From positions 5,766,001 through 5,830,000 of the forward strand of contig CM102283.1 of assembly GCA_046563655.1 (NCBI GenBank): a stretch of DNA of 64,000 nt, in the 5' to 3' direction. A program made the position numbers and the translations under genes. Under the pieces are notes generated by a model. It was not told where the DNA came from and did not search any database. It worked only from the letters and a program-made list of their open reading frames with translations. Positions 1-64,000 of this stretch are shown here, piece after piece (the first letter of the stretch is position 1; each line of letters starts with the position of its first letter). This stretch comes from Yuukianura sp. NJ FZ-2021. Its lineage: Eukaryota.

Positions 1-178
1 TACGGGGACAACTTTTTTTTCGGAATCAGTGAAGTGTTGGTTAAGTTGTGTTAATTTTATTTTTAATTCAGGCAGTATTTATAATTCGTCATAAAAATCA
101 TTCGGGAGTGACAACTTGTTAAAATATTTGCTTTACGAAACTTGCAATTCTACTAATCTTAAGCATTGCATTTCTAAA

Positions 179-1535
179 ATGGCATCAAGAAAAGGGCGGG
201 GCATGGTGCGTGGGCTATCAGTTCGAAGTCGACCGCCGCCAAGTGCATCATCCAGTTCAGGAATTCAGCGACATAGGGCTGGTGGTGGCAGTGGAAATAG
301 TGAGCGCCATGGTGCAGGTCACCATCGTCACCATCATCATCACCGTTCTCCTGGAACGGACATTGAACAAGGAGGTCAAGGCATGCTGGGAAGAACTAAA
401 CTTAAAAACTGTTGTCGCTCTGTTGCTACTTTTATGTGTACACAAGTCGGTGTTGGGGGAGTGATTGTTGGATATGCCATTTGCGGAGCATTTGTGTTCA
501 TGGCACTGGAAACTGATGGAAATCCATTGGGAAATGCTGAGTATGACAGAATGAATCACAGTAGAACTTCGACTGTCAGTCACTTATTTGCAAACTACTC
601 TGCGTACCAATGGAACGAAACTGCTTGGGATATAGTGGCCAATGCAACATTGAAAGATTTCCAGGTACGTTTCATAATTTGTTGAAGTAATTAGATTTCC
701 TCTTTTGTTTTTGATCCGATAGTTGTGAATACTTCTAGGACCAAGTTGTGGATGCTGTGAAGAAAGGTTACGATGGACGTACAATTAAACAGAAATGGAA
801 CTTCCCAGCAGCCCTAATGTTTACACTTTCCATTTTTACCATGATTGGTTACGGTAACCTCGTTCCACGAACAGATTGGGGCAAAGTTGTTACCATCCTG
901 TACGCAGTTTTCGGCATTCCGTTGTACGTTCTCTACTTTCTGAACATGGGCCGAGCTCTGGCGCGAGCTTTCAAGTGGGTCTACATCAAACTTAGCACTT
1001 GTCAATTCGGTAAGTATCTATCAATATTACAAAAATACTTGTTCAACTTCGTGAATTGATTGGTTCAATTTTAGGATCTCGAGGTTCATCAAGTTCCAGC
1101 GAATCTGACTCGAGTGAAGGCGTGACGATGCCTGCAACAGGTCAAGTTCGTGGAAGCCAGAAAATCGACTCCATAGTTGTACCGAGTACAGCTTCCCTTT
1201 ATGTCCTCATCTCATACATTGCAGTTGGGACGATAATGTTTGCAGAATGGGAAAACTGGGAGTATTTGAACTCAGTGTACTTTTGTGTCATCAGTTTGTG
1301 TAAAATTGGATTAGGGGATTTTGTGCCTGGAACGAGCATTGAAGCTGGAAATTCTGAACGAAATCAAATTAAGCTCGTGATTAACTTTATCTACTTGCTA
1401 CTAGGACTGGGTTTAGTGGCAATGTGTTACAATCTTCTACGGGAAGAAGTTTTAGCAAAATTGAAACAAATGAAGGCCGATGTGAATGACATTTTCCAAG
1501 TAGTTCGACGAGAGTGCAATTGTTGCGCTAAATAG
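179..1535 (+). CDS. Two-pore-domain (K2P/TWiK family) potassium channel; exons ~179-664, 739-1009, 1075-1535
   Basis: Four TM segments and two pore loops (FTMIGYGNLVP, SLCKIGLGDFVP), plus W(N)F..ALMF and WEYLNSVYF motifs. GT-AG introns join the ORFs 116..685, 748..1059 and 1056..1535 in frame. Confidence 0.93.
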
Positions 1536-1728
1536 GCTGAATTCATAGTCCCTTTTTTAAACATAACAGAACAATCTAAAGTTCATGTAGCTCTGGTGGA
1601 ATGCAAGCCAAAACAATCGAACTGAAAACTGTTGTGCCAAAACTTATAGTTTTATATCATTTCCTAACTGCGTCATTTTGTTTTTGAAGCATTTAATTAG
1701 ATACGGAAAGAGAAGACGTGCTATAGCG

Positions 1729-3296
1729 ATGGCAGATTCATCCTCTGGAGTGAACGGAACGAACATACCGAAACAGTCGGAAACTGACGGCAAAACCAAC
1801 GAGGTTGATCGAGAAAAACAAGCGTAAGTGAAATTCAGGCTTTGGATATTGTGCTGATGGTTGATTGATGATGATGATTGCTATAAAAAACTGTTTTTAT
1901 TCTAATTCCAGGTTAGTGGTTTCGAGTAACCAGTCGGCTGATACAATGCAAGAGGCGGACACGACGCTAGGAGTGAATCCTAGAGAACCGATAGCAAACA
2001 CGGAAGTGACTAGAAGCGAATCTACGATCAAAGTGAAACGCTACACGCATGTGTTTGGAACCGAAGGGAAAGCCAACGACGTCATCTACGCTGCTCCGCT
2101 GCAAAAGGAACACGTTCCTGGTGACGTCGAGTCTTCAACGCCAGATCGTGACCAGGATCGTGTCATGGTATTCTTTGGAGGTGATATGCAAGTAAGCTCT
2201 CTCGAATTTTGAAATTCCCGGGGAAGTATTTTTGAACTTCTGGTTTTTCAATTTGAATTTTTTTTTCAACCAGGATTTCCCAGAAGCAATGCAAATGTCT
2301 GCTACACAGCGCGAGCACTATCAATGGAATTTAGAGAACACAGCAGTTGTACTGCAAAAACAGTTTCCAGATCGTCATATTCTTGTCATCCGTCCAACCT
2401 TCATGCAGGATAAGACGTTTAGCTGCTTTGACAATTTTCTATCAACGCTTGGATTTGGGAATCCTGAGTATACGCCTTTCCATGGGGCTCTCCTGCACCT
2501 TCGACGATTGTTGACCGAACTTTCTCGACGGATCAACCAAGACCGTGAAGTAGCTTTAGCAGGAGAAGACAAATCGATCAGTTCTACATCGGGAGTTGCG
2601 AGTCATAACGGGAGGAATTCACATAAGAAGTTTAAACATGTAAATTTTGCACGGGGGAACATCAGTTTAGTGGGATTTAGCAAAGGCTGTGTCGTTCTCA
2701 ATCAATTCTTGTACGAATTCCATTACCTCAAGGTAAGTTTTGGATATTCATAACAATGTTACTTTGCAACATTGAATTGACCTTATTTAGTTGACCTTTG
2801 TGCTGAATGTTTGCAGACATTAACGCCGGATGATGATACCTTTGAAGATTTCCTAAGCTGCTTATGTGATATGTACTGGTTGGATGGCGGACACAGTGGC
2901 GGGAAAAACACATGGATCACTGCCCGTTCACTGCTGGAAACACTGAGTCGTCTTAAAATCAACGTTCACGTACATGTTACACCGTATCAAGTTTCCGATG
3001 ACCTTCGACCTCACATTGGACGTGAAGAAAAGCTGTTTTCCGAATCACTCAAAAACTCTGGTGCTCCAATCCAGCGATACGTCCATTTCGAAAGTGTCCC
3101 TCCCTCTCTGGCAAATCATTTTCAAGTGATAGCAGAATTTGGATCTCCCACTGTGCCCAATACTTTTGAAAATGATGACTGGGATGGAGAGGACTTGGAC
3201 AATGACAAGAACGGAAGTGGGCAGTATCATGTAGACGATCTCATGGCTCCAACTGATTACAATGACAATGAAGAGGAAGAAGATGAAGGAAACTAA
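1729..3296 (+). CDS. C2orf69: C2orf69/UPF0565-like protein (4 exons)
   Basis: Motifs VFFGGDMQDF, YQWNLENTA..L, FSCFDNF, LVGFSKGCVVLNQ, MYWLDGGHSGG, VHVHVTPYQV..RPHIGREE and SLANHFQVI. Canonical splice sites. Confidence 0.9.
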
Positions 3297-4732
3297 CAGG
3301 AGCTGGATCAGATCTGGTCACTATTCTATCTCAGAGTCAAGACTCAAATTTAATTTCCCAGTGCCGATTAATAATTTAAAGGTGAAGTTAATTAGCTAAA
3401 GTTGGTCTAAACTTAAAGTTACGCATAGTTAATCTAATTGAATTGAACACAATGAACTTAAGTTTTCCCTTAGGAGAATTATTTACTAAGTTCCTAAAAA
3501 TTAATTTAAAATTTTGAAAATTTTCTTCCGAATTCTCAAATTGATTTCAAAGAGTTTATATTTATCTTCCTTTTGTTACAATTTTTAGGGCTCGTAGAAT
3601 CTTTATTATTACGATTCCGTAGTTTTCAATTATACAGATCTTGTGTCATGCTTAATAATTAAATTAATTGTTAATTAGATTAATTGTTAATTAAATTAAT
3701 TATTAATCAGGATGATATTTCCCTGTGGATTATGCCTTGAACTAATAATTGATGGATGAGTGTATAAATGTGTTTTGTTGATGAGAGATCGGGAGTATCG
3801 TGAGTAGGCATTAATTTGTGTGACGTATTTTTAGGAATCCTATTCTAGTGTAAATTTAATCTCCATTTGGATTCATAAATTGAACAAAAGGAGAGAGGAA
3901 TTGCTTTTATGGAGGTTTCACCTGTTGCAGCAGGCGTAGCTAACTACAGGAACGGCGAATTAATCATCGCCTTGCGTTCCTGTCATCATCATCGTTTCAA
4001 AAATCCATTCACAAGTTTAACAATAAGCTCACATTTAGTTTTTTTGGTTTTAGTTGATCGACATGGACACAAACGCACGTACACTAGCACTAAAAAGCTT
4101 AAGGTCGAGAATTCGTATTACGTTACGTTAGGTATAATGTTAGGTACGTGTGTTCTACCTGCTGCGCAAATACTCAAATATTGAAGATTTTGGTTTGCAA
4201 ATCCAATGGAGGAACTATTTCAGGTTGACATGTTAAGTAGTTTTCGTTAGCCAGTGGATTTGGCTTTGCAATTTCCAAGTGGCGCAAGTTGGACTCCAAA
4301 TGTGCATTTTACGTAACTTAAATGGCGAAATTTGTGCATTTTACGTACTTAGTTTACGAAATTTGGAAGTCAGAAAAGTTTTAACGGCGTCATACATAGC
4401 CGGATATGTGACCAGGAAAAATATTTTTGTCGGACGGTACTAACATTTCAGTATTTCGGTGCTGCTATTATACACAATGACACTGACAATACTATATAAA
4501 CCACAATCAGTGTTAAGGAAAGCCAACTTCCTTCTCCAGTGCGGTAAGCTTTTTGCTAAAAATTTCTCGGTTTGAAGGAAATTCCGTCCTAGCATCCCTG
4601 AAACATTTTTTCTTACAAGTTCCTCCGTAAAGTTTGTGGTAATTTTGCAAACTTTTAAAAAGGATTCTGTTTTGTTCCAATTTTTCATGGTATTGTGAAT
4701 TGTTTGTGTTGGTGAGGTGACCTAGAATCAAA

Positions 4733-7700
4733 ATGAGTGAATCCAATGTGCGTCGAACGTCGTTGCAAAAGCGGTTTAGTGTTGGACCGGAGAATGCCGA
4801 TGGACTTGTGATTCTGCGCAGAAAGGGGTCAGTTGACCCCTGCGCTGACCTGACCTCATCCGGCGGTACAAATAGGCCTGGTGACCGTGTGTCCAAAGTT
4901 GACTCAGTTTCGTGTGATGTCATGTCTGGTGAACCTATTAGAATGATGGGCTACATGGAGAAACGTTCAAAACTTGTGAGTCACAAATGCATAAAAGTTA
5001 TTCATGAGGTCACCAATTCCTTCAGTAACTATGCTACTTTGGTTAAGAAAACTTTGCAAAGCAATGGTCGACATGTTTATTATGAAATGACTAATTTTTT
5101 TAGGTGAATTTGGAGGTGTTTTCTCACGAAACGTTACAGCTTTAAAGAATTTTGAAAAATGGATTCCCTTCCGTTTTGCCCTTGAATTTTCGTTGAAACT
5201 TTCTACTTTTTAAATTTAACTTTTCCTGGGTATGCACAAAAAACAGCAAATTCAGCAGAATTTTTCATTTTTGTTTATGCTTTAAGAAGAATATTCTTTG
5301 GATATAAGTTCTGCAGACGGAAAACAGAGGAAGTCATAACTAAATTTCCAAAAGCCAGAGGCGTTCTTCTAGTTTACATTTTAAAAAGTGAACAAAAGCA
5401 AAACCAGATTTTTTTAATACAGAAGCCACATGTTGTGCTAAGAAATTAAAATTTTGAAAATTAAAGCCTAATTGTAGATCTTGATCAAATTAGAACAAAA
5501 ACTGAAAGCCTAGTGGGGGTGAGAGATCAAACTGAATAAAAAAAAGTTTAAAACTCACAGACTATTGTTTTTTGGTTCTTTTTTTCGTGTCTCCAGTTTT
5601 TTTTAATAACGGCTTCATGGCCGATTCGAGTTTATTATTGGAGTTCATTATATAACTTTTGTGTTTTTTCTTCTATAGAATGCGGTCCAGATTTCAGATT
5701 TGTTATGCATTTTAATTTTAGGAAAACCTTGAACGCGTCTGTCTAAAATTGTAAAATATGTTTCATGTGTGGTTTTGATTTTTGTCTCTTTTTGTTTCAG
5801 TTGGGCTGGAAAAAGTTTTGGTTTGTTCTGGACGGACATTTGTTGACATACTTCAAATCCAAAGCAGACTACGAAACGCTGTCTCCATTTGCTGGCTCAA
5901 TTACACTCGGAAATGTATCTACTGTCCGCCCCATCCAGATCAAAAACTGCAAAGGATTCCCCATGCAAATAGTCTCACGAAATCAAGTCTACTATTTGGT
6001 AAGTCAATTTGATAAGCAGTTTGGTTAGGTCAAACGCTAGGTCGAAGGTTAAAGTTAGTCAAATCGTACACTCAACCTTGTTTTGTACGTTTTGCAGAGA
6101 TGTCCGGAAAAAACTGTTCTGGAAGAATGGGTTCTCGCTTTGCAAGAAACAATTTCAATTCCGCCGTCAATTTCTAGTCCAGTTTGGGCTGATCCCGGAG
6201 CCCAATTTTACCGATACTCGTTTGCCGCAGTTTCTGATTGGGTACGTTTCAAATTTTCTGAAATAATTACGTGAAAAAACTTCAAATTTTCATTTTAGTT
6301 TTTGGTTTTAGTCAGTTGCAGATTCTCAAGGCGACATTTCCGGATCTCTAAGCAATTTACCGAAGAATTTCTACCTGAAACGTGACAAAACCGAACAGTA
6401 TCCCCCATTGAAACAAAAGTGTCAAAGTTTTACAAATCTTCCAACCGAAACTAGTTTTCCACATCCAGATTCCCCGAGTGCTTCCAACAGAAGTATTTGT
6501 TCAGCCATGTCCAGTGGGCGCCAAGATCCAAAAATGCGTTACTCCGCGTCGCTGGTTCAACTGGAATCTTCTGCCCAAGCATCCGAACTCAAACGGGAAC
6601 TTGCATCAAAGCTCTCCATTGGCCACATTTCCCCAAGCTCAATTCGTGACAAACAGCAACTGGAGAAAATCAAACTCAAAATTTCTGATGAAGGAAGTCT
6701 CAAAAACAAATTCGGGTCGAATGTCTCCAGCGACTCGTCAGTTAAAGAAGACCAACAACCTCCTTCAAGAATCAGTGAATTTCTGAGCGCCAATTTCAAA
6801 AGTACTGGAGCAGAAACGCCGCGAGCCACAAGTGCTTTGGCTGCAATTGCTGAAGGATTTGAACCAAACCTGAAACGTCGTCCTCACACTCTGCAGCTCC
6901 ACTCCACTAATAACGAAAGTGAAGAATTCAGAAATTTGAAAAAGAAAAAAGGAATTGGAAATTTACTGCAACGAATTTTTAAAAAAGAGTTGGATCAATC
7001 GTCAACAACGAAGAAACGACAGGATCGTGGCATGGTCATTTCCAGTCCAGTGGATCTTCGTGCGCAGTCGCAAATTATACTGCCGGACAAACTAACTCCC
7101 TCCCCTCCAAAATCGAATTCGCCGCCAATTTTTGAACCACATTTTCCATCTAAAGGAGTTCCAATTCCCAAATCCAGTCAATTCATCAGCGAACTCAGGA
7201 AAGTTCAGCGTCGTCGCAGTTCATCCGAAGATGAACCAATGACACCCGAGACTCCGCCCACTTCACCAGTAGTGCCTCCAACACCTCCACCGAAGACTGT
7301 TGACGACAACTTGAGTTACAACGAGAAGTTGGCCAAGTTCAATCGACTTTCGGCACAACTCGGTGCGATCCAGTTGAGTCCAACTTCTGGAGGTGGCATT
7401 AGTCGCTCTACATCTTGCCGTGTCAAAAGTTATGACGAAGATGAACCACCGCCACTTCTGCCACCCAAGAAAAGTACTTTAGAACGAAAAGAGAAACTGC
7501 CTTCGGCGTATGATACACCTAAAAACAACCAACCTGTCACAGGAGGAACACCGCTGGATGACGGTTCAATGATCTTCATCCCACAGTTAGCTACTGGATC
7601 GGTTCCCCGGGAACGAAAAATTTCTCTGAGCAAGCTTCTGTGCAAAAAGAATTCTGCTCCGGAGATCACCGTTGGTCCAGACATTTTTAGCCCAAAGGAA

Positions 7701-8377
7701 GGTGAAAATCGTCAGTCGACTGAAGTTACTGAAATTTCAAATCCAGAGGTCAAGTCAGGTCATTCAGAAAAAAATCGAAAAAGTGAACGTACGCGTTTTA
7801 GTTTTGAATCCCCAGCTGAAAATGTAGTTGATACTTGTTCAAATACTTCCGAAGATTGGAAATCACCCTCTGAAATTGCAATTGAAGAACAGTATTACTC
7901 AACTGTTTCGCCTGAAGCCATCTACGAAGAAATCAAGTACGCCACGCAAGAAACGATTTTAGAAGAACTCGAAACGGTAACTTTAAATTTTGAGTTCTAA
8001 ATTGAATTTCAAAAAATTTCCAGTAATCTTCTAAAAAAACAGAAATGTTTGGCCAAAATACAAAAACAGTTTAAACTTTTGACGAACAGGTTCAGGAGTA
8101 CGGCGAGGAGGATGACGAACTTTATGACGAATTCGTGACACCAATGACGACTTATGAAACAAAACCGGACATTGATCCGAGTTCGCAAAGTCCGGTACAC
8201 GACTATAACAATGTTCGGTTCTCCGGAATGGCTGCGTTACAGCAGTACTTGGACGAAGAAGTTACAAACGACGCGAGTAATTCTCTTCTCTCAAAAGTTT
8301 CTGACACGGGAGATGCTGCCGTAAACCGACTCGGCAGAAGCTTAGCTGTACATAAGTTGGAAACACTTTTGAAATAA
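4733..8377 (+). CDS. PH-domain protein with long Ser/Pro-rich disordered tail (adaptor-like); exons ~4733-4976, 5801-5998, 6099-6241, 6312-7976, 8090-8377
   Basis: PH motifs MMGYMEKRSK-LGWKKFWFVLDGHLLTYFKSK...GSITL...YYL...EEWVLALQ assembled across exons, and the exon phases are consistent. Confidence 0.85.
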
Positions 8378-8489
8378 ATTTGCATTAATTTTGGACAAAA
8401 CGATTAATGACTTTTCCGAATTCGAAAAACCTTGGATAGAATGATCAACGTGTACATAAGTAAAAACTGTATTTATTTTTAATTTATAG

Positions 8490-11403
8490 TTACTTTCTTT
8501 TAGATCCACCACCTCCGAAGCTACGTTTGTTTCCCTTCTTTCCTTTTCTGGAATTGTGTTTCTTCTGTTTGGCTTCTTTAATACGTCGGTTTTTCAAAAT
8601 GTCTTCCGGTTTCTTAATTTCAGTACGGAACGGCTTCTTCTTTTCCCGCTTCCCACCAGCATGAGATGATTGTGCTCCGCCGCGACGATGTTGGAATTTA
8701 TTGCTGTTATCTTTCTTATGGAATTGCCGCTGTCCACCTTCACCATCACTTCCACTGTCGTCTTGGTGGTCCACTTTGCTCTTGTTCTTCCAAGCGGCGT
8801 AACGATTACTTTTATAGGACGCTGAAATCCAAGCACCAGATTCGGTTTTGATTTTCTTCACTGGCGGCCCATCCTAACATACAAAGAAAAGAGGATTGAT
8901 GCATAAAAATAAGAAAAAATTATAACAGTTTGAAGTGTCAACTCACCTTAGTTGTACCGACGAACTTTTTCTTTTTACTGTCCCACTTCGTGTAAGAACG
9001 TTGTTGTTTGAGAACGTCAACGTCGTCTCCGGTTAAATCCATCATTGAATTTTGAATCTGCTTAGTAAAACTTGCGTCGGGCCCTACCGAAAGCCTAGGT
9101 ATCACAAATATTGGTCAATGCAAGAAAAAAAATTGATTGGTTCTAGCATTATACTGAAATAGCTTACCCTAATTCTGTGTGGTAATCGGATGGTAAATAA
9201 TTTATAAAATTCTCCGTGTCTTTCTGAACTGGTGCCGTAACTGCAGTGTTCGTAGTTGCCTCATTCAGGCGCTCTTCGTCCTTACCACGCTGCCTAAACT
9301 TTGCAATGATAGCTTGGTCTCGTAATCGCTTCTCTTTCATGATCTCACCACTTTCTGTGTGAGTGTTTGAGCTTCCTTTCTTGGCTGTTCCAATTTCAAA
9401 AATTGTCTAAAATAGAACAACATTGGCGTAAACACAATGGTAAGACGATTAAAATGGAAAGTGTAAAGAACTAACGCTCTTGGGTCTGAAAGTTTGCATT
9501 TGAGATATAAGGGTGTTGAGAGGGTCTGGTTTGTAATTTGGAAACATCCTTGGATGTACTGGAAGGCTGGATATCAGAACTCCTTTAGCACGTCTGTTAC
9601 TCTCAACGGAAGCTGCTGGCCGACTTTTGATGTACTGGAGGTAGCCGTTCTTACTTACTTTTGCAAGTTTTTCCTAAAATAAGAAAAATGAAGAATTAGA
9701 GTAATACTAACACATAAATTCGTAAGAGGAGAACTCGTACCATGTCAGAATTTGTTGAATTTTTCAATAAGTTGGACAACGAATTTGCTTCGTTGTCAAT
9801 ATGTTCTTGCGGAACACGTCCAAGAATGTCGACATTCATGTTGTCCTTGTCAATAGTAAAAGTCAGTGGTTTAGAAAGAAATAGGTGCAAATCTATGAGG
9901 TATGCGATTTCATCTGGCGACACTATGGAGTACGAATTTCCAAACTGTCCGGCTCTTGCCACACGACCTGTTAGGCACAAACATGGTTGCACATTAGACG
10001 ACCTTGTATAGGGCATCAATTTAATCTAGTGAGGGCATCAAGGTTTCTATTTGTTTATTTACCGACTCGATGCATGAAAAGTTTTGCCTTGGAGGGGAAG
10101 TGGAAGTTGATGACATTATCCAAGAGTGGAATATCCAGTCCACGCGCTGCTAAGTCTGTGACAATCAGTATATTGGCGCGTCGGCATCGAAACTTATCGA
10201 ACGAGATCTTCCGAGCACTTGGATCCAAGCCAGAGTAAATATAGGTGTTTGGGATATCCATTCCATCCAGAATCTGGCAATGTAAAGCAATTTCTTCAAG
10301 ATCAACTAATAAGTGAAAGATTTTAAAGTTAAACAACATACCGCATGAAGATAGTCGACATGATACTTCGTAGCCACAAAAATTATCGTTTGTTCATACT
10401 TTATGTCAATCACATTCCGCAATAAATACATTAGATGGGTAATTTTATCTTCCGAGCGAGAAGCCAAATAAGTCAGGTTCAGATTTTCTGGAAGTTTTGT
10501 TTCAGTATCTAATCTGAAATTGCAGAAAAGAAGTTACATTATAAAGTGCCAATTGGCCCCACGAAAGAAAGATGCTGCTCAAATACTTACCTAATCAATG
10601 TTGGGTCGGTGAGTCCGGCTTGTGTGAACTCCACTAGAAGTTTCGGCATTGTAGCAGAGAATAGAATTGTTTGTCGGTTCAAGGGAAGTCTTTGAATGAT
10701 TTCATTTACTTGAATCCCAAATCCCATTTCAAATAGTCGATCTGCTTCGTCGAAGATGATGGTGTGTACACCGTTTAGCTTTAGCTCCATTTCAACACAG
10801 AGATGCATGAACCGTCCTGGTGTGGCGATTACAATATGAGGCTTGGAATGAAGAAGTTCGAATTGAGAGTCCATAGAATCTCCTCCAAGGATTGTAATAG
10901 TGTTGACCGGTGGGTTCAAATGCCGACTCAAATCTTTCGCAAACTTGAAAGTTTGAAGAGCCAATTCACGTGTCGGAGAAAGGATAATGGCATTTGGGTA
11001 AGCAGACCCTTTACTGTTAGAACCAATTTCAATTGTCTGTTGGGCTTGACAAATTTTCTCCAGTAATGGTATAAGGAACGCTGCAGTTTTGCCACTTCCG
11101 GTACGAGCCATGGCCACAACATCTTTTCCGGACAGCAAAAGTGGAATTGTCTAGAAAACAAAACAAAAGTATTTCTTTACACTTATTTTGAAAGTGGAGA
11201 ATTTGATAAACGCAGCTCACCTTTCGCTGAATAGGTGTTGGTACTTGATAGCCACGTTTCAGAATACCTTTCAACACATTGAAGCTCAATCCCATTCCTT
11301 GGAAGCCACCGCTGGAAACCTTATTAGACTTCTTTTTCTTGCCTTTCTTGGTCGACTGATCGTCATCACCGCCAAAATCTATTGTCTCTTCTTCACGATC
11401 CAT
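8490..11403 (-). CDS. DDX54: ATP-dependent DEAD-box RNA helicase DDX54/Dbp10 (multi-exon)
   Basis: [10 protein letters not shown]...[63 protein letters not shown] and the C-terminal [20 protein letters not shown] signature. Confidence 0.95.
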
Positions 11404-12396
11404 CCCTGAAATTGAAATAACGTGGATGAGGTTATCAAATTGTAATGTCGCAATTTGTTGCAACCTAAAACTTATGGACCGCGACGGTGAGGGTACCTGT
11501 TTTGTGATTGACGAATAAAGTAAGTATACGGTACTTTAAGTTACGGAGACCTAAAGTAAAGTAAAGATTGTTTGACAGTAGTGTTCTTTATGACAAGCAG
11601 CTTACTGTCGGTCTCGGTCACCAGCACTGTTTAACCCTAAACCGAAACTGAACAAACAAAATTCAACTGGCAATTAATTGGGCAACTCTGCTTCACAAAG
11701 GTCAAAGGTGGCACACCAGACACCACATGTGGAGATCAGAAAAAAAAGTATATTCGCGCATTGGGGGATTCAAAAAATTCTCACGCTTAGTGCCCCGACT
11801 TTCGCAAAATGTGGGACATCACTGATTATTTCATTCACTAACAAGTCGTTTAAGGTTAAATATGCATAATATAACGTAACTACAAGTGTAGGAAACCATT
11901 TTAAGAATGTTAACTTTTAACTTTCAAGTTTAGTTACGTTGAATTGAGATGCTGCGGAGAATTTCGAATATGCATGTTTACACGCGCTAGTCTATAAGCA
12001 AGGAAATAAGGTAGTAATTTTTATTACAATTGTGTAGTCCCAACGAAGAAGGGCGTACCTCGGATTTTGAAATTTTTTTTCCCTTGGAGACGAGAAAAGT
12101 AAATAAATTTCGCCAAAACTCGGAATCAAAAATGTCCGCAGATTTCGATTTCAAAAATGCAATTAGAAATCGCCTTAACAAAGTATCGATGGTGCAAGTA
12201 ACTTGTTTTATCATAAACACTTCGTATTTAGCAAAGTAGCAAAAGTGCACAGTATTTTTTCATTGTATTCACAAAAACCTTGAATATTCCTGAAATAGTT
12301 TCGCACCCTCATTAAGCTGTTGCAACTGCTTTGAAAATTTTCAATTGACATTGACGAAAGGAACTGAAAATTATTTAATGCAAGCCAATTTGTTCA

Positions 12397-12567
<171 letters not shown>

Positions 12568-12633
12568 CTAACCTAATTTAAATAAATTAAATTGAATTAA
12601 AGTAAATTAATTATAATATAATTAATTATAATA

Positions 12634-13490
12634 AAGACTTTTATGGATTAGACTTTTATGGATTAGATTTTTATGGATCAGACTTTCATGGATTAGATTT
12701 TTATGGATTAGACTTTTATAGATTAGATTTTTCTGGATTAGATTTTTCTGGATTAGATTTTTATGGGTTAGATTTTTATGGATTAGATTTTTATGGATTA
12801 GATTTTTATGGATTAGATTTTTATGGGTTAGATTTTTATGGATTAGATTTTTATGGATCAGACTTTCATGGATTAGATTTTTATGGATTAGACTTTTATA
12901 GATTAGATTTTTCTGGATTAGATTTTTATGGGTTAGATTTTTATGGATTAGATTTTTATGGATTAGATTTTTATGGATTAGATTTTTATGGGTTAGATTT
13001 TTATGGATTAGATTTTTATGGGTTAGATTTTTATGGATTAGATTTTTATGGGTTAGATTTTTATGGATTAGATTTTTATGGATTAGATTTTTATGGATTA
13101 GATTTTTATGGATTAGATTTTTATGGATTAGATTTTTATGGGTTAGATTTTTATGGATTAGATTTTTATGGATTAGATTTTTATGGATTAGATTTTTATG
13201 GATTAGATTTTTATGGATTAGATTTTTATGGATTAGATTTTTATGGATTAGATTTTTATGGATTAGATTTTTATGGATTAGATTTTTATGGGTTAGATTT
13301 TTATGGATTAGATTTTCATGGGTTAGATTTTTATGGATTAGATTTTTATGGATTAGATTTTTATGGGTTAGATTTTTATGGGTTAGATTTTTATGGATTA
13401 GATTTTTATGGATTAGATTTTTATGGGTTAGATTTTTATGGATTAGATTTTTATGGATTAGATTTTTATGGATTAGATTTTTATGGGTTA
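12634..13490. repeat. 15-bp minisatellite, consensus GGATTAGATTTTTAT, ~57 copies
   Basis: Directly visible array with variants GGGTTA, GACTTT and TTTCTG. It produces the KNLIH-repeat ORF on the minus strand. Confidence 0.98.
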
Positions 13491-13960
13491 AATCGTGGTT
13501 TAAACCATAGATCATTTCTCTTAAACCTAGGCCATCCGGTTTCTGATAATTAACTCGGACAGACAGACAGACAGACATGAATAATATTATAATAATAGCG
13601 TCGCCATTAAAATAACTCTTAGCCCAACGAAAATACAACACAGCTCGCCCAAACAGAATGACACACAGACAGACACCCAAACATCATCACACGAATCTTT
13701 CGAAAAAAATTTCCGAGATGAATTCGGTAATTTCGGTGCCGACTCTTGTTAAATTTTGTTTACGTTTTTTCTTGGCAACGCAAGTCGTCATCGCGTTTTG
13801 AGGTACGCCATTCTTCGTCGGAGCTATAGAATTTTTAATTAAGCGTTTATTTAGATTTACATAACTACAACATTAAAACAAATACAGCTTAGAAGAGAGT
13901 ATCAATAAAAAACGCGCGATTATAAATATGAGTTAACATTAACGAGTTCCACTTCATTAC

Positions 13961-14606
13961 TCAGTGTTGCTCTGGCGTGTTGAGACCGTACTTGGCCTTC
14001 ATCTTTTCCAATTCATCAAGTTTCTTCTCTGCGTCCAGCTTTTTGAACGCTTTTGTAGCCTGGTAGTAAAGGACGACGAGATAGCGGTTGCACACGTTGA
14101 ATCCAGACAAATGGTCGCATGCATTCTTTGCATCAAATATATCTTCGTAAACCACGAACGCTGTACCCTTCGTTTCTGGTGTGTTCCCACTGAAAGCGAG
14201 AGGAAGAAAATACAATTAGCACCATGAAAGTTATAACTTGGATTGGAATAGTTACCAGTACGTATTTAGTTGGATCCTAGAAAGAAACACAGTCTGTTTT
14301 ACTTCTGCGTTTCTAAAGAACAGACTGCGTTTCTAGGATCCAATCCAACCCCGTATTTCTTACACTCGAATTTGACGAATTGCTCCATACTTCCCAAAGA
14401 TATCGTACATTTCTTCCGCGGAAATCTTGTAAGGCAAGTTACGAATGTAGAGTACTCTGTTGACTTCTGGTGGTAATCGAACCTGTAAATTAGAAAAAAA
14501 ACAGACAATACAAAAATAAATACAAATTGCAGGTTTGCTGAGAATTTGCCAAAATAGGAAGCGTTTGTAAACTTACATTTGCTCTACGCTGCATCGCCAA
14601 TGCCAT
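13961..14606 (-). CDS. SF3B6: Splicing factor 3B subunit 6 (p14), RRM; 3 exons
   Basis: [92 protein letters not shown]. Confidence 0.97.
14270..14343. repeat. Intronic inverted repeat/hairpin in SF3B6 intron 2
   Basis: TTGGATCCTAGAAA..CAGTCTGTT pairs with AACAGACTGCGTTTCTAGGATCCAA. Confidence 0.8.
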
Positions 14607-15331
14607 CGTTGGTAGTATTTGCTTTGTCGTAACCCCAACAGTTAATCGGATTAATTTCTACTGGATCCCTTAGTTTTAAATCATCGGACTTTAAAAACAA
14701 ACTTGACAAAATCCAAAAAAGAAAAAACTTTTACTAGTATTGTGGTTTTCGTCACCTGTCGTGTCGATTCGTATTTATGAAACGCACTGACTATTCCACA
14801 GATACAGCGGATACTTAGTGACGAATTTCTCTGCCATAAGGATTAATGACCGCCATTGTGGCCGCACAGTGCAGGATTTCCGGCCATCGTTTGTGGCTAC
14901 AATGGTGGCAACTTCTGTAGCCATTTTAACCTAATCTCGTCTAATCTAAAGTGGCAACATGAGTTGCCGCAGCATAGTTATCCATTGTAGACGCAATGTG
15001 GCTACACCGTGCGTGAAAAATGATTATCGTTAATCCTTACCCCAACCGTGATTTCCTAGCCAATTTTTGCAGTGGTGCACCCTAGTGAGGGGGCAAGTAT
15101 TCTATTCAGAACACTCTGCGAGTTTTCAATTTTTGCCATATGGATTGCTATAGTCTTTCAAGTTCCGAAGTTTGAAGTCTCATCAAATTCCAATCGCGAA
15201 AGCAAACAAAAGCGGAGCAAAGCAAACACGGTCTTTGTCGCTTCGAAGGTGAAGAGTTAACCGGTAAAAGTGATTCTTACTACGATTAATTGTTTGTTTG
15301 AATCTATCGATATTCGGATATCACCTACACC
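14607..15331. promoter_or_regulatory. Probable bidirectional promoter region of SF3B6 and eIF3c
   Basis: Divergent ATGs ~725 bp apart. Repeated GTGGCAAC motifs (~14906, ~14951) and a DRE-like TATCGATA at 15305-15312. Confidence 0.55.
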
Positions 15332-18300
15332 ATGAGCCATTCTCGTTTTTATGCGAGGGGATCTGATTCTGAATCGGAATCTTCATCAGATGAGGAACCC
15401 CAGATCCAGAAGGCGCCGGCTATAACCACAGCATACGATGATGTAAGAAGCTCTGTCTAGCCTTAAGACAATCTAAATGTATTCTAATTATTTGGGTTTG
15501 GCAGTTGAGTGATGAAGAAGAAGAAAGTGGGAAGCGAATTGTCCGGTCTGCTAAGGAGAAGCGATATGAAGAAATCATGGGAATTGTCAAAAAGATACGG
15601 AACTACCGGAAGATCAACGATGTTCCCAATTTACTTGACTGTAAGCTTTCGTTTCTTTAGTGCAGCAGGGTACTTCACACCATCATACCTAAATAATTTT
15701 TTGGACGGTCTATAGGTTTTGAAGATCTGGTAAAAGCTCATCAGAAAGCGCTTCCTGTGATTGCCAAGGAAGAGAAGGGGGTTACGCCAACTTTTATCTT
15801 GCGTACTCTCGCCCAGCTTCAAGTTTACGTAGATCAACAATGGGAGAACAAGAAAAACAATGCGAAGATGCCAAAGGACAAGGCCAAGAGTCTGGGTACT
15901 CTGCGCCAGAAGCTTCGAAAATATAACAAAGACTACGAGGAAGCTCTTGCTAAATTCCGTGAGAATCCGGAACTACTGGAGGAAGATGACTTTGAAGAAG
16001 AGAAAGAGATCGAACCAGACGTATCCAGCGAGAGTGAAGATGAACCTGAAGTGAAATCTAAGACAAAGAAGCCGGCGAAAGTGAAGGTAAGAAGGCTGAG
16101 ATTACTAGACGTTTTCAATAGGAACATAATTTAATAACTTGCCCAGGACGATGGGGATGACGACTCTGACGATTCTTATTGGGCGTCCAGTGGATCCGAA
16201 TCCTCCAGTTCGGAAGATGACGAGACTCAGTATGCCTCTATTCGTGAAAAGTTTTTGAAGAAACCCGGAAAAACTGAAACTAAAAAGGATAAGAAGGAAG
16301 AGAAGAAACCAAGAAAGGTTGTTCAGAAGGCTCCGCGCAAAGATGAAGAGGAAGAAGATGGGCCAGAATGGGAGGTTGTCAACCGCGGAGCGATTGCTGA
16401 ACGTCCTGTGATGTTTCAAAAAGACCAAGAGATCACAACACCGGTTGTCATCAAGAAACTTAATGAAATCACTGCTGTTCGTGGAAAGAAGGTATGGAAA
16501 TACTCTTACAAACAGGAACAGATCATAGACACTTTCCATATCCATCTTTCGTCTTGAATTCTGACTTTGACTTTTGACCTGCAGGGTACTGATCGGCGTG
16601 AGCAGATTGACCTCTTGGTGGAGCTGGAATCCATTGCAACTCAACATAAACTTGGACCAGCACTTCAGCTGAAGATTTCATTTTGTATTGTGGCCGCCCT
16701 GTTTGATTACAGTATGAAAATTCACGAAGTACAGAAGGTCCAGTACTGGTTGCGCCTACTTAACAAAACTACTGAGATGTTAAACTTGGCTAAAGAGCAC
16801 AAGGATTCCATCAAGGTTAGTTCAATTTATTTTAATTTTATAAATGTTTCGGATGTGAAATTTTCACCGTTCCTTTATTTTTCCAGATTGAAGAAAACAT
16901 CCCTGAAGATGGAGAAGAGTTGGAGAAAGCTCCGTTCAAAGTCAGAGGATGCATTTTGACTGTTTTTGAACGCTTGGACGAGGAGTTCCTCAAAGTTCTG
17001 AAGGAATTGGACTCACATTCGTTTGAATACATGGAACGAGTTCAAGATGAACGAAAAATATGCGACATGTTGGAAAGCCTCATTGCCTATCTGGAATCAA
17101 CAGCATCCGTAAACGACCGTGGACTTATGTGCAGGGCTTACTTCAAGAAGATTGAGCACATTTACTACAAGTTTGACGCTCGCGTGCTGAAGAAGAAGCG
17201 CGTAAGTTCAAAGAAATCTAACATGTAAATTTTTTTCATGTGTGCGACAGTTAGTGGTTGGTTAGTGAACTAGAAATTGAAACTGTGCTCAAGGAAATAT
17301 GGTTTCTCTTTCAGAGAGTTAGCATAAGAATTGTGAGCGTAAAGAACGACAAGGTCATTCAGATCCCAGAGTTTCGTTTGAAATACATTTCTCTGCTACT
17401 TCAGAGTGACCACAACGATAACCGATTTATAAAATCTTCAAGATTTGATCAGATCTGTATTTTTTGATTTCGTAGGGTGAATATAAAGGAGAAACAAGCG
17501 TGGACACAATGCATCGCTTGGCAGCATACATCTACGCTAAAGACACCACTGACCGCTTGCGTACCCGTGCCATTCTCTGTCACATCTACCATCATGCGCT
17601 CCACGATAATTGGTTTGAGGCACGAGACTTGCTGCTCATGTCGCACCTTCAGGAAGTAATCCATCACTCAGATCCTCAAACTCAGGTGAGGCAAACGTTA
17701 GGAATACAGTGGGAGACGGAGGGAACTGTGATATTCAATTGGAAATTTTAATGTTTTGGTTTCAGATCATGTACAATCGCGCCATGGTTCAACTGGGAAT
17801 TTGTGCCTTCCGCCATGAGTCTATTCAAGATTCCCATAACTGTCTTGCAGATTTACTCATGAGCGCCAGAGTCAAAGAACTGCTGGCTCAAGGGCTCATG
17901 CCGCAACATCGTCATGATCGAACAGCCGAGCAAGAGAAAGTTGAACGCAGTCGTCAAGTCCCTTTTCATATGCAGTTGAACCTGGATGTTATTGAGTGTG
18001 TCTACTTGGTGTCAGCGATGCTTCTGGAAGTACCCTATATTGCTGAACATGAATTTGATGCCAAGAGACGCCCAATTTCTAAAACATTCTATCATCAATT
18101 GCGTACAATGGAGAAGCAGAGCTTGACTGGTCCTCCGGAATCTATGAGAGAGCATGTTGTAGCAGCCGCACGAGCGATGAAGAAAGGAGATTGGAGGAAA
18201 TGTTTCAACTCACTTGTCAACGAGAAAATGGAAAAGAAAGTCTGGAACTACTTTGGAATTTATGAGCATACTGTAGGCGAGAAACTGTAAGTTCCATTTC

Positions 18301-19104
18301 CTTGTGTTTTTAAATCATGAAAGAAAGCCACTGTTTTGGATTTTGAGAATTGAGCGATGACAAGTTTTATTTTCATTTTTAGAATTGGAGTGAAGCAAAT
18401 GGTTCAACGGAAGATCAAGGAGGAGTGTCTTCGCACTTATTTATTTACCTACTCCCATGTTTACGACTCCATCAGCCTCCCGCGTCTGGGTTCCATGTAT
18501 GAGCTGGACGATGCTCAGGTACACTCTATCGTCGCCAAAATGATCATCAACCAAGAGCTAATGGTAAATTCAAAATGCTATTCGAAACATATCTGTTTTA
18601 CTTTGTGTTTTTATGAGGATTAGAATGAATTGCTTTTGGTATTTTAGGCTTCCATGGACGAACCCACCAAGTCCATTGTTCTCCATCGTACGGAACCAAC
18701 ACGTCTCCAGTCCATGCTGCTCCAACTCTCGGACAAGGTGAGTTTTAAACTTTGTATTTTGATCATAATGGAGTGCAGATTCTAACATAAATAACTGAAC
18801 ATTGTGCTTATCGATGTAATTCTTTTTGATATAGGTGAACATCCTCCGTGAAACCAGTGACCGTAGCTTAGAGACCAAGATCCAGAGTGGCCCGGGAGGA
18901 ATGATGGGACAGGGAGGAAAAGGTGGCCAACGTTTCAACCGCCCTGACTGGAAGAACCGTCAATCTCGCGGAGGAGGTCAAGGCTACAACCGTGGAGAGC
19001 AGCGGTCAGGAGGTTACGAAGGCCGAGGAGGATACAATCAGGATCAACGCAAAGGAGGAACTTACAACCAGGAAATGAGTAGAGGTCAACGCACACGACA
19101 GTAA
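15332..19104 (+). CDS. EIF3C: Eukaryotic translation initiation factor 3 subunit C (multi-exon)
   Basis: [87 protein letters not shown] and [16 protein letters not shown] domain. Confidence 0.97.
17285..17417 (+). ncRNA. Candidate intronic H/ACA box snoRNA in eIF3c intron 17202-17476
   Basis: Hairpin 1 (GTGCTCA...TGAGCGT), then H box AAAGAA at 17341-17346, then hairpin 2 (GGTCATTC...GAGTGACC with upper stem CAGAG/CTCTG), then ACA at 17412-17414. Length ~130 nt, in the host's longest intron. Confidence 0.7.
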
Positions 19105-20756
19105 TTGCAGACTCCTGGTACTTGTGTATTCAGATTCCTCTATTAAATATCACTTTGCAAAGGAACAGAATTACAGTCTATTTAAACATCTTTGTTTCTC
19201 AGTTTAGAATAAAAAGTAACTTTTTTAACTTATGTTAATGGGTTCTTTGCAAAAATAAACAAGTCACCGATTTTGTTTGGGTAATTGTTCTAATACTTCT
19301 TTCTCGAATACTTCCAATATAAATAAATACTGCCGAAACTCAAGGGAGGCTTGAGTCAAGACATGGCCTGTTCTGTTCGACATATCGTTGGCTATCGTCT
19401 TTGATGTATTGACAACTTGCGGCTCTTTCATAAGAACGAATACCGGGAAGCATTCATTTTTTAACAGTTTCTGGTTTGTTTCATTTTTAAGGGGGGAGAA
19501 ATGTTACGACCACGAGAGTTTCGTTTTTTATGTTTCACCAGTTCCGATGAAATTGTGAAAGTAATTGAACAATTTCACGGAACATTTTAACATTTTCCAT
19601 TAAGGTTTTGACACTTTTCCCAAAAAGCGATGACTATTCGTTCCAAGGACCCATGAAATGAGTTAAAAATAGTTTTGACCACACGAAACATAAACAGTGG
19701 GCCTTATTGTTTTCTTGACGAGTTGAAACAGAAACTGTTTTTTTTTTGGATAGATAGGTCTCTGTAGTGCTTAAGTTTGTATTAGTCATCATCAGTTCCA
19801 GTGACGTGACCCTTCTGGATTCTTGGAACTAATAATAATAAATAGTAGCGTGCTGTTCTTCTCTGGGACACAAAGCTTTTGTTCTGTGTCTAAAATGAGA
19901 ACTTTAGTCGTTGGTGTTAACATCATCGGGCAGGGAGAGAGAGGGTTAAAAATTCGGTGTATTCATGAAACTTATCGAAGATGAGGGGTAAACCATGTCA
20001 AGCCTAGGCAATGTGGGATCAGTCTCTTTTGTGAAAGCTTCATGTTGTTACTGTTACTTTTGTGAGGAGGGTGAAGTGTGAAAAAGTGATCTTCTTATCA
20101 TAGAACTTAAGAACCGTTCTTAAGATTTACACTATTGGTCTGATTCTGAATTTAAAAGTTAAAACTTGCTATGGTTATGGCACTTGGACTTGACAAATAA
20201 AAGGGCTCTCGTCAGAACGAAAGTCAGAACGAAACGAGAGCAACACAGGCTAACATTAAGAAAAGAAGTGCTCGAGGGGAAGGTCACTCACATCATCTGA
20301 TTACTTTAAATTATACTTACTCCGTCTCATCCCAATTACCACAGTGACATCGTTTTTACGTTAATTTTCTGCTAATTCGTTTTAATTCACTGAACGTACG
20401 GTTAACTAACTCGTGCTGCTTTGATGGTTGGCTGACCCACTCAGAAGTTTTGAGTCAGAATGTGACACAGGCGGCTAATTGTTGTTGGTGGTAATCCAAT
20501 TGGTGGTGGTTAATTAATTTGAGTTTTGGGTTGCTGCGTTTTAAGAAGATGTGCTGGAATTGGGATCCGAATTAGAATTAAAACTGTACGTCAATTGATT
20601 TTGTGCAACGTCAACGAATTGGGAGTTCGTGTTCGACGGAGAAGCTAAATCAGGAAGCAGTCTCAATTTCTTTTACGCCCTAGACGTACCTAATTATCTC
20701 TACGAGGTTAAGCATTAACAAAGATGATTAAATTAACGTCATCAAGATCACAAAGG

Positions 20757-23700
20757 ATGGCCTCTGGCAGTTCAAAATGGCAGATTTTTGGAACGTACAA
20801 GTTAATTTTTTGCGTACTGCTATTACGCGTATATGTACCTGGCTGCTTGGGGGAGTATATCAACACTAGGGATGGAAGTAAGTTAAAAATTAAAGTTATA
20901 GATTTTAATTAAGTTTAATTTGGCGGAAATTGCCTCTTTTTTATTTACATTTGTCATTTGTGGTTTGTATTTCACCTTGCACCCCATGGTTTTGTTTATA
21001 ACGGCACTGTGTAGGTACTATTTTAAAACATTTACATTGCCAATGCAGGCGCCTAAGATTAGCTTATCTCGTGTGTTTTAACGGGATTTAAAAATGGACC
21101 AATAACAAACATACTGGCTCTGAAATCTCATTGACTTCACACTCCAAGACTGCAACTGAAAAGATAACTTTTGTTGACATGAAGGTCACTATCACATTTT
21201 ATGACATGTGACATAAGTAAAAAATTTCACAGACCGAGAGAGAGAATTTCGATTCGATGAGCCAACATAAAACGTCTTTGTTGATAAGTAGTTTGGCGTC
21301 ATCTTGAACAGTTACGTTATGTTTACGTTAAATAATTTTAATTGATTTCTTTTGCTGTTTTTTTCAGTTGCTGATCATCAATCCAATCATATTGCGGATC
21401 ATCATCAAAGTTCGTCACCGGAAGTGGCCGGCTACTACGACGACGAGTTATATGAGGACGACAAGAATCCTTTGGTTCTCCACTCCAACTGGGGTGAGGG
21501 TGTGAGTCAAAACGAAACGAATGAAATCAGCGAAGTAGTGGAACAAGAGGAATTAGAAAGCGACGCCGTTTATGGACAGCACCTTGGAAGGCCCAGGATT
21601 AACAAATGCTGTGACTTTGGAGAAGGACTTAATGCGCAAGGACTCTGCAAGAAGCTACCCGAAGAAGACCTCAAGCGACACCGCAACGCGTAAGACAGCA
21701 ACAGCTTAAGAAATTGAAATGAGTATTTGATGCTGCGTTCACCTTATAATTTTTTTTGAATTACAGTCACTGGTTCCCTGACAGAGTTCTTGATCCTGTA
21801 ATCAGCAATTGGACGATTCCAGACGATGCAGATTGGGACATAACGGTAGCAAACAACGTTCAATGCCATGCCCACGAAACTGCAGAAGTAATCTACGATA
21901 CCAATTTGTTTGCAATCGTTGCAAATGGAGAATTGTTTCTACCGAATCATAAGAAAGGTGTCGCAGCAGGAGGATTCTGCGTGGATTTAGTAATCGGAAA
22001 AGGAAGAGCCGTTCGGAGTTGTTTTACCAAGGACGAACTGTGTCAAAACTCCGATTGTCTAAGAAAATGTTGTCCAGAGGGAACTATGGTAGACGAATCA
22101 ACTACAAATTGCTTCTTCCACTCCAGTAATCGATTTCCGAAAGATACATACAGTAAGTTAATCAGATGTTTCTAAATATTTCCAAACTAATCGTTGAATC
22201 ATTCTGACTAATTCTGATCTTGTGATGTTTCAGATGTGATCCACGGTACTCCAGCATGTCCACACGGTCAATACAAGACTCCAATCAGTGGATTCTTTAA
22301 TATTGGTCATGATGGTGGCCTACTAACGTCGTCACTCAATGTATCGTTTCTCAACTACTGTCTCGATTTTTTCATGGAACAACCGCCAAGTTCTGGTCCA
22401 ACTAAATCCAAGCGTTCTTACGTTTCCTCCATTGGCAGCATTCCTTCCTCCATAAACGACAACAGATTTGATGTAGAGAAAATTGAAGATACCATTCCAA
22501 GTCAGAAACCTGAATATGACGACGCATCGTCACCCGCATCAGTTCTCAAAGCCATAGTCTGCTTCGACTCTCCAACAGATGCAATTGCTAAAAAGCGAAA
22601 TGGAGCTGGACTGATTTCAGTTCCACGTGAAATGAGTATTACTTATGGTGTCGCCTTTGTTCTTTCGTCCGTCTGCATCGCCTTAGCAGCATTTGTAAGT
22701 CACCATGAAAATAATGTTTCTACATGCCCCACTTAACTTTTTTGTACTTCAGTTTTTTCACTTTGATTTTGCAAATCCTGTGTGGTTAAACAGATTTCAT
22801 GGCGCCTACCGGAACTTCGTTCGCTGCATGGAAAGTGTCAATTGAGTCATTTGGCAACACTCTTTGCTCTGTTTCTGCTCCTTGCTATAATCCACTTGGG
22901 CTCTGACAGTTTGGTTGATTATACAAATTTTTGCACGTTCCTGGCCGTGGGTCTGCATACTGCAACCTTGAGTGCTTTTTTGTGGCTCAACCTACTTTGT
23001 GTGAACATCTACTTGACGTTTCGGTCCCTCCGACCACCATTGGCAGCCAGACGTGATGAAAACAAGCGATTGATTTTCCTCTGTGTGTGAGTGCCTTTTG
23101 AACAAAACTGGAGTGTTGATTTTAAAAATTTTGAATATAAAATTTTTTTAAATTGAATTTTTTTTGGTGAAATTGCAGATATGCTTGGGGAATACCGTTT
23201 TCGTTTTGTCTGTTCCTGTTTCTTTTGGACAGAACGCCCGGAAGACTGGAACCAATGCCAAGACCCGAATATGGCAACTATTCTTGCCTCATTTCTAACC
23301 GGTAGGAGTAGTTTCATAATTTAATAATCTTCTTTCATATTTTAAATATGTTATAATTGAAATATTTTATGGACTTTATTTTAGAACTGCGATGTTCTAC
23401 TATTTGTACGGGCCAGTTGGCTTCCTACTGCTCCTGAACGGCGTCTTGTTCTGCCTAACAGCTCGTGAACTACTGTGCGGCTTATGGCGCCTAGATAACT
23501 CCGATTCTCTTGCTTTTCGACGTAAAAGTATGGGAATCGTCGTGGCCAAACTTGGCATTGTGATGGGCATGGGATGGATCCTGGATGTACTGTCCTGGGC
23601 AGTTGGAAATAAACCGTACATTTTCTACATTGCAGATCTCTTCAACGGTCTCCAGGTAACCGATAAGTCACTTTGTTCAAAATTGGTGTTGCAACTTTTC

Positions 23701-23926
23701 AAGATGTCAATTAATCCAATGTGTTTTGATTTTTCAGGGCGTTTTTATGTTTTTAATTTTGATTTGGAGAAAACGCGTATTGGAGGTGCTGAAACTAAGG
23801 AAACCGTCAGTGATAAAAGATGAAACGCTGACAGCTCGCCCGTTCCTGCTACCCTCAAAATCCCTACTAAACACAACGGGTAACACGGATGCTGAGGCTT
23901 CGCTTGTGTTTAGCCAAGACTCGTAA
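20757..23926 (+). CDS. Methuselah-like G-protein-coupled receptor (multi-exon)
   Basis: Signal peptide and Cys-rich ectodomain (INKCC, LRKCCP, YCLD). 7TM region with LPELRSLHGKC, SAFLWLNLLC, YAWG, PRPEYG..SC, YLYGPVG, GMGWILDVLSW and DLFNGLQGVFMF. Confidence 0.9.
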
Positions 23927-25050
23927 AAGTTACCTACCGAATGACTTAAGGAATCTCTAGAGCAACATTTACTGGATCTGTGTTATTAACGTCAGTTTGA
24001 ATTCTCTGCAGCACCCTCTGCTAAGCACGGAATCTCAGATTGAAGAATCTCTTAAACCACCCTGCAATCTTGCCTTTTTAAACTGTTTTGTTTTGTTTAG
24101 CAACTTAAATATTTTTGTATGGTGTTGACTTTTTGATTTTTACGGAAAAAACCACTTCGGGATCAAAGTATCCAAAAATGGAGATTTTGAAACAATGTTT
24201 TGTTACTCAATTTTAGTGAATGGAAAGTATGGATATGCGGATGTCAAAATATTTGGTTTTCTGGTGTCCAATAATACTTCAACCTCGTTTTTTTTTTTAA
24301 TTTTCTTTACGTCAAACTCTTTGGTATTCAGTTTTCACACGTCTAGTTGATTTTATGAAAACTTTGTAGATATTTTTTCAGAAAAAGTATATCGACGGCC
24401 CTTCGACTCTTTCCGCAGAGCACAGGCCTTAACAAATTGCAAAAGTTCTCATATGACGCCATTCACTTTTCATCTGATATCCAAATTTTCTCATCGGAAT
24501 TTTCCAAATGATGGTGAAAGGTCAATCTATCTTTTGTTCCGCTACTAATTTCTGACTCATTGCAATATTCAAAAACGGTTTTAAAAAAAATTCCCACTTT
24601 TCTTTTGTAAAAATTATTCGTTTGTTTCATTAGGAATAACCAGAGACTATAAGGATCAAGGCGACCTTGGGCTCATGTTATTTAGCTTTTGAGCCCCTCT
24701 GACTAAAATTATAATTTTGCCATACCCCGCCTATTCTTCTAACATTGCTACTTAATTAATTTAAACAATCTTAAATCATCCTAAAAGAACAAGCTAAAAC
24801 TCGTTTTCCATGTGATCAGTCAAACAAATGACGCTTACGCCGTTCCCTGTTCTCCACTCCTGGAATTTTAATTCGTCGAAGTATCGCATATTAGTAAATA
24901 CAAGTGAAGTGAGACTGCAAATTGTACCCAAGTGGAATTGTAACTGCAATTTTCTGGAAATCCAAAGCAGGAAAGTCACTTCAGACTTGGATTGACTCCG
25001 AAGTTGATCAAAAATTTTCACCCACTGCGCCTTTTTGAACTTTTTCAAAC

Positions 25051-28000
25051 ATGGGTTTCGTTGACAAAGCGTTGACCAACGGTTTTCGAAAACTTGGTCA
25101 CAATGTGGCCCTACGTCCGAAAAATTACATCCTGGGTTCGATCATTGTTTCACTAACGTTGGCCACTGGTCTCCTACAGTTGAACTATGGAAACGACGTC
25201 CAGCATCTCTATGCCAACAGCAATGGACACAGTGTCTACGAAAAGGCCCAAATTTTAAAGTATTTCCCGGCAAATTACTCGGGAGCATTTTCTCCCTCTA
25301 GGATAGCTAATCTTGGACGCTTTGTAAGGTAAGGGAAACAATTAACCGATTTTAGTCAATTAAGAAGTATTTTCTCTTCTATTTTTGTTGGTTTCTGTTT
25401 GTGCGTAGTTGAGTGAAATTTAAGTTTAATATATGTATGCCATTCCATGCAATACGGCCAAAAAGAAATTGGCCCAAGAGTAAAAGGGTCAAAAAGCAAA
25501 ACGGTCGAAAAGTGAACCAAACCTAACCTAAGCTATGTATAACGGTTGACATTTTCAAATTTTGATCTTTTAATTTTTTGATCATATTATGTTGACCATT
25601 TCACCTGCTATGTTGTTAGGCTGTACTGCTTGAACGCGTAACGTGGAATATAGCGTTGTTTTTGTTTTCTGGAACAGAAAAGTTTGTTTCAGTGGATCAA
25701 TATTACAATCATTCAATAATCCGTTTAGAAAATTTTGATGTGAAAAATAGGTAGAAAAATGATAAAATGTTTGGGAATATTGTATGAAACTTGTTTTAAA
25801 AAATGTTTCACAAGGAAACACCACGTACCGTATATCGCGTCGTCTTTAAAAAAAATATCGGAAGATTTCCAGACGAGTTCTTGTTGAATGTCGCTGTCAG
25901 TTGCAAAAAAAATGCACGGGCCCGACGCTATCTACTTAGAGAATCAAGTTTTCGATAATAAATTCCTGAACTTTTTATTATACTTTGCATAATTCGAATT
26001 TTACGTACAACGTCATTAAACACTTGCCGAAAGGCGTGCCACATTGGCTGGTTAGCAAGTACGAGCAACAATTTAATATTCAATAAAAATTTAACGAAAC
26101 ATTAATTTACAATCATTGTTTAAAAATATTTATAAACATTTTTAAATTTTAAATATTCATACTGCAACGGCAAATAATTTAGTGAATCGCGTATCACAAT
26201 TTTTTCCCTTCATACATCCCAAATTCAAGAAATCATGATTTTCTAGGTTGGTACTTTTTTCGCTGGCACACAATTACAATTTTTATAACTAATAATTTCC
26301 ATTACTATAATTTCTATAATTACAATTTCTAAAATTACAATCTTTATAGCTGGAATCAAATACAATTCAAATTGACTCTTTCTATGTAGGATAATCATCT
26401 TAGCCAAAGACAAAGGAACGATTCTTCGGAGTAAAATTTGGAACGAAATCGTCGAGGTCGATGACCTTTTACACAAAATCAAAATTAACTACGGCGGATC
26501 TTCCTACAACTACAGTACTCTTTGTGCCACGCTCCAAGACAATTGCTACGAAAATGATTTTCTTGACTTAGCCCAAGTTATGGACCGCATTGAAAATGGC
26601 TCTCTGCGATTGGTCTATCCAATCATGGTCAATCCCGAAACTTACAATACGCATGTCCTGCCTTTCTTTTTCTCTGGACTCAATGTGTCACAAGACAATT
26701 TGACACTTTATAGCGCCGAAGCAGTTATTATGAACTATTTCCTCAAATTTGAAACTGAAGAGGATGATGAGCGGGGCAGACTGTGGGAGAGAGCATTGGT
26801 CGAAGCACTGTTGGAAGTCCGTGACAAGCGGAAGTACATTGATGTGTACCAAACCACGTACTACTCCACCGTGTCTGAACAGGAAGATAATGCTATCAAA
26901 GTAATTCCGTACTTCTCCATTTCCATTTTCTTTATGTGCTGTTTTACGGTACTGACTGCCGTGAGTCGCGACTGGGTCAAAGCCAAACCGTGGGTAGCTA
27001 TGTCCGGCATAGTGATGGCGACATTGGGTACCGTCGCTGCGTTTGGATTCTTGTGCTACATTGGAGTCACTTGTATAGGCATCAACTTGGCAGTTCCATT
27101 CATCATGCTGGGTATGACGCACTACTTCAAACTAGTTCGTAAAAAAAACACACAAACAAATTAAAATTTCAAAAAATACTAACAAGTTTTTGAACAATTG
27201 TAATTTTCAGGAATTGGAATTGACGACACTTTTGTGATGCTGTCAGCTTGGCGTCAGACGTGTTTGATGGATCCAGTACCGAAACGTTTGTCCGATACTT
27301 ACGCAGAAGCAGCAGTTTCCATTACAATTACAAGCTTGACTGATATGCTTTCGTTCTACGTTGGTCTTCTGACGCCAATTCCATGTGTCCAGATTTTCTG
27401 CGCATACGCAGGAACATCCGTCCTTTGTATTTACCTCCTCCAAGTCTTTTGTTTTGGAGCTGTACTGGGCATCAGCGGAGATCAGGAGGCTGGAAATCGT
27501 CATTCCGTTTTTTGGTGGATCCAAGCAGTGCCCAAGTCCACTGCAGGTTAAAGCCAAAAAACCAACATTTGAAAATATAAACAGCTCAAAACATTGTAAA
27601 CATGAAATTTTTTGAATGTTTTAGATGGAAAGTCAGCTTTGTTCAAAATGTTTTTCACTGGAGGAATCAACAAATCAGATCCAACGAACGAATTGGACAA
27701 TGGAGAAAACGCTGTGATGGTTTTCTTCAGAGATCACTTTGCTAAGTTCATTACAAAAGGCTGGGTCAAGGTCATGGTTTTGATCCTGTTCGTGGGGTAT
27801 TTGGGAGTATCAAGCTGGGGAATTTTGCATTTGACAGAGGGACTAAGGGAAGAGCGTCTGTACCATGATGATTCTTATGTCACCAAGTTTGCCTTAGAAG
27901 ATAACAAGTACTTCAAGCGACTACAGTACAGAGTTCAGGTGAGGTCACTAACCCCGGGGTTTTGAAATTTTGAAAATCCTTAATTCTGCATTTTTCCTCC

Positions 28001-28959
28001 AGATTGCAATTACAACACCATTGAACTACTCCACACTTGAAACGCAAAACAGAGTTGCTGAAATTATGGAGGCAATTACAAATTCTTCGCGTTACGTAAC
28101 GACATCTTATAGTGAAAATTGGTTGACGGGATTCACCAGCTACGTTGAACGCTACGCCGAACTGTACGACTTCAACGTCACGACGGAACAGCAGTTCATA
28201 GACGTTTTGAAATCAGAATTTTTCCCGGGTAACGTCTATGCCCATGACGTCACTTTTAACGACGACGGAACCCAAATAATAGCGAGTCGATACATTGTTC
28301 AACTAATCGATACGTACTCTACGGAAGACTTGAAAGAAGCAGTTGAAAACTTAAGGAAAGCCGCTGCTGCACAAACTGACGTCGAAGTTGTAATTTTCAA
28401 TCCTTGGTTGGGATTCGTTGATCAGTTTATCCTCATTCGACCATTGGCGATCCAGGTTTTGTCAATTGCCGCAGCTATCGTGATGGTCGTCGCCTTCATT
28501 TTCATTCCAAATATTGTAACGTCCATTTGTGTATTCGTGACGATTGTGTCAACAGAGACGGGTGTACTGGGACTAATGTCGCTGTGGGGCGTGTCACTGG
28601 ACATGATCAGTATCATTTGTCTTGTGATGTGTATCGGCTTTTCAGTGGATTTCTCTGCGCATATTTCCTACACATATATTTGTGCCGAAGGAACCCCGGA
28701 ACAGCGGATTCAAAAAGCGCTCTATTCCCTTGGTCTCCCGATTTTGCAAGGCGGGACCTCGACAATCATCGGCGTATTGGCTCTGGTATTCATTTCGTCG
28801 TACATCTATCAAGTATTTTTCAAAGTCGTTTTTCTAGTGATCGTGTGTGCTGCTTGGCACGGTCTCTTCGTATTACCTGTCCTCCTGTTGTTAATCAAAC
28901 CAGAGTCACTCGGAACCAAGTGCTGTGGGAAAAAAGATGAGTTTGAGGTGCCGCATTAG
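25051..28959 (+). CDS. Patched-related (Ptr/PTCHD3-like) sterol-sensing RND protein, copy A; 5 exons
   Basis: SSD with VPFIMLGIGIDDTFVMLSAW and AAVSITITSLTD; TM10 MCIGFSVDFSAHI; GLPILQG; HGLFVLPVLL. Confidence 0.93.
25430..25620. mobile_element. Insertion specific to Ptr copy A intron 1; probable degenerate MITE-like element
   Basis: Absent from the corresponding intron of copy B. Shows ~15-bp periodic G(G/A)(C/T)CAAAA units, mirrored TTGA(T/C)C units and a central ACCTAACCTAA. Confidence 0.5.
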
Positions 28960-30973
28960 GCCTTCGCTAACATTCCCATGGTCGGTCATAAATATACTCA
29001 TTGAGAATGTGTTATCAGCACACTCCAAAAACTTTAGATTTAGAGTGTTTCAGCGAGAAAATAAGGTGATACAATTTGAGGTCGTTTTCTGTAGTAGTAA
29101 CTATAAATTATAAAAATAAGAATAACTGCAATACTAATAACATAGCAAATACATATAATATAAATATAATATGTCTAACCGAATATGCAACAGTAAGTTA
29201 AGCGCTAATGCTTCTAGGAGGAAATTATTACATTTTCATGTGGTTTATGAAAATTTTTTTGTTTTAGTGTAAAACGTAATCTCCACACGTCGGCGACACC
29301 GTACCTACATTACCAATAAAAACTATAACCCACCCGTTTAAAAAAAAACCCAACCTACACCCCGATAAGGTTCGCTTCCATACTGCTTTCAACTTGCTAT
29401 TGTTTTCTCACTATGACATGCTGACTGTTGAAAACCCGGTTGAAATTGGTCCAGTATTTGCCGAGAAAATCGTTCTTACAGTTTTCAGACAGACGGACAT
29501 GAATGCTTTTATAACAATATAGCTTCGCTATTATAATAATAAGCGCCGTTTTACAAATATTGGTGGTTGGAGGGCAATAATACTGAAACGTCACTTCTTT
29601 CTTTTTTTAAATTTCCTTTACGTCAAACTCTTTCGTTTTAAGTTTACACATGTCGTGGTGGATTTTATGAAAACTTTGTAGTAATTTTTTCAAAAAAGTA
29701 TTTTGATGGCCCTTCGACTCCTTCCGCAGTGCACAGGCCTTAACAAATTGAAGAGTTCTCATGTGACGCCATTCACTTTTCATCTGATATCCAAATTTTC
29801 TCATCGGAATTTTCCAAATTATGTTGAAAGGTCAAACCATCATTTGTTCCGCTACTAATTTCTGACTCCTTGTAAATTATAATGTTGTTATTACATTTTT
29901 TTTCATTGTTTTTACATTTAGACGTTTACTTCATTAGGAAATAACCAGAGACTTTAAGGGTCAATGCGACCTTGGGTTCGTGCTGGCTTTTGACCCCCTG
30001 TGACTACAATTATAATTTTGTCATACCCTGCCTATTCCACTGACATTGCCACTTTTAATTTAAAAGATCTTGCAGAAAATTAGTATAATTAAGTAGCTGG
30101 GTTACTGCAAAGGTGGTGTTTGACATAGATCTTGACACAGTGAATGCTGCTCATTCATTGTAACCCCAGTCACTTCACGGTGTGCTGTGCTGTGTGCTCC
30201 ATTGGTTGTCGTGTGGCAATGGGGCAGTTTAAGGACACCACAACCGTTAGGGTTATTGGCACGGTATTGCCAATTGATCCACTTGACTCAACTGCGATTG
30301 CGTGATATCATAAGAAAAAAGCCGCAGTACGTAAAGATTGAGAAAAAAGCTTGTAACCTGTCGAAATCGTTATTCTTCCTTGAAAACATATCGAAGTGAG
30401 TGACAAGACAAAAAGGAACCCAATTCAGTATAACTGACGATAGTTAATTCGCAACTTTTTTTTAGCAGAGTTGTTACAAATCTAAACAAAATTATTGTTA
30501 AGGAAAAACTGGTTGTTTTCAGGCGTTTCTGCGCAAAGGGATTAGCAAAAGCTCGCTCTTGTTGTTCCTGACTTGCACCAGAGTCACATGAAAGTGAGCT
30601 TTGAAGAAACTTAATTACTCAACAATTATTACGAACTTATTGTGTTTTTTCCTCCAAGTTTTGGAACTAGTTCTGAGTAATAAGTCGGATCAGGATAGGT
30701 TGTGTGCTGGACTTAACTTTTTAGTCAATATGTAAAACTAAAACTCGTTTTCCTTGTGATCAGTCAAACAAAAGACGCTGCTCTTCCCTGTTTTTCATTT
30801 CTGGAGTTTTCATTCTTCGAATTTCAAAGTCAATTCAAGTTTTAGACTGCAAGTTCTACCCAAAGTGACTCAAGAAGTCAATTTTCTGGAATTGCAAATA
30901 AGAAAAGTCACTTCAGGTTTGGATTCACTCCGAAGTTGACTTCATCCCTGCGCCATTTTGAACTTTTTCGAAC

Positions 30974-33900
30974 ATGGGTTTCGTTGACAAAACTTTGACA
31001 AATAGTTTTCGAAAACTTGGCCACAATGTGGCCCTACATCCGAAACATTACATCATTGGCTCGATCATTGTTTCACTAACATTGACAACTGGTCTCCTCC
31101 AGATGAACTATGGAAACGACGTCCAGCATCTCTTTGCCAACAGCAATGGACACAGTGTCTACGAAAAGGCACAAATTTTAAAGTATTTCCCGGCAAATTA
31201 CTCGGGAGCATTTTCTCCCTCTAGGATCGTTAGTATTGGACGCTTGGCAAGGTAAGGAAATCAATTAACCCATTTTAGTCAATTAAAAGCATTGGGTCAT
31301 TTCTGTTTATGCGTACTGAATGAAATTTGAGTTTTTATTCCGTGCTGCTTGCTTGAACGCATAGCTTTGAATACAGCGTTGTTTTTGTTTTCTGAAACAG
31401 AAAAATTTATTTCTGGAGATCAATATTACAATAATTCAATAATCCACTTTTGAAAGTGTTTGGTTCTAAAAAAATGATAAAGTGTTTGGCAACGAACCTT
31501 GTTTCAAAAAATGTTGTACAAGAAAGGACACATATGTAGTGTCGACTTTTCCTTAAAAAAAATTCGGAAGATTTATATATGCGCGTTTTTGTTGTAATCG
31601 CTACCACTAGCAAAAAAAAAACCACGGACCATAGGAACATCTAGTTAGAAAATCAAGTTTTTGATAATTATTCTGAACTTTTTAATTATACTTTCCATAA
31701 TTATAATTTTGAGTACAACTTCATTAAACACCTACCGTAGGCGTGCCACATTGGCAGGTTGTTGAATAAGTAGCAATTGAGTTCAATATTCAATAAAAAA
31801 AAATCATCAAGAAAATTACTTTACAATCATAATTTAAGTATTTAACAATTTTAACACCACAATAATGACACATTTTATAACCGCAATTTCTATAATTATA
31901 ACTTCTATAACACTAAAATTTCTAGAATTATAACTTCTATAACTATACTTACAATCTAAATTGATCCTTTCTCACTATGTAGGATAATCGTCTTAGCCAA
32001 AGATAAAGGAACCATATTGCGCAGTAACATTTGGAAAGAAATCATGGACTTCGATGACCTTTTACACAAAATCAAAATATCTTATGGCGGATCTTCCCAC
32101 AATTACAGTAGTCTCTGCGCCACGCTCCATGACAATTGCTACGAAAATGATTTTCTTGACTTAGCCCAAGTTATGGACCGGATTGAAAATGGCTCTCTGC
32201 GATTGGTCTATCCAATCATGGTCAATCCTGAGACTTACAATACGCATGTCCTGCCTCTCTACTTCGCTGGGCTCAACTTGTCACAAGACAATTTGACACT
32301 TGATAGCGCCGAAGCAGTTAATATGAACTACTTCTTGAAATTTGAAACTGATGAGGATAACGAGCGGGGCAGACTGTGGGAGAGGGCATTGGTTGAAGCA
32401 CTGCTGGAAGTCAGTGACAAGTGGAAGTACATTGACGTTTACCAAATGACGTACTACTCCTTGGTCTCTGAACAGGAAGACAATACTGTCAAAGTACTTC
32501 CGTACTTCTCCATTTCCATTTTTCTTATGTGCTGTTTTACGGTACTGACTGCCGTGAGTCGCGACTGGGTCAAAGCCAAACCGTGGGTAGCTATGTCCGG
32601 CATAGTGATGGCGACATTGGGTAGCGTCGCTGCGTTTGGATTCTTGTGCTACGTTGGGGTCACTTGTATCGGAATCAACTTGGCAGTTCCATTCATCATG
32701 TTGGGTATGACGCACTACTACTTCAAACCAGTTCATCAAAAAGACAATTTGAACTTTAAATTCATTATAATAATGAAATTCAAATTCAAAATTTTAAAAC
32801 ACACTACAACTTTTTTAAATTGTAAATTTCAGGAATTGGAATTGACGACACTTTTGTGATGCTGTCAGCTTGGCGTCAGACGCCTCTGATGGATCCAGTA
32901 CCGAAACGTTTGTCCGATACTTACGCAGAAGCAGCAGTTTCTATTACAATTACGAGCTTAACTGATATGCTTTCGTTCTACGTTGGTCTTCTGACGCCAA
33001 TTCCAAGTGTCCAGATTTTCTGCGCATACGCAGGAACTTCCGTTTTTTGTATTTACCTCCTCCAAGTCTTTTGTTTTGGAGCTGTACTGGGCATCAGCGG
33101 TGATCAGGAGGCTGGAAATCGTCATTCTGTTTTTTGGTGGATTCAAGCAGTACCCAAGTCCACTGCAGGTAAAACCAATTACCAGAATTTGATAATTGAA
33201 CTTTAGATTGTAGATTAGAGAATTGTAGGCAACAAAATGTTTAGAACTTTTTGGAATGTTTTAGATGGAAAGTCAGCTTTGTTCAAAATGTTTTTCACTG
33301 GAGGAATCAACAAATCCGATCCCACGAATGAAATGGACAATGGAGAAAACGCTGTCATGGTTTTTTTTAGAGATCGCTTTGCCAAGTTCATCACCAAAGG
33401 CTGGGTGAAAGTTATGGTTTTGATTCTGTTCGTGGCGTATTTGGGCGTATCAAGTTGGGGACTTTTGCATTTGACAGAGGGACTTAGGGAAGAGCGTTTG
33501 TACCATGATGACTCTTATGTCGCCAAGTTCTCTTTGGAAGATAACAAGTACTTCAAGCGACTGCAGTACAGAGTTCAGGTGAGGTTAACAACCCCCGAGG
33601 CTTTGAAATTTCGAAAATTCTTAATTCTGCATTTTTTTCTCCAGATTGCAATTACAACACCAATGAACTACTCAACACGTGAAACGCAGAGCAGAGTTGC
33701 TGAAATTATGGAGGCAATTACAAATTCTTCGCGTTACGTAACGACATCTTATAGTGAAAATTGGCTAACGGGATTCACCAGCTACGTTGAACGCTACGCT
33801 GAACTGTACGACTACAACGTCACGACGGAACAGCAGTTCATAGACGTTTTGAAGTCAGAATTTTTCCCGGGTAACGTCTATGCCCATGACGTCACGTTTA

Positions 33901-34601
33901 ACGACGACGGAACCCAAATCATAGCGAGTCGATACATTGTACAACTCATCGATACGTACACAACTGACGACATGAAAGAAGCAATTCAAAACTTAAGGAA
34001 AGTCGCTGCTGCACAAACTGACGTCGAAGTTGTAATTTTCAATCCTTGGTTGGGATTCGTTGATCAGTTTATCCTCATTCGACCAATGGCGATCCAGCTT
34101 CTATCAATTGCCGCCGCCATCGTGATGGTTGTTGCTATAATTTTTATTCCGAACATTGTAACGTCCATTTGCGTGTTCGTGACTATTGTGTCAACAGAGA
34201 CGGGTGTACTTGGATTAATGTCGCTGTGGGGCGTTTCACTGGACATGATCAGTATCATTTGTCTTGTGATGTGTATCGGCTTTTCAGTGGATTTCTCTGC
34301 GCATATTTCCTACGCTTATATTTGTGCCGAAGGAACTCCGGAACAGCGGATTCAAAAAGCTCTGTACTCCTTAGGCTTGCCGATTTTGCAAGGCGGGGCC
34401 TCGACAATCATCGGTGTATTTTCGCTCGTTTTTATTTCGTCGTACATCTATCAAGTATTTTTCAAAGTCGTTTTTCTAGTGATCGTGTGTGCTGCTTGGC
34501 ACGGTCTCTTCGTATTACCTGTCCTCCTGTTGTTAATCAAACCAGAGTCACTCGGAACCAAGTGTTGTGGGAAAAAAATGAAGTTTAAGGTACCACAGTA
34601 G
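30974..34601 (+). CDS. Patched-related (Ptr/PTCHD3-like) protein, copy B; 5 exons
   Basis: Same exon structure and motifs as copy A, with an intact reading frame. Confidence 0.93.
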
Positions 34602-35572
34602 GCCTTCGATTAAACTTCCCAGGGTCATAAATATACTGATAATGTAAATTCCAACTAGTTATAATAATGAGATAAGAATAACTGTAAGAACATAACAAAT
34701 ACATATATAATATCATATAGCATAATAGATATTTCTTGTATATGCAATAGTATAAAGCACTGATGCTTCTAGAAGGAAATTTTTACATTTTGGCGTGGTA
34801 TATATTTATGAAACGTTTTTTTTTGTAGTGGAAAACGCAATTTCCTGGGTTCCAGGTCATTAGCGCAAAAACAACAAACGCGAATTCCACAAGTCGGCAA
34901 CGCTGAACCTACAATGAAGCTTAACCTTTCTAAAAATCTAACCAACGCTCCAAATTGGAGTATTGGAGTCTCCAATAAGGTTCAGTTCCAATGTTGCCAA
35001 CTCGCCGAATTTCGGTCTTGTTTCGCGCTACTACCTGTTACGATTTCCTGGAGGAACTTTTAGGAGATGGGTCGCCTTGTTTTAGTTTAGCGTGAGAAAT
35101 GCTCATCAATGTTTTAGATTTTTAGTTTCAACTTAAATTAATTACTCAATTAGTACAATTCCATAGTAAATCTATTCACTCATCCAGTTCAAAATATCAC
35201 ACGAAGTCAACAATATTCTTTTTCAAGTTAATCACAGAAATAATTTTTGAAACCAATACTTGCCGCAACATGCGCTTAGCGTACGACTATGAGCCCTTGA
35301 ACATTAAGTAAAACATTACATATTAACTATATTTAATTAAATTAGCGTAGTTTCAGTTTATATTTTGAAATCAGAAAGAATGAACACTTACTTAGCAAGT
35401 ATTATCTTCTCGAGTCGTGTAATTTTCAACAAGGTTCTTTTTATTTCAATGCTATAAGGAAAGTGCTAAGAAAAAGAAGTTTAAAAAAACAACAACAAAC
35501 AACCAAAAAAGTTTAATAATACTGCTAAAAATGCTGGATTTTCAAACGTGTGAAAATCAAAGAGAGTAGAAA

Positions 35573-38360
35573 TTAAAAATGTCCGCTGTCTTGGTTCGTT
35601 TTGACTTTTCCGTCTGGACCAACGTTGACAGAAGAGGAAGAAAAGACACCGTTAACTTGCCCCGGAGCTGAATTCCGTGTTGTCAAAACATTCGGTTGTT
35701 GCGGTCCACTTCGAAACGTACTAACGCGGCCCTGTGGGTCCACTTGAACTCCAGAAGCAGACTGGACTCCATTGACATTCGACGATGTAAATGACGTGAA
35801 GGAACGCCCTGCTCCTGGACCTCCTCCTACTCGTGCTAGGTCACTCACGGACGCTCCTGCACCGCCGAACTGCGAGCTTTGCGTACCAGCGGACGTCGAA
35901 GCAAAATTGGTTCGTGCAGGGAAGTTTCCCTGAGATGGAAAATTGTTTCCGGACGGATAGTAGTTCCCGGACGGATTTGACGGGTAGTTGGAGTACCTGT
36001 AACCGTCATTCGGACCGTAGTAGTAGTCATAGTCGTCATAATATCCACTGTATCTAGACACAAATGCAGCATCAAATTTTTCAAAATTTTAAAACAACAC
36101 AAAAGCCACAATTTCACAAATAGGGTTTAGGTTTTTGAAATTTTATGGTCGTCAGTTAGTAAAAGCCAAAAGCATTTATCGAATATACCTCCCAATTTTA
36201 ATTAAATTTTTGAAAAAATAGGAATTCTGAAGTATTATATAAAAGTACAAAAATATAAAAAGTGCTAAAAATGAAACAAATGAACCAGTGAGTATACATA
36301 TTACGATTGGCAAAATTAAAAAGTTTAACTTGAGGTTTCAGAAGAATTTTCAGAAGTTGAAATAGTTTTGGGCGTCGTTGGAGGAGGAAGAGACAAAACC
36401 GAATTAGTTTCGGAAGCACTCGTGCGTACTGGTGACACCAATCGGAAAACTGTGGTCATCGTGTTGCCCAAAGCCTGAAGTCCTCTGAACAAATTCATGA
36501 TCATTTCCATTGCTGAGGACATGAAGTTGTTCATGTTGGACCTGACCATGGCCAGGGTCATTGGAGACCTAGTCGTAGGAATTGGAAGGAAAGAGATGAG
36601 CGGCGTCTGCGTAGTGATGGCAGAAGTGGGCTGCGCAAGCGATTCTTGTTTTTCTAGGGACGACGGTTCCGGCGGTGATAGGAGGTTGAAGTTAGTGTTA
36701 GTTCTGCGCATGGTTTCAAAATTATGAAAGCAAAAGAGCCAGGTGAGAATTAGTTTTTTGCCAAATTCGGAAAATTTCATCAAAAAGTTAGTCAACTTTG
36801 GTAACAAGGGTTAAGTTAAGTTAAAGGCAGTTTGTTAAAGGTTTTCCCAATTGTTAATTTTTTGTTCTTGACACGGAAGCGGAATAATCTGAAGTTTAGT
36901 TTCTAAGTTAAATTGAGAACGAGAAGAAATACGGAAATTGCGACAAGAAGAGAAAAAGATTTTGTGTGGCGATTACCTCTGCTGATTCAAGAATGGCAAC
37001 TGGGCTAGAAAATCGTTCAGCTGAAATCCGCCGCCTGAGAAAATAAAACAATTCAAAGTTCACAAAAATTTCAAAAAAACACGAAAACAATTTAACTCGC
37101 AAAACAGTTCTATTTATTCATTAAATTTTGCCTCCTTTTATGACTCCGAACTTCATTTAAATTCCTTCTTTTTCTTAAAAGTCTGCATGTTTTGATTTCT
37201 CAAAATTTTTGATTCCTCAAAATTTCTAATTAAAAAATTCTTCAGTGTTAAATGAGTAAGTCAAAATCGAGGTCAAGGTTTAGCAAAATAGTTTCTAGGA
37301 AATAAATTTTTTGTTTTAATTTTTTTAAATTACGTTAGAAAACTTCCTTGAAATACGTTTACATGTTAATGTCACGTAGAGGTCACTCTTTATGCAACAG
37401 TGACCTCTACATGGGAAATGACCTTCCAACAACCCAATACGCAGTCTGTAAATCATGATTTTGAACGTTTTCATGGAAGTAGAAGGACAAAAAAATGTAG
37501 GATATGACTAATCCGACTCCAAAACCATGTGCAAATCGTTTTCAACCTTGGGGAAGTTTGGAAATAATTTTGTGCGAATCTACTCAAAATGGAAGTGGAA
37601 TGACTAATAAAAGAGGGAAGGGAATGTGCTGGTCTAATTCTGAATAAGATTTTGGTCAGATTCCCACCCGATTTGCAAAACAAAAGCTTCCTCCCTATAT
37701 TAATCCACATTCGACATTCTTATTGCATAAACTTGACTAAAAAACCTTGATGGGAACAAAATGAAATAAAAAACTAGTTTGTTCCTGTTCCCTGGAAATG
37801 ACGCAAATCAAACCTTTGTACATCGCAAATCCTCTTCACAAAAGTCAATCTGACAGTTCAATCACGCCTTAATTAATCTTTTACTGGAACTAAAGAACAC
37901 AAGTACAAAAAAACTAACCTCCATAATTAGATCCAGTAGAAGATCCTCCAGAAGATGCCGATGCAGAAGCAGAGGATGAACTAATTTGGCGTCTCACGCC
38001 TACGCAAAAGTAAAAACCAAAATTAATTAACGAGGAAAACAGCAAATGAAAAATACTCAAAAAATGAAACAAACAAAATCATAGAAAATATAGTCTTCTC
38101 TATAAAACGAGTCGACTGTGCTATTTTCCAGGACTAAACAGGTTTGTCAAATTAGAAAGAAAAAAAATTTTTTTTAAAGAAATTATAAAAAAAAAAAAAG
38201 GAAAAAACGCCGGAAACTTCCATCAGAAAGAAAATTGTTTGGTTAGATTTGAAATGGAACTGAATTTCTTACGACTGTTGTGCATGTTTTCCAGTGACTT
38301 GGTTTCAGCAGTTTGTAAGGAAATGAAAGTAAAAGTGAACAGAATAATTGCAGCCTTCAT
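35573..38360 (-). CDS. Secreted low-complexity (Ser/Gly/Tyr/Asn) seroin-like protein; exons 38360-38273, 37999-37919, 37034-36977, 36053-35573
   Basis: Signal peptide MKAAIILFTFTFISLQTAET and furin-like RVRR|Q site. Exon phases 1, 1 and 2 splice into one ORF. C-terminal repeats SFTSSNVNGVQSASGVQVDPQGRV and VFSSSSVNVGPDGKV. Confidence 0.75.
36325..36780 (-). CDS. Possible nested ORF (~151 aa, Ser/Thr/Pro-rich with an amphipathic helix) in intron 3 of the seroin-like gene
   Basis: GC-richer open frame from ATG 36780 inside an AT-rich intron. No recognisable domain. Confidence 0.45.
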   Translation of the reverse strand: MKFSEFGKKLILTWLFCFHNFETMRRTNTNFNLLSPPEPSSLEKQESLAQPTSAITTQTPLISFLPIPTTRSPMTLAMVRSNMNNFMSSAMEMIMNLFRGLQALGNTMTTVFRLVSPVRTSASETNSVLSLPPPTTPKTISTSENSSETSS

Positions 38361-39414
38361 TTTCACTGTAGTTGAAAATTTTAGTTTAGTCTTTTAGATG
38401 TTTAGGATTGACTTAGGGTGAAGTCCTTGCACTTTCAACCGTAGAGTCCAACTAAAGTCACATAAAAATTAAGTGGTCTAAGAGGTGTTTTTCTGCCGAG
38501 AACGATTACCACTGTGCTGCATGAGACTCACAATTTTTTTTATCACCAAAACAGAACAATGCCCATGGAATTGTTGTCGTATTATCCCAGTAGTACGACG
38601 GTCACTTTGAGAATATACTTGGGTGCTATTAAGCACGCTTCAGATCCCATGCCAATTTAAGGCAAATTAGACACGTCATGAAAAACGGACGTAGTAGCTC
38701 CAAAAAAGCGTTAAAATTCAAAAGTGTTCTTGGAAATCATTGTCATTGTTGGTAGAAATTTCAATAATTGGGACCTTTTGTTAAATCTATTCCAAGTATA
38801 TCATGAATATATCAACATAGCATTTACAAAAAATGAAGAAATTGGGGAAAAACCGCTACTGCGCATGCGTATGCACGTAGGTTTATATGTCACGTAAAGT
38901 TACGTGATATTGCGCAACGCTTCTTTAAGATCAATCTTCATCTTTTAGATCATCCATATTTTTTGGCAAATAACTTAGGAAGCTTTGTCTTCGTATTAAT
39001 TTAGGAGGCTTTTGTTTTCGTATGATGAAAAAAAGGAATCACGCCATGATTAAATGGTAAAGCAAAGGTGACTGAAATTTTGAACTTGCAGATGAAATTT
39101 TGAGATTTTAAGCTGTCGATGAACCAGACGGAAATCTGGCGCTAGCTTTCAATTTTGTTAGCAGTCATGAGGACATCTTAGATCTCATCACCAGATGACA
39201 ATTTCAAATTTTAATTAATACAAATCCACAATTAAGCTGAAACAACTGTTGTGAAATTGCCACTTTTTAATCTGTCCGCTTCAAAAACTTTTCGAAATTT
39301 CGTTCATTTACCAAATTGCTCTTTTGCAGAGTACTTTGATTTGAAAGGCCAAAACGTTCTAACTGTTTTAATATTAGTCAGACTTCTTTTTTCATTTTTT
39401 GAAAAAGCCACAAA

Positions 39415-41862
39415 ATGGAGTTTTTGAGGCTTCTGTGGTTGACAATTGCTTTAATTTTGGTTGGAATTGTTGTTGAAAATGGCGGAAGTGCTTTGCCACC
39501 AGACTACCACAAAGAGGTCACTCGGGTCAAAGGTGGAGTCAAGTCAAAAGTTAGTATACACATCAAGTCAGCTCGCGCAGAACTTCCGGAAGGAGTTGTT
39601 CACCCTGTGACGAAGAAAAAGACTACGAAAGTTAGTATCAAAAAACCAAATGTTTCTGTTCACGTTGTCAAGAAAAAACCGACTCATGTTGCTAAAGCTG
39701 TTGGAGTTCATGTTGCACAGGCGCCTGTCATCGCAAAAAGCAAAATTGTCGGACTAAATGTCGCTAAAAAACCAGTCGTCGCCAAAAGCAAAACTGTCGG
39801 AGTAAATGTTGCGAAGAAGCCAGCGTTAGGAAAACCTAAGAAAACCGTAGCGGTAAAGGTTGCACATGCTCCGGTCGCTACTGCTCATGTCGTTCCTCAT
39901 GTCACCAAGAATGTCACCAAGAGCCTCCATAAGAAATTATCGGCAGCAGCGCTGGAAAAACGAATTTCTCTGATTCAGAAACTACAAGACGATCTGAAAT
40001 CTGGAACGTTGAATGCCACTTTTGCTAAAGCGATTGCTGCTTTTGCATTGACCCCAGGGTTTCCCATTGCTCCAGAATTGCAGGTAACAAAGAATGTAAC
40101 AAAAACAAAATCTGTAACGGCAGGCGAGCCTGAGGCAGCAGTATCAGTATCAGCAGCAGCAGCATCCGATGAAGATGTTGAAAGCGGCGAAAAGGCAACG
40201 GTAACCGTGTCCAAGGATATCTTCAAGGATTTGTCAGAGACAACGACAGCTCCAGTTGGAAGTGCTGAGGAGGCTACGACGCCTGCTGAAGCTGATGATT
40301 CCGCTGATTCTGCATCTGCCGAAACAACTCCAGTGGATGACACTGATAGTGATGAATCTGCTGCCACCGACTCTGCTGAGGAAGTCGAAACGACTCCAAC
40401 AAATGATTCGGCTGCAGAAAGTGAGGAATCCGCCGAAAGCGAAGAAACGACTCCAGCTGAAAGCTCCTCTGATGAAAGCGCTGAAACGACTCCGGCAAAT
40501 GACTCATCTGCTGAAAGTGATGAAGCGACTCCGGCAAATGACTCATCTGCTGAAAGTGATGAAACGACTCCAGCAAACGACTCATCTGCTGAAAGTGATG
40601 AAACGACTCCAGCAAACGACTCATCTGCTGAAAGTGATGAAACGACTCCAGCAAACGACTCATCTGCTGAAAGTGATGAAACGACTCCAGCAACCGACTC
40701 ATCTGCTGAAAGTGACGAATCGGCTGAAAGTGCAGAAACAACACCAGCAAATAGCGAATCGGCTGAAAGCGACGAAACAACTCCAGCAAACGACTCATCT
40801 GCTGAAAGTGATGAAACGACTCCAGAAAATGACACATCCGCTGAAATTGATGAAACGACTCCAGAAAGTGACGCATCCGCCGAAAGCGATGAAACGACTC
40901 CAGCAAACGACTCATCTGCTGAAAGTGACGAAACAGCTGAAAGCGATGAAACAACACCAGCTAATTCTCCAGACAGCGATGAATCTGCCGACTCGTCAGC
41001 CGAGAGCAGCGAAACCACTCCAGAAGCAGCCTCTGCAAGTGACGAATCAACAGAAACTCCGGACAGCGACGAAACCGCTACCGCTGCAAGCTCGGCTTCT
41101 GCCAGCGACGAATCCACTGACGCGTCTGCGCAAAGCGACGAATCAACTCGTCCTCCTGTTTCCATTATTGTATCTATTGAAGAATCCGATGAAGCCGACT
41201 CTTCTCCAGAAGATTCCGCTGCCAGTGACGATACCACTCCAGCAGAAAGTGATTCCGAAGAAGGTGAAGATTCCACTGCTGGAACCACCGCAGATGACTC
41301 CAACGAATCCTCAGCCGAAGATACCGAAACAGCCACTCCATCCGAAGCCACTTCGGATGAAGCCGATGATACATCTAATTCGGTGTCCGACAGCGATGAA
41401 GCTGAAAGTTCCGAAAGTACCGAATCACCACCATCTGGAATCAATATCACTATTTCCAAAGAGGTTTCTGCCGAAGAAGCTGACGCTGATGCTGCCAGTA
41501 CTGCGGATTTAAGTAAAACAGTCTCCATTGAAGTTAGCGCTGAAGATGCTGCTCCTACTGACGCCATTATCCAGGACATCACTTTGAACAAAACCTTGAC
41601 ATTTGACTTTGGTGCTCAACCTGATGCTGCCGCAGTCGACGCCGAGAACACAGTGGCTGTTGGAGATTATGACAACAGTGGAGATGCCGGAGTGGCGCCA
41701 GGATTTGAAAAGAACGTTAACATTACAGTAGAGGTCAACCCCACCAATGCTGCTCCCGAAGCTCTTCCTTTCGCAGAAGCTCTCCATGGAAACCGTCGTC
41801 ATCACGTTGGCGGAAGAGTCCGACACCGTGACTACAGGGAAACTTTTTTCCTCCTCCAATAA
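39415..41862 (+). CDS. Secreted mucin-like protein, 815 aa, single coding exon; basic Lys/Val N-region, acidic Ser/Thr/Asp/Glu repeat core
   Basis: Signal peptide MEFLRLLWLTIALILVGIVV, AAAATGG start context, long ORF with 13-aa repeats, and AATAAA near the stop. Confidence 0.88.
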   Translation: MEFLRLLWLTIALILVGIVVENGGSALPPDYHKEVTRVKGGVKSKVSIHIKSARAELPEGVVHPVTKKKTTKVSIKKPNVSVHVVKKKPTHVAKAVGVHVAQAPVIAKSKIVGLNVAKKPVVAKSKTVGVNVAKKPALGKPKKTVAVKVAHAPVATAHVVPHVTKNVTKSLHKKLSAAALEKRISLIQKLQDDLKSGTLNATFAKAIAAFALTPGFPIAPELQVTKNVTKTKSVTAGEPEAAVSVSAAAASDEDVESGEKATVTVSKDIFKDLSETTTAPVGSAEEATTPAEADDSADSASAETTPVDDTDSDESAATDSAEEVETTPTNDSAAESEESAESEETTPAESSSDESAETTPANDSSAESDEATPANDSSAESDETTPANDSSAESDETTPANDSSAESDETTPANDSSAESDETTPATDSSAESDESAESAETTPANSESAESDETTPANDSSAESDETTPENDTSAEIDETTPESDASAESDETTPANDSSAESDETAESDETTPANSPDSDESADSSAESSETTPEAASASDESTETPDSDETATAASSASASDESTDASAQSDESTRPPVSIIVSIEESDEADSSPEDSAASDDTTPAESDSEEGEDSTAGTTADDSNESSAEDTETATPSEATSDEADDTSNSVSDSDEAESSESTESPPSGINITISKEVSAEEADADAASTADLSKTVSIEVSAEDAAPTDAIIQDITLNKTLTFDFGAQPDAAAVDAENTVAVGDYDNSGDAGVAPGFEKNVNITVEVNPTNAAPEALPFAEALHGNRRHHVGGRVRHRDYRETFFLLQ
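40470..40930 (+). repeat. 39-bp coding tandem repeat (DETTPANDSSAES)
   Basis: Unit GATGAAACGACTCCAGCAAACGACTCATCTGCTGAAAGT is repeated with variants. Confidence 0.95.
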
Positions 41863-42115
41863 ATTCAAATCCTCAATCAACCGGTTAATTAATCATCTAT
41901 GTCAATTAATTACAAATTGTTAAATAAAATTATAAACTCCAAATTTCCTCATTTTAATTACTAGTTAATTAACAATTCTACGATTTAATAGTACACAATT
42001 AATTCAACTCGAATACGAACACACAAACACACACGATACAAAACTGATTGTTATAAATTATAATACTAGAGTAGTCAAACATGAAAATCTCGTAACATTT
42101 CCTTTTGATAGCAAT

Positions 42116-42286
42116 TACCGTAAAACTTCTAACAAAACGTCAGGGCGTTTATTCAAAATCGCAACTTTTACACACACCGTTTAAAACAGACCGTGGCGCT
42201 TATTTATAACTTTGGGTTGAACCCCCGGCGTTTAATAGAGACCCGGCGCTTATGAGAGGTTGAGGTATATTAGAAGTTTTACGGTA
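42116..42286. mobile_element. MITE, Tc1/mariner-pogo-like (TA-flanked TIRs)
   Basis: TA-CCGTAAAACTTCTAA ... TTAGAAGTTTTACGG-TA, with internal (CC)GGCG(T/C)TTA subrepeats. Confidence 0.8.
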
Positions 42287-42443
42287 ATACCTTTGTCCAA
42301 AATGCATATGGTTAAAGTTAGATTAATTACGAGATTAATTCATTAATACGTTGTTCGGTACGACATTTCTGCACTGGTATGGCACGGTTTAGAGACTAAA
42401 ACTTGTTAATACAGCAACCGACATCTGAAAATTGCGCAACTCC

Positions 42444-45400
42444 TTATTCTGGAGCCTTCTTGTGCTGAGCCCAACCATGGAAGCATTTCGTAAATTTCCG
42501 ACTCTCTCGTCCTTTCAAGCTTGCAAATAATTTCCTTGGTCTCTCAGGTTGCTTGGCTCTCAAATGTTGGATGTAAACTTGAGCCGATTTGAAGGCCAGC
42601 TTGACCTCAACTTCAGACGAAGTTGGACCAAGCCACAAGAAAACTTGGTCTCCATTGTCCAGAATCATGATATCGTCATCTGCAAGATCATCTTGACAAA
42701 AGTCTGAACACTTCTCAGAAATGATGAAATAGCCTTTTTCATTGGAACAGCGGAACAGACGTGTGTGGTTCATCCATTCTGCACCGTCTTCGTATTCTTT
42801 TTTGCCTCCCAGGGCTAGCCAAAAGAAGTTCTCCGGCTCTTCTCCTTCGTTTAAAATTTGAAGGCTAAATTTATCCTATAGCACAAAAAAAGGTATTGAA
42901 AAAGAGAAACTTAGCGTTGCATAACGAATTTCTAATTTTACAGGATTGAAGTAGGTGGTTGCAATCTCTTCAGCCAGTTTCCCTTCGTCTTCTCTGGATT
43001 TCCCCCCGATCCAAACATAAACAATGCCATTAGCTTCGTCTCCTCCGAAAGCAACCTTCAAAATGTAGCTGCAAAAAATAGTAAAAAAAAAATTAAGATT
43101 TACGATGCGGATGTAATTGTCGTGACTATCAATACTTTTGCAGTAAAAAATATACCAAAAGGCGGAGTTGAGTAATGATGGATCGCTGGAGATTTGGATC
43201 GTACGCGTACATAGAGCTGAACCTCCGTTTGACCTCAGCTGATAAAATTCCGTGTCGTTGGTCACTTGTCCTCGTTTTCCACTTCTGATGAGCATTTTCC
43301 TTTTGAAATGAGCCAAAAACTTAAACGACTCTTGCTGTTGATGAGTTCGAACAACTTCCAGTTTGTCTCCAAACAAAGATTCGAATTTCTTCTGCAAACT
43401 GAACGTAAATGTAAGCCATCCCATGTTGCCAGCATCTCTTCCCTGCCAAAAGTACACGACACACTGGAAGTCCTCTTCTAAACTTTCACAAGCATCTTCA
43501 TCTGGATTCTCTACTGGGATCCAATATCGACAGAGAAACACGTAACAGTCTCCAGTATGGAAAATTCCAAATTCGTCTTCTGGTAACCTCACGAACTTCT
43601 TTCCTTCTAGTACAAAACACTCCATGGCTTCTAAATCTTCATTCCAGTCTTCTATCAACTGAGCCGCTTCTAGCTCTCCCACTGAAGCTTGACGTGGTGC
43701 AAAGAGAGCTGAGAGATCAGCTTTTGCTTCTTGTTTATCTGCCCATTTCGCAAGATCTGCTCCAGTTTTGGCCACTGAAGCAGCAGTTCTTGTAAAGTCT
43801 ACGGCGATGACTTCGTCCCACTGCGTGAACTTCGACCGGAAGATTTGGTTTTCAGCTCCTTCTTGAACTCTAGAGACTAAGGAGTATCCGTAAGGACGCT
43901 CGATCATTTGGAAAAGTTCTTGAGAAAGCTTCAGTGATGCTGCGCGAACCAATCGGGTTGACTTTTTGCCGATCCTGCAAACAAAAAAAAACAGTTATTA
44001 TGTAGTTTTAATTCCAAAAATTCACTTCAGTTGTACTAGTTTGGTCGGAACGAGTTCTTTGAAAACTTACCAAACAAAGACTTCTGACAAACAGTCTAGG
44101 ATGTAGACGTTCTTTGTATTGAGAAGGTCAGGGGTCAACTTGTTATGTGGCACTTCAACTTGCGGCAGTTCCAAATAGCCCATTCCAAGTCCAACTTGAT
44201 AAAGACGTGGAGTAATTGGTTCGTAGTCCGATGGCACATGTTCCTATAGCAACCGAAACAAAATTATTAGTCAAACCACAGTAACAAAAATGCTAATTCC
44301 CGCCAAAATTTAAAATTAATCGGTAAGTCCTCGGAAGTCGGTTACAGCTAAAACTGTCATCTAAATTCCTAAATTCTCTCGAGTTGTTGGTAAAATGCGG
44401 CATTTGAGTTTTGCAGCTCCTCGAAACCCTTGCTGCGGCTGCCGCCGTCGTTGCCCTGCACCTTGTTCCAGTTATACACCCTGCGCAGAGACCAGCAGTA
44501 TTTCGCAGTATACTTTTCCCAACAGCCTTCCAGTACATTCATACTGCCCTGATTTCATGTTACGAGCTGCAAAAAAGTATGGATCGTCACAACGACATTG
44601 CATGCGAGGATGCTGCGAAGATTGCTGCGAGGCTGCTGGATCACCCTCATTATTCTACTCCACTCAACGTGACCTCCAGCGAGATCAGTTCCGATCCTAC
44701 GTCTATTCATTGACACCCTGAGGGTCTACGGAACTCAAGTAGGCATTAACTAAATTTTTAACAAATAGTGCAATACTGCCTGAGCCAGCATACTTACCAA
44801 TATTTCTCCACTTGGTGTCTCTCCTGCACAGATAACTTTCCAGAAGTCTTCCAGTTCTTGGCCTTGAGAGAAAACGTATATTTCGCCCATATTCTTCCGT
44901 TCCTCCTTGTTGATTTTTTCTGCCAAGAGCCTAAATGGAGAAAACGTTACTCATTATATCATTCAAAATTATGAAATCGAGTTAAACAAAATGAGATTAA
45001 ATCGAACCTTGCTTTCGGCCTCAGCGTACTCTTGGATTTCTTCCCGAACCAAACGAAGATCTTGAGTCCATCGTCCAAAACAAATACAAAGTTAGGATCC
45101 AGCGAACCATATTTGACTTCCACTGGTTCGAGGGTGATAGAAGAGCCTTTTCCATGTACCCGGTACAGTCTTGTCATGTACTCCTTTAACGTAAATCGTT
45201 TGTTATACATTTTGAAAAATGAAAAGAACGAGATACAATGGTGGAAATGTACCGTTTCATCAACTGTGAAAAATCCGCTAGCAGTCCTTCCGCCTTCCAC
45301 GTAAGTCATGGAATCGAATAGAGCGAGAAACTCTCCGGTTTCGTCTCCTTGTTCTTCTCTGCCCGTACGGCATTGAGCTCCCTGTAGCAATCGAATTCCG

Positions 45401-47653
45401 GTGGTAAGTAAATTGTATAATACAGGCAGATGAAAGGATAGAAATGCGAAGTTAGACGAGAACTTACCAAGTAGTTCCGGAGGTTGACGGCGTGAATAGC
45501 AGCACATGCTCGCTTATCCAACTAAAAATATTTCAGATACAAAAGTTGCAAGAAATCAAGCAACGTAACTGATAAATTTAAGTTTGTTATGTGAAAGAAG
45601 TGGAGAGCTTGCTTACTGTTGCTTTGGATCCTATCCAGAAGAATATTTTCCAATCCAGTGCGTTGTTACTGTCCAGGAAAGTGTAGAGAACGATATAACA
45701 ATCTCCTTCGTAGAACTTTCCGTGTCCAGATTCTTCTATTTGGTTAGGCAGAAAGTTTTCAATTTCCCATATGACCATACCCGGAATTTGTCCAACATCT
45801 TCATCGAAGAACTCAGAATAATCAAGCGGTGGTTTCTCTAAAGCCTCATCCCATCTTTTTGGTTTCAGTGATTCAGCTTTGTTGTCATTCAAATGCTTGT
45901 TTTTATCTTTTGCAACGTCCTCCATCCCTTTAAGTACTTTGGCTTGTGCTGTATCAGCTTCACCACCAACACGACGGCGTAACCGGAGTTTTCTGGCGAT
46001 AGGATCCTTACTGGGAGCTGGAAAGCAAACACATTGTCACTAAATTACTATAAATCTTCCACTTCCAGCACCATTGCTAACTACATTGCGTTTCACTTAC
46101 CGAGGGGAAGCTGTGGAGGTAAACTGGCACCGGCAAGACGCAGTTGATTTTGCAGTGAGAAATCAATATTGTAAAACCGGACATCTCTTCCTGACACAAT
46201 TGTGGTGGTGGGCTTCGGTGGCATAACCAAATCCGGATTGTCCTTTAAGTCCAGTACTTCCAAATCCGTTAGCAAATGAATTGCATCCGGTAGAGTAATT
46301 AGACGATTCCCATTCAAGATCAATTTCTTTAGTGACCCACATCTAAGTCAAAGTAAAGTTAAGAAATGTTTTACTTTTTTGTAAGATTCGATAAACTTAT
46401 GTTACTCTCTCACCGGCAAAGGCCTTCGGGAATCATTTCTAACTGGTTGTCAGCGGCTGAAAATACTTGCAAGTATCCCAATTTCCCAATCCCGGATGGA
46501 ATTCCTTCGAAGTCCAACTTATTGCCATTTATAAACAAACGTCGCAGTGAAGCAATTTTACAGAGTGATTGCGGAAGAGCTTCCAATTCGTTTCGACAGA
46601 GATTCAGCACCTCAAGTTTGCTCCAATTATCTGAAATAAATGAGTAAATTAAAACAAAAGGCCAGCATATCACGTATAACAGAAGTTCCAACTTGCCGAT
46701 TGCTGGTGTAATTTCTTTAAGTTTGTTTTCGGCCATGTTAAGTCGTTTTAGGTTGGGAAGTGTCAAGAGTCCGTCTGGAATCTTAGTAAGACCGTTTCTG
46801 CTCAAATCCACGTCCGCTAAATTCGTCAAAGTATCCAAATTCACTGGCAAATTGTTTAGCGACCTTTGCGTGTTCCGCATATGCAGAGTCTCGAGAGAGA
46901 TTAATGAAGGCAACTGCCTGCGAGTGACATAAGAAACGAGTAAAATGAAAACATGTTTCTGTTGGAGTGAATTTGAATTTAGACTTAGATGGATACCTGA
47001 ATTGAAATAGTGCCAGTGGATTGTCATTCAGTACCAGTATTTGAAGATGAATAAGTCTTCGCATTTGCGGTGGCAGTGTTTCCAATCTATTACAACTTAA
47101 ATCCAGATGAATTAAGTCGCTGAGATTCATCAGTACGTTCCCAGGTATACTATCGATTGAATTGTTGCTAAGATTGAGGACTAGCAACGCCTTGGCCTTT
47201 TCCAAACCCTGCGGTAACTCCTTCAACGAATTCCAGCTAAGATCCATAGTTGTCAAATCATCATTATCGAACAGTTCATGTGGTACGCCTGAAGACTTGA
47301 TCTTGTTATGGCGAAGATTAATGGTACGGAGACAGGGAAGAGACGTAAGTTCTCCAAATACTTTTTCTAGATTATTCCTACGTAGCGATATGAACTCCAG
47401 CTTCTGGACCGCTGCAAGTTCTGGAGGTATAAAATCCAGGCCCGTTTTGTCTAATCGTAGCCAACGGAGGCTCTGCATATCGGCGACTGATTTTGGAAAC
47501 TCCTTGTTCTAAAACAAAAGGCAAATTTGTACCTTACTGAATAAGAAGTTAAAGGTTACACGGTAAATATTTGTTCTTTCAAAGATTTACCTGGAAATCG
47601 TTCTGAGAGAAATCGACTCCTCGTACGAACGGAAGTACTCCGGTCTTGGCCAT
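42444..47653 (-). CDS. FLII: Protein flightless-1 (LRR plus gelsolin repeats), multi-exon
   Basis: [18 protein letters not shown] array, [45 protein letters not shown] and C-terminal [12 protein letters not shown]. Confidence 0.97.
44395..44721 (+). CDS. Candidate nested antisense Cys-rich small protein (108 aa) in flightless-I intron 44244-44797
   Basis: AAAATG start, GC-rich ORF with [13 protein letters not shown] and [12 protein letters not shown] clusters, in an intron several times longer than its neighbours. Confidence 0.5.
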   Translation: MRHLSFAAPRNPCCGCRRRCPAPCSSYTPCAETSSISQYTFPNSLPVHSYCPDFMLRAAKKYGSSQRHCMRGCCEDCCEAAGSPSLFYSTQRDLQRDQFRSYVYSLTP

Positions 47654-49309
47654 TTTTAAGAGATGTCAAAGTAAAATTAAATTCGATTTCGGTGTATAGT
47701 AGACCTTCGTAAGCAGTCGCCCTCGATAAAGCCGACTCGTCGTCGGATAAAGCTTTGACCGTAGCCTGGAGATCTCAACGTAACTTGGCCTTTATCTTCT
47801 GCGATAAACGTCGATTGACCTTTGACACGAAGTAGGACCGAGTGGGTAGCTAAGTTAATTAGGGAGTGGCCCACGCAAATCCAGTTTTACGTTCGCTATT
47901 ACAAAAATATCATTTGATTCCAGATGAAAACAAATGTTCCTGTGAGTTTTTTGTTGTTGAATTTCCCTTTCACTAAAGATTGAGATCATCTGGGGGTAGT
48001 CTATTCCGCTGAATTCTCTACAAGTGAGCGGATTCCTCAGATCAACCTCTTAAATGCCAATAAAAGGAGGTCAACAACGCCACAAGTTCATGAGACTTCA
48101 TTTTGGAACATTATAGTAATGTTATTACTGTAAATTCTCATAAATGGACACGGTTTTTACATCAAGTTGTTTTTTAATGACGTATCTTTGAACGGCGAGC
48201 AGCCACCAGCTACTTGGCCAATCTCACGTCGTCAGTTGGACAAGTCCAAGTGGTAGTGAAATTCTAGTCTTGGCATTGTTTTAGGTACTTATGTACGATA
48301 ACACTACCAACTTGTAAGTACTTTGAAAAGTTTCACCCCGTATGTCATCATCTTCGTCACTTTTATTTACTTGTCTTGTCAAGTTCATGGAGTAACTTTA
48401 CAACAAAGTACCTAAAAGCTTTTGACCATTTCCGTACGGAACTTCTAGTAAGGATATAAAATGCCCTTCCATTTTAATTTAAAACAAAGTTATTGCAGGG
48501 AATTCCAATGTGGGAATTCCTGAGGTCATCAATTCCGGAACTTGATTGTTTTCAAATATGTGCTTCCAAAAACAAATATTTTCGAAAATAAATACTCAGA
48601 AATAGTAGTTGTGTCCTGGTGTCCCACCGCAGTCCAGAAAATGTTTTCCACAATGATTATCTTCTAGTATTTTAGTAAAAAACTGAAACTCAGTTTTGAA
48701 ACAGGATTCCACAAAATCCTCATCGCAATTGCAATCAACAAAAAATGCTACATCCTGAAAATCCAAATTTACGTACAAACTTATATAAAAATATCCATGA
48801 AAAACGTAATTGGACAAGAAAAACAAGAACTGGATTTGGAAAAACAATTAAAGGCAAAAGTGAATAAATCAATGCCGAGGGAGAGGGGATTGTTCATTGA
48901 AAACCGGTTGATTGTCTTTGTTCCTTGGAAAAGCATGACGAAGTTTATTCCATCTTCATTCCAGAACAAAGCCTATGGACACCAATCGATTCAACCTCCC
49001 CAGTGACTCAAACAAGTTCTAAATGACCTTGAACGCAGACGCAGAAATCCCCAACTTCAGGCCAATACGTTGATCATGACGACGTCAGCGTCCACGAGGA
49101 CGTGTTCACCTACAACATTTTTGCATACGGCAAATAAATTTAATGGCGTCAACTTTTGTTCAATTTGTTGTTAAGCAGTATGTGGGGTATAAAAAGACTG
49201 GAACTATTAACCCAGAGTTGTAGTCGTTTCTCCATTGCAAAAGTGAATAATCTTAATCCCCTTTTTTGAATTTTATCGCTTCATTTTATACGCAGTTACG
49301 CTTTAGAAC

Positions 49310-49856
49310 ATGGCCATGTTAGCACTAACCCTTCTTTGTCTAGTCTCTCTGTCACTAGCACTGCCAGGTAATTTACGAAAACGTTTTAAAATCGTGATTA
49401 TATAGGTTTGATAAAAAAAAATTTTTTTTATAAAAGTGTTTCACTTTGATTTCAGAACCTCAATACGATTACGGTGGTTACGGAGGTCGAGGTGGGTACC
49501 ACCATGGTCGCGGACATGGTGGTAGAGGACGCTACGGACATGGACATGGCGGTTTCGGAAATTATGGTGGCAACTACGGTGGCTACGGAGGCCGTCCTGG
49601 TGGCTACGGAGATGATTATTATGGAGGACGTCCAGGCGGTGGCTTCGGCGGTCGTCCAGGATACGGATATGGAGGAGGTCCTTACGGAGGCGGCGGATTT
49701 GGGGGAGGTCGGAGTCAATCCCAATCCAGCGCCAGCGCAAATGCTCAAAACTACAATGCAAACTTAGGATTTGGGCCGTTCAATGCCGGCATTTCATCAT
49801 CCTCTGCACAAGCGTCGGCTCAGGCTGGTGCTGGTGGAAACAATTTTGGAAAATAG
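49310..49856 (+). CDS. Glycine-rich secreted protein; exons 49310-49367 and 49457-49856
   Basis: TATAAAAA at ~49188, signal peptide MAMLALTLLCLVSLSLALP, GGY/GGR/GHG repeats and a SSSAQASAQAGAG tail. Confidence 0.9.
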
Positions 49857-50704
49857 TTAGTAGTCTCCGCAATAATTTACAAAATATCGATATTAATTCA
49901 CAAAATAACTCAAACATACACAAAATATACAAAAAACATGACACTTCGTTGGGAAGTCTATTTTTAAACTAAAAAGTAGCAGATTGTAACTATTTCAGTT
50001 TAGTTGGCTAAAATACAAAAATTAGGTTTTGTGACATGAAACAGCAATTGTACAGGGTTTAAATAAATAACTTATTAAAATAAAAACGAGTCAAAATTTG
50101 ATTGAAAGTGACTAGTAAGTTATCGTACTCTGCGTACTTACTAATTGTAAAGTACTTATTATGGTAACTAATAATTAAGTTCATACCTTTATCTGACAAG
50201 TTCGACACAGTCTGTGGATTAGTCGAACCATCCTTGTGCCAATGTTGTGCTAATTCCTGCTGGTTAGAGCTGATGATGAGGAGCGAAAGTAAAGCAAGGG
50301 AGAAGAGGGAAGGGAACAACGACTTCGTATCTTCTTCACAGTCTGTCTGCTTGAATTTGCTAATTTTTGGTTAGTTTAATACCTAATTGACTTGAATCCA
50401 GTACCATATAATTCCTAGTTCCTGGATGCGCATAGAGATCTTCATTTCAGATCTATTATCATTGGATTTGTCACCATTTGGTGCGAAAAGGATTGCTGTT
50501 GTGTACATTACTTTTCGCAGTTTGGCTTTGGATTGGCCTAGGCCACCTCTGCATTGGAGATATAAGACAAAGGTAAAGCATTTACATGTATGAGGAAATA
50601 CATTTAACTTAATGTATTTTATAATTGTCTGTCTGGTGTTGCAGGATCCAAGGCACAAACAAGTATGCTCTGTTCTTTGGCTCGAAGTCTATGATTCGAT
50701 AAAA

Positions 50705-53252
50705 ATGGGAAGAATAACAAGGAATAGCGCTGGAGGTAGTTCGTCAAGGATTGCATCTGCGAATTCTCCAGCGAATGTCATTGCACGAATGCATCTGAAT
50801 AACTCGACTCCGAAGCCTAAGCCGAAGCGAAGCCGTGTCAAGAAACCTAGAGAAAACGTACCGGAAAATCGAAGTGAAGGATGCAATAGTACGCCGGGGT
50901 TGGGACAAACATTCGACTTCGAAACTGAAGTTCCATTTGAATATTCTCCAAGACCAAACGGATTCGGGACGGTTCTGGAGTTTATGAAACGAGGGAACGA
51001 AAGCGTAAGACTTTTTGTTTCCTTTCTGTTATTCGTTCTATGGATGTTTATTAGGATTAATCGATTAACGTCCTGTTACTGATCCCAACAGGTAAAGGAG
51101 AATATTCTGCACGAATGCAATATCATTTTGGAATGCCGCGTATGTAACAATTTGTTCCGCTCACCCCGTGATTTCATAACCCATAAAACCAGTTACTGCT
51201 CTGAAAAGTACGAACGAATAAGCCCAGCGGGGATTACCGAACTCCTTCGACTTGCTCAGAACTCCTTCAAAGTCAACGAAAGTGCTAGTTCGGCTGTTTC
51301 TTTCTTGCCTCCGGTGGTCACCAATGCTGTTGACAATTTTCATCATGAGATTGGAACAGACAGTGAGCTTTCATTTGATGTTAATCATTTAGTTCCAATG
51401 TTGAAAACGGTGCTTCATCCGTGTCCTCCCAAGGAAAAACATGGCGTCAACTTTCAACCGGCGGAGGTGAAGCTTGAAACTGGTGTGGCAGCTGAGTATA
51501 CAAATGCCGGGATTTCTCGGACTACTAGGCAACTTCCAAGAGGATCCAACGGAGAACTCGAAATTCTGGGAAAGTACAAGAGCCAGAAGAGTGATAAGGC
51601 AGCCATTCTTGGAGCGGATGGGAAAGCAGCATTGGTTGGAAAACCAAGTAGCATACAGCTGATTGTTGATCGTCTCACTGCCCAGTGGGAGTCAAAACTC
51701 GATGAGTCCAAACCTAATCCTCTCAAGTGCCATGTTTGTAAGTGAACTTATGATAATATCACATGTACAAAATTAGTAATTCAGTCATCTAATTAGTAAC
51801 TTAGTATCTAAATACTTGTCGTTTGATATAACATTACAGGTCAAACAGCTTGCCCGAGTGAAAAATCACTTAGGAATCATGTCAGAAATGAGCACCAACG
51901 GGTCGCCGACAAGAATAAGCGTCAAAACAAACGTCCCATTGCATTTACTAAAGGTTCGTTGATGAAACGTTTGGCTCCAATACTTATTCAGTAGTCAGTA
52001 CTTATTGTATACTTATTGCCATACTATTTCTAATCTTCCAGACATTACAAAGATCTTACGGAGAAAGAAGAAACGGAGTTGTGTGATCCCAGCCGCTTTA
52101 AGGCCAAGAGTTGTATCGCAAAACAAGCAGAAAACTGTGAAAACCAAAACCATCTCTGCCAGTAGTAAGAAAAAAGTCAAGCCAGAGCCAACTCCGAGTG
52201 TATCATCTCCTCCTGTGTCTCCAAAGCCTACCAATACTGCTGTGATAGAAAGTAAACCGAAGGGGACTCCACCTCGAGTCTCTTCCTTCCGTCGCCTGAC
52301 CAATAACAGCTTCAGTGCTACGTTAACGACAAGTTCAGAGTCTGGGTCGATGCAAATACTTCCTTCACTGTCACTCCAGGAGTTGGGACCACCACAAAAG
52401 AAAACGCGGCAATCCAAATCCAAGGGCAAAGATGTCTCTCCATTGCCCTCACCTTCACTCAACGGTGATCATTGCTTGTCAGAAGAAACTCCAGACTACA
52501 AAGCCATGGCCAAAGCACTGTTTGTCACAGATAGGAAGGTTAGACGGAATTCCAAAACGAAAAGTATGAAAACTAGACGCACCAAGTCTACTAATGGATC
52601 ACCTAAGAAGCTCTCCTGCCTCAAGTGCTCAGCTGAATTTGATACTGAGAAGGAAATGTCAAGCCATTTGGGAAACTGTCATGGAAGTCAAAATAGCATA
52701 AACAAAATCGGGATTATTGATCGACATGACTATCTTAAGGGCAAGTCACGAGACAGACTGGAGACAACAGTAGTATCAAGCAGTCTTCCGTTTAACAACA
52801 ATGAGAATGAAGTGGTTAGTTCACAGAAAGTGGACTGCTCTAAAGATACAGTACAATCACTACCGCAAAAATCCTGTGAAACTACTGAAACTACATCCAA
52901 AACAGAACCAATGGAAATTGATAAAGAAAAGCCATTGGATATGAACGGGTGAGCACAATAACATTACAGAAGAACCGCTCTTTTAGCAACTATTGCCTCC
53001 TCACCGTTACTCCGTGAAAACTAATTTAGTTTTCGGAGGGTTTTGGGTGGCCCAATGCTAATGCTTCTGATCAGTCGAAATCAGGACGTTTGCGGTATTG
53101 TCCAACCCACAGCGACTTATTAAAAGAGGAGCCAACCAATCACCGAGTTGCTAAAAGCGGGGTTCTTCTGTACAGAGTTTTATGATTACTTAATTATGAT
53201 TAATCTAACCATGTTACGGTTATTTTATTATTGCAGTGAACTGGGAGTGTAA
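50705..53252 (+). CDS. C2H2 zinc-finger protein, ZNF800-like; stop at 52952, or via a probable last intron (52949-53236) at 53252
   Basis: ILHECNIILECRVCNNLFRSPRDFITHK..YC resembles the ZNF800 N-terminal finger. Further fingers are CHVCQTAC..EKSLRNHVRNEH and CLKCSAEF..EKEMSSHLGNCH. Confidence 0.82.
52965..53172. mobile_element. MITE, pogo/Tigger-like (TA-flanked TIRs)
   Basis: TA-CAGAAGAACCGCTCTTTTAGCAACT ... AGTTGCTAAAAGCGGGGTTCTTCTG-TA. Confidence 0.85.
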
Positions 53253-53745
53253 AACCGTAATCGTTATGGCCTCTTCCCGCCATCTTTGATTTGCTGCATT
53301 ATTATGGAAGATGGACGACGTTTTGAGAATTCTCCCTTTGGATCTCAGCTTCTACCTGAACAACATACAGTTTATACAGAAATATTATTAGGAGAGCTGT
53401 CCCAGAACTCTTATGGAAAAAAAAATTACTATTATTATTTGTATAATATAGCCACTATGTAGATAACGCTAACGTAGAAGTGTTAACGTTAATAGAAGCC
53501 ATACGCAAAAGTTGTTTTATTTTTAAAGGTATTAAACTTTTCAAAGTTAGCTAAACATCTAACTTTAACTATGAGCTCAAACCGTATTGGCGGGGAGAGA
53601 TTTCCGTTTGTAATCGACCTTGCCACGCGTTCAGTCGCTTATTGCTGATTCTCAGAGAAGACGAAGAGAATTCCAAAACTTTAAGACTCCGGAACTGGCT
53701 ATTCCCTGACTAAAAAGTGGGACAACAACTTAAATGTGCTTTTTC

Positions 53746-54895
53746 TCATTTATCGTCAATGAGAGATTTATCCAAGGCAATCCACTTGAACTTGCAATCC
53801 AAGAGGTCTGATTTTGAAAGTTTATGTAGATGGGCAAACTGAGATCGAGTGAAGGCTAATAGTAGTTCTAGTGACAACATTTGGTTGAGGAAGTCTTGTT
53901 GATCGGTAGCTGGTCTCTGCTGGAGAAAACGTCGCCAAAGTGCGCCTGGAAGATAAACAAGTAAAATCCAGTCAGGGTTAAAGTGTCCAAATTACAATTT
54001 CGGAGTAATTGCTAACCCGCCAATACACGATCACTTGACAGCAATCCTTCATCGTACGAAATCATTTGCGTATTGAATTCCTGCCCTAATTCTGAAACTT
54101 GAATTTTTCTGGCCGATGACAACGCTCCCTCCAATCGTTTGCTTCGGAAATCGACGTCCCGCCACATTGACTTTAGCATTGCATTTCTAGCTACTTTGCC
54201 ATCTTCACCTTCCTCCATCAGACGACACGACAGAAGCCAGATGTGAAGCTCCATTACGATAAACCATGATGCAAACGTATCCTCCAAATTGTACACTGAA
54301 ATTAGAGCAAAAGGTGAAGATAGTAATGCTAACGAGTCATTTATAAATACTTTTGTAACGTTTTGCAAACTGATTTACCTTCGAAGAAACGTTTGTAGTT
54401 CACCTCATCAGCGACCTTGATGAATAAAAACTGTCCAGATCCTCGCAAAATCTAGCAGAAGATTAAACTCTACGTAAATCAATCATTATTCATCTCAACT
54501 GTTGCATGACGATGACGTAGGCCACAAGCACAACCGATATTCGAATTGTACAGTGCCAGTACTAAACAATTATCACACCTTGCACTTACGCCTTTGCTAG
54601 TTTCTGTTTTCGGAAAACCGAGTCGGCGCCGCAGTGTCTGGAAAATGCTTTCGTCGTCATCCCTTGGTGAACCAATGGCATAATTTCTTGTGTAAATATT
54701 CTGCGGAAGCAATGAAATTGGCACTGGAGAATACTTCTGAAAACCGGTTCGTGTCCTCCAGGAGAAATGGTGGAGATGAAGAAATGTACATATCGACCTT
54801 GAGCATTGGAGTGGAAGAAATGGGGAAACCTTAATGAGAGACGGAAAGAGGAACGTGACACGGGGATTCCCAAGGAGTGAACATGTGTAAACCAT
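53746..54895 (-). CDS. UQCC1: Ubiquinol-cytochrome c reductase complex assembly factor 1 (Cbp3 family), 4 exons
   Basis: LEDTFASWFIVMELHIWLLSCRL, MWRDV and YDEGLLSSDRVLAGALWRRF, with a mitochondrial-presequence-like N-terminus. Confidence 0.92.
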
Positions 54896-56138
54896 GTCTA
54901 CAATTATTAATTAACAAACTAATTAACCACAGGGACTTTTACCGTTAAATGGAAAAAGGAAAGGAAAACGTGTTGTGTTTGTTTACTTTTTTCAAGCAGA
55001 TTTACTTCCCGCCTGATGTTACAAATTTTCTCTCGTAAGATCGTGTGATAAACGTGCATTTTTCTAACCCGGCCGGGTCCTCATCATCGGATGTCGGGGT
55101 CAACTTCATCAGGTCGAGTGACCGGAATGCTAAGTAGCACAAATAGTTTGTTAACTAATTAGTTAAGTTAATTTCCTAATGAGTGACGATTACCAGTACA
55201 TAGGTCAAATAGGGAACAATGACGGACACAACATGAAAGATGACAGGTGAATTAAACGAAATCGAAATGTTTTTAAAATGTACCAATGTACGGCAAATAT
55301 TTTGGTACGTCGTCGACTTTGTCCGACGCATCCGATTTATCCGAGGAAATGGATGGGTACTTTATATACTTAAATGCAAACTGCAATTCATTTGCATATT
55401 GCAAATTGCATGTGTGTGTTTTTAAAATGTTTAATGAATCAATACCGTTACAATTTTTTTCAAAATTTATCTTCTAGTTCCTCGTGCACCGAAAGAATGT
55501 GATACATTTGTAGTACTAGATTAGCTGAAGGAGAATTCCGAGGAATTTGGCTGTTGTGTTTTTTGAGTTTTTTGTTAAATTGGTCGATTGAAATAGAGGA
55601 TGAGTCATAGTTCGTCCCCACCGCATGGTCGAATTCCTGAATCACTCGTGACATCACAAAGCTTTTCAGCAGAATCATCCAAGGCGTCATCCACTCCAAC
55701 ACTAAAAAGATATATTCGATTAGTATGGAAAAGAGCATAGCATTGGCCGTAAGTAGCCATAGTATTTCGTAAAACCCCACAAACAGATGACATCACACAC
55801 CCACAAACGGCTCTTAAAGGCAGTGTAAAGTGCTAAAGTGGAACACTCAACAGGAAACAAAATAAAAAGCACTTGGCACTTTTCAAGTCAGTTTCACAAA
55901 GACCAGCTATTATCAACAACGTCACCACGTTCAGTTATTCAGTCAGGTAATCATTGATTGAACCTCCCATCACTTATTTTCTGCCTAACAAAAGAGGGGA
56001 AAAGCGATATCGTTACATAAACGTTAAGTACGTCCATTCTCTTCTATTGCTGGATTCACTGAAAAAGCAATTTCTGGAAGTTTCCACTCAACCAGGCCAT
56101 TGTTACCATTAAACTCAGCCCCCGGATTCGGAATTGTC

Positions 56139-57081
56139 ATGATGAACCATGTAAGTTACGAAAATTTACTCGATTAGAACGTACGATTTGTCAAAAATTA
56201 AATTACAACGTATTTTTAACTTTATAGTTTACTACAAACACAACTCCCACACTCACTCCTACTACATTACGGATTATCGAGGAGTTTGGAATTACCCCAA
56301 CGGATACCTCCGAAAGTACTGGTTCCTTTGTTCCACCACTTCCGTCGTCCAGTCAAGTACATGTGAACACATGGAACGGTGGGAGGATACTCAACAACAA
56401 CGATAACGAAGAAGAATCAGAACCAATGAAAGAAGCAAAGGCTGAACAACCGACGACAAAGAAACGTGGAGGTCGCCGTGCCACGGGTGGACGGAAACCA
56501 GCCACAAGTTCTAATTTGTCACCAGAAGAGGATGAACGACGTAAATTGCGGCGTGAAAGAAACAAGGAAGCCGCAGCGAGATGTCGGAAGCGACGTGTAG
56601 ACCATACTAATGCGCTCCAGGAGGTAAATTCACAGTTCAACGTCATAATTTTTATCGTTTGTGTTACGTTTCTCTTTAGAATCCTACATTTTTAATGTTT
56701 CTTTTTTAATGATTTTAGGAAACTGATCACCTGGAAGAGGTCAAACGGAGCTTACAAACGCGAATTACAAGACTTCAACACGAAAAGGAAGAATTAGAGT
56801 TCATTTTAGAAGCTCATGGTCCATGTAAAAAGGCTAACAACAATGTAAATGCAACCATTGCCAACCGACCCACTTCTCTTGACCTCAAAACACCGTCCAC
56901 GCCCAGTGCTGGTCTGGATATCGACTGCTGGAATTTGCCCACTGGACTTACGCCCATTGGCTTTACACCATCGGCTCTTATGACTCCAAATACTGCTGGA
57001 GCTATAATTTCTGGCCTTGGTCTCGTAAAGGAAGAAACGGGTGATGTTGGCAATGGAAATCCAGAGTTGAGAATGTTATGA
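56139..57081 (+). CDS. kay: Fos-family bZIP transcription factor (kayak-like); exons 56139-56150, 56228-56623, 56719-57081
   Basis: [11 protein letters not shown] and SFVPP N-terminal motifs, [29 protein letters not shown] basic region, zipper ending LEFILEAH, and RPTSL and TGLTP motifs. Confidence 0.88.
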
Positions 57082-58404
57082 CTCTGTGTATGAAATGAGG
57101 TTGGTGAGATTTTACACCGAACTGGATAATTCTAGTATCATGGTCCATTGTCTCAACTTATTAATATTTAAAGCATCATGGTACAATCATTATTTGTTAA
57201 ATTCCATTAATTAGTTTGCATATCCACCTTTTAAATCCTTACACTAGCCAGCACATAGTCAAAAACTGTTGTTTCCTATAACTTCTTTACCTTTTTGACT
57301 TTCTGAAAGGTACAAAGAATAAGACAGATATTTAGTTAATAGTTTTCAAATTCATTTGTATATGAAGTCATTGATTTACTATTAATAAAACTGTTATTGT
57401 TTGCTTTTACCTCGTGATGTAATGGAGTACGTTCTGAAAAATTAATTTAATTGGTTTAGAATGTTTACCGCAAAGTAATCGCTGATTCATTCGTCAAGAA
57501 CATGGATTGCCGCCCATATCTATAAAAAGTGGAGAACGCCCGTGTGTATAACCGTCTTCTTCACCAACATTTGCGGAGTTGAGATTCCAAAACTTTGGTT
57601 GAAGTTAGAAGCAATCGCATCAATTGTAAACGCCGCTGTCAATGTATTTGTATTGTAACCAAGTATGATCATTGGTTACCCAATTCACAAATGGACGGTT
57701 TATTCTTATGTTACCCTTTATGCTGCGTAGTTTCACATAGTAGATGTTGTATTCACTATGCTATATATTTATCCAAAACACTGACAACTTCGATGTAAGC
57801 GCCTATTGTAATAACCAATAACATTAATTAAGTGGTTAGGGTACGGTCCGAGCCGAGATCCTATCTAAGATCGGATCTTGGACTCCTCAGAATGTGTTGG
57901 GTTAAGTTTTTTATTATCAAACCTGACGTGACCACAGGTCGTGGGACAAAAATCATGCTCTCATTAAGCTGAACAGCTTTTGCAGAGGTCATTTTTAGGG
58001 GGTGGCTGAGGTCATATGGGTCATAAAAAATTTGGTAACTAACATGTACTGCGTTACTACTCTCCAACCTAGTATCACCAATACGACCTGACTTAAGTAG
58101 TACCTGACAGTGGCACAGTATGAAAGAATCCGAGATTCGATGTTTAGCCAGACCCGTAAAATGCAGCTTCGGCTCTCGGCGGTACTCGTTAGCGGTTCTG
58201 TTTACACTGTGCGGTTACAACTATGGTACTTTTGTCTCACTTCAACCAAAATATCAATTTCATTTCTAGCAAGGGTGTGCAGTACTAGTCAGAAGATCAG
58301 GCAGCAGAGGCTACAGCGACATTCGACAGTAACAAAATTTCAAGAGGTCAAACAGAGGTGAAGGTAATCGTTGTATTACGCTAGTTGACACGCATCAGAA
58401 AGCG

Positions 58405-59159
58405 ATGAACAGGCTTACTCGGATTCAACCTCATCGTCTTTTCAACGTCGCAGTGTAAGTTACTGCATGAAAGAAACGTTTATTATTATCATTCGTTGCC
58501 AACTTGGCTTGGCACTGATAGGGAAAGCTTCGTAGTCGCACGATGTTGCAGAATGCAGACTGTGACATCGGTAACATTTTGTTACCCTGTGTTCGTCTGC
58601 TAACTTTAAAAACTTTCCCGCCGACCTTTTTTTTCTCAATGAATTAAACGAGAAAAAAAGGGTCACGTGGAAAGTTTTTAAAGTTAGCAGACGAACACAC
58701 GGTACTGCAACTTGTAGTACGCTGGCTGGGCCTTAATACCAATACTAAATCTTTAAATCTTTTCATTTGATTAGTGGAACACGAACGATGGCATCGAATC
58801 CTACCCGTGGAGATGGATCTAGCATGAGTGACGGTGGGAGCGGCGGTGCTGGATCTGTGAGAGCTGCTGGTGGTAAATTCGCTGAACGTGAATCAGCACT
58901 GGAAAATGAATATTTTCATAAACTTGTAAGTAAAAAGTGTCTCATTGGAACGTTATCAACATGAAATTCATCTTGTAACTGCTTTACTCAACTTCATTTT
59001 TACTTTCAGCAAGCACAGCAGCTGAAGAAACTGAAGGAACACATTTCTGACGAAATCAAGCACCATGAGGATCAGATCAAGCGCCATAAGGAAGCCATTG
59101 AACGACACAAGCAGCGAACCAAGGACTTAGAAAAGGAGCACCAAAACCAAAAGCAATGA
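58405..59159 (+). CDS. ATP5IF1: Mitochondrial ATPase inhibitor IF1; exons 58405-58454, 58775-58925, 59010-59159
   Basis: GGSGGAGSVRAAGGKFAERESALENEYFHKLQAQQLKKLKEHISDEIKHHEDQIKRHKEAIERHK. Confidence 0.95.
58583..58704. mobile_element. MITE (TA-flanked, ~35-bp TIRs) in IF1 intron 1
   Basis: TACCCTGTGTTCGTCTGCTAACTTTAAAAACTTTCC ... GGAAAGTTTTTAAAGTTAGCAGACGAACACACGGTA. Confidence 0.88.
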
Positions 59160-60786
59160 AGTCTGCAAATGGAAAAGCTTGTGTCACCGAGAAAAGAATT
59201 GATTTAATTCGTAGAATTCGCCTAATCGGTGCCCATTACGTCCGATCGACTGCTGGACTACTCCACGAACCTTTTCTAGAAATTACACCTAAAATTGTCG
59301 AACCTTACCCCTTGAATTATTTCCTCTAAAGAAGTAGTAAATGATTAATAGCTAATTAACAATTCACACTGTTTTTTCGGTTTCTTGTCTCTTGTGGTCA
59401 TCTTTACCTCAAGCAGTTATGTTCATTCTGTTTCATTTTTTTTATTTCATGTAAGATTTAGTAGGAAGTGTACAGTGTAGCGGTGAGTTGTTTCTGTAAA
59501 AGAAAGTTGTGGCGTCGAGTCGTCTTGTGGGAGTACAATCATGATCGTTTCGTGTAAGCCACAACCCCATACACTGTACCTTTTAGCACTTTGAACTTGG
59601 GTAAACACACAACACGTTTCAGAAAAAGAATTGATGAAGTTTTTGTCATCTCAAATCCCCATAAATCCCCATGGGGGAATCGTCGAACAAGGGAAAGCGT
59701 AGTCTGAAGTACCGTGCGTTTTTTACGCATGTTTTTCGATAATGCTCGGGTAGTGGTGTGTCATCGCTTGAAGACTTCAAGCTGAAGTTGTAATTAAAAA
59801 AATGATAATCTTAATTAACTTCTTGTCCATAACTTGCGATTACTTTAATTAAACGTTTTCATTGGTTTTCAATGGCCTTTGACCGTATCGTTCCGGAGCA
59901 TTACTGGGGTGCGGCAGCATCCGGGGCCGGTTTTTCAAAAAATTGCGCGGAATTTAAGCAGAGTTCTCACGGTAAAACACACCTGTGCTGCTGTGGTTCG
60001 TAAATTACAATAAAAAGATTATCTTTCTCTTGTTTTGTTTTCGTATTAAAAAAGAAAATAGTAGGACATCAGAGACAAGATTACTACCGTGTGACTCGTT
60101 TGGCCACTTTTACATAAGTATTCAACAGTTGATGTCTTGTGCGGTGAGGACACTTCTTACTTCCTATCCCACTTTAGTGTGACTAATGAACTATCCGAAT
60201 CATTTCCTACTCTTGTGGTCGAAAAAACTTGACTCACAGGAAACTGGACTCCAGCAGCTGATCTAAACTGATACTCAACGTTAGGCTTAACTTACTTACT
60301 ATAAGGTGTCTTCTCAGCAAAGTTTGTAACTATCTAAAAATACAGTGTAATCTCATCACAAAGTGCCAGGTCAAATTCTAATTAGGTAAGATCACGATCA
60401 GAATGACGACGCAAAAATCTGTCAAGTAACACAATTCTGATCGTAGTGGGTACATGCGGGGTGCCTTTTATTTGAATAGCCTTACAAGCACGTGTAACGG
60501 CGTTAGGGTTCACCTAGGTCAAGTTTACCGTTTATGTTCAAGCCTCAAGTTTATTTGAATTCAGAGACTTTTTACAGTTATTTTGTAGAAGTTATCCTAA
60601 CTGAGGTCAAGCAGACGATTTTTACAATAAAGCTAATAAAATTCTTTTGACGTTTCAGATCTTCCAGTAAACTTCCTCCAGGCCGACATCGAATGCCATT
60701 CCTCGATCCAGAAAGTCAACGGTTGTGGTTATGGTCGTGCCTTTTAGTTCATGTTCAGTCCCTAACAACACTTGTAAATCAGTTGA

Positions 60787-63700
60787 ATGAGTGGAAAAAG
60801 TTCAGAGATTCGGGAGAGCGGAGTATGTTGGGGTCGTCATCGATGGTTTAAGAATAACAAGACATTTCCAATTTCTACTGAACCCGACGTCACTCAAAAC
60901 TTACCCATTTACCGTTCCAATTCAAATCAAGAAGAAGCAGAAGTCAATAGCAATTCTGAAGCGACTAGTAACTCCGGAGACGACAAAGAACTTCAGTCCG
61001 ATTTCGATAGAAATCAAAACCCAAGAGCTAGGATGAATCCAGACGAAGACACGGAGTATGTCAACATCGTTCCCTTTACGAAATACGATCAAGCAACCGT
61101 AAGTTCAACTTCTCACAACATTAAAATTGGGTAATCGTCTTACTTACAAGGTTACCTAAAAATTAAAAACTTAGAACGTATTTATGTTTACATTGACATG
61201 CCTGGATGAAAGCAATTTGCACTTGGTGACCCTGATTAAGTAGAACTAGCGTTAACTTTTTTTTCAAGGATTCATTATCAGTGTCGGTTTTTTAGTTGAA
61301 GTTCAACATGTCATCATCCCATCATGTCTCTCTTCCCACTTACATCGAAATGTTATCTTTTGGGCAGTATTCATCATTGCTGTTCTTGCAAGTGTATGGA
61401 ATATGGGTGCTAGGTACTATTTGTTTACTAGAATCATACTCTGGTGCTAGTAAACAGCTCCAAAAGAGATAGCTTTTGCCCAAATAGAGCGTAAAACAGA
61501 AAGTTAAAGAATGCTCACTAATAACAACTAAACATGTAGGTGAATGGTGGTGAATCGTTTGCACATCACAAATAAATCTCTACGTGCCTTATTTGGGAAG
61601 ATGAAGCCCTGCCCTTATGGATGTTGGCAGGGCTGACCTTCGCCTTACCCCATTTTTAAACACTGCGGAGAAGACCTTCTCTCACACCTATGTGTGCTAA
61701 TTGATTAACTCAGACATTAATTTCACCTTAGGCTCCGTCAGACTCACCAAGGTTGCAGGATTAATTTAATTTTAGACTAGAGCTATACAATAGGTAATAG
61801 CTCTAGTCTGAATTTTCCGGAGTCATCATTTATTGTTCCTGGGGAAAAATTTCGCAGGAAACGGAAAAGTCTCGTGTGATGTAATTTCGCATGCGCTGGG
61901 ATGTTCCCGACTACCATCGCATCTCATCGCAAAGTTGTTTTTAGTAGTAGTGGGCCATTTTAGTTGCTCTTTTGTTGCAATGGACTCCGGATGTCCTGAT
62001 GTTCCTAAAAAGTTCAGTCGGACAGTGACAGTGAAGTTAGAATTTCAGTAGTACTGGCTTGTCAGTTAATGTTTTCATACATTTCGGCGCTATTTTAAGA
62101 ATTTAAGAATCGTTTTGATGGAAGTGATGAGTAGTTACTGGTTTGGAATACTAAATGTTGAAATACGTTTTGGTCAGATCCATTAGGAATGTCATAATTA
62201 CTCCTTCTTTTCACCTTTGTAGCTTGATTACCAAATCATCACGGTCCAAGGTTGTGTAGTAAGTGTAGGCGGAATGGCGGAAACTTTTGTTTACACTTAA
62301 AGTGGCAGGAGGTGGACGAAAGACGTCGTGACTTTAAATGGGAGATGCTAAATTTTGGGCGTAGCTACTTGGAAACTTGGATTGCTTCAAGTTTCAAGTA
62401 AGGATAGGAGAGCGGACGTGATTTTGCATTCGACTTGAAGAAATTGGAGAACGGAGATGGTCGTCGTCCCAGGCGTAATGGAGGCATCAGTTTCGTAACT
62501 TTAGTCTTCTAGGCTCCGCAAGTTGATTCTTTGAGCAGTGCAGGAGTGCAATTCACACGGTTTCAGATTTGCGTTTAGTGGTACACGCGAAATTTCGGAA
62601 TTAGCATCACTTATCGTCAAAGTGTTGTTAAAGTGTAAACGAATGTTTTGAAGAAGAATTTAGAAATTTCAAATTCAGTTTTGGAAATGGTACATTACGT
62701 GGATTCTCGTAACGGAAGAAGCAGTGAACAGACAATGACAGTAGTAAATTCACTAGATGTGAATAAAAACAATCGGACACTTAAACCTGTCGGGGATTCC
62801 TTAAAACACAATGTAAGAAACCTAGATTTTAGTAAAAGTCGTGACCAGGTTTTAGGAATAGGTTAATTACCAGTTCATGTAGAAATAAATCATAAATCAA
62901 TGGCGTTAATTTTGTTACGTTTGGTGAAATGAGTACAGTAAAACACCTCAGTAATACTCTATAACATGAAAAAGTTTCAAATACATACACAGCTATGTTA
63001 AATTCACAGATTCTATTTCTGAAAGTCTTGATTTGTCTAAAATCCAAATACCTAAAAAAATATTTGTGTTTTGCCACCGTTAAGTGGAAGCGACAAAAGT
63101 GTTGCAAAATGGCAAAATGAGGGGTTTCGCTGTAATTTACAAATTCTAAACTTTTTTTTGTTTGTTTCAGGCTAAACAAAGGGCTTCCATAAAATGGCTC
63201 CTGAGCAAAGCCTACAACAACCAGACTCCGGATGACCTTGTGGAGCCCTTCTACAGGGACCATGAGGTACTTTATCACAAAACAATATGAAGAGAGTACG
63301 AATGTTGCCAGTATCATAAAAACACTATCAACAAGACGAATTGTGTCAGTTTAAAGGCCTCTTTGCCACGCCAAGTCGCGGTTTCTTGGGTTGTAATCAA
63401 AGTAATGGATCCAATTTGTCTCCACTGGCTACACCACCATTTGTCTCAACCCCCTTGAGCTTCCTGTTCCACTCTTCTGACATTTATAATTCAAAGGAAG
63501 CCATAAAGTACCCCCAATTCCATGTTAGGTAGTAAGAGGTGTGTGGTGTGTGCATAGGGAGATAACTTTGTTACGATTGATTACATGTCCAGGAAAAAAT
63601 GTAACTTGGCGGGTTGAGTCAAAAGGAGTGAATGGCAAATTGAACTTGACAGGTTTACCCGCCTCTGATGAAGATGAAGCTGAAATTTTGAAAAAATCCT

Positions 63701-63944
63701 AAGATTAACTTTAATTCTTTGTTTTCAGGGGGAGGAGCATTTGAAGCCGTTTATCGTGAAGGGCCTGTCGGATGCTGAATTGTACTGTCGTGCCCTGTGC
63801 AATTTGTATGCTGACCCCAATTACTCACAACTTAGTCCATGGGGTGTAGTTCAAGCAATGGCGAGGAAGGGGTCCTATGTCCAGACTCCCCACGACATGA
63901 CACTTACCGAAACTGTCCTTATCCAAAACAGACCTCTGCGGATT
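60787..63944 (+). CDS. Patronin: Patronin/CAMSAP, 5' part (continues past the window); exons 60787(or 61033)-61098, 63171-63266, 63729-63944
   Basis: Manual translation gives VNIVPFTKYDQAT|AKQRASIKWLLSKAYNNQTPDDLVEPFYRDHE|GEEHLKPFIV...ELYCRALCNLYADPNY...QAMARKG...LTETVLIQ, the Patronin N-terminal signature. The two diagnostic exons are not in the ORF track. Confidence 0.92.
61773..61810. repeat. Short inverted repeat in a Patronin intron
   Basis: AGACTAGAGCTAT ... ATAGCTCTAGTCT. Confidence 0.8.
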
Positions 63945-64000
63945 GTAAGATATGCAGCATACTTGCCAGTATTTTGTGAATATGCCAAAAGATTTGCAGT

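Follow-up and report, generated by a model that had tools for sequence, protein, structure and literature searches.

The question raised by this locus is whether the one enlarged intron of an eIF3c gene encodes a guide RNA of the box H/ACA class and, if so, which uridines such an RNA would address. The gene lies in what is called here the window, i.e. the whole analysed stretch of 64,000 nucleotides from Yuukianura sp. NJ FZ-2021 (assembly GCA_046563655.1, contig CM102283.1, positions 5,766,001 to 5,830,000 of the forward strand), and positions without further label refer to it. The host gene is intact, with 926 codons and ten GT-AG introns; Pfam family PF05470 matches three of its exons and homologues of the protein carry the name eIF3 subunit C, in agreement with the identification of the host in an earlier note on this DNA. 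Intron 6 is the sole intron longer than 97 nt, the remaining nine measuring 60-97 nt, and the 3' end of the predicted RNA lies 58 nt before its end, which matches the earlier placement of the element in the only long intron, about 60 nt from the acceptor. The general remark that genes for translation factors host guide RNAs is in line with PMC2653536, where EIF3S10, EIF5 and PABPC4 are listed as snoRNA hosts. The literature search, which covered mainly papers that require no subscription, returned no report of a snoRNA in eIF3c or of the present RNA. The features to which we refer are as follows.

15332..19104, + strand: eIF3c host gene, 11 coding exons and ten GT-AG introns, giving an open frame of 926 aa
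17202..17475, + strand: intron 6, 274 nt, host of the snoRNA candidate
17285..17417, + strand: predicted box H/ACA snoRNA, ~133 nt, with ends placed from the lower stem and from ACA+3
17285..17340, + strand: 5' hairpin, lower stem 17285-17291/17334-17340, upper stem 17298-17301/17323-17326, apical part about 17305-17318
17292..17297, + strand: left strand of the 5' pocket, diverged from relatives, with no convincing target
17327..17333, + strand: right strand of the 5' pocket, beginning 14 nt ahead of the H box
17341..17346, + strand: H box AAAGAA (ANANNA), directly after the first stem, unchanged in the duplicate of the gene
17353..17411, + strand: 3' hairpin, lower stem 17353-17360/17404-17411, upper stem 17367-17371/17391-17395
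17361..17366, + strand: left guide strand of the 3' pocket, pairing with own 18S 638-643
17396..17403, + strand: right strand of the 3' pocket, beginning 16 nt before ACA; its guide part 17396-17399 pairs with own 18S 632-635
17412..17414, + strand: ACA box, abutting the lower stem; ACA is present in relatives L026 and L046 too

The succession of hairpin, H box, hairpin and ACA had already been described, and every motif named then was found in its place on the + strand. That description did not include the 5' pocket, which is defined here as 17292-17297/17327-17333 and is closed by the stem 17298-17301/17323-17326. In the minimum-energy fold of 17285-17417 both hairpins are formed and the pockets are open, and the tops of the pockets lie 14 nt from the H box (5') and 16 nt from ACA (3'), within the 14-16 nt range of the H/ACA class. 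The further features of the class, i.e. the hairpin-hinge-hairpin-tail order with one pocket per hairpin, ANANNA in the hinge and ACA after the 3' hairpin, are present as well. Folding stability is most pronounced for the 3' hairpin alone (z -3.17, none of 200 shuffles equally good), followed by the 5' hairpin alone (z -1.86, 9/200) and the whole element (z -1.12, 27/200). When the intron was shuffled with its dinucleotides preserved, 42 of 1500 sequences passed a filter for the hairpin-H-hairpin-ACA layout, and 11/1500 did so when a pocket score of at least 10 was demanded in addition (the bounds of the shuffled intron were one base off in this test). The same filter is passed at 11 distinct places in the window when both strands are counted, and the number of other H/ACA-like layouts is near the chance expectation. 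The other passes comprise 5005-5138, 14887-15006, 25682-25812 and 60031-60152 on the + strand and six places on the - strand. The layout by itself is weak evidence for a snoRNA, suggestive only, and since the filter can be passed by chance, it is conservation and the target that carry the case.

As to class membership, Rfam at the gathering threshold gave no match in the whole window, and scans with E-values up to 10 of the element region and of the introns of relatives gave chance-level matches only (E 0.2-8). Those to snoU83D (minus strand), SNORA67, snoR135, SNORA15, SNORA40 and SNORA58 were rejected on this ground, so that the Rfam search suggested earlier as a check ended with no family matching the element. 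H/ACA scaRNAs are marked by the CAB box, of consensus UGAG. The element is not a scaRNA, because the CAB box is absent from both apical loops and no snRNA is among the best sites of either pocket. Its assignment as a putative box H/ACA snoRNA of an unlisted family is supported.

For the analysis of conservation, metagenome contigs were scanned once for eIF3c, which yielded 80 loci with 341,605 bases. Eight of these loci (L022-L027, L046 and L047) cluster with the window in a long-branch clade with 85-97% protein identity, which in eIF3c is separate from insects and from a named crustacean; the nearest named eIF3c proteins are those of insects, at about 65-67% identity. The whole orthologous intron is present in two members of the clade, L026 and L046, whose eIF3c proteins are 85-86% identical to that of the window and in which the intron occupies the same position and is likewise enlarged. 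A covariance model built from the window element and its in-genome duplicate alone found its best match among the 80 loci (341,605 bases) in L026 at 2287-2416 (E 7e-4) and its second in L046 at 3288-3421 (E 4e-3), followed by a third with E 0.027. Both leading matches lie inside the orthologous eIF3c intron on the sense strand, and this conservation we regard as strong evidence for the predicted element. The sequence of L046 alone folds into two hairpins (z -2.75) and has ATATTG as its H box, one letter off ANANNA. In L026 the H box and ACA are good, but the fold of the 3' hairpin is poor, and no two-hairpin fold is obtained for the element as a whole. Covariation in relatives, which had been proposed as a check, was counted in an alignment that had been fitted to the structure, leans towards it and has three independent lineages only: both sides had changed in 9 of the 29 pairs, and 94% of cells were paired; in a structure-blind MAFFT alignment of the four sequences the hairpins were misplaced and no consensus pair was obtained.

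The other clade members can be dealt with briefly. L022 and L047 are without the relevant part of the intron. L022, which is 97% identical in eIF3c, has a match that starts within the exon following the host intron and stops before the end of the last exon, and it looks like a partial duplicate. Of the orthologous intron, L027 has only the final 146 bases, with a stem ending in ACA and a similar right strand, but it was not counted as a homologue, as the models give it no score and its best site, 18S U511, is unmarked in human. Its positions 1-70 may be the 3' end of an H/ACA hairpin cut by the contig end, with a pocket that fits 18S U511 better than U636; the two uridines have similar contexts, and few changes would suffice to switch from one to the other.

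A further comparison is provided by a second copy of eIF3c in the same genome, on contig C5 at about 93700-97900 (L144), 94% identical to the first. Its likeness to the window is limited to 15251-19357, which indicates a gene-sized duplicate with no long shared block around it. Over the 133 nt of the element the two copies differ by 5 substitutions with no gaps, whereas the flanking 141 nt of the intron show 12 of each, substitutions and gap events (Fisher p 3e-4); measured against the other nine introns, the constraint is borderline (p 0.055). None of the five changes falls in a pocket or box. Two preserve pairs, namely 17286 in the 5' hairpin (U-G in the window, C-G in the duplicate) and 17391 in the 3' hairpin (G-C and G-U, respectively), and three fall in the hinge or a loop, among them 17347 and 17349, close to the identical H box AAAGAA. 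As a separate observation, the introns 15443-15504 and 18287-18382 are identical between the copies, together with about 500 bases around 18287-18382, perhaps owing to gene conversion.

The target was the point that the earlier note had left unsolved. Both pockets were scanned against the organism's own 18S, 5.8S, 28S and 5S rRNAs and U1, U2, U4, U5, U6 and U12 snRNAs, 1808 uridines altogether. For the 3' pocket this resolved to 18S U636, which we take to be a conserved 18S pseudouridine site in helix 18. Positions 17396-17399 pair with 18S 632-635 and 17361-17366 with 638-643, giving 6+4 Watson-Crick pairs in a duplex that abuts the upper stem and leaves U636-U637 free. In a strict test, which demands at least 3 unbroken Watson-Crick pairs on each side and whose criterion was chosen after the match had been seen, U636 is the only site of the 3' pocket among the 1808 uridines (10 pairs), and 6 of 1000 shuffled pockets reach 10 strict pairs. 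When G-U pairs and one mismatch are allowed, 30 of 150 shuffled pockets score as well. The duplex energy is -10.2 kcal/mol at U636, compared with -8.9 at 18S U637 and -8.0 at 5.8S U15. The 3' pocket of L046, scored like all pockets of relatives against the rRNA of the window organism, finds the same 18S U636 with nine strict pairs (22/1000 shuffles); that of L026 has no strict site at U636.

In the supplement of PMC6984369 the first U of the U636 context is given as pseudouridine 681, with SNORA55 as the guide, in human, mouse, chicken and Xenopus, and table 1 of the same paper likewise has 18S-681 modified by SNORA55; PMC4914119 places the guide for 18S Psi681 in the 3' stem of this RNA. For yeast, snR161 is reported to guide 18S 632 (PMC5699541), which corresponds to human 681, as Am619/Am668 show an offset of 49 and as the yeast row of the PMC6984369 supplement indicates. 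Human Psi686 (SNORA44) was considered as the equivalent site and rejected, the context being that of Psi681. The 3' pocket most likely guides pseudouridylation of 18S U636, the equivalent of human Psi681 and yeast Psi632. The proposal of an intronic box H/ACA snoRNA gains support from conservation in the orthologous intron, from constraint in the duplicate relative to the flanks and from a 3'-pocket target at a known pseudouridylated position.

The 5' pocket behaves differently. In the relatives its best site is own 28S U2023 (scores 11 for L026 and 9 for L046), the context of which is that of human 28S Psi2495, guided by SNORA61 (PMC6984369 supplement). In the strict test the L026 pocket returns U2023 with 10 pairs (17/1000 shuffles) and the L046 pocket does not return it. 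The duplex energy at U2023 is -1.9 kcal/mol for the window, versus -8.4 and -7.6 for the relatives. The window pocket has no strict site among the 1808 uridines; with G-U pairs its best sites are 18S U834 (9.5) and 28S U2019 (9.0), and 24 of 150 shuffles are as good. The human equivalents of 18S U834 (885) and of 28S U2019 are not marked as pseudouridine in the PMC6984369 supplement. Altogether 18S U834, 28S U2019, 28S U2023, 18S U718, U12 and 5S were considered for this pocket and none was convincing. As the window pocket has no good target and those of the relatives fit U2023, the window copy has probably lost or shifted its 28S function. A second guide for U2023 was sought in the organism's own genome with two patterns, which gave 216 and 11 matches (98 and 8 in controls); 41 matched loci and one further stretch were checked for stems and none passed, the best-looking locus (L143, G000:C4:11170900-11171700) being a tandem repeat of about 280 bases.

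As far as three lineages allow, the simplest history would be an ancestor that guided the equivalents of both Psi2495 and Psi681, with both functions kept in L046, the first lost or shifted in the lineage of the window and the second in that of L026. A more specific version, tentative and on balance doubtful, is that of an unlisted, eIF3c-hosted family of the arthropod clade in which a single RNA would combine the guide for 18S Psi681 with that for 28S Psi2495, L046 retaining the two, and whose pockets turn over by lineage, L026 having lost the 18S pocket and the window having re-aimed its 5' pocket either four bases upstream (from U2023 to U2019) or at 18S U834. If this re-aiming were true, it would imply a pseudouridine at a position that is unmodified in vertebrates.

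Several other explanations have to be weighed. The RNA might be a real H/ACA snoRNA whose 3' pocket guides another uridine, such as 18S U637 or 5.8S U15, or an RNA outside the scan, for instance U11, U4atac, U6atac or an mRNA. Scans that tolerate G-U pairs give U637 a score of 9.5 and 5.8S U15 scores of 9.0-9.5, and in L046 the 5.8S site even edges ahead (9.5 versus 9.0); however, U636 is the only one of these sites whose Watson-Crick pairs run without a break to the upper stem on either side, and it also has the best duplex energy, whereas U637 requires the opening of one pair of the upper stem, and the pseudouridine of vertebrates and yeast is the equivalent of U636, not of U637. We consider a different target of the 3' pocket very improbable. 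A decaying or unexpressed remnant of a snoRNA, or a conserved intronic structure that acts in cis on eIF3c splicing, would agree with the want of a good target for the 5' pocket of the window and with the degenerate look of the 3' half of L026. Against this, boxes, stems and pockets are intact in both in-genome copies while the flanks diverge, and the conserved letters are those of the boxes and of the strands complementary to rRNA, which a cis element would not need; a remnant or cis structure appears very improbable.

Finally, hairpins and short motifs could have come together by chance, as the shuffles and the other places in the window that pass the layout filter, the modest z-score of the whole element and the lack of an Rfam match might suggest. 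Yet in both relatives with a complete orthologous intron the independent model matches lie within it, and each of two different pockets leads to a known pseudouridine site of its own. Chance arrangement is already largely refuted by the matches in the orthologous introns, and we judge it extremely improbable.

The reading that we prefer, and hold to be very probable, is that of an intron-encoded H/ACA snoRNA with the 3' pocket directed to 18S U636 and the 5' pocket most likely no longer directed to 28S U2023. By analogy with the established H/ACA pathway, the RNA would be transcribed within the eIF3c pre-mRNA. Splicing and debranching would free it from intron 6, trimming would bring it to about 17285-17417, and each hairpin would be bound by dyskerin/Cbf5, Nop10, Nhp2 and Gar1. 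In the computed pairing the 3' pocket would occupy 18S 632-635 and 638-643, so that U636 and U637 would be left free beneath the upper stem, at a distance of 16 nt from ACA, and dyskerin would convert U636 into pseudouridine, as human Psi681 and yeast Psi632 lead one to expect. The 5' hairpin keeps its stems and the H box, and its pocket, most likely off 28S U2023, would be inactive or weakly aimed elsewhere.

Among known systems, SNORA55 (ACA55) resembles the predicted RNA in being an intronic two-hairpin H/ACA RNA with a 3' hairpin that guides 18S Psi681 (PMC4914119 table 2; PMC6984369) and in having a 5' pocket that varies by lineage, directed to 18S-36 in amniotes and to the equivalent of 28S-4323 in Xenopus (PMC6984369). 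In contrast to this likeness, neither the window element nor its relatives match SNORA55 in Rfam at E up to 10, the 5' target is a different one, and the ACA55-type RNAs of chicken are found in PABPC4 introns, not in eIF3c (PMC2653536). Yeast snR161 guides the equivalent uridine, 18S Psi632 (PMC5699541), but it has a second target, 18S Psi766, and belongs to a family confined to Saccharomycotina according to PMC5824354; the window element has no Rfam match to it, and the Psi766 region is absent from the top 12 sites of either window pocket. In its mode of action the element would resemble both snR161 and the 3' hairpin of SNORA55, and Rfam places it in neither family. SNORA61 (ACA61) is similar to the relatives only, as it guides 28S Psi2495, which the 5' pockets of L026 and L046 fit; the window pocket misfits U2023, the other target of SNORA61 is 18S-918, and there is no Rfam match. 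The Drosophila RNAs snoRNA:Psi18S-640a-g are H/ACA RNAs of 124-137 nt (PMC13228274), and fly 18S 640 is probably, judging from the number alone, the same uridine as own 636. Unlike the present element, they form a cluster of seven copies near 20.42 Mb of chr2L, a chromosome arm other than that of fly eIF3c (chr2R; PMC13228274), and the supplements of that paper have no snoRNA row at six coordinate prefixes around fly eIF3c.

The predicted RNA adds an annotation missed by Rfam, that of a putative guide for an 18S pseudouridine conserved between yeast and human. That the two hairpins can change independently, with one pocket fixed and the other retargeted, is documented for vertebrate snoRNAs, SNORA55 included (PMC6984369), and target switches are described for fungal ones (PMC5824354); as such turnover of pockets is already on record, the present RNA would be one more example. 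We regard the snoRNA as real but ordinary, apart from the signs of loss or change of the second-pocket target.

Some observations concern the rDNA and other snoRNA-like elements. Three of the four 28S copies returned from the organism's own genome (L008, L009 and L010) are 3770 nt long and that on C4 (L007) is 3926 nt long. The copies on C1 (by alignment) and C5 (by length) are without 156 nt at 28S position 2564, in the conserved core, which the C4 copy has; the gap reflects either deleted rDNA units or an assembly artefact. Another eIF3c intron carries SNORD49-like box C/D candidates in L050 (1808-1878) and L048 (2818-2886), with Rfam E-values of 0.015 and 0.076, respectively, below the gathering score. 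The eIF3c intron that hosts the present element has, in animals more distantly related, a box C/D-like RNA (TGATGA ... CTGA), at 2260-2350 in L048, 905-1012 in L050 and 2185-2292 in L051. This RNA has a long internal hairpin and a stretch of 13 nt perfectly complementary to 5.8S rRNA, starting at 5.8S position 72; it presumably resembles a guide of the SNORD96 type. The host intron seems to carry different snoRNAs in different lineages.
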